A stretch of 27,793 nt of DNA, from contig JBDTVL010000001.1 in NCBI GenBank assembly GCA_040007215.1, forward strand, positions 1 to 27,793, given 5' to 3'. Source of the stretch: Flavitalea sp. GTDB taxonomy: Bacteria; Bacteroidota; Bacteroidia; Chitinophagales; Chitinophagaceae. The position numbers and the translations under genes are program-made. Under the pieces are notes generated by a model. The model saw nothing but the letters and a program-made list of their open reading frames with translations, was not told where the DNA came from and did not search any database. Positions 1 through 27,793 of this stretch are shown one piece after another (the first letter of the stretch is position 1; every line of letters begins with the position of its first letter).

Positions 1-1257
1 AGCTGGAAGGAAGCTTACGATATATTATCTTCTACCAATAATTTCCCTGAGTTCACCGGGCGTATCTGCCCAGCCCCCTGTGAAAGCAGTTGCGTGCTGG
101 GTATCAATCAGCCCCCGGTGGCAATAGAAGAAATTGAAAAGCATATTATCGAGATCGCATTCGAAAAAGGATTTGTAAAAGCGCATAAGCCTAACCTGCG
201 TACAGGCAAAAAAATTGCGGTAGTGGGATCGGGGCCTGCGGGCATGGCGGCTGCCGCTCAACTGAACCAGGCCGGCCATTCAGTTACCGTATTTGAAAGA
301 GACGATGCTCCCGGGGGTTTATTACGGTATGGCATACCCGATTTCAAACTCGAAAAATGGGTTATCGACAGGCGTATAGCTATACTGGAAGAAGAAGGCG
401 TGATATTTACCTGCAATGCGGAAGTGGGCGTTAACATCAGCGTCAGTGATCTGCAGAGACAGTTTCATGCTATTGTACTGACCGGTGGATCAACCATTCC
501 CCGCGACCTTAAAGTGGCCGGAAGAGAATTGAATGGCGTTCATTATGCCATGGATTTCCTGAAGCAACAGAATAAAAGAGTGAGTGGACTGATGGCGAAT
601 ACCAAACAGGATCCTATCCTGGCCGCCGGAAAACAGGTGGTGGTAATTGGCGGCGGCGATACCGGTTCCGATTGCGTGGGCACTTCTAACCGGCAGGGCG
701 CCAGTTCGGTGTTGCAGTTTGAATTATTGCCAAAACCTCCCGAGTCCAGAACGGCGTTGATGCCCTGGCCAACCTTTCCGATGGTGCTGAAAACATCTAG
801 CTCGCATGATGAAGGCTGCGAACGTCAGTGGGCAGTAGCCACCAAGGCGTTTGTCGGCGATGAAAGAGGAAACCTGAAATCCCTTAAAGTGGTAGACCTG
901 GAATGGAAAAGTTCTGAACCAGGCAAGCCTGCCCAGTTTACGGAAAGGCCAGGAAGCGAGCGCGAAATTCCCTGCGAGCTGGCGCTGCTGGCGATGGGTT
1001 TTATTCATCCCCAGCATCATGGGCTGATTGGCGACCTGTCTGTTGAACTGGATGAAAGAGGAAATGTGCGCGCTTCTGAAAAATCTTACCAAACCAGTAT
1101 TCCCAAAGTATTTGCCGCTGGCGATATGCGCCGAGGGCAATCATTGGTGGTATGGGCGATCAGTGAAGGAAGGGAATGCGCCAGAAAGGTAGATGAGTTT
1201 TTAGTGGGCTCATCTATATTAGAAACCAAAGACAATAGTCTGATGCTCACGCTCTGA
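1..1257 (+). CDS. gltD: Glutamate synthase small (beta) subunit, 5'-truncated by the window edge
   Basis: Frame 1 is open from base 1 (SWKEAYDILSSTNNFPEFTGRICPAPCESSCVLGIN, the Fe-S region of GltD). It also has the VVGSGPAG and VIGGGDTGSDC dinucleotide-binding motifs and the C-terminal FAAGDMRRGQSLVVWAISEGR. The ORF-track start at 94 is internal. Confidence 0.96.
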   Translation, partial: SWKEAYDILSSTNNFPEFTGRICPAPCESSCVLGINQPPVAIEEIEKHIIEIAFEKGFVKAHKPNLRTGKKIAVVGSGPAGMAAAAQLNQAGHSVTVFERDDAPGGLLRYGIPDFKLEKWVIDRRIAILEEEGVIFTCNAEVGVNISVSDLQRQFHAIVLTGGSTIPRDLKVAGRELNGVHYAMDFLKQQNKRVSGLMANTKQDPILAAGKQVVVIGGGDTGSDCVGTSNRQGASSVLQFELLPKPPESRTALMPWPTFPMVLKTSSSHDEGCERQWAVATKAFVGDERGNLKSLKVVDLEWKSSEPGKPAQFTERPGSEREIPCELALLAMGFIHPQHHGLIGDLSVELDERGNVRASEKSYQTSIPKVFAAGDMRRGQSLVVWAISEGRECARKVDEFLVGSSILETKDNSLMLTL

Positions 1258-1282
1258 GTGGTCGGTATTATATAATATTCGT

Positions 1283-1316
1283 AAAAGAGGAGGCTTTCGA
1301 AGCTTCCTCTTTTTTT
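1283..1316 (+). terminator. Intrinsic terminator after gltD (probably bidirectional)
   Basis: AAAAGAGGAGGCTT-TCG-AAGCTTCCTCTTTT stem with one G-U pair, followed by a T run. Confidence 0.85.
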
Positions 1317-1647
1317 GTGCGTGGTAACCAGTTTTTAACCTTTTTGGGTGTTTTTGCGAAACAAAAGAGACTTGTGGATAATGAGTTTAAAAAATTAAAA
1401 TAATTGAGAGAGCGTTTATTTTCAAGAATTTTCTAAATAAACAGGACTTTTAGTAAAGACCTTCTAATGATTGACGTTACCATTATGGTTAATTATAATA
1501 AATTTCAAAAAACTCTCATTCTTTATATAATATTAGATATAATAATATACGACTATGTAAAATTATTGTTAATGGAAATTAACTATTTTTAGAAAACAAT
1601 ATCACATTATTGTTTTTTTGAATATTAACAACTAAAATCGAAACGGT

Positions 1648-3081
1648 ATGAGTAAATTGACCTTCAAACAAATTGCGCCATTCACGGTGCTGGTAATTGT
1701 TGCCCTCCTGGCAATGTTCGTGAAACCTGAGGCGGACTACGTTCCCGGTCCTGCAGACCCTCAGTACAGTTCTTCCGACATGGCCTGGGTACTGGTATCT
1801 ACCGCTTTGGTATTTTTAATGACGCCCGGACTTGCATTCTTTTATGGCGGTATGGTTCACCGCAAAAACGTTATTTCTACCATGATCAAAAGCGTGGTAG
1901 CTGCCGGCGTTGTTGGCGTACTATGGATCACCGTAGGTTTCAGTCTTTGCTTTGGCGAATCATGGCACGGACTGATTGGTAACCCTACCACCTATCTGTT
2001 CTACCAGGGGGTTAAATCGGGAGCCGCCTGGCCACTCGCAAACACCATTCCGTTAACCCTGTTTTCCTTATTCCAGCTGATGTTTGCGATCATTACCCCA
2101 GGACTGGTAGTAGGAGCTGTAGCAGAACGTATACGTTTTACTTCTTACATCCTTTTCATCGCTTTATTCAGTTTGCTGGTCTATGCTCCTCTGGCGCATT
2201 GGTCATGGCATCCGGAAGGATTCCTCGCTAAAATGGGCGCATGGGATTTTGCAGGAGGCACGGTAGTGCACATCTCTGCAGGTTGCGCCGCTCTTGCCGG
2301 AGCCCTGGTCCTGAAAAGAAGAAAATCGCATATTGAAAAAAGAGAAATACCGCCAGCCAATGTACCTTATGTACTGATCGGAACCGGTTTGCTTTGGTTC
2401 GGCTGGTTTGGTTTCAACGCAGGTTCTGCAGTAGGCGCTACTCCTCTTGCCGTTAATGCATTCGGAACAACCAATACTGCCGCAGCCGCAGCAGGTCTGG
2501 CCTGGATGTTCTTTGACGTGGTAAAAGGTAAAAAACCTTCTGTACTCGGATTCTGTATTGGCGCTGTCGTAGGACTAGTAGCCATTACTCCCGCTGCAGG
2601 TTTTGTTGGTATTCCACAGAGTATTATTATAGGCGTTGTTGGAGCCCTGGTGTCTAATTTCGCAGTTAGCCTGAAACAGAAATCATCTCTCGATGATACG
2701 CTGGATGTATTCCCTTGCCATGGTATTGGCGGTATGGTTGGTATGCTGCTCACTGGCGTATTTGCCAACCAAATGGTTCATGGTATCAAAGACGGTCCTC
2801 AGGGATGGTTCTACGGTAATTTCCCTTTCTTTCTTATACAGTTGAAAGCAATGACTATCGTTGCGGTTTACGCTTTCAGCGTATCGTGGCTGATCTTTAA
2901 ATTCATTAATTTCATGTTACCGCTTCGCGTTACTTCTGAAGAAGAAGAACTGGGACTTGATTCAACGCAGCATGATGAAAAATACCTTCAGGGTACGCTG
3001 CTGGTTACTCCTGGATCAGGAATTAACGGAAGACTTAAAGAGTCTGATGTAGAAAAAGGCGCTGAAGTAGTTAACTTCTAG
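1648..3081 (+). CDS. amt: Ammonium transporter (Amt/Mep/Rh family)
   Basis: Family motifs MTPGLAFFYGG, DFAGGTVVHISAG, LLWFGWFGFNAGS, DDTLDVFPCHGIGG (twin-His pair intact) and the C-terminal EEELGLD. Confidence 0.96.
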   Translation: MSKLTFKQIAPFTVLVIVALLAMFVKPEADYVPGPADPQYSSSDMAWVLVSTALVFLMTPGLAFFYGGMVHRKNVISTMIKSVVAAGVVGVLWITVGFSLCFGESWHGLIGNPTTYLFYQGVKSGAAWPLANTIPLTLFSLFQLMFAIITPGLVVGAVAERIRFTSYILFIALFSLLVYAPLAHWSWHPEGFLAKMGAWDFAGGTVVHISAGCAALAGALVLKRRKSHIEKREIPPANVPYVLIGTGLLWFGWFGFNAGSAVGATPLAVNAFGTTNTAAAAAGLAWMFFDVVKGKKPSVLGFCIGAVVGLVAITPAAGFVGIPQSIIIGVVGALVSNFAVSLKQKSSLDDTLDVFPCHGIGGMVGMLLTGVFANQMVHGIKDGPQGWFYGNFPFFLIQLKAMTIVAVYAFSVSWLIFKFINFMLPLRVTSEEEELGLDSTQHDEKYLQGTLLVTPGSGINGRLKESDVEKGAEVVNF

Positions 3082-3167
3082 TTGTCGTTCACGAAGACCA
3101 AATGAATCTTTCCCTTAATTAACTAAATACCTGATACGTATTTGATTCCCTCTCCAATTTAATGCAC

Positions 3168-3231
3168 AGAAAAGGTACAGCCGGTTGATGAACTTCTGAT
3201 ACAGGTTCAACGGCCGTACCCTTTCTTTTTT
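3168..3231 (+). terminator. Long imperfect hairpin plus U-tract between amt and the porin gene
   Basis: AGAAAAGGTAC..GCCG..TGAAC pairs with GTTCA..CGGC..GTACCCTTTCT and is followed by TTTTT, about 20 nt before the porin ATG. Confidence 0.6.
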
Positions 3232-3251
3232 AACACTTAAAAACTATAGCA

Positions 3252-4340
3252 ATGTTTCAAAAATTTTTTGCAACAGGCATGGCCCTGGTATGCTTTGCCG
3301 GGGCGTATGCCCAGGATTCCACAGTTGTCGCGGCAGAAGATCCCGCTCCAAAACCGCCTATGTTTTCCGGATCGGTAGACGCATATTACAGGTTCAATTT
3401 TGCGAATGCGAAAAACGTAGGCGTTAAAGGAGCTACTAATAATTACACCAGTTTTACCAACTCGCAGAATTCTTTCGAACTGGGTATGGCTTCGGTTAAA
3501 TTCGAACATTCTATTGGAAAAGTAAGCGTGGTGGCTGATCTCGGTTTTGGTAAGCGCGCGCAGGAATTTTCTTATGCCGATGAAGGCGAAGGCTCGTTGC
3601 TGGCTGTAAAGCAGGCTTATATCAGTTATGCTCCTTCAGAACATGTAAAGTTTTCGGCTGGTAGCTGGGGCACGCATGTTGGTTATGAATTGGTGGATCC
3701 TCAGCTTAACCGTAATTACAGTATGAGCTACATGTTCTCTTATGGTCCATTCCTGCATACCGGTTTTAAGGCTGACTTCACTTTTGGTAAAAGCGGCTTC
3801 ATGCTTGGCGTTGCCAACCCTACCGATTTCAAATCGGCTAATTTCACCCAGAAAATGATGCTGGCCCAATACAGCCTTGCCGCCAGCGATAAAGTAAAGA
3901 TCTTCATTAATTACGTAGGAGGTAAAACCGATAACGATAATAAACTGCACCAGTTTGATGCTGTGGTCACCGGAACTATCACCGATAAGTTCAGCATCGG
4001 GTATAACGGTACTGTTCAGACGAGAAAGTCGCGCAGCGCTGGTTCTGAATATGGAGATGGAGCTGCCTGGTGGGGATCGGCCCTTTATCTTAACGTTGAT
4101 CCTGTTCCAGGTTTTGGCTTAACGCTGAGAGGTGAATATATTAATGACAAGAAAGATATTCTTGGATTTGACGGTAATATTTTTGCCACTACGCTCTCGG
4201 CCAATTTCAGGGTGGGTCCGCTGGTCATCATTCCTGAATTAAGGGTAGATAGCGGAAGCAAGGAAATATTTGTAAAAGATACCGGCGCAGGCACAAAAAG
4301 CACAGGTACATTCCTCGTGGCCGCTGTATACAAATTCTAA
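3252..4340 (+). CDS. Outer-membrane beta-barrel porin (OmpL-like/bbp2-type), amt-associated
   Basis: Signal peptide (MFQKFFATGMALVCFAGAYA), SGSVDAYYRFNF start, THVGYE/NRNYSMSYMFSYGPF motifs, alternating amphipathic strands and a C-terminal aromatic residue (YKF). The family is assigned from recalled motif resemblance. Confidence 0.75.
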   Translation: MFQKFFATGMALVCFAGAYAQDSTVVAAEDPAPKPPMFSGSVDAYYRFNFANAKNVGVKGATNNYTSFTNSQNSFELGMASVKFEHSIGKVSVVADLGFGKRAQEFSYADEGEGSLLAVKQAYISYAPSEHVKFSAGSWGTHVGYELVDPQLNRNYSMSYMFSYGPFLHTGFKADFTFGKSGFMLGVANPTDFKSANFTQKMMLAQYSLAASDKVKIFINYVGGKTDNDNKLHQFDAVVTGTITDKFSIGYNGTVQTRKSRSAGSEYGDGAAWWGSALYLNVDPVPGFGLTLRGEYINDKKDILGFDGNIFATTLSANFRVGPLVIIPELRVDSGSKEIFVKDTGAGTKSTGTFLVAAVYKF

Positions 4341-4415
4341 CCAATCACTGCAACGAATACTTTGCTAACTATGCTATAAAGCCAAAACTTCCTGCATAAA
4401 CTATGTTCGTGAATA

Positions 4416-4458
4416 TTCAAAAAAAGGGAGCGCTCAAAAGGCGCTTTCTTTTTTTGAA
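4416..4458. terminator. Bidirectional intrinsic terminator between the convergent porin and ppc genes
   Basis: TTCAAAAAAAGGGAGCGC-TCAAAAG-GCGCTTTCTTTTTTTGAA, with A and T runs on both flanks. Confidence 0.85.
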
Positions 4459-4461
4459 ATA

Positions 4462-7041
4462 TTATACTGAATTCCTTCCTGCGTTGATGATGCCGAAGGA
4501 GCTCCTGATCACCAGCTTCTCGTAGGTTTCCTTAAGTCCGTTAGCGGTTTTCTGTTCTTCAATATCCCTGATCTTTGAAAGCGCATATTGCTGAATGGTA
4601 GTAAGCGGAAGTACGATCTTCTCCCTCATATTGATAGAGATCTGTTCAACAGGGTAATCGGCCATCAGTTCAGTCTTCCCCGATAGCAGGCATAAATACC
4701 GCTCCGTCAGTTCATATTCCTGGTAGATCATATTGTATAGTCCGCCATATCTCGGATGGCGCGACAGGTATTCCGTTAATGGAAAGAAACATTTTTTCAT
4801 TGCCATTTCACAGTTATCCATAAGCGTTTTGAAGAACATGGAACGCTGGTAAAGATGTTTTACCGCCGCCCATTTACCTGTCTTTTCCAGGCGCTGCAGC
4901 GCAGTGCCAACGCCATAATAGCCGGTCACGTTTTGTTTTAGCTGGCTCCACGCGCCCACATAGGGGATAGCGCGAAGATCTTTTAAAGAAAACTTTGCCG
5001 AACTGCCGCGTTTGGAAGGGCGGCTGCCGATATTGGTCTCGCCATAAAACCTCAGGGGACTCACATGCGCCAGGTAATCGACAAAATCAGGATGATTTTT
5101 GAGTTCTATATAGGAGGTAAAACTTTCTTCCGCCAGTTCTTCCAGTAAAGTTTCTTCATCTTTTTCCAGGGTTACCGATTTTTTGGAGAACAATGCATTC
5201 GATATCCCGGCATTGATCAGTTGTTCAATATTGAATTGAGCCGAATCGATGGTGCCGAAATTAGAGCTTACGGTTTGTCCCTGTATCGTCAGTTGTATCT
5301 CTTCATTCGAAATATTTTTTCCCATCGATGCATAGAACTTATGTGTTTTGCCTCCGCCACGGGCCGGGGGCCCGCCTCTTCCGTCAAAGAAAACAACATC
5401 TACCTTAAACTCCCTGGATAATTGGGTAAGTTCTTCTTTTGCCTTATATATACTCCAGTTGGCCATGAAATAGCCTCCATCTTTGGTTCCGTCGGAGAAG
5501 CCAAGCATAATGGTCTGCCGTGTTTTGCGGTATTTAAGGTGCCGCATATATTCTTTATTGGCATACAGTTGTTTCATAATGCCGCCTGCATTGCGCAGAT
5601 CTTCCACCGTTTCAAAAAGAGGAATAATATCAATATTGATCTCATTCTTCTTCCATCCGCAAAGCAGGAACAGCCCGAATACTTCCAGCACATTTAGCGC
5701 GCTGTTGCACTGGCTGATGATATAACGGTTACATCCTTCAGGGCCGTTATACTGCTGTATATTCTGTATAGCCTTGATCGATTGGATCGTGTCGCTGATC
5801 ATGCTGTCTTCATAACCTTCATGCGGGATATCGTCCTGTACATGCGTCAGTAGTTCCATCTTTTTTTCGGCGTCGAGCGAAGCATAATCATTGGGTAGCG
5901 CCGCTTCTTTCATGGAAATAGCTTCCAGCGCTTTACTGTGCACCGTACTTTCCTGCCTGATATCCAACGAAGCAAAATGCAGTCCGAATACATGTACTTT
6001 ACTGATCAGGTTATCGACGAGGTGTTGAAAAAGACCATTGTGCTGGTAGGTGAGAATATCTCTTATCCTGAGCAGCGAATCCAGTATGCTTTCCCTGGTC
6101 AGCGCCGTTCGCTGACCAGGAATAAAGATGTTATTGTAGAGTTGTTTTTCAAGGTCGGCCAGTATGGTATCCACGCCTTTGAAAGTGAGTCGTCTTTTCA
6201 GTCGACGTACATCCAGGTAATAACATTTGATAATGCCTCCGCGTAAGGCATCAGCTACTTTAAGGGTGGTGTCTACGGTAACATTTGGATTGCCATCCCT
6301 GTCGCCTCCGGGCCAGAAACCCATATTGATAATGGGGTTGTCCTGTGTAAGCGCTTGTGGAAACTGGCTTTTGATAAAAGAGATGATCTTGCCTGCGGCG
6401 GAATAAAAAACATTTTCAAGGTACCAGCAAAGGCTCATTGCTTCATCGTAAGGGGTTGGTTTTTCCTTGTTCAGGAAAGGCGTTTTTCCCAACTGCTGCA
6501 GGTAGGTATTAATCTTGCCTGCATTGTTTTCCTGCAGGGCCCTGGAAAGGTCATTGATGATGCCAAGCACAGCGCCGGGGTAAAATTGGGTAGGGTGCGC
6601 CGTTAATACCAGTCTAATGGCAAAATTGTGTAGTTTTTCATAGAGTTCATCCTGCTTTGACTGCTGGATCACTTCCAGTTCGAGCTGTTTCAGCGAACCT
6701 ACGCCGCTCATATCATTGATATCGCGAAACGCAGCGTCTTCCAGGGCGTCAAACAGCACTACCTGCCTTTCAATAAACTGTATAAAGCGGAATAACAGGT
6801 CCAGTTTGTCCGACTCATTGATATAGGAAGTATGTTTTTGAAAAAATTCCTGGATGATCTGGTCGGGGCTTTGTTTCTTTTTATAACCTTCCTCACAATT
6901 GTTCAATAACAGCGATAACAGGATGCCTGTTTTTTCGATCCGGTGAAAAGGGAGAGAGGTAAACAGGCTGTTGTACAACTGGTACTTTAAGCCAACCGCA
7001 TTCTTAAATTGATGTAAACCTTTACTAGACTGGTGATCCAT
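4462..7041 (-). CDS. ppc: Phosphoenolpyruvate carboxylase
   Basis: VLTAHPTQ, GGDRDGNP, MLGFSDGTKDGG, FFDGRGGPPARGGG, TIQGQ, LRAIPYV and the C-terminal RNSV motif. Confidence 0.96.
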   Translation of the reverse strand: MDHQSSKGLHQFKNAVGLKYQLYNSLFTSLPFHRIEKTGILLSLLLNNCEEGYKKKQSPDQIIQEFFQKHTSYINESDKLDLLFRFIQFIERQVVLFDALEDAAFRDINDMSGVGSLKQLELEVIQQSKQDELYEKLHNFAIRLVLTAHPTQFYPGAVLGIINDLSRALQENNAGKINTYLQQLGKTPFLNKEKPTPYDEAMSLCWYLENVFYSAAGKIISFIKSQFPQALTQDNPIINMGFWPGGDRDGNPNVTVDTTLKVADALRGGIIKCYYLDVRRLKRRLTFKGVDTILADLEKQLYNNIFIPGQRTALTRESILDSLLRIRDILTYQHNGLFQHLVDNLISKVHVFGLHFASLDIRQESTVHSKALEAISMKEAALPNDYASLDAEKKMELLTHVQDDIPHEGYEDSMISDTIQSIKAIQNIQQYNGPEGCNRYIISQCNSALNVLEVFGLFLLCGWKKNEINIDIIPLFETVEDLRNAGGIMKQLYANKEYMRHLKYRKTRQTIMLGFSDGTKDGGYFMANWSIYKAKEELTQLSREFKVDVVFFDGRGGPPARGGGKTHKFYASMGKNISNEEIQLTIQGQTVSSNFGTIDSAQFNIEQLINAGISNALFSKKSVTLEKDEETLLEELAEESFTSYIELKNHPDFVDYLAHVSPLRFYGETNIGSRPSKRGSSAKFSLKDLRAIPYVGAWSQLKQNVTGYYGVGTALQRLEKTGKWAAVKHLYQRSMFFKTLMDNCEMAMKKCFFPLTEYLSRHPRYGGLYNMIYQEYELTERYLCLLSGKTELMADYPVEQISINMREKIVLPLTTIQQYALSKIRDIEEQKTANGLKETYEKLVIRSSFGIINAGRNSV

Positions 7042-7161
7042 TAGTTCATTGATTAAATAAAGTGGCTAAAAATATCCAATAGGCATGCTCAAACAGGGCT
7101 TGAAAATAATTCATTTTTGCCGAAAATGAGAAAGGGATGCGTTTATTTAGCGTCTTTTACA

Positions 7162-7169
7162 TATCTTAG
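7162..7169 (+). promoter_or_regulatory. Candidate Bacteroidota -7 element (TATCTTAG, a TAnnTTAG variant) for the thr leader/operon
   Basis: One mismatch to TAnnTTTG, 13 nt upstream of the leader ATG. No convincing -33 element. Confidence 0.4.
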
Positions 7170-7182
7170 CTCCTTCTTAAAA

Positions 7183-7275
7183 ATGATATACCTGGTCAAC
7201 CATATTATTTTTTCTTCTCCCGTAGCTTCTAAGGCTAATGGCGGTATTATTATTACGTCTTCAACAACCCGTTAA
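7183..7275 (+). CDS. Putative thr operon leader peptide (30 aa, MIYLVNHIIFSSPVASKANGGIIITSSTTR)
   Basis: Translated by hand. The C-terminal IIITSSTT cluster lies directly upstream of thrA, and the hairpin CAACCC-GTTAA-GGGTTG (7265-7281) overlaps the last codons and stop. Confidence 0.6.
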   Translation: MIYLVNHIIFSSPVASKANGGIIITSSTTR

Positions 7276-7359
7276 GGGTTGAGTTATTTACATATAATCA
7301 TTGGGCCTAGGCTGACATTATCAAACAGGTAAATAATCGTTATACTCAATTCAAGAAAT

Positions 7360-9804
7360 ATGCAGGTTTTAAAGTTTGGCGGCACTTCTGTCGCCAATGC
7401 AGAGAATATCAATAAAGTAATCAGTATAGTAAAAAAGGCGGCGGAAAAGGACAGAACAATTCTGGTGGTTTCAGCATTTGGCGGCGTTACAGATAAACTG
7501 ATCGCCAGCGCCACGCTTGCCGCCGATGGCGACGAATCGTACAAGGAACATCTTTCCATTATAGAAAACAGGCATCTGACGGCTGTTCAGCAGCTCATCC
7601 CGGTATCGCGCCAGAGCAGCGTACTGAGCGCTGTAAAGAAGCAATGCAATGAAATAGAAGATATCTGCAATGGCATCTTCCTGTTGCGCGAACTGTCGCC
7701 CCGCACTAAAGACAGGGTGGTAAGTTTTGGCGAATTGTTATCCTCCCGCATTATATCGGCAAAATTTGTTGCCGATGGCATTGAGAATGAATGGAAGGAT
7801 TCGCGTGAGCTGATCCGGACCGATGGTCATTTCGGGAATGCAAAAGTTGATTTTGACATCAGCAATCGCCAGATCAGCGATTTTTTTAACGGCTCCTCCC
7901 AGAACCTTTTTGTGCTTCCGGGTTTTATCTCTTCCGGTCCCGGTAATGCAATCACAACGCTGGGACGCGGCGGTTCTGATTATACGGCAGCGATTGTAGC
8001 GGCGGCGCTGGAAGCCGGTTCGCTGGAAATATGGACCGATGTATCGGGTATCATGACAGCCGACCCCAGCCATGTTATAAATGCAAGAGTAATTCCGCAT
8101 ATTTCTTACCAGGAAGCTATGGAGCTTTCTCATTTTGGCGCCAAAGTGATCTACCCGCCCACTATACAGCCCGTACTGAAAAAGAATATCCCTGTCTGGG
8201 TGAAAAATACTTTCGCGCCTTCCGATGAAGGCACGCTAATAGATAATACCGTATCAAGAAACGGAAATATCATCCGCGGTATTTCCAGTATTAATAAAAT
8301 TGCGCTTCTCGGCCTGGAAGGCGGCGGCATGGTAGGTATTCCCGGCTTCTCCAAGCGATTGTTTGAAGCGCTTGCCAATGATAAGATCAATGTGATCATG
8401 ATCACCCAGGGTTCTTCCGAGCATTCTATCTGCGTTGGCGTTGATGAAGCTGAAGCGGAAAGAGCCAGGGAATCTGTCGATAAGGCTTTCAGCCAGGAAA
8501 TAACGGCCGGCCAGGTAGATCCGCTGATTGTGGAAACGCGTCTTTCCGTAGTGGCTCTGGTGGGCGATAATATGAAAAATCATCCGGGTATCAGCGGTAA
8601 GATGTTTGGCGCGCTGGGCAGGAATGGCATTAATGTAAGGGCTATTGCCCAGGGTTCTTCCGAAAGAAATATCTCTGCGGTCATTTACCAGTCGGACGTT
8701 AAAAAGGCCGTGAATGTATTACACGAAGAGTTTTTTGAAACAACCTTTAAGCAGGTCAATCTATTCATTACGGGAGTAGGTAATGTGGGTAGCCGCCTGA
8801 TCGGACAGTTGCTGCAGCAGAAAAAATACCTGGAAGATCAACTGCGCTTACAGGTAAGGGTGGTAGGGATGGCCAACAGCAAGAAAATGCTGTTCAACGA
8901 TGATGGTATTAATCTGCTGACCTGGAAAGAGGACCTCGAAAAGGGCAGCGCTATGAACCTGCAGGAATTCCTGAAGATCGTTCCCTCGCGCAACCTCCGC
9001 AATTCTCTTTTTGCAGATGTTACCGCCAATGCAGAAGTGGCTGCTTCCTACGATAAATTGTTGTCGAAAAGCGTATCTATTGTGGCCTGCAATAAAGTAG
9101 CCTGCTCTTCATCCTATCAATATTACAAGAGTCTTAAAGAACTGTCGAGAGAGTATAATGTGTCTTTTTTGTTTGAAACAAATGTGGGCGCAGGGCTACC
9201 GGTTATAGGTACCCTGAACGATCTTTTACGCAGCGGCGACAAGGTGAATAAGATCCAGGCCGTATTAAGCGGAACGCTGAACTTTGTATTCAACAATTAC
9301 GACGGTAAAACAAGTTTTGCAGAAGTGGTGAGGCAGGCGCAGGAAGAAGGCTATACCGAACCTGATCCAAGGCTCGACCTCAGCGGAACAGATGTAATGC
9401 GCAAGATCATGATCCTGGCCCGGGAAGCCGGCGAACAGATCGAGATGGCTGATATTTCCAATGAAACCTTCATGCCTGCATCGTGCATGACCGGCGATGT
9501 GGAGAATTTTTATAAGGAAATGGCTAAAGAAGAAGCGCATTTTAAAAAGTTGTATAAAAAAGCGGCAGATGCTGGAACAAAGCTGAAATTCGTGGCCATT
9601 TATGAAAATGGTAAAGCGGCGGTAGGTTTGCAGCAGATCGATCCGCAACACGATTTTTATCATCTCTATGGCAAGGATAACGTAGTGTTGTTTTACACCG
9701 ACAGGTATAATGATCAGCCCCTTGTAATAAAAGGAGCGGGAGCAGGAGCGGAAGTAACGGCATCCGGCGTATTTGCCGATATTATCAGGGCCTCACGTTT
9801 ATAG
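7360..9804 (+). CDS. thrA: Bifunctional aspartate kinase / homoserine dehydrogenase I
   Basis: N-terminal KFGGTS, LGRGGSDYTAA, WTDVSGIMTADP, two ACT regions, then GVGNVG, FETNVGAGLP, GYTEPDPRLDLSG and GAGAGAEVTASGV. Confidence 0.96.
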   Translation: MQVLKFGGTSVANAENINKVISIVKKAAEKDRTILVVSAFGGVTDKLIASATLAADGDESYKEHLSIIENRHLTAVQQLIPVSRQSSVLSAVKKQCNEIEDICNGIFLLRELSPRTKDRVVSFGELLSSRIISAKFVADGIENEWKDSRELIRTDGHFGNAKVDFDISNRQISDFFNGSSQNLFVLPGFISSGPGNAITTLGRGGSDYTAAIVAAALEAGSLEIWTDVSGIMTADPSHVINARVIPHISYQEAMELSHFGAKVIYPPTIQPVLKKNIPVWVKNTFAPSDEGTLIDNTVSRNGNIIRGISSINKIALLGLEGGGMVGIPGFSKRLFEALANDKINVIMITQGSSEHSICVGVDEAEAERARESVDKAFSQEITAGQVDPLIVETRLSVVALVGDNMKNHPGISGKMFGALGRNGINVRAIAQGSSERNISAVIYQSDVKKAVNVLHEEFFETTFKQVNLFITGVGNVGSRLIGQLLQQKKYLEDQLRLQVRVVGMANSKKMLFNDDGINLLTWKEDLEKGSAMNLQEFLKIVPSRNLRNSLFADVTANAEVAASYDKLLSKSVSIVACNKVACSSSYQYYKSLKELSREYNVSFLFETNVGAGLPVIGTLNDLLRSGDKVNKIQAVLSGTLNFVFNNYDGKTSFAEVVRQAQEEGYTEPDPRLDLSGTDVMRKIMILAREAGEQIEMADISNETFMPASCMTGDVENFYKEMAKEEAHFKKLYKKAADAGTKLKFVAIYENGKAAVGLQQIDPQHDFYHLYGKDNVVLFYTDRYNDQPLVIKGAGAGAEVTASGVFADIIRASRL

Positions 9805-9889
9805 ATAAACGAATATCGCGTTCCTGGCTGAACGAAGAAAATAAAAAGAAAAAGGACCGGTATAATGGCGGGTTATAAAAAATAAATGG

Positions 9890-10825
9890 ATGAAAACAGT
9901 AAGCATTTTAGCCCCGGCATCAGTAGCTAATCTCGTATGCGGTTTTGATGTGCTGGGTATGGCGCTTGCCGATCCGGCAGATGAAATGACGATAAGTTTG
10001 ACTAAAGAGCCTGGTATTATTATCCATCACGAAGACCAATACGGACTGCCGGTTGCCCCGGAAAAGAATGTGGCCGGAGTAGCGCTGATGGCCCTGGTAA
10101 AGGAAATGAAAGAGGAGGTTGGTTTTGTGTTAACTGTGAATAAGCTGATCAAACCTGGCAGCGGCCTGGGTTCCAGCGCTGCCAGTTCGGCCGGCGCCGT
10201 TGCTGGGGCTAATGCATTGATCGATAATTATTTTTCCAAAGAAGACCTGGTGCGTTTTGCGATGGTCGGTGAAAAGCTGGCCTCGGGCGTTAAACATGCC
10301 GATAATATAGCTCCCTGTCTCTATGGAGGAGTAACTCTTGTTCGGTCTATATTACCGCTTGATATTATAAAATTATCTTTCCCCCCATTATATGTAACAG
10401 TGGTGCATCCGCAGATAGAAGTGAAAACCTCCGATGCGCGGCAGATCCTGCGCAACCAGGTGGCTTTGAAAGATGCCATCAGACAATGGGGTAATATTGC
10501 CGGATTGGTAGCGGGGTTCCTGCAAAAAGATTATGAACTGATCGGTCGTTCTCTCGAAGATGTGATCATAGAGCCGGTAAGAAGCATACTGATACCCGGT
10601 TTTAAAGAATTGAAATCGGGATGTATTGAAGCCGGCGCGCTGGGGGGCGGTATTTCCGGATCAGGACCTTCTGTATTCATGCTTAGTATTGAAGAGCGCA
10701 CAGCCCGCAATGTGGAAACAGTGATGAAAGACATTTACAGCCGACTGGGTATTGAATTCAAAACTTACGTAACAAAAATCTGCGATAAAGGAGTCAGGGT
10801 ACATGAAATATTACAGCACCAATAA
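9890..10825 (+). CDS. thrB: Homoserine kinase
   Basis: PASVANLVCGFD, GHMP-kinase loop PGSGLGSSAAS, HADNIAP and ISGSGPS. Confidence 0.95.
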   Translation: MKTVSILAPASVANLVCGFDVLGMALADPADEMTISLTKEPGIIIHHEDQYGLPVAPEKNVAGVALMALVKEMKEEVGFVLTVNKLIKPGSGLGSSAASSAGAVAGANALIDNYFSKEDLVRFAMVGEKLASGVKHADNIAPCLYGGVTLVRSILPLDIIKLSFPPLYVTVVHPQIEVKTSDARQILRNQVALKDAIRQWGNIAGLVAGFLQKDYELIGRSLEDVIIEPVRSILIPGFKELKSGCIEAGALGGGISGSGPSVFMLSIEERTARNVETVMKDIYSRLGIEFKTYVTKICDKGVRVHEILQHQ

Positions 10826-12122
10826 ACAATCGCCGGTAGTCGATTTTAAAGAAGCCACGATAAGAGGACAAGCCCCTGATAAGGGTTTATATTTTCCTGA
10901 GCGCATCCCTAAACTACCGCCTTCTTTTTTTACCAATATCAATACGCTTGCCAGACACGAGATAGCGATGCAGGTGATCGCACCTTATGTGGGTGACACT
11001 ATTCCTGAAAATGAATTGCAGCGTATCGTTGCTGAAACAGTCAATTTTGATTTCCCCCTGGTAAATGTGGAAGGGAATATCTTTTCTCTGGAACTTTTTC
11101 ATGGTCCCACGCTTGCTTTCAAAGATGTTGGCGCAAGATTTATGAGCCGTTGCCTGGGTTATTTTTCAAAGGAAAGGACTGATCGTATAATAGTGCTGGT
11201 AGCCACTTCCGGCGATACCGGCGGCGCCGTCGCCAACGGATTCTATGGCGTTGAAGGCATTGATGTTGTGATTTTATACCCTTCAGGGAAGGTTAGCTCC
11301 GTTCAGGAAAAACAACTCACTACCCTGGGAAGAAATATTCATGCGCTGGAAGTTGACGGATCATTTGATGATTGTCAGAAAATGGTGAAGGAGGCTTTTA
11401 CCGACTCCGATCTCAATGCCCGTTTATTTCTTACTTCAGCCAATTCCATTAATGTGGCGCGATGGCTCCCACAACAGTTTTATTATTTCTTTGCCTGGCA
11501 ACAACTAATGCGCGACCAGGGAAACCAGCAGCAGATCAAGCCGGTTATTTCAGTGCCCAGCGGTAATTTTGGCAATATTTGCGCAGGCCTTGTAGCTTAT
11601 CGTTCAGGCCTGCCCGTTGATCATTTTATTGCCGCCTGTAATGCCAATGATGTGGTTCCTGAATATTTTCTCCATGGTAACTACCAGCCCCAGCCGGCAA
11701 AATCAACAATATCCAATGCTATGGATGTTGGCGACCCCAGTAATTTTATCAGGATGCTGGAACTATTCGATCATAAGTATGGCGACCTCCGCGCCCTGAT
11801 CAGCAGCTACAGTATTACCGACGATGAAACCAGGCAAACTATCAGGAACGTATATACCCAGTTTAATTACCTGCCCGATCCTCATGGAGCGGTGGCCTAT
11901 GCCGCCCTTAAGAAATATCTTGTTGAAAATCCTTCGCAGGCAGGGAAAAGTATTTTCCTGGAAACTGCACATCCTATTAAGTTCTATGATGTAGTAGAGC
12001 CGGTGATCAACCAAACAGCGCCTATGCCATCATCGATCAAAGAGATCATGCATAAGGAAAAGAAGAGCCTTAAAATAAATAAGAAATTTGAGGAACTGAA
12101 GGAATACCTGTTGAGTAAGTAG
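10803..12122 (+). CDS. thrC: Threonine synthase
   Basis: ELFHGPTLAFKD (PLP lysine), ATSGDTG, SANSIN, VPSGNFGN, DPHGAV and ETAHP. Overlaps the thrB end by 23 nt. Confidence 0.96.
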   Translation: MKYYSTNKQSPVVDFKEATIRGQAPDKGLYFPERIPKLPPSFFTNINTLARHEIAMQVIAPYVGDTIPENELQRIVAETVNFDFPLVNVEGNIFSLELFHGPTLAFKDVGARFMSRCLGYFSKERTDRIIVLVATSGDTGGAVANGFYGVEGIDVVILYPSGKVSSVQEKQLTTLGRNIHALEVDGSFDDCQKMVKEAFTDSDLNARLFLTSANSINVARWLPQQFYYFFAWQQLMRDQGNQQQIKPVISVPSGNFGNICAGLVAYRSGLPVDHFIAACNANDVVPEYFLHGNYQPQPAKSTISNAMDVGDPSNFIRMLELFDHKYGDLRALISSYSITDDETRQTIRNVYTQFNYLPDPHGAVAYAALKKYLVENPSQAGKSIFLETAHPIKFYDVVEPVINQTAPMPSSIKEIMHKEKKSLKINKKFEELKEYLLSK

Positions 12123-12221
12123 AGGAATACTTTATTCTTTATGGTAACGCAGGCTTATGGTTTCATTGAATGCCGGAATGCATTTTTATTAAATCAGACT
12201 CCAGGCGTTTATTGATTACTG

Positions 12222-13478
12222 CTAGATGATGCCGGCCAGTTCAAGACTTTTTTTCTTCAGCTTTCTGAGTTCGACATCTTCTATAACAGGCTCGGGCATT
12301 AGTATAAGGGAAACGTTATTTTCTCTCCACCATGTTTTATTAAGCAGCTCCCTAAAGTGCAGGACGCCTACCAGGTATTTCCTGTCTTCCATGGCATGCC
12401 ATTCCTCGATCCATTCAAAACGTTCTTTTGGAATATATTTAAGATCGTCAAAACTCAGGTAGGCTTTTACATAAAAATCATGCGTAAGCTCATGCGGTTT
12501 GTGGTGGTAAAGTTTTTTATACTCATAGCGGTACTGGTAACGTAAAGCAGAGATATCGCTGAGCACTGCGGAGGCGGTAGGAAAACTTCCGGCGCCTTTT
12601 CCATAGAAGAATTGTTTATCGGAAAAACCGCTTTCTATCACTACTCCGTTATATTCATTTCTAACAAACGCCAGAGGATCATCCTGCTTTACAAATTGCG
12701 GCAATACGAAAGCCGCTACTTTTCCATTTAGCAGTTTCTGCGCCTGCGCAACTAATTTGATCTGATAGTTTTTTTCCTTGGCAACTAATGCATCGCCCGA
12801 TTGTATATTCTGAATACCTGTAAATACGATGTTGCCCGGGTTGTCGAGAATGCCATAAGCATGGGTAAGCAGAAATGTCCATTTGTTGACTGCGTCAAAA
12901 CCTTCTACATCCAGTTTGGGGTTGCTTTCTGCGAAGCCTAATTGCTGCGCCAGTATAAGCGCCTGTTTGAAGTCGAGCTTTTCTTCAAACATCTTGGTGA
13001 GGATGAAATTCGTAGAGCCATTAACGATAGCTTTCATGGAATGAAGAAGATCGTTATCGTAATATTCTTCCAGGTTGCGGATAACCGGTATGGAAGCGCA
13101 GGCTGCGGCTTCATATAAAAAAGGTTCTCCGGTGGTTTGCTGCAGCTCCAGTAATTCGGATAAATGTTCCGCGATCATCTTTTTATTGGCGCTCACGACC
13201 GATTTGCCATTCCTTAATGCGGTTGACACAATATGGAATGCGGCTTCAGAATCGTCAATCACTTCTACGATAACATTGATGTCCTCATCCATCAGCAGAT
13301 CATCTTTTTCGGTAGTGAATAAGGCGTCTGGCGCATTTCTCTGCTTCCCCGGATTTTTGATGCATATCTTTTTTATAGTAGCATTCAGGGATGCGGTTTG
13401 GTGCAGTACCTTATATAATCCTTCGCCTACAACACCGAATCCGAATAAACCAATGGTCAATTGTTTGTGCGTATCCAT
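12222..13478 (-). CDS. hom: Monofunctional homoserine dehydrogenase of the met operon
   Basis: GLFGFGVVG, VSANKK, YEAAACASIP, NGSTNFIL, AQQLGFAESNP and GKGAGSFPTASAV. Confidence 0.92.
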   Translation of the reverse strand: MDTHKQLTIGLFGFGVVGEGLYKVLHQTASLNATIKKICIKNPGKQRNAPDALFTTEKDDLLMDEDINVIVEVIDDSEAAFHIVSTALRNGKSVVSANKKMIAEHLSELLELQQTTGEPFLYEAAACASIPVIRNLEEYYDNDLLHSMKAIVNGSTNFILTKMFEEKLDFKQALILAQQLGFAESNPKLDVEGFDAVNKWTFLLTHAYGILDNPGNIVFTGIQNIQSGDALVAKEKNYQIKLVAQAQKLLNGKVAAFVLPQFVKQDDPLAFVRNEYNGVVIESGFSDKQFFYGKGAGSFPTASAVLSDISALRYQYRYEYKKLYHHKPHELTHDFYVKAYLSFDDLKYIPKERFEWIEEWHAMEDRKYLVGVLHFRELLNKTWWRENNVSLILMPEPVIEDVELRKLKKKSLELAGII

Positions 13479-13480
13479 AA

Positions 13481-14530
13481 TTAATGTGCGGTTTCTCTTT
13501 TTTTTGCGTTAAAGGAATCCCTTTCTATAAAATTAAGGATATGATGACTGATCTGTTCAAATTCCAGTAAAAATCCATCATGTCCATAAGGAGAGTTGAT
13601 CGGCTTAAAGGCAGCCCCAGGTATATTCTCCGCTATAAACTGCTGTTCGTGAGCAGGAAAAAGCAGGTCGGTTGTTATGCCTATGGCTAGTGTTTTCGCC
13701 TTGATGGATCCAAGTGCGTTGATCACTCCGTTTCTTCCTCTGCCCACATTATGGGCATCCATCGATTTACTTAGCGCATAATAACTGAAAGCATTAAATC
13801 GCCTGGCCAGTTTTTCACCTTGGTAACGCTGATAAGATTCACTGTTAAAATTTTCTAATTTATGATCATCCGTTTCGGATTGCCCCGACTGGTAGGTTTC
13901 ATAACTCCGGTAAGAGATCAGCGCAATGCTCCGGGCCACTTTCATTCCCTCAATGCCTGCGCTTTCCTTATTTTCTTTCCAGCCCGGATCGGCTTCAATA
14001 CATAATCGTTGAGAAGCATTAAAGGCTCTTCCCCATGGCGAATGAAGTGCATTGGTAGCGATCGGAAAAATATAACTGAACAGATCAGGCTCTGTGATGG
14101 CCCATTCCAGCAATTGTTGTCCGCCCATAGAACCTCCTATGCCTATATGAATTTTTCTTATGCCCATCAGTTCTTTCAAAGGATGATAAGCGCGGATCAT
14201 ATCGCGGGTGGTAAAGAACGGGAAGCTATGGTAATAGGGCTGATCGGTTTTCGGATTGATTTCCAAAGGACCAATACTTCCATAACAGCTCCCGGGCATG
14301 TTAACGCAAATAATAAACCAGGCAGAAGGATCAAATAATTTCCCTTCACCCACGAGGCCGGGCCACCATTCTGCGGCATCGCTGTTGGCGGTGAGCGCAT
14401 GAAAGATCCATACTGTATTGTCGCCTTTTTCATTCAGGCGGCCATAGGTAGTGTAGCCAATATGATACCCTGGCAAAATATGGCCGGATTCGAGCGTGAA
14501 GGGATGATGGTGTTCAAAAATCTTTGGCAT
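13481..14530 (-). CDS. metX: Homoserine O-acyltransferase, alpha/beta-hydrolase MetX family (acetyl versus succinyl donor not determined)
   Basis: HALTAN, GSCYGSIGP, nucleophile motif GGSMGG, TDLLFP and GHDGFL. Confidence 0.93.
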   Translation of the reverse strand: MPKIFEHHHPFTLESGHILPGYHIGYTTYGRLNEKGDNTVWIFHALTANSDAAEWWPGLVGEGKLFDPSAWFIICVNMPGSCYGSIGPLEINPKTDQPYYHSFPFFTTRDMIRAYHPLKELMGIRKIHIGIGGSMGGQQLLEWAITEPDLFSYIFPIATNALHSPWGRAFNASQRLCIEADPGWKENKESAGIEGMKVARSIALISYRSYETYQSGQSETDDHKLENFNSESYQRYQGEKLARRFNAFSYYALSKSMDAHNVGRGRNGVINALGSIKAKTLAIGITTDLLFPAHEQQFIAENIPGAAFKPINSPYGHDGFLLEFEQISHHILNFIERDSFNAKKRETAH

Positions 14531-14531
14531 A

Positions 14532-15872
<1,341 letters not shown>

Positions 15873-15945
15873 TTAATTATTTGAAGAAAAATAAAGTTTG
15901 AAGTCAATACGTATTGTACGGTAATGCCGTTGTCTGAGGAGAATG

Positions 15946-16041
15946 TTAAAGTATGCCTTTCGGCATACAACAAATACAGCACAACGCCTGGCCGAATGCG
16001 GCAGGCGTTATAGCTTTAATATTTGTTGTTCTGGCGTTCAT
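15946..16041 (-). CDS. Putative Cys/Met-rich leader peptide of the met operon (31 aa, MNARTTNIKAITPAAFGQALCCICCMPKGIL)
   Basis: Translated by hand on the minus strand. Codons TGC TGT ATT TGT TGT ATG lie near the C-terminus. The ORF sits 11 nt downstream of a perfect TACATTTG element and its stop is about 90 nt upstream of metY. Confidence 0.75.
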   Translation of the reverse strand: MNARTTNIKAITPAAFGQALCCICCMPKGIL

Positions 16042-16052
16042 TTTTATGCATG

Positions 16053-16060
16053 CAAATGTA
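16053..16060 (-). promoter_or_regulatory. Bacteroidota -7 promoter element TACATTTG for the met leader/operon
   Basis: Exact TAnnTTTG match, oriented toward the leader ORF. Confidence 0.65.
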
Positions 16061-16135
16061 GTGGACTTTATAACTATTTTCATAAAATACTTTAATGTTA
16101 GCTGAATTTTACCAAATCACTGACCCTTAATATTT

Positions 16136-16570
16136 TTACATCCTGACTTCCCATTCATCTTCAATAAGTTGCCAGTCATTGAAGGCCTCTTTCCCGCCTC
16201 TGGCCTTCCAGTCAGAATCAATGGTCAGCTTTGAACTGATACCTCCACGGGGGTTGCAGATCATGACAAGTCTTAATCTTTCGGGCGCGTAAATCGCAGC
16301 GATATCATCATAAATAATATTGATAAGCCTCTCATACGACACTACGATATTCCTGAGCTGGAAAATGTACTGCTTTAATGATTTCAGCTCTATGATTTTG
16401 TCTTTGGGATAAAATACCAGGTAAATAACTGCAAAATCAGGTTGCTCCTTCACGCCCAGGAAGGTGAATTCAGGAATCTTTGTTTTGATTTCATACGCCT
16501 GCTGCGTAGGATTTGGAATGGCTTTTAAAATATTCCTGTCTATATTCTTATAGGTAAGTGTCTCTTTCAT
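16136..16570 (-). CDS. QueF-family (T-fold) protein lacking the catalytic cysteine; function unknown
   Basis: PEFTFLGVKEQPDFA aligns with QueF PEFTSLCPKTGQPDFA, but Gly replaces the Cys. It also has the QueF motif IELKSLKQY, SYE (versus FHE) and NPRGGIS. Confidence 0.85.
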   Translation of the reverse strand: MKETLTYKNIDRNILKAIPNPTQQAYEIKTKIPEFTFLGVKEQPDFAVIYLVFYPKDKIIELKSLKQYIFQLRNIVVSYERLINIIYDDIAAIYAPERLRLVMICNPRGGISSKLTIDSDWKARGGKEAFNDWQLIEDEWEVRM

Positions 16571-16704
16571 GATTTGAAATTTATCGGCATTTGTTTAAAG
16601 CGGTGAAACGATGAATAAATAATTTGACTGTTAACAACCTTTCAAGAAAAAATTATCGGAAGAATCTGTTCTATTGTATGCGCGGTAGCTTTCCGGCTAA
16701 CAAC

Positions 16705-16736
16705 AAAAAAGCTCTTCTGATAGTCAGAAGAGCTTT
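16705..16736 (-). terminator. Intrinsic terminator of the SAM-I riboswitch expression platform
   Basis: Minus strand reads AAAGCTCTTCTGA-CTA-TCAGAAGAGCTTTTTT: a perfect 13-bp stem with a 3-nt loop, and a U6 run whose first three U's close the stem. Confidence 0.9.
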
Positions 16737-16790
16737 ACTATTTTGACGGATGCAGAATGCAAACGTTTGGAGTATAAGGCTTTGATCTGA

Positions 16791-16902
16791 CTTATCTATC
16801 CCAATTAATCCATTGGGATGGAGTTGGCACCTTATTCTGAATGAACAGAACAGGTTGTCAAGGCTTCGCAGGGCCATTTCCCTCAGCCTTTCTTGATAAG
16901 AG
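16791..16902 (-). ncRNA. SAM-I (S-box) riboswitch aptamer
   Basis: Minus strand reads CTCTTATCAAGAAAGGCTGAGGGAAATGGCCCTGCGAAGCCTTGACAACC...AAGGTGCCAACTCC ATCCCAAT-GGATTA-ATTGGGAT AGATAAG. This gives P1 CTTATC/GATAAG, a P2 kink-turn element GAGGG..GGCCC..GAAGCC, P3 ACAACC/GGTGC and a P4 hairpin. Confidence 0.93.
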
Positions 16903-16919
16903 ATGTTTAAGAACTGATG

Positions 16920-16927
16920 CAAATATA
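16920..16927 (-). promoter_or_regulatory. -7 promoter element TATATTTG driving the riboswitch transcript
   Basis: Exact TAnnTTTG match about 18 nt upstream of the aptamer. Confidence 0.7.
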
Positions 16928-17001
16928 GAGCGGCCTTTAAATATTTCAAAATATTGTCTATGGTATAACAAATTCACGTGTTCTAAACCTCTGTTTGTTC
17001 G

Positions 17002-17009
17002 TAAATTTG
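17002..17009 (+). promoter_or_regulatory. -7 promoter element TAAATTTG for uvrA
   Basis: Exact TAnnTTTG match 17 nt before the ATG at 17027. Confidence 0.6.
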
Positions 17010-17026
17010 ATGTTCTTCAATTTATT

Positions 17027-19939
17027 ATGGCAAAATCAAAGGAAAAGGCAGCTTCACATAAAGTGGCCGGAGTAAAGGTTTCAGAAAAAAGCGCAATGCC
17101 CGCTGATCCGGTTCAGGAATATATAGAAGTATTTGGCGCAAGGGAACATAACCTGAAGAATATTGATATCCGTATTCCAAAAAATAAGCTGGTCGTTTTT
17201 ACCGGCGTCAGCGGCAGCGGAAAATCATCGCTGGCTTTCGATACGATCTACAATGAAGGTCAGCGCAGGTATATGGAAAGTTTCTCGGCTTATGCGCGTC
17301 AGTTTATTGGCGATATGGAAAGGCCCGACGTAGACAAGATCACAGGTCTGTCGCCGGTTATTTCTATTGAACAGAAAACGACCAACCGGAACCCGCGTTC
17401 TACTGTGGGAACGATCACTGAAGTATACGATTTCCTGCGTTTATTATATGCGCGCATAGGCGAAGCGTATAGTTACAACACCGGTAAGAAAATGGTGAAG
17501 TTCAGCGAGGAAGAAATTGTTCAGAATATATTTCAGAAGTTTAAAGGAAAGAATATCACCTTGCTGGCGCCGCTGGTGAGAGGCCGTAAAGGTCATTACC
17601 GCGAGCTTTTTGAAGATGTACGGAAAAAAGGATACCTGAAAGTAAGGATAGACGGAGAAGTGAAAGACCTGGTAGCCAAAATGCAGGTGGACCGTTATAA
17701 GATCCATGATATAGAAGTAGTGATTGACCGGCTGCCGGTAAAGGATGAAATGAAAGTAAGGCTGAGCCAGAGCGTGCAGAAAACTTTGCAAACCGGTAAG
17801 GACCTGATGTTCCTGTCGGTTATTGATCCCGATAAGGTGACGCAGTACAGTAAGGAACTGATGTGCGAGGATACCGGAATCAGTTATGAAGAACCTTCTC
17901 CCAATTCTTTCTCTTTTAATTCACCCTACGGAGCCTGCCCTGTGTGTAAAGGGCTTGGAGATATTTACCAGATAGATTTAAATGCGGTTATACCAGATCG
18001 TGAGCTGAGTATTAATGAAGGCGCTTTTGCGCCTTTGGGAGAAGCGAGAGAAGCTTTTGTATTCAGGCAGGTACAGCAACTGGCTAAGAAACATAGAATA
18101 GATCTTAATAAGGCGGTGAAGGATCTTCCGGAAAAAGCCATGAACCTTTTACTTTATGGAAATGAAAATGGCGCCGGCGATAACGAAGTAGAATTTAAGG
18201 ATGTACAGGCAAATGTTCAGGGTTACCTGGAAGAATACGAGGGTATCGTTCCTCAATTGAATCGATGGTTTGCAGGCGGTACCAGCGAAGCGGTGCGCGA
18301 ATGGGTGGAACAATTCATGGAACTCAAAACCTGCCCTGAATGCAAGGGCGCCAGGCTCAGGAAAGAAAGTCTGTGGTTTAAAGTAGATGGAAGAAATATT
18401 TCTGAATTAAGCGGCATGAACCTCGACAAAATGATGGTGTGGCTCGAAGGACTGGAGCAACGGTTAACCGATAAGCGGCAAATCATTGCCAAAGATGTGC
18501 TGAAGGAGATACGTGAAAGACTGCAGTTCCTGCTGGATGTTGGACTGAATTATCTTTCCCTGAACAGGTCGGCAAGAACCCTTAGCGGCGGCGAGTCGCA
18601 GCGTATCAGGCTTGCCACCCAGATAGGTTCACAGTTGCAGGGCATCACTTATATACTGGATGAACCCAGCATCGGGCTTCATTCAAGAGATAACCAAAGG
18701 CTCATTGATGCGCTGAAACATCTTCGCAATATTGGCAATAGCGTACTGGTAGTGGAACATGATAAAGATATTATGCTGGCTGCCGATTACCTGATAGATA
18801 TTGGTCCCCGCGCAGGAAAACATGGCGGAGAGATCGTTGCCCAGGGCGATCCTAAAACCATCTATGCTTCACAATCGGAAACTTCCAGGTTTTTGTTTGG
18901 CGAAAAAATGATCGCGGTTCCAAAGGAAAGAAGAAAGGGGAACGGAAAAGCGCTGGAGTTAAAAGGGGCCAATGGTAATAATCTTCACTCGCTGCAGGTT
19001 AAATTTCCACTGGGTAAACTGATCGTGGTAACAGGCGTTAGCGGAAGCGGAAAATCTACGCTGATCAATGAAACCCTGTATCCGATCTTAAGCGCGCATG
19101 CCTATAATTCAAGGACAACTCCTCTGGAATACAAATCGATAAAAGGACTTGAATTCATCGATAAGGTAATAGAGATGGACCAGTCGCCCATAGGAAGAAC
19201 GCCGAGAAGTAATCCGGCTACCTATTGCGGTTTTTTTACCGATATAAGAACGCTGTTTGCTATGGTTCCTGAAGCCAAGATCAGGGGATATACGCCGGGA
19301 CGTTTTTCCTTCAACGTGAAAAGTGGCCGGTGTGAAGTTTGCGAAGGCGGCGGTATGCGGGTAATTGAGATGAACTTCCTTCCCGATGTATATGTGAATT
19401 GTGAAAAATGCAACGGCAAAAGATATAACCGCGAAACGCTCGAGATCCGCTACAAGGGAAAATCGATCAGCGATGTATTAAATATGACAGTTGATGAAGC
19501 GGTCGATTTTTTTTCGGCAGTGCCATTTATCTTTCGTAAGATAAAAGTGCTGCAGGAAGTTGGACTGGGCTATATCACCTTAGGACAATCAGCCGTGACC
19601 TTAAGCGGCGGAGAAGCGCAGCGCGTAAAGCTGTCCACCGAACTGGGAAAAAAAGACACCGGTAAAACCTTTTATATTCTCGACGAGCCTACCACAGGAT
19701 TACATTTCCTGGATATCATTCATTTACTGAATGTATTGAATAAGCTGGTGGACAGAGGCAATACGGTGCTGGTCATCGAACATAATCTGGATGTGATTAA
19801 AGTGGCGGACCATATTATCGACCTGGGCCCCGAAGGTGGCGATGGAGGAGGAAGAATATTGTTTGAAGGAGTTCCGGAAGATATGGAACAGGCGCCGGAA
19901 AGTCATACGGCCAGGTTTTTAAAAGCGGAGCTATTATGA
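17027..19939 (+). CDS. uvrA: Excinuclease ABC subunit A
   Basis: GAREHNLKNI, two Walker A motifs (GVSGSGKS), two LSGGE signatures and CxxC zinc fingers. The start is placed at ATG 17027 (MAKSKEK); the ORF-track extension from 16841 is antisense to the riboswitch. Confidence 0.97.
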   Translation: MAKSKEKAASHKVAGVKVSEKSAMPADPVQEYIEVFGAREHNLKNIDIRIPKNKLVVFTGVSGSGKSSLAFDTIYNEGQRRYMESFSAYARQFIGDMERPDVDKITGLSPVISIEQKTTNRNPRSTVGTITEVYDFLRLLYARIGEAYSYNTGKKMVKFSEEEIVQNIFQKFKGKNITLLAPLVRGRKGHYRELFEDVRKKGYLKVRIDGEVKDLVAKMQVDRYKIHDIEVVIDRLPVKDEMKVRLSQSVQKTLQTGKDLMFLSVIDPDKVTQYSKELMCEDTGISYEEPSPNSFSFNSPYGACPVCKGLGDIYQIDLNAVIPDRELSINEGAFAPLGEAREAFVFRQVQQLAKKHRIDLNKAVKDLPEKAMNLLLYGNENGAGDNEVEFKDVQANVQGYLEEYEGIVPQLNRWFAGGTSEAVREWVEQFMELKTCPECKGARLRKESLWFKVDGRNISELSGMNLDKMMVWLEGLEQRLTDKRQIIAKDVLKEIRERLQFLLDVGLNYLSLNRSARTLSGGESQRIRLATQIGSQLQGITYILDEPSIGLHSRDNQRLIDALKHLRNIGNSVLVVEHDKDIMLAADYLIDIGPRAGKHGGEIVAQGDPKTIYASQSETSRFLFGEKMIAVPKERRKGNGKALELKGANGNNLHSLQVKFPLGKLIVVTGVSGSGKSTLINETLYPILSAHAYNSRTTPLEYKSIKGLEFIDKVIEMDQSPIGRTPRSNPATYCGFFTDIRTLFAMVPEAKIRGYTPGRFSFNVKSGRCEVCEGGGMRVIEMNFLPDVYVNCEKCNGKRYNRETLEIRYKGKSISDVLNMTVDEAVDFFSAVPFIFRKIKVLQEVGLGYITLGQSAVTLSGGEAQRVKLSTELGKKDTGKTFYILDEPTTGLHFLDIIHLLNVLNKLVDRGNTVLVIEHNLDVIKVADHIIDLGPEGGDGGGRILFEGVPEDMEQAPESHTARFLKAELL

Positions 19940-20469
19940 ATAAAGAAAGGATAATCATCGACATGGATGAAGTGATCTGCGATACCATGGGCGGAATGAT
20001 TCAATGGTATACGAACGAATATAATGGGGTTATTGACAGGGAAAAGATGCTGGCGGGCTCCTGGCTAAAAGGCTTTCCCGAACAGCATCATAAACTGATC
20101 AGGGAACGGTTATTCTCGATTGGTTTTTTTCGTAACCTGCCGGTGATGAAGGATAGCGTAGAGGTGATCCGTGAATTGAACCAGCAATATGAAGTGTTCA
20201 TTGTTTCTGCCGCGATGGAATTTCCAAATTCTTTAAAAGATAAGGCCGACTGGCTGTATGAGCATTTTCCATTTCTCACCTGGAGGCAGTTGACGTTATG
20301 CGGGGATAAGCGTATTATCCAGGGCGATCACATGATTGACGACCTGGTACGTAATTTTGAATTTTTCCAGGGAAAGAAATATTTGTTCAGTTCGGCGCAT
20401 AACCTGAGCGTTACCGGTTACCGGCGTTTAAATGACTGGAAAGAAGCTGCTGAAGTATTTCTGAAATAA
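19936..20469 (+). CDS. 5'(3')-deoxyribonucleotidase (NT5C-type HAD)
   Basis: DMDEV HAD motif I, FFRNLP, VSAAMEFPNSLKDK and IDD motif. ATGA overlap with the uvrA stop. Confidence 0.85.
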   Translation: MNKERIIIDMDEVICDTMGGMIQWYTNEYNGVIDREKMLAGSWLKGFPEQHHKLIRERLFSIGFFRNLPVMKDSVEVIRELNQQYEVFIVSAAMEFPNSLKDKADWLYEHFPFLTWRQLTLCGDKRIIQGDHMIDDLVRNFEFFQGKKYLFSSAHNLSVTGYRRLNDWKEAAEVFLK

Positions 20470-20482
20470 TGGCTGGGCGCTA

Positions 20483-20516
20483 AAAACAATGGCCGGCAAT
20501 TATTCATCGCCGGCCA
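20483..20516 (-). terminator. Probable intrinsic terminator between the convergent units
   Basis: TGGCCGGC-N11-GCCGGCCA 8-bp GC stem; on the minus strand it is followed by TTGTTTTT. Confidence 0.6.
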
Positions 20517-20712
20517 CTGAGGATACTGGAATCAACCAGAAGTTTGTAGTAAATCCCAATAAGCAAGCGCAGGGAGTGATTAAAAAAATCGTTGTTATCA
20601 GGGTACTTAGAGAATAGGGAACGGATCAGGTTTTTGACTCAACCGGATATTAGATTTTAAGAATTTCCCCGCTGCTTACTGGTTTAAAATATTTAAAAGA
20701 GCTTGTGTTCAA

Positions 20713-21123
20713 TTATTTTACGATGATCTGTCCGTTTTCAATACGTTCATCGTCGCTGAACACATCAAAAAGATAAGTTCCTTTTTCAATGTTCCTGATC
20801 AGCGTTGTTTGTTTGTTCCTGATCTCGGATTGTTTTACCAATCTTCCATCTACGTCGAATAAAAATAACTGATAAACTTTTCCTTCTGCTCCGTTCACGC
20901 CAAAAAAAAGCACTTGCTGATCAGCGTTAGGGTATAACGAGATCTTATGCTTTTTACTGGTAATTTGTTTTTGAATGAAAATGGAATCGCCGTTCATTTC
21001 CGGAAGCGGCTTTTGTATAGCGCATCTTCCGTAAGAAGGCGTAATGAAGAGCAGCGTCATACAAGCCAGTATAGCGGCCAGTATATGCGTTGCAACATTT
21101 TCAGAGCATAGCTTTCTTTTCAT
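20713..21123 (-). CDS. Small secreted protein consisting essentially of a T9SS type A C-terminal sorting domain
   Basis: Hydrophobic signal-like N-terminus, then ISLYPN...LFDVDGRLVK...KGTYLF...IIVK, the typical CTD pattern. The start could be 21123 (ATG) or 21150. Confidence 0.7.
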   Translation of the reverse strand: MKRKLCSENVATHILAAILACMTLLFITPSYGRCAIQKPLPEMNGDSIFIQKQITSKKHKISLYPNADQQVLFFGVNGAEGKVYQLFLFDVDGRLVKQSEIRNKQTTLIRNIEKGTYLFDVFSDDERIENGQIIVK

Positions 21124-21185
21124 GATCCCTAAGGCGGATTTAGTTTTCAAGGGTACGGATTAAAAACGGGTCAGTCTGTCAGTCA

Positions 21186-22139
21186 TTAGAACCTGATCGG
21201 GCAACTGGTTGAATTACTATAACGGTCGCGACTCAGGCGGAATCCCAGTTTGAAACCTGCGGAATAATAAGAATCATTATTATTCTGGTTTCCTCTGACA
21301 TCGCCTGTAGTAAAAGTTCTTGATGATACAGTTCCTGTTTTATTGGCAAGGCGTTCGGCCACCTGCGCCTGTTGTGCAGGCATATGCGCATAAAACAATG
21401 ATGGATCGATGTAATTCGTACTTACATCATCTATATAATCGGTGAATGTTTTACGGTGTACGATCTCGAAAGATATATTAACCTTTTCGCTAAGGAAATA
21501 TTTAATGCCTATACCCATTGGTATATTCATCTGCGTTAGCTTATATTCTTTTCTTTCGGGGAATTCAGGAAAACCCTGGCCTTCTGTTCTCAGCGGCTGA
21601 AGATTTACCCATTGTCCTGTGCTGGGATCTGTTCCCTGTGGATTAAAATGAAAGGCTCCGAATCCGATGACGCCATAAGGCCTTATCTTTCTGAATATGT
21701 CTGAAGGTTCGTATTCCAGCAATACTGTTGGATAGATTTCAGCCATTACCAGCACTTCGGTGAATTTAGAACGAAAGTTGGAGTTGCGTATTTTTCTTGC
21801 TTCTTCAAGACCTCCCTTACCTTTAATGATAGCATCATCTCCTTCAAGCATTCCTTTGTTAATAGCAAGACGTGCGCCAAGCCATTCATTAGGATGATAG
21901 GAAACAAATGCGCCAAATGTGAGTTTGGTCATCTGAATATTGTTGTCTTTTAAGAAAGTGGTTCCTTTTCCCGCATTACCTCCAAGGTCGCCAAGGAAGT
22001 TAGAAGGGCCCAGCGTGATGCCGGCTTCAAAGAAAGATGTGGTTTCAACAGCCTGTCCCCGTGAGGAGAAAATGAATGAGAGGCCCAGAAGAGTTACCGC
22101 ACAACACTTCCATACAGAAGAGTGTAAATCCTGTTTCAT
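21186..22139 (-). CDS. Outer-membrane beta-barrel protein, DUF6089/PorG-like
   Basis: Signal peptide, EAGITLGPSNFLGDLGG, RNSNFRSKF, PLRTEGQGF, RKTFTDYIDDVS, NDSYY and a C-terminal CP. The family is assigned from recalled resemblance. Confidence 0.65.
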   Translation of the reverse strand: MKQDLHSSVWKCCAVTLLGLSFIFSSRGQAVETTSFFEAGITLGPSNFLGDLGGNAGKGTTFLKDNNIQMTKLTFGAFVSYHPNEWLGARLAINKGMLEGDDAIIKGKGGLEEARKIRNSNFRSKFTEVLVMAEIYPTVLLEYEPSDIFRKIRPYGVIGFGAFHFNPQGTDPSTGQWVNLQPLRTEGQGFPEFPERKEYKLTQMNIPMGIGIKYFLSEKVNISFEIVHRKTFTDYIDDVSTNYIDPSLFYAHMPAQQAQVAERLANKTGTVSSRTFTTGDVRGNQNNNDSYYSAGFKLGFRLSRDRYSNSTSCPIRF

Positions 22140-22355
22140 GGATAATAGATTTTTAGTTTTCAGATGGTCGAGATGATTCCGGTTTCTGATTTAGCAGGCG
22201 CCGGACGTACAATCTAGAAACGCAGAATATTCTATTTTTGTGTGCGGAGTGGATAATAAATTTGAAAAGAATTGGCTGCTAAGAGTTTATGATTAGCTAT
22301 AAATAAATTTAATCTAAGCGGCTTGCAATTATGAAATTTATTACAGGTAATAATG

Positions 22356-22398
22356 CAAAAACGCTTATGCCCTGAGTATAAAGGAATAAGCGTTTTTG
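22356..22398 (-). terminator. Intrinsic terminator downstream of the Usp gene
   Basis: CAAAAACGCTTAT-N17-ATAAGCGTTTTTG, a perfect 13-bp inverted repeat. Confidence 0.7.
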
Positions 22399-22426
22399 AT
22401 ATGCCGAAATGCAGATTATTATTACT

Positions 22427-23290
22427 TTACAGCGAAACCTGTTCCTGCTTTTCCACGGTAATGACCGGTATATTTGAACCGTAAGAAAGTATCTTCCTGG
22501 TAAGCCTGTTCCATGACCCCGGCATATTAAATTCTTTCAACTGGTTGGCCATGATCAGATCGGCATTAATACGTTTTGAAAATTCCAGCGTGCTTTTTGC
22601 CAGATTTTTTCCTTCCAGTAAAAAACATTGAACCGGAATAGTGGAAATGCTCTGTACTACTTCAAGCGCTTTGTTAACTATATTATTTTCCGCCGTTACA
22701 TTTTTGCGGAGCGATACCAGGTATACAGTCGATTTAAACGACCTGGCGAGCATGGTGGCGAGCTTTATGCGATGAAAAGGTATATTGTTGTTGATGGGCA
22801 AAACGATCTTCTTAAAATGGCTAACAAGCCCCGAGGATCGAACTGCAAGCGTAGGTACATTTGTTTTACGCGCCAGCGCGCTGAGAGAAAGCGATGACAG
22901 TACGCGGTAAATAAGATTGAATTTAGGTAATCCTATAACGACAAGATCTATGTGAAATTGAGTAATGTATTTTGTCAGTTGTGCGCTTTTAAGTCCATGT
23001 AGCAGGCTGATCTCGATACTGCTGCCTTCGCATAGATGAGCCCGGTAGTCGTCCTTTAGCTGTTCAAGCTTTTTACGGGCATTTTCCAGGTCGGAGGTGA
23101 TATCGAAAGCAAGCGCCCGGGAAAGATCCACCGGGATGAATGGCGCCAGTGGTTTAGATACCACATGCACCAGGTGGATATTGCACTGAAAGTTGTTGGC
23201 CAGCTCAATCGCTTTGGCTACCGCCCATTTTGTTTTTGCGGTGAAGTCGACTGGAACCATGATGTTGTAGAATGTTTCTGGCATAACCAT
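22427..23290 (-). CDS. Universal stress protein (tandem Usp domains)
   Basis: NIMVPVDFT...A...IHLVHV and IDLVVIG, then LARKTNVPTLAV; the second domain has KIVLP and ADLIM..IPVITV. Confidence 0.85.
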   Translation of the reverse strand: MVMPETFYNIMVPVDFTAKTKWAVAKAIELANNFQCNIHLVHVVSKPLAPFIPVDLSRALAFDITSDLENARKKLEQLKDDYRAHLCEGSSIEISLLHGLKSAQLTKYITQFHIDLVVIGLPKFNLIYRVLSSLSLSALARKTNVPTLAVRSSGLVSHFKKIVLPINNNIPFHRIKLATMLARSFKSTVYLVSLRKNVTAENNIVNKALEVVQSISTIPVQCFLLEGKNLAKSTLEFSKRINADLIMANQLKEFNMPGSWNRLTRKILSYGSNIPVITVEKQEQVSL

Positions 23291-23318
23291 TGTTTTTGTT
23301 TTTAGAATAGGATAATAT

Positions 23319-24695
23319 CTATGCTAGACTTAATAAAGGTTTAAAACTTTCTTCTCTGATATTTTTAAACGCTACAGTTTCCAGTATTTCGTCTTTGGTA
23401 CGGAAGGCCACTCCTTTGCCGGCATGCCCCACCATACACCGGTCATCGCGGCTGTCGCCGACCACGATACAGTTTTTCAGTTGCACGCTGTATTTTTCAC
23501 AGGCATGCTGTAGTGCATTTGTTTTGCAGTAAGAATGACCGCAGATGCTTTCGGGCGATCCGAAAAAATAGTAAGGCAGGTTCACTTCACCAGTTGCTTT
23601 TCCGTTAAAGAACTCGAGCTGGTTAGCCAGGGAAAAATCGGCGCCTATCTGTTGTTTGATATAGTTGGTGATGAGTGTATAGCTGTTGCTGATAATGCCC
23701 ACGCGGTAATCTTTTTCTTTCAGTTCCTGGATCACTTCTTTCACGTCCTCAATAAGGCTCATTTCGCTGGCCACATGCAGCAGTTCGTCCATTGTGCGTC
23801 CTTTCAACAAAAGCCCTATACGTTTAGTAAGAATGATGGGATCTTTTTCAGCCGCCCGGAAATCTTCCAGTTTGGGATAGAATCCGAATGCTTTGGCGCA
23901 TTCATCTATAAACCTTCCTTTTAACAGGGTATCGTCCATGTCAAAAATGAGCAGCTTATGGTATATGGCCAGGTTTTCTCTTAATACCTTATTCATTTCC
24001 CGGTTAATGGTTTCGAGAGAATGGATCTCTTCTTCGCTTACCGTATCGGGATGCTGATCATGGGCCTTGGAGATGATCGCGGAGGATACTTCCTTGCTCA
24101 TTTTTCCAAGAGCTTCCCAGGGTTTGCTTTTATTTTCAATATAGCCGATGTTTATTTCGGCTATCCTGGCTTTCATGAGGTACATGTCTATTAGTATACC
24201 GATATCTACGCCGTAGTCATTAAAAAACTTGATTTTGGAAAAGTAGCTTTTTCTGCCGGCGATCATACCGCTCAGGGGCTGGCTGAATTTCGCCAGGCCT
24301 GGATATAATATGTTGAGCAGGGGTTTGGCTACCAGTTCGGTTACGCGGCCTGCATTGCGCGCAAAAGCGCCTTTAACGAAGTCGGCTTCCTGGGCAATCA
24401 GCGGAGCAGCCAGCCGGGAAATCGTTTCTTCAGGGTAAGGGTCTATATCTCCATCAAGGAAAAGAAGTATATCATTTGTGGCATGCCGGATGCCATCTTT
24501 CATGGAAATGCCTTTGCCGCGGATTTTACTGGGGATGACTGTAGCGCCGGCTTTGGCGGCCACTGCGGGGGTGTCATCTTCCGATTGATCGTCTACCACG
24601 ATAACCTGGCTTACCATGGCATTGCGGAAGCAAAACCTGACAACATTTCCAATAGTCAGCGACTCGTTCAGAACTGGGATGATCACGGTAAGCAT
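23319..24695 (-). CDS. Glucosyl-3-phosphoglycerate synthase-like glycosyltransferase fused to a HAD-IB phosphatase
   Basis: GT-A domain with VIIPVLNE, VVDDQSED, DGD, GRVTELVAKPLL, QPLSG and YGVDIGILID (GpgS-like). C-terminal HAD domain with DMDDTL, IISNS, KTNAL and GDSRDD. Confidence 0.82.
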   Translation of the reverse strand: MLTVIIPVLNESLTIGNVVRFCFRNAMVSQVIVVDDQSEDDTPAVAAKAGATVIPSKIRGKGISMKDGIRHATNDILLFLDGDIDPYPEETISRLAAPLIAQEADFVKGAFARNAGRVTELVAKPLLNILYPGLAKFSQPLSGMIAGRKSYFSKIKFFNDYGVDIGILIDMYLMKARIAEINIGYIENKSKPWEALGKMSKEVSSAIISKAHDQHPDTVSEEEIHSLETINREMNKVLRENLAIYHKLLIFDMDDTLLKGRFIDECAKAFGFYPKLEDFRAAEKDPIILTKRIGLLLKGRTMDELLHVASEMSLIEDVKEVIQELKEKDYRVGIISNSYTLITNYIKQQIGADFSLANQLEFFNGKATGEVNLPYYFFGSPESICGHSYCKTNALQHACEKYSVQLKNCIVVGDSRDDRCMVGHAGKGVAFRTKDEILETVAFKNIREESFKPLLSLA

Positions 24696-24792
24696 AACAT
24701 ATTACCAGGTTTTTCCGGGAGAAATTTATAATGTTCAGCCAACCAATGCCCCGCCGAAATTAATCAGGTTCACCTTCAGCATACCCCTTTTG

Positions 24793-24807
24793 GCAAAAGC
24801 CGTGCCT
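24793..24807 (-). promoter_or_regulatory. Sigma54 (-24/-12) type promoter upstream of the GpgS-HAD gene
   Basis: Minus strand AGGCACG-GCTT-TTGC versus consensus TGGCACG-N4-TTGC, with exact GG-N10-GC spacing, about 100 nt before the ATG. Confidence 0.65.
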
Positions 24808-25063
24808 CTGCATAGCGAGTCATAAATTTCCCGGCCTAATTAAAGATTATTTTTCCACAAAGCGCTATTGCGCCAGCATAAAAAGGTACGTCTTTTAAGG
24901 TATAGGATAATTGATTTGCTATTAATTTACTATTAAAAAGCCGGAAATCAAACAGGGGTAGAAAATTTGAAGGGGATAGGACTATTACGGTGAAGAAGAG
25001 GGATGTAAATTTGTCAGCAGGCCTTAGATTAAGCCTTCGGCGCTACAGCTGCTCTATTAAAAC

Positions 25064-25096
25064 AAAAAAAATCCTTTCACTGGGTGAAAGGATTTT
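25064..25096 (-). terminator. Intrinsic terminator after the RRM gene
   Basis: AAAATCCTTTCAC-3 nt-GTGAAAGGATTTT, a 13-bp stem with a long U tract on the minus strand. Confidence 0.88.
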
Positions 25097-25123
25097 GGAA
25101 ACAAAGAGATATATAAAATATGA

Positions 25124-25516
25124 TTAATAATCCCTGTTGTAGCCGCCGCCGGAGCCGCCTCTGTTGAAGCCGCCTTTTTTGTAACCTCCGCCGCCGCCGC
25201 CGCTATTACCGCCGCCGCCGCCGCCTCCAAAGCTCCTTTTCTTAAATCCGCCGCCGCCGGAGCCGCCATTCTGGGGCTTAGGCTGAGCTTCATTAACGAT
25301 GATCTTACGTCCAAGAACTTCTGAATCGTACAGGCTGCTTAAAGAATTCTGCGCTTCAGTATCGTCAGGCATTTCAACAAAACCGAAGCCCTTGCTGCGG
25401 CCGCTTACTTTGTCCTTAACGATCTTTGCAGATGTTACTGAACCGTACTGTTCGAAAAGAGTTCTCAAATCCTCATCGGTCATTTGCCAGGAGAGGTTTC
25501 CTACATAAATGTTCAT
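25124..25516 (-). CDS. RRM (RNP-1) RNA-binding protein with a glycine-rich tail
   Basis: RNP2 IYVGNL, RNP1 KGFGFVEM, and a C-terminal GGGG/RGG low-complexity tail. Confidence 0.94.
   Translation of the reverse strand: MNIYVGNLSWQMTDEDLRTLFEQYGSVTSAKIVKDKVSGRSKGFGFVEMPDDTEAQNSLSSLYDSEVLGRKIIVNEAQPKPQNGGSGGGGFKKRSFGGGGGGGNSGGGGGGYKKGGFNRGGSGGGYNRDY
25141..25265. repeat. Low-complexity GCC/GGC trinucleotide runs encoding the poly-Gly tail
   Basis: Multiple (GCC)n runs inside the RRM gene. Confidence 0.8.
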
Positions 25517-25687
25517 TGTTCTGAAAATCCGATTTTAACAGTAGTTATTACAATGGACTGAGTGAAACCGGAAAGAGGTAAGACGCTTCAGAACAAAAGA
25601 ACAAACTACAGTAATCTATATGAAGATAAGAAATAATTTTATTTGTAAAATAAAATTTCTCCCCTGTTACTTCAGCCAAAAGCACTA

Positions 25688-26134
25688 TTATTCTCCGATA
25701 ACTTCAAACTCTACTTCGGTACTTTTTCCATTTCCGAATTCGATAGTGGCTTTATAGCTTCCTACTTCTTTTACCTCGTCGGCAATATGTATCTTTTTAC
25801 GGTCGATCTCATAACCTTTCTGCTCCCGGATAGCCCTGCTGATCTGCAGCGGGGTTACACTTCCGAATATCTTTCCGCTGGTGCCTGTCTTGGCGCCGAT
25901 CTTTAAAGGCGCTTCGCTCAGTTTTCCGATAACCAGGTTAAGTTCAGCAAGCATTTTTTCTTCCTTTTTACGGAATTGCTTCATTTTTTCCTCAAGTTCT
26001 TTCCTGTTGGAAAGGCTTGCTTCCTTAGCCAGTTTCTGTGGGATTAGGAAATTACGGGCATAACCATTGCGCACCTTAACGAGTTCGTTAGCAGCGCCGA
26101 GGTTATCAACATCTTGTATTAATATTATTTCCAT
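25688..26134 (-). CDS. rplI: 50S ribosomal protein bL9
   Basis: MEIILIQDVDNLG...VKVRNGYARNFLIP and KIFGSVT. Confidence 0.97.
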   Translation of the reverse strand: MEIILIQDVDNLGAANELVKVRNGYARNFLIPQKLAKEASLSNRKELEEKMKQFRKKEEKMLAELNLVIGKLSEAPLKIGAKTGTSGKIFGSVTPLQISRAIREQKGYEIDRKKIHIADEVKEVGSYKATIEFGNGKSTEVEFEVIGE

Positions 26135-26141
26135 GGCGCTT

Positions 26142-26408
26142 CTATTTTAAAAGGTCAGTTACATATGGCAGTAGTGCCATTTGACGGGCTTTCTTAACCG
26201 CCTGCGACACTTTACGCTGGTACTTCAGTGAGTTACCGGTAATGCGGCGCGGCAGCAATTTGCCCTGGTCGTTTAGAAATTTCTTGAGGAACTCGGCGTC
26301 TTTGTAGTCGATGTACTTAATGCCCATCTTCTTGAACCGGCAATACTTTTTCCTGGGCTTATCAGCTTTGATAGCCGTCAGGTACTTAATCTCATTTGCT
26401 TTTGCCAT
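26142..26408 (-). CDS. rpsR: 30S ribosomal protein bS18
   Basis: [23 protein letters not shown] and [19 protein letters not shown]. Confidence 0.97.
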
Positions 26409-26411
26409 GGT

Positions 26412-26765
26412 TTAAGCCTCCGTTTTTTCAGTTCCAGCATGTACGCCACTTCTCTTTCTATCATTGTACACGACGGCGTATTTATCGAGTGCAGTGAACA
26501 TGTGACGCATAACATTGTCGTCACGCAATAGCTGAATCTTCAGCTTCTCATTGAAGTCGGATGGCGTAATATATTCCATTACCCAATAAAGACCGGTGGT
26601 CTTCTTGGCTATAGGATACGCCAGTGATTTCAATCCCCAAGGCTTCTCGTTTAAGATACTTCCTCCGGCATCGGTAACCATGGAGGCAAATTTCTTCTGA
26701 GCGGCTTTATAGTCCTCATCAGAGAGCACAGGGGTAAAAATCACCATCAATTCGTAATTCTGCAT
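26412..26765 (-). CDS. rpsF: 30S ribosomal protein bS6
   Basis: YELMVIFTP, WGLKSLAYPI, GLYWVMEY and VMRHM. Confidence 0.97.
   Translation of the reverse strand: MQNYELMVIFTPVLSDEDYKAAQKKFASMVTDAGGSILNEKPWGLKSLAYPIAKKTTGLYWVMEYITPSDFNEKLKIQLLRDDNVMRHMFTALDKYAVVYNDRKRSGVHAGTEKTEA
26417..26421 (-). promoter_or_regulatory. Shine-Dalgarno GGAGG upstream of rpsR
   Basis: Minus strand ACGGAGGCTTAAACCATG, with an 8-nt spacer; it lies within the last codons of rpsF. Confidence 0.7.
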
Positions 26766-26831
26766 TACCCTGTTGTTTTAGCTACGCCTTTCAGCGCAGC
26801 AGGTTAAAAAATATTTTTTTGAAACGGGCAG

Positions 26832-26839
26832 CAAAGGTA
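26832..26839 (-). promoter_or_regulatory. -7 promoter element TACCTTTG for rpsF-rpsR-rplI
   Basis: Exact TAnnTTTG match 66 nt upstream of the rpsF ATG. Confidence 0.7.
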
Positions 26840-26933
26840 GGGGATTCACCTCAGATTACCCTATCATTGCGACTAAACGTTAAATAAATTAAATAACTGA
26901 CATTTTTACCTGATTCGGGGTTTCCAGGCCATA

Positions 26934-26948
26934 TGGCGCTTTCTTTGA
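26934..26948 (+). promoter_or_regulatory. Possible sigma54-like promoter for htpG
   Basis: TGGCGCT-TTCT-TTGA: the -24 GG is present with correct spacing, but -12 is GA rather than GC. Confidence 0.35.
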
Positions 26949-26973
26949 ACCCCCTATAAAAAATTCATACACC

Positions 26974-27793
26974 ATGCAAAAAGGAACCATCAGGGTACAG
27001 ACCGAGAACATTTTCCCGATCATCAAGAAATTCCTTTACAGCGACCATGAGATATTTCTCCGCGAACTGATCAGCAATGCCGTAGACGCTACTCAGAAAC
27101 TGAAAACCCTTTCCTCTATTGGCGACGCCAAAGGCGAATTGGGCGATTTGACCATCCATATCAAACTGGATAAAGAAAACAAAACCATCACCATTGCCGA
27201 TAAGGGTATCGGAATGACTGGCGAAGAACTGGATAAATACATCAACCAGGTGGCTTTTTCAGGGGCAGAAGAGTTCCTGAAAAAATATAAAGGCCAGAAT
27301 GAAACCAATATCATTGGCCATTTCGGGCTGGGATTCTACTCCTCTTTTATGGTTAGTGAAAGAGTAGAGATCATCACCAAAAGCTTCCGTGAAGAGGCGC
27401 AGGCTGTTCGCTGGGAGTGCGATGGAAGCCCCGAATATACCCTGGAAGATACCGATAAAGCAGACCGTGGAACCGAGATCGTGCTGCATGTTAATGAAGA
27501 AAGCGCCGAATTCCTCGATGAATCCCGCATCCAGTCTATCCTTGAAAAATTTTGTAAATTCCTTCCCGTTCCTGTATCCTTCCAGGAAAAACAGGTTAAT
27601 AATACCAGTCCCGCATGGACCAAAAAGCCGTCTGAACTTACCACCCAGGACTACCAGGATTTTTATAAGGAACTTTATCCTTACAACGAACTTCCCCTTT
27701 TCTGGATTCACCTCAACGTCGATTATCCCTTTAACCTTACCGGCATACTCTACTTCCCCAAGATCAAACAGAGCTACGAGATACAGAAGGACA
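26974..27793 (+). CDS. htpG: Molecular chaperone HtpG (Hsp90), 3'-truncated by the window edge
   Basis: Translated by hand: MQKGTIRVQTENIFPIIKKFLYSDHEIFLRELISNAVDA, DKGIGMT, IGHFGLGFYSSFMV, RGTEI and LNVDYPFNLTGILYFP. Absent from the ORF track because it runs off the end. Confidence 0.96.
   Translation, partial: MQKGTIRVQTENIFPIIKKFLYSDHEIFLRELISNAVDATQKLKTLSSIGDAKGELGDLTIHIKLDKENKTITIADKGIGMTGEELDKYINQVAFSGAEEFLKKYKGQNETNIIGHFGLGFYSSFMVSERVEIITKSFREEAQAVRWECDGSPEYTLEDTDKADRGTEIVLHVNEESAEFLDESRIQSILEKFCKFLPVPVSFQEKQVNNTSPAWTKKPSELTTQDYQDFYKELYPYNELPLFWIHLNVDYPFNLTGILYFPKIKQSYEIQKD

Follow-up and report, generated by a model that had tools for sequence, protein, structure and literature searches.

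A candidate cysteine- and methionine-codon leader ORF before metY-metX-hom in Flavitalea and its relatives in the Bacteroidota

Introduction

Does the short, unannotated reading frame that precedes the metY-metX-hom operon of Flavitalea sp. sense the supply of sulfur amino acids, and if so, how could a ribosome that translates it control the genes downstream? The question is raised by the window, i.e. the whole stretch of 27,793 nucleotides analysed here, in which the frame carries a run of Cys and Met codons near its end. Leader-peptide attenuation is a textbook mechanism; to our knowledge sulfur amino acids are almost absent from the known cases, and gene regulation in the Bacteroidota is poorly charted. 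The first-pass annotation of the window had proposed a Cys/Met-sensing attenuator at this site, and the evidence bearing on the two parts of that proposal, the sensor and the attenuator, is taken up below together with the rival explanations.

The leader ORF and the operon

The features of the window are collected in Table 1. The first-pass annotation had described an ORF of 31 codons that starts 11 nt after a perfect TACATTTG element (positions 15946-16060), has four Cys codons and one Met codon within six positions, stops about 90 nt before metY and is followed by genes named as metY, metX and hom. The ORF and its coordinates proved exact, the minus strand having been left unstated; the CCICCM run lies at 15981-15964, the spacer to metY measures 91 nt, and the identities of the three genes hold by profile matches. 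The genes of the operon (15854..12222, minus) are separated by gaps of only 1-2 nt.

Table 1. Features of the window upstream of and within the metY-metX-hom operon, with the thr leader of the same window
Feature	Position	Strand	Remarks
SAM-I riboswitch aptamer	16902-16789	minus	Rfam RF00162, 79.9 bits
SAM-I riboswitch terminator	16736-16708	minus	13 bp; the aptamer's own
QueF-like gene	16570-16136	minus	between the SAM-I module and the leader
Upstream promoter region	16087..16061	minus	weak -33-like TATG (16084-16081); conserved AAAGTC (16069-16064)
Box TACATTTG	16060-16053	minus	Bacteroidota sigma-A -7 box (TAnnTTTG)
Leader ORF	16041..15946	minus	31 sense codons (MNARTTNIKAITPAAFGQALCCICCMPKGIL) and stop
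Leader ATG	16041-16039	minus
Enclosing helix, ACAACAAAUA / UAUUUGUUGU	16029-16020 / 15976-15967	minus	second strand in the Cys codons
Hairpin inside the ORF, AACGCCUGCCG...CGGCCAGGCGUU	16009..15983	minus	strong fold
Sensor codons UGC UGU AUU UGU UGU AUG	15981..15964	minus	C C I C C M; near the ORF end
Cys codons	15981-15979, 15978-15976, 15972-15970, 15969-15967	minus
Met codon	15966-15964	minus	sole Met codon in the run
Conserved hairpin GUAUGCC-GAAA-GGCAUAC	15968..15951	minus	directly after the Cys run
Leader stop codon, TAA	15948-15946	minus
Spacer, leader stop to metY ATG (15854)	15945..15855	minus	91 nt; C-rich, G-poor; candidate Rho loading site
metY	15854-14532	minus	O-acetylhomoserine sulfhydrylase, 440 aa; TIGR01326, 678.8 bits (cut-off 495)
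metX	14530-13481	minus	MetX-type homoserine O-acetyltransferase; matches MetX models below their curated cut-offs
hom	13478-12222	minus	homoserine dehydrogenase; NF004976, 307.6 bits (cut-off 205)
thr leader	7183-7275		hairpin CAACCC-GUUAA-GGGUUG, stop in the loop

In Flavobacterium psychrophilum the TAnnTTTG box extends from -12 to -5, counted from the transcription start site (PMC9723704), and from the position of the box in the window a start is predicted near 16048 with a 5' UTR of ~7 nt; i.e. a near-leaderless leader mRNA is predicted, no transcription start data being available. The arrangement recurs in relatives, where the leader ATG lies 6-20 nt behind a TAnnTTYG box, with TTTG ~20 nt upstream of the box and, in many of them, AAAGTCYAC immediately before it. 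The pattern GTCYACTANNTTYG has only two occurrences in the entire assembly to which the window belongs (G000).

A SAM-I riboswitch does not overlap the leader: no match to RF00162 was found in 15855-16060, and the nearest and only match lies ~730 nt upstream. The SAM-I module is separate from the metY leader in the window. The runs that contain the sequence are all DNA metagenomes from the rhizosphere, with no RNA run among those listed.

Recurrence before metY in the family and the class

BLAST of the leader region (281 nt) against 40 relatives returned nothing, and 24 same-genus genomes gave no match; the comparisons were therefore anchored on the MetY protein, the family set consisting of 23 same-genus loci and 80 further loci from Chitinophagaceae. 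The check suggested by the first-pass annotation, to look upstream of metY in Chitinophagaceae and other Bacteroidota for short ORFs rich in Cys and Met, came out clearly positive. Within the genus, 17 of 23 loci have a short ORF with a Cys-rich tail that ends about 60-100 nt before metY (tails such as ..GSCCCMACRKA, ..KGCCCCMP, ..CSCCICCCRKA and ..MVCCCCCRNV), and an equivalent ORF ending 58-108 nt before metY is found at 60 of ~100 Chitinophagaceae loci, the typical family tail being ..CCxCCMP and then the stop, with a spacer of ~90 nt. Cultured Chitinophagaceae with leader ORFs include Terrimonas sp. R1 (L045) and Terrimonas rubra KCTC 23299 (L099). When ATG-started short ORFs that contain 4 or more Cys within 8 codons were counted upstream of metY, 43% of Chitinophagaceae loci (n=99) had one in the sense direction, as against 2% in antisense and 0% in shuffles. 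What is kept in spite of the nucleotide divergence is the reading frame, the ATG just behind the TAnnTTYG box, the C-terminal Cys run and the in-frame stop.

The same holds across the class Bacteroidia. Of 401 sampled genomes, 94 gave a match to MetY at E <= 1e-120, and for 76 the identity was 67% or higher. Among 80 upstream regions fetched, 42 have a short ORF that reaches 4 or more Cys within 8 codons, and these come from 19 of the 28 sampled families; two matches look doubtful. The corresponding control frequencies (n=79 loci) are 48% sense, 0% antisense and 0% in shuffles, and the tails include ..MTMCCCCCCCSCC, ..NMCCCCCMCCC, ..DCMCMCCCCC and ..MMMCCCMCCM... The 2.97-Mb assembly as a whole, long ORFs left aside, contains just four short ORFs that reach 4 or more Cys within 7 codons, the metY leader being one. 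A chance origin of the metY leader ORF is excluded, because such ORFs are so few in the assembly and because their recurrence before metY in relatives far exceeds the antisense and shuffled controls. The recurrence of similar ORFs across family and class therefore makes ribosome sensing of sulfur amino-acid supply the most likely function.

Outside the family the ORF is frequently joined to a riboswitch. A SAM-I aptamer in the same orientation is present (Rfam) at 12 of 20 class-wide leader-bearing loci. All but one of the 12, i.e. 11 loci representing 9 families, place the first in-frame AUG of their Cys/Met ORF just 2-14 nt past the aptamer 3' end with no terminator between. Loci L157 and L128 exemplify this fused form in other families. 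In Chitinophagaceae the modules are separate, the aptamer having its own canonical terminator and the leader its own promoter. The particularity of the window is this Chitinophagaceae variant: own promoter, predicted near-leaderless ORF, stop-proximal hairpin, no terminator and no riboswitch coupling.

Other Cys leaders in the genus

The (TGY)5 pattern is much commoner in the genus than its reversed control, and 30 (TGY)5 loci were fetched. Four genomes have poly-Cys short ORFs 63-80 nt ahead of cysteine-synthase-family (cysK/M-like) genes and two have them 61 nt ahead of cysH (APS/PAPS reductase), and a Cys-frame stretch without an in-frame ATG precedes one TonB-dependent receptor. The window assembly itself has MRNAFNKYTSTLQPLHGCCCCRCCFNC before a gene for a TonB-dependent receptor of 1004 aa, and a third poly-Cys short ORF at a contig end. 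The spread of the Cys leaders is regulon-like and resembles the mycobacterial "Cys ribulon", which agrees with a sulfur-starvation response.

Leader structure and the output step

The leader RNA is predicted to fold strongly (MFE -49 kcal/mol, z = -3.97). The hairpin within the ORF and its enclosing helix are unconserved in relatives; what recurs is the hairpin directly after the Cys run, whose 5' arm takes in the final Cys codon together with those for Met and Pro, and in most relatives the stop codon falls within its GNRA loop. Alignment cells are paired in 80.6% of cases, compared with 22-38% when the 3' partners are slid. Compensatory changes affect one pair only (CG to UA twice and to GC once), so the covariation support is modest. 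The window has its last sensor codon 6 codons before the stop, the median across leader-bearing loci being 2 codons.

Beyond the stop the RNA is rich in C and poor in G. The spacer has 19 C and 8 G in 91 nt; it is AT-rich, so the absolute C content is modest, but the C/G ratio of a 78-nt stretch (15950-15873) is 2.83, compared with a genome 99th percentile of 2.44. Spacers of the family have a mean C of 0.23 and G of 0.09 as against 0.16 and 0.15 upstream of other genes. The window spacer is predicted to be 0.6 unpaired, and its 3' part leads into the A/U-rich translation start region of metY.

How stalling would be turned into altered expression is the least secure step. Two scans revealed no intrinsic terminator in the spacer of the window or of any locus of its genus, and no antiterminator or alternative pairing that shifts with ribosome position was found in the window. 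Folding with the ribosome masked in as absent, stalled at Cys or standing at the stop left the accessibility of the spacer and the metY start region unchanged. Since a terminator/antiterminator pair is lacking and the equilibrium folding is independent of ribosome position, the link from stalling to output has no direct support in the sequence.

The sign of the response can be inferred from elsewhere. In classical versions of the leader in other families the ORF runs 5-15 codons past the Cys/Met run, and this extension includes the complement to the 5' arm of a strong terminator; antiterminator versus terminator energies are -27.1 vs -18.2 kcal/mol at locus L124, -20.6 vs -18.3 at L134, -18.6 vs -14.6 at L137 and -9.9 vs -9.8 at L145. 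Same-genus cysK/M leaders follow a terminator/antiterminator design too, GGUGGAG in the ORF end facing CUCCAC in the terminator. In these a ribosome that has reached the stop codon would mask the antiterminator strand, so that read-through is the expected result of stalling; the same sign is inferred for the window. Not every family conforms: in some others, with L130 as an example, the complement of the terminator 5' arm is located just upstream of the Cys codons, which does not fit the simple classical model.

For the window the following course of events is proposed. Transcription would start ~7 nt before the AUG at 16041, and the 31-codon ORF would be translated from a near-leaderless mRNA. 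With Cys-tRNA, and to a lesser degree Met-tRNA, in short supply, the ribosome would stall on CCICCM close to the ORF end and expression of metY-metX-hom would go up, the direction being inferred; with good supply the ribosome would reach the stop and depart, and expression would be kept low. After such normal termination the hairpin at 15968-15951 could refold, leaving the spacer naked for Rho to load, whereas a ribosome held at the last Cys/Met codons would occupy the 5' arm of the hairpin, ~6 nt from the C-rich stretch, and may hinder Rho loading.

This tna-like, Rho-dependent termination within the spacer is favored because there is no terminator, the spacer is C-rich and G-poor, rho is present in the genome (628 bits), the sensor codons are near the stop, and the leaders of thr in the window and of cysH in the genus are built alike, with a hairpin at the stop and no terminator. 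Its main weakness is that a ribosome stalled upstream does not obviously block a Rho loading site downstream. Rho dependence is itself an inference, and even if the sensor is real the proposal falls a little short of an even chance. Three other output steps can be entertained on the same proviso: termination or pausing at a non-canonical hairpin and shielding of the mRNA by the stalled ribosome, both unlikely though not negligible, and translational control, which is somewhat less likely again.

An attenuator of the classical trpL/hisL type would require a non-canonical terminator or pause site that cannot form while the ribosome is stalled, a part that would fall to the conserved hairpin or to the weak hairpins at ~15926-15914 and 15912-15896. 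This gains some weight from other families and from the same-genus cysK/M leaders, both of which show clear terminator/antiterminator versions, as well as from the overlap of the conserved hairpin 5' arm with the last sensor codons and from the finding that 11 of 60 family spacers have a hairpin with a U-tract at dG <= -5, compared with 4% of shuffles. Counted over all 102 leader-bearing loci, an intrinsic terminator is present at 34, and the majority of these belong to other families. However, a terminator-like site is absent from the window spacer and from every locus of the genus, the conserved hairpin is followed by CUUUAACAUU and not by a U-tract, and the SAM-riboswitch terminators of the same genomes are canonical, i.e. 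canonical terminators are in use there. Moreover, in those family members that do have a terminator it is folded in all ribosome states with unchanged probability, and the candidate antiterminators amount to only 3-5 bp. The classical mechanism is accordingly considered improbable for the window.

A second possibility is attenuation at the level of translation, in which the Cys codons or a hairpin arm would hide the metY start region unless a ribosome is stalled there. Such a mechanism has been demonstrated for the polycysteine leaderless short ORFs of mycobacteria (bioRxiv 10.1101/834739), and in the window a duplex is possible between the Cys-run region and AACGGCAUUACCGUACAAU of the spacer (dG -13.9, z -1.8). 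But over 60 loci the Cys run pairs with the spacer or start region no more stably than shuffles do (mean z +0.4), the start of metY is predicted to be 0.71 unpaired whether the leader is free, stalled or occupied at the stop, and a G-poor spacer offers few pairing partners. With duplexes at the shuffle level and a start region open in all states, the mycobacterial mechanism is unsupported in the window and must be rated distinctly improbable.

Codons or RNA

Whether the conserved signal consists of codons or of RNA can be judged from the manner in which it varies. Both Cys codons are in use in the family (TGT 193, TGC 80), and in the densest 8-codon window the share of Cys is 54-62%, as against 2-3% in the remainder of the peptides. 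Run length changes by whole codons, with interruptions by Ile, Arg, Met and Ser codons, and the frame of the Cys run is kept although the conserved hairpin is read in differing register (UGU AUG CCG UAA vs A UGC CGU AAG GCA UAA). In an alignment of 28 sequences the AUG that follows the run never changes although its pairing partners vary, and in other families Met accounts for 35% of the non-Cys residues within the run. The retention of frame, ATG and stop, the use of both Cys codons, the whole-codon interruptions and the varying hairpin register thus indicate codons rather than RNA. As judged from its codons, the sensor reads Cys first and Met second; Met sensing is taken to be the weaker, because the window leader has only one Met codon.

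An element acting only as RNA (a riboswitch, a protein-binding RNA or a small RNA), with UGY repeats that read as Cys codons by accident, could draw on the better-than-shuffled folding of the leader and on the conservation of AUGCC-GNRA-GGCAU at the nucleotide level regardless of frame. It is nonetheless very unlikely: apart from the whole-codon variation of the runs, Rfam has no match in the leader, the 5' two-thirds of the leader are unconserved even inside the genus, the ATG behind a promoter box or SAM aptamer, the open frame and the nearby in-frame stop are always present, and the same runs stand before cysK/M and cysH amid unrelated flanks. An Rfam "Thr_leader" match on the opposite strand was dismissed as noise (E = 6.1 at permissive thresholds). 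A functional Cys-rich micropeptide (metal-binding, or the precursor of a modified peptide) in place of a regulatory leader is scarcely tenable, since sequence and length are unconserved apart from the Cys/Met tail, the position is always immediately upstream of sulfur-assimilation or Met/Cys genes, and no maturation or export genes are seen beside the ORF in the window, even though Cys-rich small proteins exist and a role of the peptide in its own right cannot be excluded.

It thus appears highly probable that the metY leader encodes a Cys/Met-sensing leader peptide, with translation and stalling inferred in the absence of expression data. The best overall explanation is a ribosome-read sensor of sulfur amino-acid supply that controls metY-metX-hom, with a probability of roughly 0.78; here the transcription start is likewise inferred, as are translation and stalling. 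The sensing leader of the first-pass annotation is in this way supported by conservation, by Cys/Met enrichment and by association with sulfur genes, whereas the classical "attenuator" that it named has not been demonstrated, the window having neither terminator nor antiterminator.

Relation to known leaders

The proposed sensor resembles several described systems in part. The trpL, hisL, thrL and leuL leaders of Proteobacteria are likewise short ORFs that abound in cognate codons and immediately precede a biosynthetic operon in the same orientation; unlike them, the window leader lacks a terminator and antiterminator, has its sensor codons at the very end of the ORF and would sense Cys and Met, for which no published met-operon attenuator was found. 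TnaC arrest requires the nascent peptide and free tryptophan. The tnaC leader of the E. coli tryptophanase operon offers a parallel for the output, in that a ribosome is held at the leader ORF end before an unstructured C-rich stretch without an intrinsic terminator, but the leader peptide of the window is unconserved and stalling would there come from uncharged tRNA.

Another close parallel is found in mycobacteria, whose polycysteine leaderless short ORFs use the Cys tract to help hide a downstream ribosome-binding site (Canestrari et al. 2020, bioRxiv 10.1101/834739; Mol Microbiol 114:93). Common to both are a short ORF, a run of Cys codons at which stalling is the proposed signal, and the occurrence of such ORFs before several sulfur/cysteine operons per genome; a place near the mRNA 5' end is predicted for the ORF of the window. 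The mycobacterial ORFs differ in belonging to another phylum without sequence relatedness, and the window has in addition the metY-metX-hom operon and a Met codon in the run. Bacteroidota do not rely on Shine-Dalgarno-based initiation. Leaders with Cys codons have also been predicted before cysteine genes of Actinobacteria (Seliverstov et al. 2005, PMC1262725), and a uORFC-8-2 motif precedes cysS in Rhodobacterales (Brewer et al. 2021, PMC8632094). There, too, Cys codons in a short upstream ORF are read as a Cys-tRNA sensor; but these leaders have two tandem Cys codons in a terminator-forming structure, or stand before cys genes, and they come from other phyla and show neither a Met codon nor a link to a SAM riboswitch.

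Within the phylum, leader peptides are represented by the Bacteroid-trp motif (Weinberg et al. 2010, PMC2864571) and by the ilvE, hisG and trp leaders of F. psychrophilum (PMC9723704, supplement), which share the principle and short 5' UTRs with the window; none of them is for Cys or Met. The first-pass annotation knew of no such leader for a met operon in this phylum, and no published Cys/Met or metY leader in Bacteroidota was found in the literature, where Cys-codon leaders turned up only for Actinobacteria and Rhodobacterales, subscription journals having been largely outside the scope of the search. Two unexplained transcribed regions are reported upstream of metY in F. psychrophilum (PMC9723704). 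By our own reading one of the two, Rfp20, contains MKITICNICRM..., which is a lead and not a result.

Implications

A wider proposal joins these observations, although taken whole it is speculative and on the unlikely side. The metY, thr and cysH leaders would represent a terminator-less mode of amino-acid-starvation attenuation in Chitinophagaceae, in which the ribosome, stalled at the final codons of a near-leaderless short ORF, directly blocks Rho loading on a C-rich spacer. The metY leader would have descended, by uncoupling, from a composite found throughout the class, in which a SAM-I aptamer adjoins the start codon of the Cys/Met ORF, i.e. from a riboswitch with a translated leader peptide as its expression platform, reading SAM and charged Cys/Met-tRNA on one mRNA.

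If the sensor is real, Cys/Met ORFs before metY, cysK/M, cysH and TonB receptor genes would constitute a ribosome-read sulfur-starvation regulon in a major phylum of soil, rhizosphere and gut, one that arose independently of the mycobacterial regulon. The long and seemingly "empty" leaders of these operons would be accounted for and their annotation improved. The terminator-less design would provide a system for the interplay of Rho and translation in bacteria that do not use Shine-Dalgarno sequences, and the pairing with the SAM riboswitch, separate here and fused elsewhere, would be a case of the evolutionary combining and uncoupling of two sensors of one pathway. As compact sensors, such leaders might be used as sulfur-responsive expression switches for Bacteroidota.

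Leaders of related design

The window holds a further leader of the same design as the Cys/Met-rich leader of metY, namely an Ile/Thr-rich ORF upstream of thrA. Its stop codon sits in the loop of the hairpin CAACCC-GUUAA-GGGUUG, and visual inspection alone, without a terminator scan, revealed no clear terminator in the ~82 nt spacer that separates it from thrA. Poly-Cys leaders precede cysteine genes in genomes of the same genus. Those before cysK/M-like (cysteine-synthase-family) genes (loci L188, L193, L198 and L201) have a classical terminator together with an antiterminator strand in the end of the ORF; those before cysH (L190 and L211) lack a terminator and have a C-rich spacer of 61 nt, and in them the final Cys codons together with the stop fold into a hairpin. 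Two more poly-Cys short ORFs, L105 and L106, occur in G000, the assembly of the window, the former ~60 nt upstream of the gene for a 1004-aa TonB-dependent receptor.

Leader ORFs and riboswitch located in the window and in its assembly
Feature	Location	Strand	Context
SAM-I riboswitch with canonical terminator, and QueF-like gene	window 16136-16902	-	head of met cluster
Ile/Thr-rich leader ORF MIYLVNHIIFSSPVASKANGGIIITSSTTR, then stop	window 7183-7275	+	upstream of thrA (ATG at 7361)
L105, poly-Cys short ORF MRNAFNKYTSTLQPLHGCCCCRCCFNC	G000 contig C161:5933-6019	-	behind TATATTTG box
L106, poly-Cys short ORF MNELHPFLLCCCCTAQRTTGTMVVNPY	G000 contig C183:5532-5645	+	at contig end

Three metY loci of the class-wide set (L130, L115 and L121) have a tandem pair of Cys/Met short ORFs upstream of the gene. 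In L130 each of the two is followed by a strong terminator of its own, and the complement of the terminator 5' arm is located just upstream of the Cys codons, a position at odds with the simple classical model.

The leader promoter

In 41% of 54 Chitinophagaceae loci (L003-L104; e.g. L012, L062, L071, L077 and L081) the TAnnTTYG (-7) box of the metY-leader promoter lies between the arms of an inverted repeat (4 bp or longer); among 1987 boxes of this type in G000 the figure is 2.5%. Arm sequences vary by locus (CTAC/GTAG, CGAC/GTCG, CAAC/GTTG, CCAC/GTGG), and AAAGTC is conserved upstream of the box. The window's own metY-leader box has no flanking inverted repeat. Such a repeat may act as an operator or, in transcripts that read through it, form an RNA hairpin.

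SAM-I riboswitches and the leader

The QueF-like gene of the window, a QueF paralogue (144 aa; TIGR03139 match at 89.9 bits), is under direct control of the SAM-I riboswitch, for a reason that remains unexplained. In 11 loci from other families of the class (L109, L111, L119, L128, L138, L147, L148, L151, L157, L160 and L175) a SAM-I aptamer has its 3' end 2-14 nt before the start of the Cys/Met leader ORF, without an intervening terminator, and here translation of the leader peptide is probably gated by the riboswitch. Chitinophagaceae loci without the leader (L005, L014, L019-L023 and 22 others) are of two types, one with a SAM-I riboswitch immediately before metY and the other, the 70%-identity MetY clade, with only the conserved promoter, ~35 nt before the start. 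Inside Chitinophagaceae the SAM-I riboswitch and the Cys/Met leader seem partly interchangeable.

Follow-up and report, generated by a model that had tools for sequence, protein, structure and literature searches.

A relative of the queuosine enzyme QueF that lacks the catalytic cysteine, here termed QueFL, is supported by our analysis as a member of the methionine/S-adenosylmethionine (SAM) regulon, where it lies recurrently behind SAM-I riboswitches and among methionine genes. QueFL belongs to a large, well-separated, cysteine-less sister clade of QueF, and in two unrelated lineages its carriers are devoid of canonical MetF. From this phyletic complementarity and from operon position we propose by functional analogy, at what we judge an even chance, that QueFL is an NADPH-dependent, flavin-free analogue of methylene-tetrahydrofolate reductase (MTHFR).

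The SAM-I leader and its gene cluster

The window, the whole 27,793-nt stretch of DNA analysed here, comes from a soil bacterium. On its minus strand, a Bacteroidota-type −7 promoter motif, TATATTTG (16920–16927, by pattern match), precedes a full-length SAM-I (S-box) riboswitch aptamer at 16789–16902. The original prediction had placed the promoter at the same positions and a complete aptamer at 16791–16902, and the Rfam search that it proposed returned RF00162 over model positions 1–108 of 108 with 79.9 bits (E = 1.5e-17), against a gathering score of 44.4 bits. The T-A-n-n-T-T-T-G-C positions of the promoter show no variation across six aligned leaders, and helices P1–P4 of the aptamer are present in the minimum-free-energy structure. 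The Rfam scan of the window gave no match besides this aptamer, and no SAM-I element was found elsewhere in the assembly, which is 62% complete.

An intrinsic terminator follows on the same strand (16700–16736, from a terminator scan and folding), consisting of a 13-bp stem at 16708–16736 with a 3-nt loop and then a U-tract, in agreement with the 13-bp terminator predicted at 16705–16736. When the nascent RNA was folded without the 3′ arm of the terminator, the 3′ strand of P1, AAGUCAGA (16786–16796, minus strand), paired with UCUGACU in the terminator 5′ arm (16719–16728), forming the 5′ strand of the antiterminator that had been envisaged; the same switch geometry and alternative pairing are seen in five related leaders. 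Terminator and antiterminator would compete through the P1 3′ strand, as in a SAM-I expression platform. The terminator stem is conserved, and the leader of locus L061 shows a compensatory change in it; the entire leader in the window folds with an energy of −67 kcal/mol (z = −4.2 relative to shuffled sequences). In its four-helix aptamer, its terminator/antiterminator platform and its predicted control of met genes, the leader matches the S-box attenuators of methionine operons; compared with these the RNA is ordinary, and the oddity is the first gene that it would regulate.

That gene, QueFL (16136–16570, minus strand), encodes a 144-aa cysteine-less T-fold protein whose only Pfam match is QueF (PF14489, 64.5 bits), which bears out the prediction of a QueF-family open reading frame as the first gene 3′ of the switch. 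As in the original prediction, a pattern search finds no further TAnnTTTG promoter after the terminator and before the QueFL ATG (16570). Further along the minus strand are metY (O-acetylhomoserine sulfhydrylase; 14532–15854; TIGR01326, 678.8 bits), metX (homoserine O-acetyltransferase; 13481–14530) and, as the final gene of the cluster, hom (homoserine dehydrogenase; 12222–13478; NF004976, 307.6 bits). We assign metX at the family level only, because its scores against TIGR01392 (337 bits) and NF001209 (304 bits) fall below the curated cut-offs of 500 and 331.

The spacer between QueFL and metY contains a promoter-like TACATTTG (16053–16060, minus strand; pattern match), and TAAnTTT[G/A] occupies this alignment position in six related spacers. 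It is a possible internal promoter for metY, and tight control by the switch may therefore extend to QueFL alone. An alignment of seven QueFL–metY spacers also reveals a conserved block in the metY 5′ leader, a small hairpin UAUGCC-GAAA-GGCAUA (15952–15967, minus strand). Neither spacer nor hairpin belongs to an Rfam family, the sole match of 17.6 bits being at chance level, on which basis a second riboswitch or other known RNA in this spacer was rejected.

A sister clade of QueF with glycine at the catalytic site

The predicted structure of QueFL (AF2, pLDDT 90.8) is closest to unimodular QueF (TM 0.8), the YkvM-type NADPH-dependent 7-cyano-7-deazaguanine reductase (EC 1.7.1.13; B. subtilis, PDB 4F8B/4FGC), with which it shares the T-fold, 31% identity and length class. 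Using residue roles published for QueF (PMC13740343, PMC5372742), we find that QueFL keeps the equivalents of Asp62 (Asp45), Glu78 and Glu97 (Glu80), the PRGG loop and the QueF motif E(S/L)K(S/A)hK(L/Y)(Y/F/W), here E61-L-K-S-L-K-Q-Y68. Unlike QueF, it has Gly39 at the position of B. subtilis Cys55, a glycine invariant in 54 clade members, as well as Tyr for His96, Ser for Phe95 and an extra conserved C-terminal motif, DSDW..RGG. QueFL is small and very highly conserved (70–76% identity across phyla), and little or no variation is seen across the diverse clade in the E-L-K-S-L-K-x-Y NADPH motif, in the Asp that donates the proton or in the PRGG loop. The Glu and backbone contacts for a 2-amino-4-oxo-pyrimidine ring are likewise retained in the clade. 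In the phylogenetic tree, a branch with 99/96 support parts 40 Cys-type from 52 Gly-type sequences.

The genomes of carriers point in the same direction as the tree. QueC (TIGR00364, above cut-off) is present in none of five near-complete carrier genomes, which leaves them without de novo preQ0; Tgt is found in all five, and the sole PF14489 match in each is QueFL itself. Measured against QueF, QueFL thus retains Asp62, Glu97 and the motif and lacks both the catalytic cysteine and the QueC substrate pathway. It scores 89.9 bits against TIGR03139 (QueF-II), narrowly over the cut-off of 86.9, a bare pass that explains why public records name it preQ(1) synthase. Cys55 is regarded as a defining QueF residue, and sequences without it have been left out as non-QueF (PMC5372742). 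The exchange of Cys55 for Gly, the lack of QueC in carriers and the separate clade together indicate that QueFL is not a preQ1 synthase, and the earlier suspicion that this was no normal QueF is upheld.

A second departure from QueF offers an instructive comparison. The archaeosine synthase QueF-L of Crenarchaeota has preQ0-tRNA as its substrate and no NADPH motif. It too is a QueF-derived T-fold outside preQ1 synthesis (PDB 5JYX/5K0P) and a structural neighbour of QueFL (TM about 0.6), but it keeps the catalytic cysteine and forms a thioimide (title of 5JYX). QueFL, having glycine at the cysteine site, shows neither of the traits that mark QueF-L, a retained cysteine and an absent NADPH motif, and is its reverse: the cysteine is gone and the NADPH motif retained. 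Our reading of the literature found no paper describing the cysteine-less clade and none that connects QueF-family proteins with MTHFR or with S-box regulons.

Recurrent linkage to SAM riboswitches and methionine genes

Genomes were scanned for QueFL using a 10-sequence alignment as the query. A SAM-I riboswitch lies upstream of the QueFL homologue on the same strand at 41 of 80 loci. Within Chitinophagaceae (L023–L061) the fraction is 36 of 39, the other three having too little upstream sequence, and the layouts comprise riboswitch–metB-like–QueFL–hom, riboswitch–metB-like–metY–metX–QueFL–hom, riboswitch–QueFL–metY–metX–hom and riboswitch–QueFL–hom. An independent layout, riboswitch–metH(N)–QueFL–metH(C), occurs at L080, L089, L093 and L099 and again at L193–L196, loci from further carriers in the family of the split-metH loci. 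Elsewhere, MetE lies 8 nt upstream of QueFL (L069), a pterin-binding protein is encoded upstream of it (L082), and QueFL and a full-length metH are divergently oriented in a gammaproteobacterial order. On viral contigs, MetK and/or AhcY adjoin QueFL in about 17 of 80 loci; IMG/VR viral contigs contain 180 QueFL matches, and INPHARED cultured-phage records none at E ≤ 1e-10.

This tabulation of homologues had been suggested alongside the original prediction, which named a lack of recurrent association with SAM riboswitches or met genes as the sign of a chance insertion. The ties found are recurrent, and the 41 SAM-I loci in several operon layouts support QueFL as a real member of the methionine/SAM regulon.

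Some contexts give no pointer to methionine: thyX adjoins QueFL in the Syntrophorhabdus group, where FolA is also missing, and its neighbour in Marinilabiliales is a tRNA methyltransferase gene. Some Bacillota have argG/argH beside it, and viral contigs have sugar-nucleotide genes and DUF2452. Among 160 loci examined, queC/D/E never lie beside QueFL. Domain fusions give no helpful pointer to function: a fusion to Lar and a chimera with FliM occur once each, and the other cases are N-terminal extensions without a domain. A conserved small partner protein upstream was also considered and rejected, small upstream open reading frames being unrelated between lineages.

Complementarity with MetF

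MTHFR genes such as B. subtilis yitJ are classic members of the S-box regulon in Firmicutes. In the family of genome G162, in which 5 of 61 genomes carry QueFL, MetF (PF02219) is absent from all five carriers and present in 29 of 30 non-carriers. Four of six non-carrier loci inspected in this family read SAM-I–metH–metF, so that QueFL is found in the operon that otherwise contains metF; both genes lie in SAM-I-controlled metH operons, metF after metH and QueFL between the metH halves. The gammaproteobacterial order repeats the pattern: canonical MetF is present in 27 of 30 non-carriers and in none of six carriers, one of which has a divergent 106-bit match. The Fisher p values of 1.8e-5 for the G162 family and 4.3e-5 for the gammaproteobacterial order both exaggerate the association, because related genomes are not independent; the carriers are possibly one clade per lineage, and each complementarity may then represent a single evolutionary event.

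In most carriers QueFL and MetF instead co-occur. PF02219 is retained in 25 of 40 carriers tested, including 5 of 5 in Chitinophagaceae, and MetF is present in the window's own genome, which therefore has no metabolic gap that QueFL would close. Displacement of MetF in Chitinophagaceae was rejected on these grounds, as was displacement of dihydrofolate reductase (FolA), found in 150 of 150 genomes of that family, and displacement of FolD, found in 25 of 26 carriers.

The proposed analogy is one of reaction and pathway role. MetF is an FAD-dependent TIM barrel of about 300 aa; QueFL, a 144-aa T-fold, is unrelated to it in sequence and fold and shows no homology to PF02219. QueFL has no evident flavin site, and direct hydride transfer from NADPH is accordingly presumed.

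Proposed mechanism

Under the proposed scheme, the promoter at 16920–16927 (minus strand) would drive a leader bearing the SAM-I element. With SAM bound, P1 would hold the strand GAUAAGUCAGA, the 13-bp terminator would form and transcription would stop; when SAM is low, GAUAAGUCAGA would pair with the terminator 5′ arm as antiterminator and RNA polymerase would enter QueFL, with read-through probably continuing into metY–metX–hom, given a presumed co-transcription with metY. QueFL, for which the conserved motifs suggest NADPH and folate binding, would then bind 5,10-methylene-tetrahydrofolate and transfer the NADPH hydride directly to the N5-iminium carbon, yielding 5-methyl-tetrahydrofolate for methionine synthase. 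The acceptor carbon is attached to pterin N5, a position that would be the counterpart of C7 in 7-deazaguanine, the site of the imine that QueF reduces; a covalent cysteine would therefore be unnecessary.

In the window's organism, whose genome retains MetF, QueFL would be a SAM-repressed second copy and a further source of methyl-folate, expressed only under SAM shortage. The original suggestion of a possible new sulfur or SAM-cycle enzyme stands as regards the methionine/SAM regulon and is refined as regards the chemistry, the evidence favouring the folate/methyl-donor branch and a MetF-like reductase over sulfur chemistry. Extending the proposal to the whole cysteine-less clade is more tentative and, in our estimate, falls a little short of an even chance: a previously unrecognised class of flavin-independent T-fold 5,10-methylene-tetrahydrofolate reductases would have taken over from MetF in certain Bacteroidota and Gammaproteobacteria, would serve elsewhere, including in this organism, as a second methyl-folate source under SAM-riboswitch control, and would in phages, where copies lie by metK/ahcY, sustain the methyl cycle of the host.

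Alternative explanations

QueFL could instead use NADPH to reduce or repair another folate or pterin that serves methionine synthase and ThyX, with dihydrofolate, 5,10-methenyl-tetrahydrofolate or oxidised 5-methyl-dihydrofolate as candidate substrates. Such an enzyme would suit the reduced folate common to the MetH, MetE, ThyX and pterin-binding-protein contexts, the retained pterin/purine ring anchors and NADPH motif, and the persistence of MetF in most carriers. FolA, moreover, is missing in the ThyX-linked carriers and two Bacillota (8 of 8, carriers alone being counted), but it is present throughout the Chitinophagaceae genomes and in all metH-linked carriers tested, and FolD is kept almost everywhere. 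As the absence of MetF in two metH-linked lineages would also be left unexplained, we regard this alternative as unlikely.

A non-catalytic role, in which QueFL binds folate or purine as a carrier, buffer or regulator aiding methionine synthase or the SAM cycle, would agree with the loss of the catalytic cysteine, with the insertion of so small and conserved a protein (70–76% identity across phyla) between the halves of a split metH, and with a sister species that manages without it. We nevertheless consider it improbable: the near-invariance of the NADPH motif, of the proton-donating Asp and of the PRGG loop is an enzyme-like pattern, and a binding protein would not render MetF dispensable.

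The sister species also raises the question whether QueFL might be a passenger, a mobile and possibly phage-derived QueF-like gene without a methionine role, inserted behind a switch that belongs to metY. The genome G108, which belongs to the same genus and is 99% complete, has no QueFL and carries a homologous riboswitch directly before metY (about 180 nt), and QueFL is therefore dispensable. The family is patchy: a search of 150 Chitinophagaceae genomes gives eight matches at QueFL level (E ≤ 1e-50). Viral contigs carry it in abundance, and the QueFL–metY spacer contains a promoter-like motif of its own. Against this, QueFL is still preceded by SAM-I after four or more rearrangements of the operon, as it is in an unrelated metH operon; other phyla and viruses have it next to metH, metE, metK or ahcY; and it is under strong purifying selection. 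Together these make mere carriage very improbable.

That QueFL is a working preQ1 synthase using another nucleophile or a cysteine-independent route is hardly credible: its TIGR03139 score, its public name, the one cysteine elsewhere (Cys105) and the thioimidate-bypassing routes raised as possible in a review (PMC13740343) are set against the inactivity of C55A or C190A QueF variants (PMC5372742; PMC13740343), the lack of conservation of Cys105 in the clade, and the absence of QueC from carriers and of queC/D/E from QueFL loci.

Implications

The preQ(1) synthase label is wrong for the whole clade, comprising thousands of public genes without the catalytic residue of that enzyme. What is new here is that MetF is missing in two unrelated lineages in which QueFL lies beside or inside metH, and the riboswitch linkage provides an experimental handle, since changes in methionine or SAM should alter QueFL expression. 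Should the clade prove to be a MetF analogue, it would fill the methyl-folate gap in MetH-containing bacteria without an MTHFR gene and would constitute a third protein fold for a central one-carbon reaction. A nitrile reductase would thereby have become an iminium reductase by giving up covalent catalysis, and the presence of an auxiliary gene common in environmental phages would be explained.

A SAM-I attenuator upstream of QueFL

Searched in full against Rfam, the window gives a single match, a SAM-I riboswitch (RF00162) at 16789–16902 of the minus strand, aligned end to end at 79.9 bits (E = 1.5e-17; gathering score, 44.4 bits). No further SAM-I was found in the window's own assembly, which is 62% complete. 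The predicted fold of the 221-nt leader comprises the four-helix aptamer and, apart from it, a hairpin of 13 bp with a U-tract after it (−67 kcal/mol; z = −4.2 versus shuffles). In a fold of the nascent RNA that ends at the terminator loop, the terminator 5′ arm is paired with the 3′ strand of P1, an alternative pairing also obtained in five related leaders. Aligning six leaders shows conservation of the aptamer core and of GATAAGTCAGA, as well as of the TAnnTTTGC promoter and the terminator, in whose stem one pair has changed in compensatory fashion; the 100–250 nt from terminator to start codon are unconserved. Near the locus, TAnnTTTG occurs on the minus strand at 16920–16927 and 16053–16060 only; a search of the interval between the switch and the gene found no such promoter-like motif. 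The aptamer, terminator, P1-derived antiterminator and lack of an intervening promoter put forward in the original prediction are thereby all reproduced. As an RNA, this is a SAM-I attenuator of the ordinary kind; the interest lies in the gene under its control.

That gene, the 144-aa Cys-less QueF-family ORF QueFL (16136–16570, minus strand), is the first after the riboswitch and is followed on the same strand by a 281-nt spacer (15855–16135), metY, metX and hom. Within the spacer lie the promoter-like TAnnTTTG match TACATTTG (16053–16060) and a small hairpin, UAUGCC-GAAA-GGCAUA (15952–15967), both on the minus strand. Similar elements align in six related QueFL–metY spacers; the spacer matches no Rfam family, and its elements may be metY's own promoter or leader, or a processing or stability element. 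From the opposite side, thrA (bifunctional aspartokinase/homoserine dehydrogenase), thrB and thrC (7360–12122, plus strand) converge on the met cluster, such that the window has two homoserine dehydrogenases back to back, thrA with threonine and hom with methionine. Upstream of the riboswitch is the divergent uvrA, the longest ORF of which starts at 16841 (plus strand; region 16841–17110), a start that would make gene and riboswitch overlap on opposite strands; as UvrA models match this ORF only from residue ~92, the true start is probably near 17110, with no overlap.

QueFL recurs behind SAM-I riboswitches

The close relatives of the QueFL protein come from Chitinophagaceae, in which the query matched in 10 of 150 genomes; seven of these matches are close orthologues (identity of at least 80%), each with SAM-I upstream on the same strand. 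A covariance model built from ten of these aptamers places a same-strand SAM-I upstream of QueFL at 41 of 80 genome loci encoding it: 36 of the 39 Chitinophagaceae loci (the other three being too short in upstream sequence), one Flavisolibacter locus and four loci from Cyclobacteriaceae-type Bacteroidota. Chitinophagaceae show at least four layouts after the riboswitch: metB-like–QueFL–hom; metB-like–metY–metX–QueFL–hom; QueFL–metY–metX–hom (the window, Agriterribacter and Terrimonas); and QueFL–hom. As all are led by the riboswitch, QueFL has kept its place downstream of it while the operon was rearranged several times. The Cyclobacteriaceae-type operon is different, with QueFL between the metH N-terminal module and the remainder of metH. 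These arrangements support the proposal that the gene belongs to the methionine/SAM regulon. QueFL is nevertheless accessory: a congeneric genome, G108 (99% complete), is without it and has a homologous riboswitch and terminator directly before metY (locus L183, G108:C4; SAM-I 1210–1321, metY 1501–2820), making QueFL plus spacer a presence/absence difference of ~0.7 kb within the genus.

QueFL is not a preQ1 synthase

The public label of preQ(1) synthase arises because QueFL matches Pfam QueF and barely passes the NCBI QueF-II model (89.9 versus a cut-off of 86.9 bits). Relative to Bacillus subtilis QueF, the thioimide-forming Cys55 aligns to Gly39, confirming the Cys-less assignment made earlier, with Tyr in place of His96 and Ser in place of Phe95; the PRGG loop and the QueF/NADPH motif are kept, as are Asp62, Glu78 and Glu97 (residue roles from PMC13740343). 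A 2017 family survey treated Cys55 as one of the defining residues, setting aside sequences without it as non-QueF (PMC5372742), and the 2026 QueF review (PMC13740343) leaves Cys-less members unmentioned. In the neighbourhood of the query, Gly occupies the Cys55 site in 62 representatives at 50% identity, along with SYER and often DSDW..RGG, and the canonical LCP motif is found in 44 others. Without exception, 54 clade members share Gly39, Asp45, Lys66, Arg73, Ser78-Tyr79-Glu80 and Arg108-Gly-Gly, and a branch with 99/96 support splits 52 Gly-type from 40 Cys-type sequences. The AlphaFold model (pLDDT 90.8) is nearest to unimodular QueF (TM about 0.8), followed by Vibrio cholerae QueF, QueF-L and GTP cyclohydrolase I. 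In five carrier genomes (those with QueFL) that are 97–100% complete, QueFL is the sole QueF-family gene, Tgt is present in all and QueC in none, leaving QueFL no preQ0 substrate from de novo synthesis. The Cys55 replacement, the missing QueC and the separate Gly-type clade argue strongly against preQ1 synthase.

Genomic contexts point to reduced folate

Elsewhere, QueFL follows the end of MetE by 8 nt (a Bacillota MAG), is preceded by a pterin-binding-domain protein (a Neomarinimicrobiota MAG), is divergent from full-length metH (Gammaproteobacteria) or has ThyX immediately upstream (15 loci of a Syntrophorhabdus/deltaproteobacterial group), and identity across phyla is still 70–76%. Some neighbours, such as a tRNA methyltransferase or argG/argH, are uninformative. 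QueFL is also encoded on 180 IMG/VR viral contigs; MetK and/or SAH hydrolase adjoin it in about 17 of 80 viral loci examined. DUF2452 (PF10504; ~138 aa) lies directly downstream in 15 of the 80 (contigs L106–L121 and L151–L157; for example, L109 4399–4815), with no counterpart in 80 bacterial QueFL loci. The factor common to these contexts is reduced folate.

A conserved block in the Syntrophorhabdus/deltaproteobacterial loci L062–L086 (for example, L066 2079–4435) comprises a SAM-dependent methyltransferase, a 124-aa membrane protein with a Cys-rich C terminus and no family match, ThyX and QueFL. The metH halves are a ~340-aa homocysteine-binding module and a ~890-aa remainder (L188, L189, L193–L196, L080 and L089); some split loci have QueFL between the halves and others do not, so the split is older than, or independent of, its insertion.

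Probable replacement of MetF by QueFL in two lineages

We examined carriers for the known folate enzymes FolA, FolD and MetF. FolA is present in 150/150 Chitinophagaceae genomes, FolD in 25 of 26 carriers, and MetF in 5/5 Chitinophagaceae carriers and the window's own genome; displacement of any of the three in Chitinophagaceae is therefore ruled out. There, metF stands alone, with no SAM-I within 8 kb in the carriers. Outside Chitinophagaceae, six of 20 carriers lack MetF (PF02219), the three complete or nearly complete genomes with split metH all among them.

Carriers were then compared with non-carrier backgrounds in two lineages. In the family of genome G162, QueFL occurs in 5 of 61 genomes, always within riboswitch–metH(N)–QueFL–metH(C); MetF is found in 0/5 carriers versus 29/30 non-carriers, and four of six non-carriers inspected have riboswitch–metH–metF. 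In a gammaproteobacterial order, six genomes carry QueFL, adjoining metH in 5/5 inspected; canonical MetF is found in none (one has a divergent 106-bit match) versus 27/30 non-carriers (290–367 bits). Fisher tests give p = 1.8e-5 and 4.3e-5, values that ignore kinship and overstate independence, as the carriers of each lineage may be one clade; the sound reading is two independent replacements. The metabolic gap, the operon position of metF in relatives and the complementary distribution are the usual signature of non-orthologous displacement.

Proposed function

A methylene-THF-reducing activity is chemically plausible. It would resemble the second QueF half-reaction, in which NADPH reduces the free imine exocyclic to C7 of 7-deazaguanine: methylene-THF would offer a reducible iminium carbon on N5, which is topologically equivalent to C7 and adjoins the bridgehead beside the 4-oxo group. 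The retained Glu would grip the 2-amino-4-oxo edge and the retained Asp would donate the proton, and reduction of this iminium would make the covalent Cys unnecessary. A broader folate-reductase activity is kept alive by the absence of FolA (PF00186) in the ThyX-linked carriers together with two Bacillota (8/8), a count made among carriers. For methylene-THF reduction itself, 25 of 40 carriers tested overall keep a PF02219 gene; in most organisms, including that of the window, QueFL would be an additional enzyme beside MetF or have a related yet different role.

A full-text literature search found no paper tying the QueF family to MTHFR, or QueF to S-box regulons. The QueFL clade, mis-annotated and undescribed, consists of putative enzymes that belong to the methionine regulon and, judging from gene content and context, probably supply methyl-folate.

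Follow-up and report, generated by a model that had tools for sequence, protein, structure and literature searches.

The window analysed here, a stretch of 27,793 nucleotides from Flavitalea sp. (GCA_040007215.1, JBDTVL010000001.1:1-27793), contains on its minus strand a gene for a small protein of the QueF family, P0001, in which the catalytic cysteine of these T-fold enzymes is absent (Table 1). The gene is preceded by a SAM-I riboswitch aptamer, matched over the full length of the Rfam model and far above its gathering score, and by a terminator-like hairpin with a T-run; both features by which a SAM-I element is recognized, the RF00162 match and the downstream terminator, are therefore present, and the hairpin is likely the expression platform of the riboswitch. 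Downstream follow metY, metX and hom on the same strand, of which metX is best matched by MetX models but at scores under their curated equivalog cut-offs. As the terminator scan predicted no terminator in the 281-nt gap between the QueF-like gene and metY, read-through and co-transcription into the methionine genes would be expected. Given this order of riboswitch, hairpin, gene, terminator-free gap and metY-metX-hom, the QueF-like gene comes first among the cistrons controlled by SAM and heads the homocysteine branch.

Several further features of the surroundings were observed. The longest reading frame of uvrA overlaps the riboswitch on the opposite strand; its first 62 residues look spurious and the likely start is a Met at about 17027 (MAKSKEK...). 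An operon of thrA (aspartate kinase/homoserine dehydrogenase I), thrB and thrC runs convergently to the met operon, so that together with hom the window encodes two homoserine dehydrogenases, and a PEP carboxylase-like gene lies upstream. The methionine synthase MetH of the same genome is encoded in split form on another contig, with 16 nt between the gene for a homocysteine module of 338 aa and that for a pterin/B12/activation module of 902 aa, and a search of this contig against Rfam returned no riboswitch.

Table 1. Features of the window and two metH loci discussed in the text (X, QueF-like gene; strand as given for the window)
Feature	Position	Strand	Evidence or remark
SAM-I riboswitch aptamer (S-box leader), upstream of the QueF-like gene	16789..16902	-	Rfam RF00162, 79.9 bits (gathering score 44.4), E 1.5e-17, full model 1-108
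Terminator-like hairpin (13 pairs) and T-run, between aptamer and start codon	16698..16736	-	Terminator scan; stem 16736..16708, then TTTTGTTGTT
Gene for Cys-less QueF-family T-fold protein, 144 aa (P0001)	16136..16570	-	ORF, Pfam/NCBIfam match, AF2 model
metY, O-acetylhomoserine sulfhydrylase (homocysteine synthase)	14532..15854	-	TIGR01326, 678.8 bits
metX, homoserine O-acetyltransferase	13481..14530	-	TIGR01392, 337 bits (cut-off 500), E 1e-100; NF001209, 304 bits (cut-off 331)
hom, homoserine dehydrogenase	12222..13478	-	NF004976, 307.6 bits
uvrA, longest frame	16841-19939	+	
thrA-thrB-thrC operon	7360-12122	+	
PEP carboxylase-like gene	4462-7041	-	Best match under equivalog cut-off
Split metH of the window's genome	L179 (G000 contig C85), 3682-4698 and 4715-7423		Adjacent, without QueF-like gene between
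Viral cassette metK - X - full-length 1178-aa metH - ahcY	L146:4944-11232 (IMGVR_UViG_3300020442_000005, 273 kb)		Tightly packed

The QueF-like protein and its clade

P0001 has QueF (PF14489, 1e-17) as its sole Pfam match, without a TIM-barrel MTHFR domain, and its score for the NCBIfam preQ1 synthase model TIGR03139 (89.9 bits) barely exceeds the cut-off of 86.9. HMMER aligns residues 13-113 with Bacillus subtilis QueF (4f8b/4fgc/5udg; E about 1e-16) and sets PEFTFLGVKE-QPDFA opposite PEFTSLCPKTGQPDFA, the core FTFLGVKE-QPDF standing opposite FTSLCPKTGQPDF. An earlier note, made from the sequence alone, had proposed that the thioimide-forming cysteine is replaced by glycine in a loop one residue shorter, and the alignment confirms this, with Gly39 at the position of B. 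subtilis Cys55. The other details listed there are correct as well: P0001 retains Asp45 (B. subtilis Asp62), the E61-L-K-S-L-K66 sequence of the QueF motif, which is the NADPH motif, and P107-R-G-G110; it has Ser78-Tyr79-Glu80 where B. subtilis QueF has Phe95-His96-Glu97, so that the anchoring Glu is kept; Cys105 is its sole cysteine; and it ends in a Trp-rich C-terminal tail.

QueF has been defined by Cys55, Asp62, Glu97 and the QueF motif with Glu78, all of them required, and in the same 2017 census sequences short of any defining residue were set aside as "non-QueF" (Mohammad et al., 2017; PMC5372742). Measured against this definition, the counterparts of Asp62 and Glu97 and E61-LKSL-K66 are aligned and invariant, and the thioimide cysteine is a glycine that is itself invariant in the clade of P0001. 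Among 22 Cys-less clade members, which are just 33-68% identical to P0001, E34, F37, G39, Q43-P44-D45, E61, S64, K66, S78-Y79-E80 and R108-G-G do not vary, and the conserved Cys-less motif is therefore no chance effect. Neither Cys105 nor any other cysteine is conserved across these 22 aligned members, so that Cys105 cannot stand in as the nucleophile in the family at large. Gly-type and Cys-type clades alike show no variation in the NADPH motif, the Glu and the Asp. In pairwise comparison of P0001 with five orthologs dN was 0.11-0.26, with synonymous sites saturated.

The AF2 model of P0001 (pLDDT 89.6) has chains of B. subtilis QueF (4fgc/4f8b) as best PDB matches in Foldseek, with TM 0.76-0.78, followed by bimodular QueF, QueF-L and GTP cyclohydrolase I, and by model and matches P0001 is a unimodular T-fold protein. 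With unimodular QueF (YkvM type, EC 1.7.1.13, PDB 4F8B/4FGC) it has the fold (TM 0.77, 32% identity), the length class, the E(S/L)K(S/A)hK motif, the Asp, the Glu and the PRGG loop in common, whereas P0001 differs in the Gly, the shorter loop and the Ser-Tyr named above, in the lack of the back-door Cys99, in the tail, in its separate clade and in an association with met, metH and SAM-cycle genes instead of the preQ0 pathway. QueF-L, the archaeosine synthase of Crenarchaeota (PDB 5JYX), is likewise a T-fold QueF homolog with different chemistry; it keeps its thioimide Cys21, and its co-substrate is ammonia in place of NADPH (PMC5485725), while P0001 shows the reverse, the cysteine being gone and the NADPH motif kept, and does not qualify as a QueF-L. 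GTP cyclohydrolase I (FolE), a T-fold relative which binds a guanine/pterin ring, is matched at TM about 0.65; P0001 has no FolE match in Pfam or NCBIfam, and with a single, unconserved cysteine the FolE-type Cys/His/Cys zinc site is absent.

About 2,700 proteins match P0001 in a 90%-clustered database, and among the best 120 of these, which are 76-88% identical, named sources carry the label "preQ(1) synthase" or "7-cyano-7-deazaguanine reductase", the kind of misannotation that the earlier note had expected. In 15 homologs from Chitinophagaceae, the family of the window's genome going by the source names of its closest homologs, PEFTFLGV-(K/Q)-(E/K)-QPDFA is otherwise invariant. A 50%-clustered library yielded 197 representatives at <= 1e-10 with two kinds of motif, a Gly type (E-x-T-F-x-G-x3-QPD(F/Y) with S-Y-E-R) and a Cys type (E-F-T-x-x-C-P-x-T-G-QPDF with (F/I)-(H/Y)-E), and in a maximum-likelihood tree a single branch (UFboot/SH-aLRT 97/92) divides 42 Cys-less from 26 Cys-bearing sequences. 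Judged by alignment and tree, P0001 is a member of a large, conserved, monophyletic and old Cys-less sister clade of unimodular QueF and no decayed paralog. The two types also separate in a scan of one genome per species, which yielded 80 loci: the 41 with at least 53% identity are Gly type without exception, and among the 39 at 48% or below the Cys type was read in 36, with three unreadable by pattern. Gly-type genes occur in many families of Bacteroidota, in Syntrophorhabdus, the gammaproteobacterium Pleionea and Myxococcota, in one Dehalococcoidia and one Parcubacteria genome and in many phages, and family members are 65-75% identical across phyla and phages. A search for fused forms returned just fusions with Lar-like, M19 peptidase and FliM domains, in single records each, which may be gene-calling artefacts. 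No published description of the Cys-less clade was found in the literature on QueF with methionine synthase or T-fold, on flavin-independent MTHFR, and on 7-cyano-7-deazaguanine reductase with riboswitch or metH.

Gene neighbourhoods and the distribution of MetF

In other Chitinophagaceae the QueF-like gene likewise lies inside met operons with SAM-I riboswitches, at varying positions (metB/Y-X-hom or metB-metY-metX-X-hom). Elsewhere it is found with a split metH: in 15 of the 41 Cys-less genome loci the gene stands between a 335-aa homocysteine-binding MetH module and an approximately 890-aa pterin/B12/activation module, all on one strand with ends touching or overlapping, and a SAM-I riboswitch opens 10 of the 10 tested loci of this kind. 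Pleionea has the gene divergent from an unsplit metH, and Syntrophorhabdus directly after thyX. For about half of the genome loci the neighbours are not informative, being transporters, argG/argH, ADH and others in no recurrent pattern, and the contigs of three distant representatives (P0122, P0124, P0129) are too short for a neighbourhood to be read.

Relatives were found on 65 viral contigs, nearly all readable ones being of the Gly type, and the phage copies lie near genes for DNA replication and nucleotide metabolism. Often metK or ahcY is the immediate neighbour, as in five viral loci besides L146. In L146, a 273-kb record, the gene is part of a cassette with metK, full-length metH and ahcY, so that a phage here carries almost the whole methyl cycle; no match to the MTHFR domain (PF02219) was found in the record. 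As a separate observation, at least 10 viral contigs (L117, L119-L122, L124, L126, L131, L132, L166) have the QueF-like gene followed, directly or nearly so, by one for a DUF2452 protein (PF10504) of about 140 aa.

Methionine synthase takes its methyl group from 5-methyl-THF, and the distribution of its canonical source, MetF, sets many carriers of the Cys-less gene apart. MetH is present in 29 of 38 carrier genomes; PF02219 is found in 16 of the 38, and even with E <= 0.01 as threshold there is no match in the other 22, of which 19 have MetH. The MetF-less carriers include genomes whose loci sit on chromosome-scale records. Among 71 genomes of Cyclobacteriaceae, MetF was present in 0 of 6 carriers and 63 of 65 non-carriers (Fisher p 2e-7), and among 49 genomes of one Myxococcota family in 0 of 27 carriers and 18 of 22 non-carriers (Fisher p 6e-10), values which overstate independence, since those genomes of a family that carry the gene may belong to a single clade. 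All 33 QueF-family matches in the two samples are Gly type. Within Cyclobacteriaceae the operons can be arranged as a series: non-carriers (L215, L216) have riboswitch-metHN-metHC-metF, three carrier operons (L042, L049, L064) hold both genes as riboswitch-metHN-X-metHC-metF, and in L035 and others the operon reads riboswitch-metHN-X-metHC and metF is gone from the genome. This is the pattern expected of a non-orthologous displacement of MetF.

The window's own family presents a different picture. MetF replacement within Chitinophagaceae was considered and is rejected, as 59 of 60 genomes, every carrier among them, have PF02219, and there is consequently no pathway hole to fill in this family. 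Four near-complete Chitinophagaceae carriers have MetF, FolA, FolD and split MetH; the window's MAG, which is 62% complete, has MetF, FolA and split MetH, and FolD is without an above-cut-off match. Two other replacements were likewise examined. FolA is missing in 13 of the 38 carriers and kept in all Bacteroidota carriers; it is also absent from 4 of 5 Myxococcota relatives without the QueF-like protein, which indicates that its loss tracks lineage, not the gene. A replacement of DHFR is therefore unsupported, and one of FolD is rejected by the presence of FolD in near-complete carriers.

A further prediction, that genomes with neither MetF nor the QueF-like protein would lack MetH, failed: MetH was present in all seven genomes tested (G118, G137, G173, G178, G183, G187 and G032), which have no clear MetF, G032 being a complete single-contig genome with a PF02219 match of just 20 bits. 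An absent PF02219 match is thus no proof of absent MTHFR activity, and a third route to methyl-THF, a very divergent MTHFR or assembly gaps may account for these genomes. In the 0.8-Mb Parcubacteria carrier no MetH or pterin-binding protein was found, leaving no evident user of methyl-THF. For those members of the Myxococcota family sampled above (that of G092) that have MetF, the MTHFR domain scores weakly (E about 1e-30) and is part of an open frame of about 620-1000 aa, which suggests fused or unusual forms of MTHFR.

Proposed function and competing explanations

The earlier note had considered that the protein may bind NADPH and a purine-like ring and perform different chemistry, which is plausible from sequence and model. 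Going further, we propose that P0001 and its relatives act as a flavin-free, NADPH-dependent 5,10-methylene-THF reductase, a functional analogue of MetF which supplies 5-methyl-THF to MetH, a reading to which we give a somewhat better than even chance. Since the family takes the place of MetF in many bacteria and some phages, it would probably be a new kind of methylenetetrahydrofolate reductase, and with the gene behind a SAM-I riboswitch its product would be made at low SAM, P0001 being synthesized together with or just ahead of the products of metY-metX-hom. In the window's genome, where canonical MetF is kept as in other Chitinophagaceae, the protein would be a second, SAM-repressed isozyme beside MetF; for P0001 itself the MetF argument is transferred from orthologs about 70% identical.

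The proposed chemistry is close to that of QueF, whose second half-reaction uses NADPH to reduce the exocyclic C=N that a 2-amino-4-oxo-pyrimidine bicycle bears on C7. Glu80 would anchor the 2-amino-4-oxo-pyrimidine face of the pterin, as its counterpart does with preQ0; Asp45 would serve as general acid and open the methylene bridge to the 5-iminium ion; and NADPH at the retained ELKSLK/Arg108 site would give its hydride to the carbon on N5. In idealised ring geometry the carbon on pterin N5 would come to lie, by estimate, about 0.7 A from the site of the C7 nitrile carbon of preQ0, which itself would be about 1.9 A from pterin C6. By this closeness the 5-iminium form of methylene-THF would be the natural folate counterpart. 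An iminium ion, unlike a nitrile, is already activated and needs no covalent adduct, which would make the cysteine dispensable, while uses would remain for the anchoring Glu, for the Asp as general acid and for the NADPH motif, in agreement with what is conserved. The Trp/Arg-rich tail might, as a speculation, hold the pABA-glutamate part.

Flavin-free transfer of a hydride from NAD(P)H to methylene-THF has a precedent in the mycobacterial Mfr (MSMEG_6596/6649, Rv2172c), where the hydride passes straight from NADH to methylene-H4F in a ternary complex, an acidic residue forms the 5-iminium and a carboxylate contacts the pterin in bidentate fashion (PMC11094777). Mfr is a monomeric TIM barrel thought to be derived from MTHFR, whereas P0001 is a T-fold protein and presumably oligomeric. 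From MetF/MTHFR (PF02219), with which it would have the reaction and the metabolic place in common, and which shares SAM-riboswitch metH operons with it and in two families is mutually exclusive with it, P0001 differs by a T-fold against an FAD-dependent TIM barrel, by 144 aa against about 300 aa and by the lack of a flavin site; by its sequence it would be an analogue of MetF in function and not a family member.

To our knowledge, methylene-THF reduction has so far been described only for TIM-barrel enzymes (MTHFR, Mfr, Mer). If the proposal is true, the committed step by which one-carbon units enter the methyl cycle is performed by a T-fold protein of 144 residues, and a covalent nitrile reductase has become an iminium reductase by loss of its nucleophile. 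MetF-less, MetH-containing Cyclobacteriaceae, Crocinitomicaceae, Saprospiraceae, Myxococcota and others would be accounted for, and in phages the gene would have an auxiliary role, completing the methyl cycle of a viral metK-metH-ahcY set. The label "preQ(1) synthase", which wrongly implies queuosine synthesis, would be corrected in hundreds of annotations, and metabolic reconstructions would change with respect to methionine prototrophy and to salvage versus synthesis of queuosine. A bolder extension, which we regard as improbable, would make the family a fourth class of MTHFR, a structurally unrelated T-fold one, which has taken over from MetF in several bacterial lineages and is carried about in the methyl-cycle cassettes of phages, and which in its boldest form takes 5,10-methenyl-THF via methylene-THF to 5-methyl-THF with two NADPH by the two-step, four-electron logic of QueF, bypassing both the FolD dehydrogenase step and MetF.

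The first alternative to be weighed is that the NADPH-dependent reductase acts on some other folate or pterin species, with reduction of methenyl-THF to methylene-THF as by FolD, of DHF to THF, or repair of an oxidised methyl-folate, which would feed both MetH and ThyX. Motifs and fold suit it as well as they suit a methylene-THF reductase, and the position right after thyX in Syntrophorhabdus, the company of replication and nucleotide genes in phages and the lack of FolA in a third of the carriers point in this direction; yet the FolA gaps follow lineage, FolA is retained in all Bacteroidota carriers and FolD in the near-complete Chitinophagaceae ones, and neither the mutual exclusion with MetF nor its replacement within operons is explained, so that we consider this alternative unlikely. 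The split-metH loci invite another explanation, in which the protein is a non-catalytic pterin- or folate-binding partner of MetH, a carrier or scaffold of the split enzyme, and the old pocket residues are kept for binding only. Such a role would fit the 15 loci where the gene sits, with overlapping or nearly overlapping ends, between metH-N and metH-C, as well as the very high conservation across phyla and phages. Unsplit MetH, however, accompanies the protein in L039 and L146, and the gene is also found far from metH, as in the window's genome with its adjacent metH-N and metH-C; the absence of MetF from carriers is left unexplained, and the invariant NADPH motif argues for catalysis. We therefore think a mere partner role distinctly unlikely. 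A complex prediction of P0001 with its own MetH-N and the pterin-binding part of MetH-C gave a score of 0.00 and carries no weight either way.

Queuosine genes and the question of preQ0 reduction

In the window's genome no second QueF-family gene was found, the MAG being 62% complete, and this is also the outcome of the check for a second, Cys-containing queF that the earlier note had asked for. Among 61 Chitinophagaceae genomes six have an above-cut-off QueF-family match, five of them Gly type and one a canonical bimodular QueF, and in four Gly-type relatives, each 99% complete, no Cys-bearing queF was found. The designation of the gene as a QueF paralog in the earlier note therefore does not hold, the protein belonging to an old, separate clade. 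A true QueC was missing from G000, the window's genome, and from G003, G009, G046 and G055, with partial matches of 30 bits or less only; the four 99%-complete carriers have Tgt and no real QueC. QueC (TIGR00364) is missing in 31 of the 38 carriers from many phyla. Of the seven that have it, three hold a separate second QueF-family gene, two of these being bimodular going by length, and the other four, all Syntrophorhabdus, are without a second QueF-family gene. At no locus examined was a linkage to queuosine genes seen.

These data bear on two further explanations. Binding or conversion of a 7-deazaguanine- or guanine-type ligand unrelated to folate, e.g., in salvage or sensing of preQ0/preQ1, would make use of the retained preQ0-pocket residues Glu80, Glu61 and Asp45, and the near-complete Chitinophagaceae carriers, which have Tgt, must salvage a queuosine precursor; against it, the loci link to met, metH, metK, ahcY and SAM riboswitches and none to queuosine genes, and Phe95/His96 of the preQ0 pocket are Ser/Tyr throughout the clade, which reduces this explanation to a slim chance. 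That P0001 is still a preQ0 reductase, with another nucleophile or a non-covalent mechanism, appears very unlikely from its sequence, and the gene is almost certainly not queF: apart from the score above the NCBIfam preQ1 synthase cut-off and the four Syntrophorhabdus carriers, which have QueC without a Cys-bearing QueF, the evidence points the other way, with C55A and C55S QueF being inactive (PMC13740343), the other cysteines unconserved in the clade, QueC missing from most carriers including those in Chitinophagaceae, and a second QueF-family gene, bimodular by length in two of the three, in the remaining QueC-positive carriers.

The conclusion of the earlier note that the protein is no standard preQ0 reductase is borne out by the absent cysteine, the inactive mutants and the lack of queC in near-complete relatives and in the 31 carriers, and its reading stands overall; what it had missed is the decisive setting, with a SAM-I riboswitch and a met operon around the gene and ties to folate, MetH and MetF. 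As a minor observation, in the four Syntrophorhabdus genomes with QueC and without a Cys-bearing QueF (G063, G064, G066 and G067) an unannotated 134-aa ORF lies beside the Cys-less gene.

What the first reader, a model, noticed from the sequence alone, without database searches (positions are those of the whole stretch)
23319..24695. GpgS-like glycosyltransferase fused to a HAD phosphatase: candidate single-polypeptide glucosylglycerate synthase
Seen in sequence: the N-terminal ~210 aa carry GpgS-type motifs (GRVTELVAKPLL, QPLSG, YGVDIGILID), and the C-terminal ~215 aa are an intact HAD-IB phosphatase (DMDDT, SNS, K, GDSRDD). Established: glucosylglycerate is made in two steps (GpgS then GpgP) and accumulates as a compatible solute under nitrogen limitation or salt stress, and a synthase-phosphatase fusion is known for mannosylglycerate (MgsD of Dehalococcoides). 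Inference: this is an analogous fusion for glucosylglycerate or a related glycoside in Bacteroidota. The mycobacterial HRNR motif appears as NKSK and YGVE as YGVD, so the donor or acceptor may differ.
Basis: partly seen in the sequence, partly recalled or inferred. Interest (0 to 1): 0.68.

Follow-up and report, generated by a model that had tools for sequence, protein, structure and literature searches.

The report
Fused sugar-glycerate synthase and phosphatase
One gene of a soil-type Bacteroidota bacterium joins a trimmed-down relative of glucosyl-3-phosphoglycerate synthase to a phosphoserine-phosphatase-like domain, so it most likely makes a protective sugar-glycerate solute in two steps; the fusion is common in nature but has never been tested.

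Summary
Window 23319-24695 (minus strand) is one intact 458-aa ORF: a GT-A glycosyltransferase (residues 1-215), a helical linker, and a HAD-IB phosphatase (246-458). All quoted motifs are present.

The GT half is closest to mycobacterial GpgS and Rubrobacter MpgS by sequence, HMM and predicted fold. It keeps the DxD, the sugar pocket and the GRVTE motif that binds the acceptor's carboxylate. It is not a canonical GpgS. It scores below the equivalog cut-off, lacks three segments, has Asn at the metal-binding His position, and falls in a separate clade.

The HAD half has a phosphoserine phosphatase fold and all catalytic residues. It lacks the Glu that binds the amino group of serine, and carries a family-specific Cys3His cluster.

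The closest stand-alone GTs (Clostridia) sit beside a histidine phosphatase, the enzyme class of mycobacterial GpgP. So the GT pairs with unrelated phosphatases.

Neighbours across phyla are Usp, two-component systems, DUF389 and ion transporters or channels.

Best reading (about 0.6): a one-polypeptide glycosyl-3-phosphoglycerate synthase/phosphatase that makes glucosylglycerate, or mannosylglycerate, under ionic or osmotic stress. Product, donor and activity are untested.

I found no paper on this fusion. This scan has flagged the same fusion before on other DNA.

The parts
23319..24695 (-). Whole gene: 458-aa GT81-like glycosyltransferase :: HAD-IB phosphatase fusion (stop codon 23319-23321)
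   Evidence: ORF list and translation. Domain hits. AlphaFold2 model with mean pLDDT 90.3.
24051..24695 (-). GT-A glycosyltransferase domain, residues 1-215 (short GpgS/MpgS-like form)
   Evidence: NF010496 GpgS 170 bits against a cut-off of 262. PDB GpgS E 1e-27 and Rubrobacter MpgS E 6e-22. Foldseek to GpgS E 1.8e-21, rmsd 1.6-2.0 A over about 224 columns. Separate clade from canonical GpgS.
24447..24455 (-). DxD motif D81-G-D83, aligned to D134-S-D136 of M. tuberculosis GpgS (sugar contact and metal ligand)
   Evidence: Alignment. Invariant or nearly so in 58 fusions (D81 56/58, D83 58/58). Coordinates checked. Role of the residues from PMC2581804.
24336..24350 (-). GRVTE motif G116-E120, aligned to G184-E188 of M. 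tuberculosis GpgS; V186 N-H and T187 bind the carboxylate of 3-phosphoglycerate
   Evidence: PMC2581804 section 14. G116 and R117 58/58, T119 56/58. Also invariant against canonical GpgS.
24132..24134 (-). N188, at the position of the metal-binding His258 of M. tuberculosis GpgS
   Evidence: Alignment. The column holds N in 43 and H in 15 of 58 fusions, and co-varies with S or G at position 142 of the PLSG/PLGG motif.
23961..24050 (-). Helical linker, residues 216-245; lowest-confidence part of the model
   Evidence: pLDDT 57-74 in blocks 211-250 and pTM 0.52. A relative (G059) is split by a frame change exactly here.
23322..23960 (-). HAD-IB phosphatase domain, residues 246-458 (phosphoserine phosphatase fold)
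   Evidence: TIGR00338 116.5 bits against a cut-off of 144. MjPSP 1f5s E 5e-16. Foldseek to 1f5s and 3m1y, target-normalised TM-score 0.84-0.90.
23928..23942 (-). HAD motif I D252-M-D254-D-T256 (nucleophile and general acid/base)
   Evidence: Aligned to D11 and D13 of MjPSP. D252 57/58 and D254 53/58. Coordinates checked.
23523..23543 (-). C385-G-H387-S-Y-C390-K391: family-specific Cys/His insert ending in the motif III lysine
   Evidence: Absent from SerB in the alignments. C385, H387 and C390 are 21/21 in stand-alone HAD relatives and 41-54/58 in fusions.
23436..23459 (-). HAD motif IV G413-D414...D418, followed by C420, the fourth member of the Cys3His cluster
   Evidence: D414 53/58, D418 57/58, C420 50/58. 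C420 is 21/21 in stand-alone relatives.
22427..23290 (-). Tandem universal stress protein (Usp, 287 aa), 28 nt downstream on the same strand; probable operon partner
   Evidence: Pfam Usp E 5.8e-14. No terminator-like site between the two genes. A Usp lies directly downstream in 9 of the 55 named fusion loci (12 within 3 kb) and in 2 further relatives from the genome sample, L003 and L013.
24696..25096 (-). Upstream intergenic region with the terminator of the preceding RRM-protein gene (25068-25096); the fusion gene therefore has its own promoter region
   Evidence: Terminator-like hairpin of 13 pairs plus a T-run. Sequence read. No Rfam family matched.

Best explanation
The gene encodes a bifunctional enzyme for a two-step glycoside pathway. 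The N-terminal retaining GT-A domain transfers a hexose from an NDP-sugar to the 2-hydroxyl of D-3-phosphoglycerate; glucose is the more likely hexose given the PLSG motif. This gives glycosyl-3-phosphoglycerate. The C-terminal HAD-IB domain is a phosphoserine phosphatase scaffold. Its substrate pocket no longer has the Glu that grips the amino group of serine. It removes the 3-phosphate and releases glucosylglycerate (or mannosylglycerate). O-phosphoserine and glycosyl-3-phosphoglycerate differ only at C2 (NH3+ against O-glycosyl), which explains why a SerB-type HAD was recruited. The gene is probably co-transcribed with a tandem Usp. Judging from conserved neighbours in relatives, it serves ionic, osmotic or nutrient stress adaptation. 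Shown here: domain identities, conserved catalytic and carboxylate-binding residues, fold, phylogenetic position, gene context. Inferred: donor, acceptor, order of the two steps, product, physiological role.
For: (1) The GT domain is nearest to GpgS and MpgS by HMM, by PDB sequence and by fold.

(2) Residues that PMC2581804 assigns to catalysis and binding are kept. These are the DxD; K61 (=K114); the sugar pocket L141, M199 and Y161; D164 (=E232, which is Asp in MGS); and GRVTE, whose V186 and T187 bind the acceptor carboxylate.

(3) The HAD keeps all four motifs in the window's protein. The position of MjPSP Glu20, which binds the amino group of phosphoserine (PMC6321591), is Arg here and is never Glu in 58 homologues.

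(4) The closest stand-alone GTs (45-51% identical; Clostridia and Bacilli) lie next to, and in L070 overlap, a His_Phos_1 phosphatase. That is the superfamily of mycobacterial GpgP Rv2419c. A canonical GpgS in the same phylum has a separate HAD gene downstream. The GT therefore pairs with three unrelated phosphatase types, as expected if its product is a phospho-intermediate.

(5) A split form (GT gene plus HAD gene, then Usp) exists in a same-family genome.

(6) Neighbours within 3 kb among 55 named loci are Usp 12, sensor kinase 9, ClC channel 6, Na/H exchanger 4, DnaK 4, CitMHS 3, MscS 1 and Na/Ca exchanger 1. DUF389 occurs in 7 loci overall.

(7) 14 of 21 complete genomes of the same family have no homologue of either half at E<=1e-10. 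The HAD is therefore not the housekeeping serine-pathway enzyme.
Against: The GT fails the curated GpgS equivalog cut-off (170 against 262 bits). It lies outside the canonical GpgS clade. It lacks the flexible active-site loop (M. tuberculosis 168-183), the N-terminal extension and the C-terminal region. PLSGE is PLSGM and the metal-binding His is Asn. Specificity therefore cannot be transferred safely.

I could not read the papers that describe which residues bind the phosphate of 3-PGA, so phosphate recognition by the GT is untested. The equivalent of PSP Arg56 is ambiguous in the alignment (K291 or R292). The model gives no confident inter-domain geometry (pTM 0.52).

MGH1-like hydrolases occur equally in relatives with and without the fusion, so they give no co-occurrence support. 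No organism that carries the fusion is reported to accumulate glucosylglycerate in the papers searched.
Confidence: 0.6

Rival explanations
1. Same chemistry class but a different acceptor or product. The GT glycosylates another small phosphorylated hydroxy-acid or polyol (for example 2-phosphoglycerate or glycerol-3-phosphate), and the HAD dephosphorylates that product. The result would be a glycoside that is not a 2-O-glycosylglycerate.
For: The protein is a distinct subfamily below the GpgS cut-off and outside the GpgS clade. The loop that closes over the acceptor in GpgS is missing. N260 of GpgS is a variable Ser or Met here. Two co-varying active-site subtypes exist (S142/N188 in 42, G142/H188 in 11), which suggests that specificity differs within the family.
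Against: The carboxylate-binding GRVTE motif, both flanking arginines (R113, R117) and the sugar pocket are invariant between this family and canonical GpgS. The phosphatase scaffold is the one built for a 3-phospho-2-substituted propanoate. The partner in Clostridia is of the phosphoglycerate-mutase/GpgP superfamily.
Confidence: 0.17
2. Reverse order of steps. The SerB-like HAD first hydrolyses 3-phosphoglycerate to D-glycerate. The GT then acts as a single-step glycosylglycerate synthase, as MGS of Rhodothermus does.
For: 3-phosphoglycerate is also isosteric with phosphoserine. The clostridial short GTs, but not the window's own protein, give weak Pfam hits to MGS_GT (27.6 bits), as do other relatives. 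D164 is Asp as in MGS. The loop thought to contact the acceptor's phosphate is absent.
Against: In every characterised synthase-phosphatase pair or fusion of compatible-solute pathways, the phosphatase acts on the glycosylated product. Examples are GpgS/GpgP, MpgS/MpgP and the fused glucosylglycerol-phosphate enzyme (PMC3240985; PMC10873239 abstract). The GT is far closer to the phospho-acceptor enzymes GpgS and MpgS than to MGS. Free hydrolysis of a glycolytic intermediate would be wasteful.
Confidence: 0.08
3. The product is glucosylglycerate but serves as a primer or head group of a larger glycoconjugate (as in mycobacterial MGLP or mannosylglucosylglycerate), not as a free compatible solute.
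For: In mycobacteria, glucosylglycerate primes MGLP (PMC3240985). Clostridial relatives sit among GT4 and MraY-like transferases. A canonical GpgS of one Bacteroidota genome has a GT4 neighbour.
Against: In the window and in most Bacteroidota loci there is no further glycosyltransferase nearby. The neighbours are instead Usp, two-component systems, ion transporters and channels.
Confidence: 0.1
4. The HAD half is simply the cell's phosphoserine phosphatase (SerB) that happens to be fused to an unrelated glycosyltransferase.
For: The best family hit of the C-terminal half is SerB (TIGR00338 E 1.2e-33), and PSP structures match well. Some sources name homologues 'phosphoserine phosphatase SerB'.
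Against: It scores below the SerB cut-off (116.5 against 144). Glu20 of PSP is replaced and the cap loop is shorter. The distribution is patchy: 14 of 21 complete same-family genomes have no match at all. A subclade has lost the catalytic aspartates while keeping the GT. The canonical roughly 410-aa SerB of other Bacteroidota is only about 33% identical.
Confidence: 0.03

Closest known systems
Actinobacterial glucosyl-3-phosphoglycerate synthase GpgS (GT81; M. tuberculosis Rv1208, M. hassiacum; PDB 3E25, 4Y6N, 7P5L)
   Same: GT-A fold (rmsd 1.6-2.0 A), 32-36% identity. Shared DxD, GKG lysine, GRVTE acceptor motif, QPLSG, YGV[ED] and the methionine of the sugar pocket.
   Different: No N-terminal extension (about 37 aa), no flexible loop 168-183 and no C-terminal region. 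PLSGM in place of PLSGE; Asn in place of the metal-binding His258; Lys in place of Arg259 and Arg261. Below the equivalog cut-off, in a separate clade, and fused to a phosphatase.
Rubrobacter xylanophilus MpgS/GpgS (GT81; PDB 3F1Y, 3O3P)
   Same: Second-best structural and sequence match (E 6e-22; Foldseek E about 1e-17). A phospho-acceptor enzyme of the same family that takes both mannose and glucose donors.
   Different: About 30% identity, a stand-alone 387-aa protein. Donor preference cannot be read across.
GpgP phosphatases: MpgP-type HAD (Persephonella, Methanococcoides, Thermus) and histidine-phosphatase type (M. tuberculosis Rv2419c)
   Same: Proposed same reaction: dephosphorylation of glycosyl-3-phosphoglycerate (PMC3240985). 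A histidine-phosphatase gene lies next to the closest stand-alone GTs.
   Different: The window's phosphatase is a HAD-IB with a helical-bundle cap of SerB type and a Cys3His insert. If confirmed, it would be a third, independently recruited kind of GpgP.
Phosphoserine phosphatase SerB/PSP (M. jannaschii 1F5S, H. pylori 3M1Y)
   Same: Fold (target-normalised TM-score 0.84-0.90), and motifs I-IV with D252, D254, S336, K391, D414 and D418.
   Different: Glu20 is replaced by Arg. The cap loop is about 4 residues shorter. There is an insert of 8-10 residues holding C385, H387 and C390, plus C420. It is not housekeeping in distribution.
Bifunctional compatible-solute enzymes: MgsD of Dehalococcoides (MpgS::MpgP) and the fused glucosylglycerol-phosphate synthase/phosphatase of heterotrophic bacteria
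   Same: Same logic: a synthase that forms a phosphorylated glycoside joined to the HAD phosphatase that releases the solute (the fused glucosylglycerol enzyme is mentioned in PMC10873239; MgsD from my own knowledge).
   Different: The domains are not homologous. The window's protein gives no hit to the MPG-synthase family, and its HAD is class IB, not the IIB MpgP type. The MgsD sequence itself was not compared here.

Membership tests
GpgS equivalog (NCBIfam NF010496; GT81 actinobacterial-type GpgS) | Score at or above the curated cut-off (262 bits) | tested here: not met
   170.4 bits. Canonical members from Corynebacterium, Woesearchaeota and Chitinivibrionales score 295-381, while fusion-type and short GTs score 156-196.
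GpgS equivalog (NCBIfam NF010496; GT81 actinobacterial-type GpgS) | Placement inside the canonical GpgS clade | tested here: not met
   Canonical GpgS forms a clade with 99% SH-aLRT support. The window's GT lies in a separate group of 63 rows (support 89) made of fusions and short stand-alone forms. The tree was a quick search with one distant outgroup, so the root is unsure.
GT81 GpgS/MpgS-type catalytic core | GT-A fold with DxD, GKG lysine, acceptor motif G-R-V-T-E, QPLxG loop and YGV[ED] | tested here: met
   All are present and invariant or nearly so in 58 homologues. The fold match to GpgS has rmsd 1.6-2.0 A.
GT81 GpgS/MpgS-type catalytic core | Metal-binding His (M. tuberculosis H258) and the flexible loop 168-183 | tested here: not met
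   H258 is N188 in the window (N 43, H 15 of 58). The loop is deleted in the whole fusion-type clade.
GT81 GpgS/MpgS-type catalytic core | Transfer of glucose or mannose from an NDP-sugar to D-3-phosphoglycerate | not testable with these tools
   Needs an enzyme assay.
Phosphoserine phosphatase SerB (TIGR00338) | Score at or above the curated cut-off (144.15 bits) | tested here: not met
   116.5 bits. The HAD of the split relative scores 99.7.
Phosphoserine phosphatase SerB (TIGR00338) | Glu20 (MjPSP numbering), which binds the substrate's amino group | tested here: not met
   Aligned residue is R261. The column holds R 35, S 16, D 2 and no E in 58 sequences. Role of Glu20 from PMC6321591.
HAD superfamily, subfamily IB phosphatase | Motifs I-IV (DxDxT, S/T, K, GDxxxD) and a helical-bundle cap inserted after motif I | tested here: met
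   TIGR01488 HAD-SF-IB scores 59.3 bits against a cut-off of 45. D252, D254, T256, S336, K391, D414 and D418 are present. The model shows four helices between strand 247-251 and strand 330-339.
MgsD-type bifunctional MpgS::MpgP | GT55 MPG-synthase domain plus HAD-IIB MpgP domain | tested here: not met
   Pfam and NCBIfam list no MPG-synthase family for the protein, and the HAD is class IB. It is an analogue in function only.

The most novel reading that the evidence does not exclude
The window's gene belongs to a large, unrecognised 'minimal GT81' radiation. Its members make phosphorylated glycosides and have each recruited a different phosphatase: SerB-derived HAD-IB, histidine phosphatase or MpgP-type HAD. 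The SerB-derived partner, marked by an invariant Cys3His (probably zinc or redox) site beside the catalytic Lys and Asp, would be a third independent origin of glycosyl-3-phosphoglycerate phosphatase. Together with Usp, a two-component system, DUF389 and ion transporters, the fusion would form a previously undescribed ionic-stress module of soil and freshwater Bacteroidota, Planctomycetota and Acidobacteriota. That would give DUF389 its first functional anchor. The product could turn out to be a glycoside not yet described.
Probability: 0.3. Interest if true: 0.7.

Novelty: new variant of a known kind. Interest (0 to 1): 0.55.

Why it matters
Glucosylglycerate and mannosylglycerate are known stress solutes, and glucosylglycerate is the primer of a mycobacterial polysaccharide. 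Their reported producers are few, and I found no report of glucosylglycerate synthesis in Bacteroidota.

If this fusion makes such a solute, the pathway is far more widespread than recognised. It would occur in soil and freshwater Chitinophagaceae and other Bacteroidota, Planctomycetota, Acidobacteriota, some Proteobacteria and even CPR and DPANN genomes. A single 458-aa protein would be enough for biotechnological production.

It would also show a phosphoserine phosphatase scaffold re-tooled for a glycosylated substrate, and would add a third origin for this phosphatase activity.

Current database names for these proteins ('HAD-IB family phosphatase', 'glycosyltransferase', 'phosphoserine phosphatase SerB') are uninformative or misleading.

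Tried and rejected
(1) Housekeeping SerB was rejected: the score is below cut-off, Glu20 is lost and the distribution is patchy.

(2) A polyprenol-phosphate GT2 was rejected. AglJ, DPM-synthase and ArnC-type hits are far weaker than GpgS, and no membrane segment is apparent in the Pfam hits or the predicted secondary structure.

(3) I tested co-occurrence with an MGH1-like (GG/MG hydrolase family, PF22422) gene in five same-family genomes with the fusion and five without. The family is present in both sets (5/5 and 4/5), and strong full-length hits occur in both. The test is uninformative.

(4) An Rfam scan of the leader and operon found nothing above noise. The sigma-70 promoter scan was no better than shuffles.

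(5) Literature searches for glucosylglycerate with Bacteroidetes or Chitinophaga, and for a bifunctional or fused GpgS, found no paper on this protein.

(6) I tried to read Urresti et al. 2012 (JBC) for the residues that bind the phosphate of 3-PGA. The paper is not held, and a term search found nothing useful.

(8) Model coordinates are not exposed, so I could not measure whether C385, H387, C390 and C420 cluster in space or how the two active sites face each other.

(9) Two rows of the tree (L075, L077) were mis-extracted ORFs with branch length 10 and should be ignored.
Full report
OBSERVATION

Window 23319-24695 holds one uninterrupted ORF on the minus strand: ATG at 24695, stop at 23319-23321, 458 aa.

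- Pfam splits the protein into Glycos_transf_2 (3-120) and HAD/Hydrolase (247-421).
- NCBIfam gives GpgS NF010496 at residues 3-227 (E 4.6e-50, 170 bits, cut-off 262).
- NCBIfam also gives SerB TIGR00338 at 243-456 (E 1.2e-33, 116.5 bits, cut-off 144), and the HAD-IB subfamily model above its cut-off.

The start is right, because homologues begin with the same M-x-[ST]-V-[IV]-I-P. A strong terminator-like hairpin (25068-25096) ends the upstream RRM-protein gene. No terminator separates the fusion gene from the tandem Usp gene 28 nt downstream (22427-23290). The two genes probably form one transcript with its own promoter. No Rfam element lies in the leader.

THE GLYCOSYLTRANSFERASE HALF

Against solved structures, the best sequence matches are these:

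| Target | E-value |
|---|---|
| M. hassiacum and M. tuberculosis GpgS | 1e-27 to 5e-26 (residues 2-211) |
| Rubrobacter MpgS | 6e-22 |
| Dolichol-phosphate-mannose synthase | 3e-5 |
| ArnC | 1e-3 |

An AlphaFold2 model built on 58 homologues has mean pLDDT 90.3. Its N-terminal domain superposes on GpgS entries with Foldseek E 1.8e-21 and rmsd 1.6-2.0 A over about 224 columns. Rubrobacter MpgS follows.

I counted chain indices in the printed alignment and checked them against residue numbers named in PMC2581804. The mapping to M. tuberculosis GpgS is:

| M. tuberculosis GpgS | Window protein | Role or note |
|---|---|---|
| K114 | K61 | GKG lysine |
| D134/D136 | D81/D83 | DxD |
| R167 | R113 | |
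| G184-R185-V186-T187-E188 | G116-E120 | V186 N-H and T187 bind the carboxylate of 3-phosphoglycerate |
| L209-S210-G211 | L141-S142-G143 | |
| E212 | M144 | differs |
| Y229-G-V-E232 | Y161-G-V-D164 | Asp as in MGS |
| H258 | N188 | metal ligand; differs |
| R259 / N260 / R261 | K189 / S190 / K191 | differ |
| M269 | M199 | |

In 58 fusion proteins the catalytic and pocket residues are invariant or nearly so. An alignment with canonical GpgS proteins shows that the fusion-type GT lacks four things:

- the N-terminal extension of about 37 residues;
- an 8-residue insert before GKG;
- the 10-11 residues between R113 and G116, which correspond to the disordered or flexible loop of GpgS (PMC2581804);
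- the last 40-60 residues.

Canonical GpgS from Corynebacterium, a Woesearchaeote and a Chitinivibrionales MAG pass the NF010496 cut-off (295-381 bits). Fusion-type and short stand-alone GTs do not (156-196 bits).

A maximum-likelihood tree of 98 GT domains places canonical GpgS in one clade (99% SH-aLRT). That clade includes roughly 330-aa stand-alone proteins from other Bacteroidota. The window's domain lies in a different group of 63 rows (support 89), made of fusions, the split form and short stand-alone GTs. The tree came from a quick search with one very distant outgroup, so the root is not reliable. Two rows were mis-extracted.

Conclusion: the domain has a GT81-type catalytic core and the glycerate-carboxylate motif, but it is a distinct, trimmed subfamily and not a GpgS orthologue.

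THE PHOSPHATASE HALF

The C-terminal half aligns with M. jannaschii PSP (E 5e-16) and other SerB structures. It matches them in fold, with target-normalised TM-score 0.84-0.90. D252/D254 correspond to D11/D13. S336, K391, D414 and D418 complete motifs II-IV.

- The Glu20 position is R261 here. Across 58 fusions it is R 35, S 16, D 2 and never Glu.
- The cap loop around Phe49 is about four residues shorter.
- The Arg56 equivalent is ambiguous: K291 is mostly conserved and R292 is variable.

The subfamily carries an insert before the motif III lysine with C385-x-H387-x2-C390, and a cysteine two residues after D418 (C420). These four residues are invariant in 21 of 21 stand-alone HAD relatives and present in 41-54 of 58 fusions. 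They disappear together with the catalytic aspartates in a subclade with a degenerate HAD. I infer a structural zinc site or a redox-sensitive site next to the active centre. This could not be checked, because model coordinates are not exposed.

IS THE HAD THE CELL'S SerB?

No. In a sample of 400 genomes of the phylum, many families have a roughly 410-aa SerB that is about 33% identical to residues 246-440. In contrast, 14 of 21 complete genomes of the window's own family have no match to either half at E<=1e-10.

Apart from the window's own genome, the full-length fusion occurs in ten sampled genomes from six families. A split form occurs in one more.

DISTRIBUTION

The word-indexed search returned 3225 relatives, the best 120 at 72-83% identity. 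Where named, they come from Chitinophagaceae (Niastella, Pseudoflavitalea, Paraflavitalea). Their database names range from 'HAD-IB family phosphatase' through 'glycosyltransferase' to 'glucosyl-3-phosphoglycerate synthase' and 'phosphoserine phosphatase SerB'.

A scan of one genome per species found the fusion in these groups:

- many Chitinophagaceae genera;
- Ohtaekwangia, Prolixibacteraceae, Rikenellaceae and Saprospiraceae;
- Planctomycetota;
- Acidobacteriota;
- Chitinimonas and Rubrivivax;
- an Actinomycetes MAG;
- CPR and DPANN MAGs.

The exhaustive representative search found 165 clusters at E<=1e-30. They include complete stand-alone versions of each half and other architectures, such as GT plus a sugar-phosphate nucleotidylyltransferase domain and GT plus a pyruvyl-transferase domain.

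EVIDENCE THAT THE TWO ACTIVITIES BELONG TOGETHER

(a) In a same-family genome (G059) the gene is split in the linker into a 229-aa GT and a 249-aa HAD ORF. Both keep their family scores, and a Usp follows.

(b) The closest stand-alone GTs (45-51% identity; Clostridia and Bacilli MAGs) lie beside a histidine-phosphatase-superfamily gene. In one locus that gene overlaps the GT's stop codon, with a GT4 gene next to it. Mycobacterial GpgP (Rv2419c) belongs to this superfamily, whereas other known GpgPs are HAD-like (PMC3240985).

(c) Canonical GpgS genes in other Bacteroidota are followed by a separate 300-aa HAD gene.

The GT thus recurs with three unrelated kinds of phosphatase. This is the expected pattern if its product is a phosphorylated intermediate.

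CONTEXT

In the window the partner is a tandem Usp. Across 55 named fusion loci, genes within 3 kb include the following:

| Neighbour | Loci |
|---|---|
| Usp (directly downstream in 9) | 12 |
| Sensor kinase, usually with a response regulator | 9 |
| ClC chloride channel | 6 |
| Na+/H+ exchanger | 4 |
| DnaK | 4 |
| Uncharacterised 399-aa membrane protein | 4 |
| CitMHS-type transporter | 3 |
| DUF389 | 2 |
| MscS channel | 1 |
| Na/Ca exchanger | 1 |

At least 24 of the 55 loci have one or more of these (my tally, leaving out DnaK and the uncharacterised 399-aa protein), and several contigs are too short to tell.

In the genome sample, DUF389 lies adjacent to the fusion, and in two loci overlaps its start codon, in four lineages. 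It also lies near the split form, beside a Na+/H+ exchanger. This points to ionic or osmotic stress physiology. It is guilt by association, not proof.

MECHANISM PROPOSED

Step 1 (inferred). The GT domain works by the retaining mechanism described for GpgS. It transfers a hexose from an NDP-sugar to O2 of D-3-phosphoglycerate, which is held through its carboxylate by V118 and T119.

Step 2 (inferred). The HAD domain hydrolyses the 3-phosphate through the D252 aspartyl-phosphate. The altered cap (Arg or Ser in place of Glu20, and a shorter loop) makes room for the sugar that replaces the amino group of phosphoserine.

The PLSG motif favours glucose by the argument of PMC2581804. However, the hydrogen-bond network that the paper invokes (E212, Y213) is not conserved, so mannose is not excluded. 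A co-varying subtype (PLGG with His at 188) in Planctomycetota, Acidobacteriota and Proteobacteria may differ in donor.

Inter-domain geometry is unknown (pTM 0.52).

COMPARISON AND NOVELTY

The logic is that of MgsD and of the fused glucosylglycerol-phosphate enzyme, but the domains are not homologous to theirs.

I found no paper on this protein family. The published GpgS phylogeny describes four clusters and no such fusion (PMC3736172).

This scan has flagged the same fusion before on other DNA. One follow-up reached the same reading. Other notes describe Usp-GpgS fusions and a fusion of GpgS with a histidine phosphatase. I treat those notes as leads only. My own results independently show the loss of Glu20, the histidine-phosphatase neighbour and the Usp linkage.

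VERDICT

The gene is a new variant of a known kind of pathway enzyme. It is biochemically untested and moderately interesting.

Noticed in passing
L009:2853-4154, L011:206-1504, L006:3-965, L010:3027-4364, L034:4697-6004, L037:4688-6004, L100:821-2137: A DUF389 membrane protein (function unknown) lies next to the fusion gene in several unrelated lineages. In four loci (L009, L011, L034, L037) its reading frame overlaps the fusion gene's by 4 nt, which suggests translational coupling. This may be a first functional lead for DUF389, for example solute or ion handling under stress.
   Followed up: partly
window 23436-23543 (residues C385, H387, C390, C420): A Cys-x-His-x2-Cys motif immediately before the catalytic Lys, plus a Cys two residues after the motif IV Asp, is invariant in 21/21 stand-alone HAD relatives and absent from SerB. 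It is probably a zinc or redox site. Spatial clustering could not be checked.
   Followed up: partly
L051:1028-2515, L054:1653-3155, L055:6001-7488, L060:395-1894, L069:6001-7434: Several roughly 475-500-aa fusions (a Bacteroidota subclade, L051/L054/L055/L060, plus the Rubrivivax member L069) keep an intact GT. They have lost the second catalytic Asp, the motif IV Asp and the Cys/His cluster of the HAD half, so the HAD is likely a pseudo-phosphatase. In the Bacteroidota subclade a GFO/IDH/MocA oxidoreductase is the downstream neighbour in L056 and L060.
   Followed up: partly
L068:4735-8453 and L070:4708-8321: Clostridial cluster containing an MraY/WecA-type transferase fused to a rubredoxin domain, the short GT81-like enzyme, a histidine phosphatase and a GT4 enzyme. 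It possibly builds a glycerate-containing glycoconjugate.
   Followed up: no
A2 columns for residues 142 and 188 (window 24132-24134 and 24270-24272): Two co-varying active-site subtypes: PLSG with Asn188 (42 sequences, including the window) and PLGG with His188 (11 sequences; Planctomycetota, Acidobacteriota, Proteobacteria). This may reflect a different sugar donor or metal.
   Followed up: partly
L062:3281-5344: An Actinomycetes MAG has a 687-aa version with about 200 extra N-terminal residues that match no Pfam family.
   Followed up: no
G000 contig C39:7566-7972 (L014, L015): The window's own genome has a DUF389 gene elsewhere that is read in two pieces with an in-frame TGA. It may be a frameshift, an assembly error in this MAG, or a broken gene.
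   Followed up: no
L029:7404-8600 (P0271); also L023, L028, L064: A 399-aa polytopic membrane protein with no Pfam hit recurs next to the fusion in four loci. By eye it resembles cation/proton antiporters.
   Followed up: no
P0237, P0166: Other architectures of the same short GT: fused to a sugar-phosphate nucleotidylyltransferase domain (donor synthesis plus transfer in one protein), and fused to a polysaccharide pyruvyl-transferase domain.
   Followed up: no
window 25068-25096 (minus strand): A 13-bp hairpin plus T-run lies directly after the RRM-type RNA-binding protein gene (25124-25516). It is the only terminator-like site in the 3-kb region and separates the rpsF-rpsR-rplI-RRM block from the fusion-Usp pair.
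   Followed up: yes
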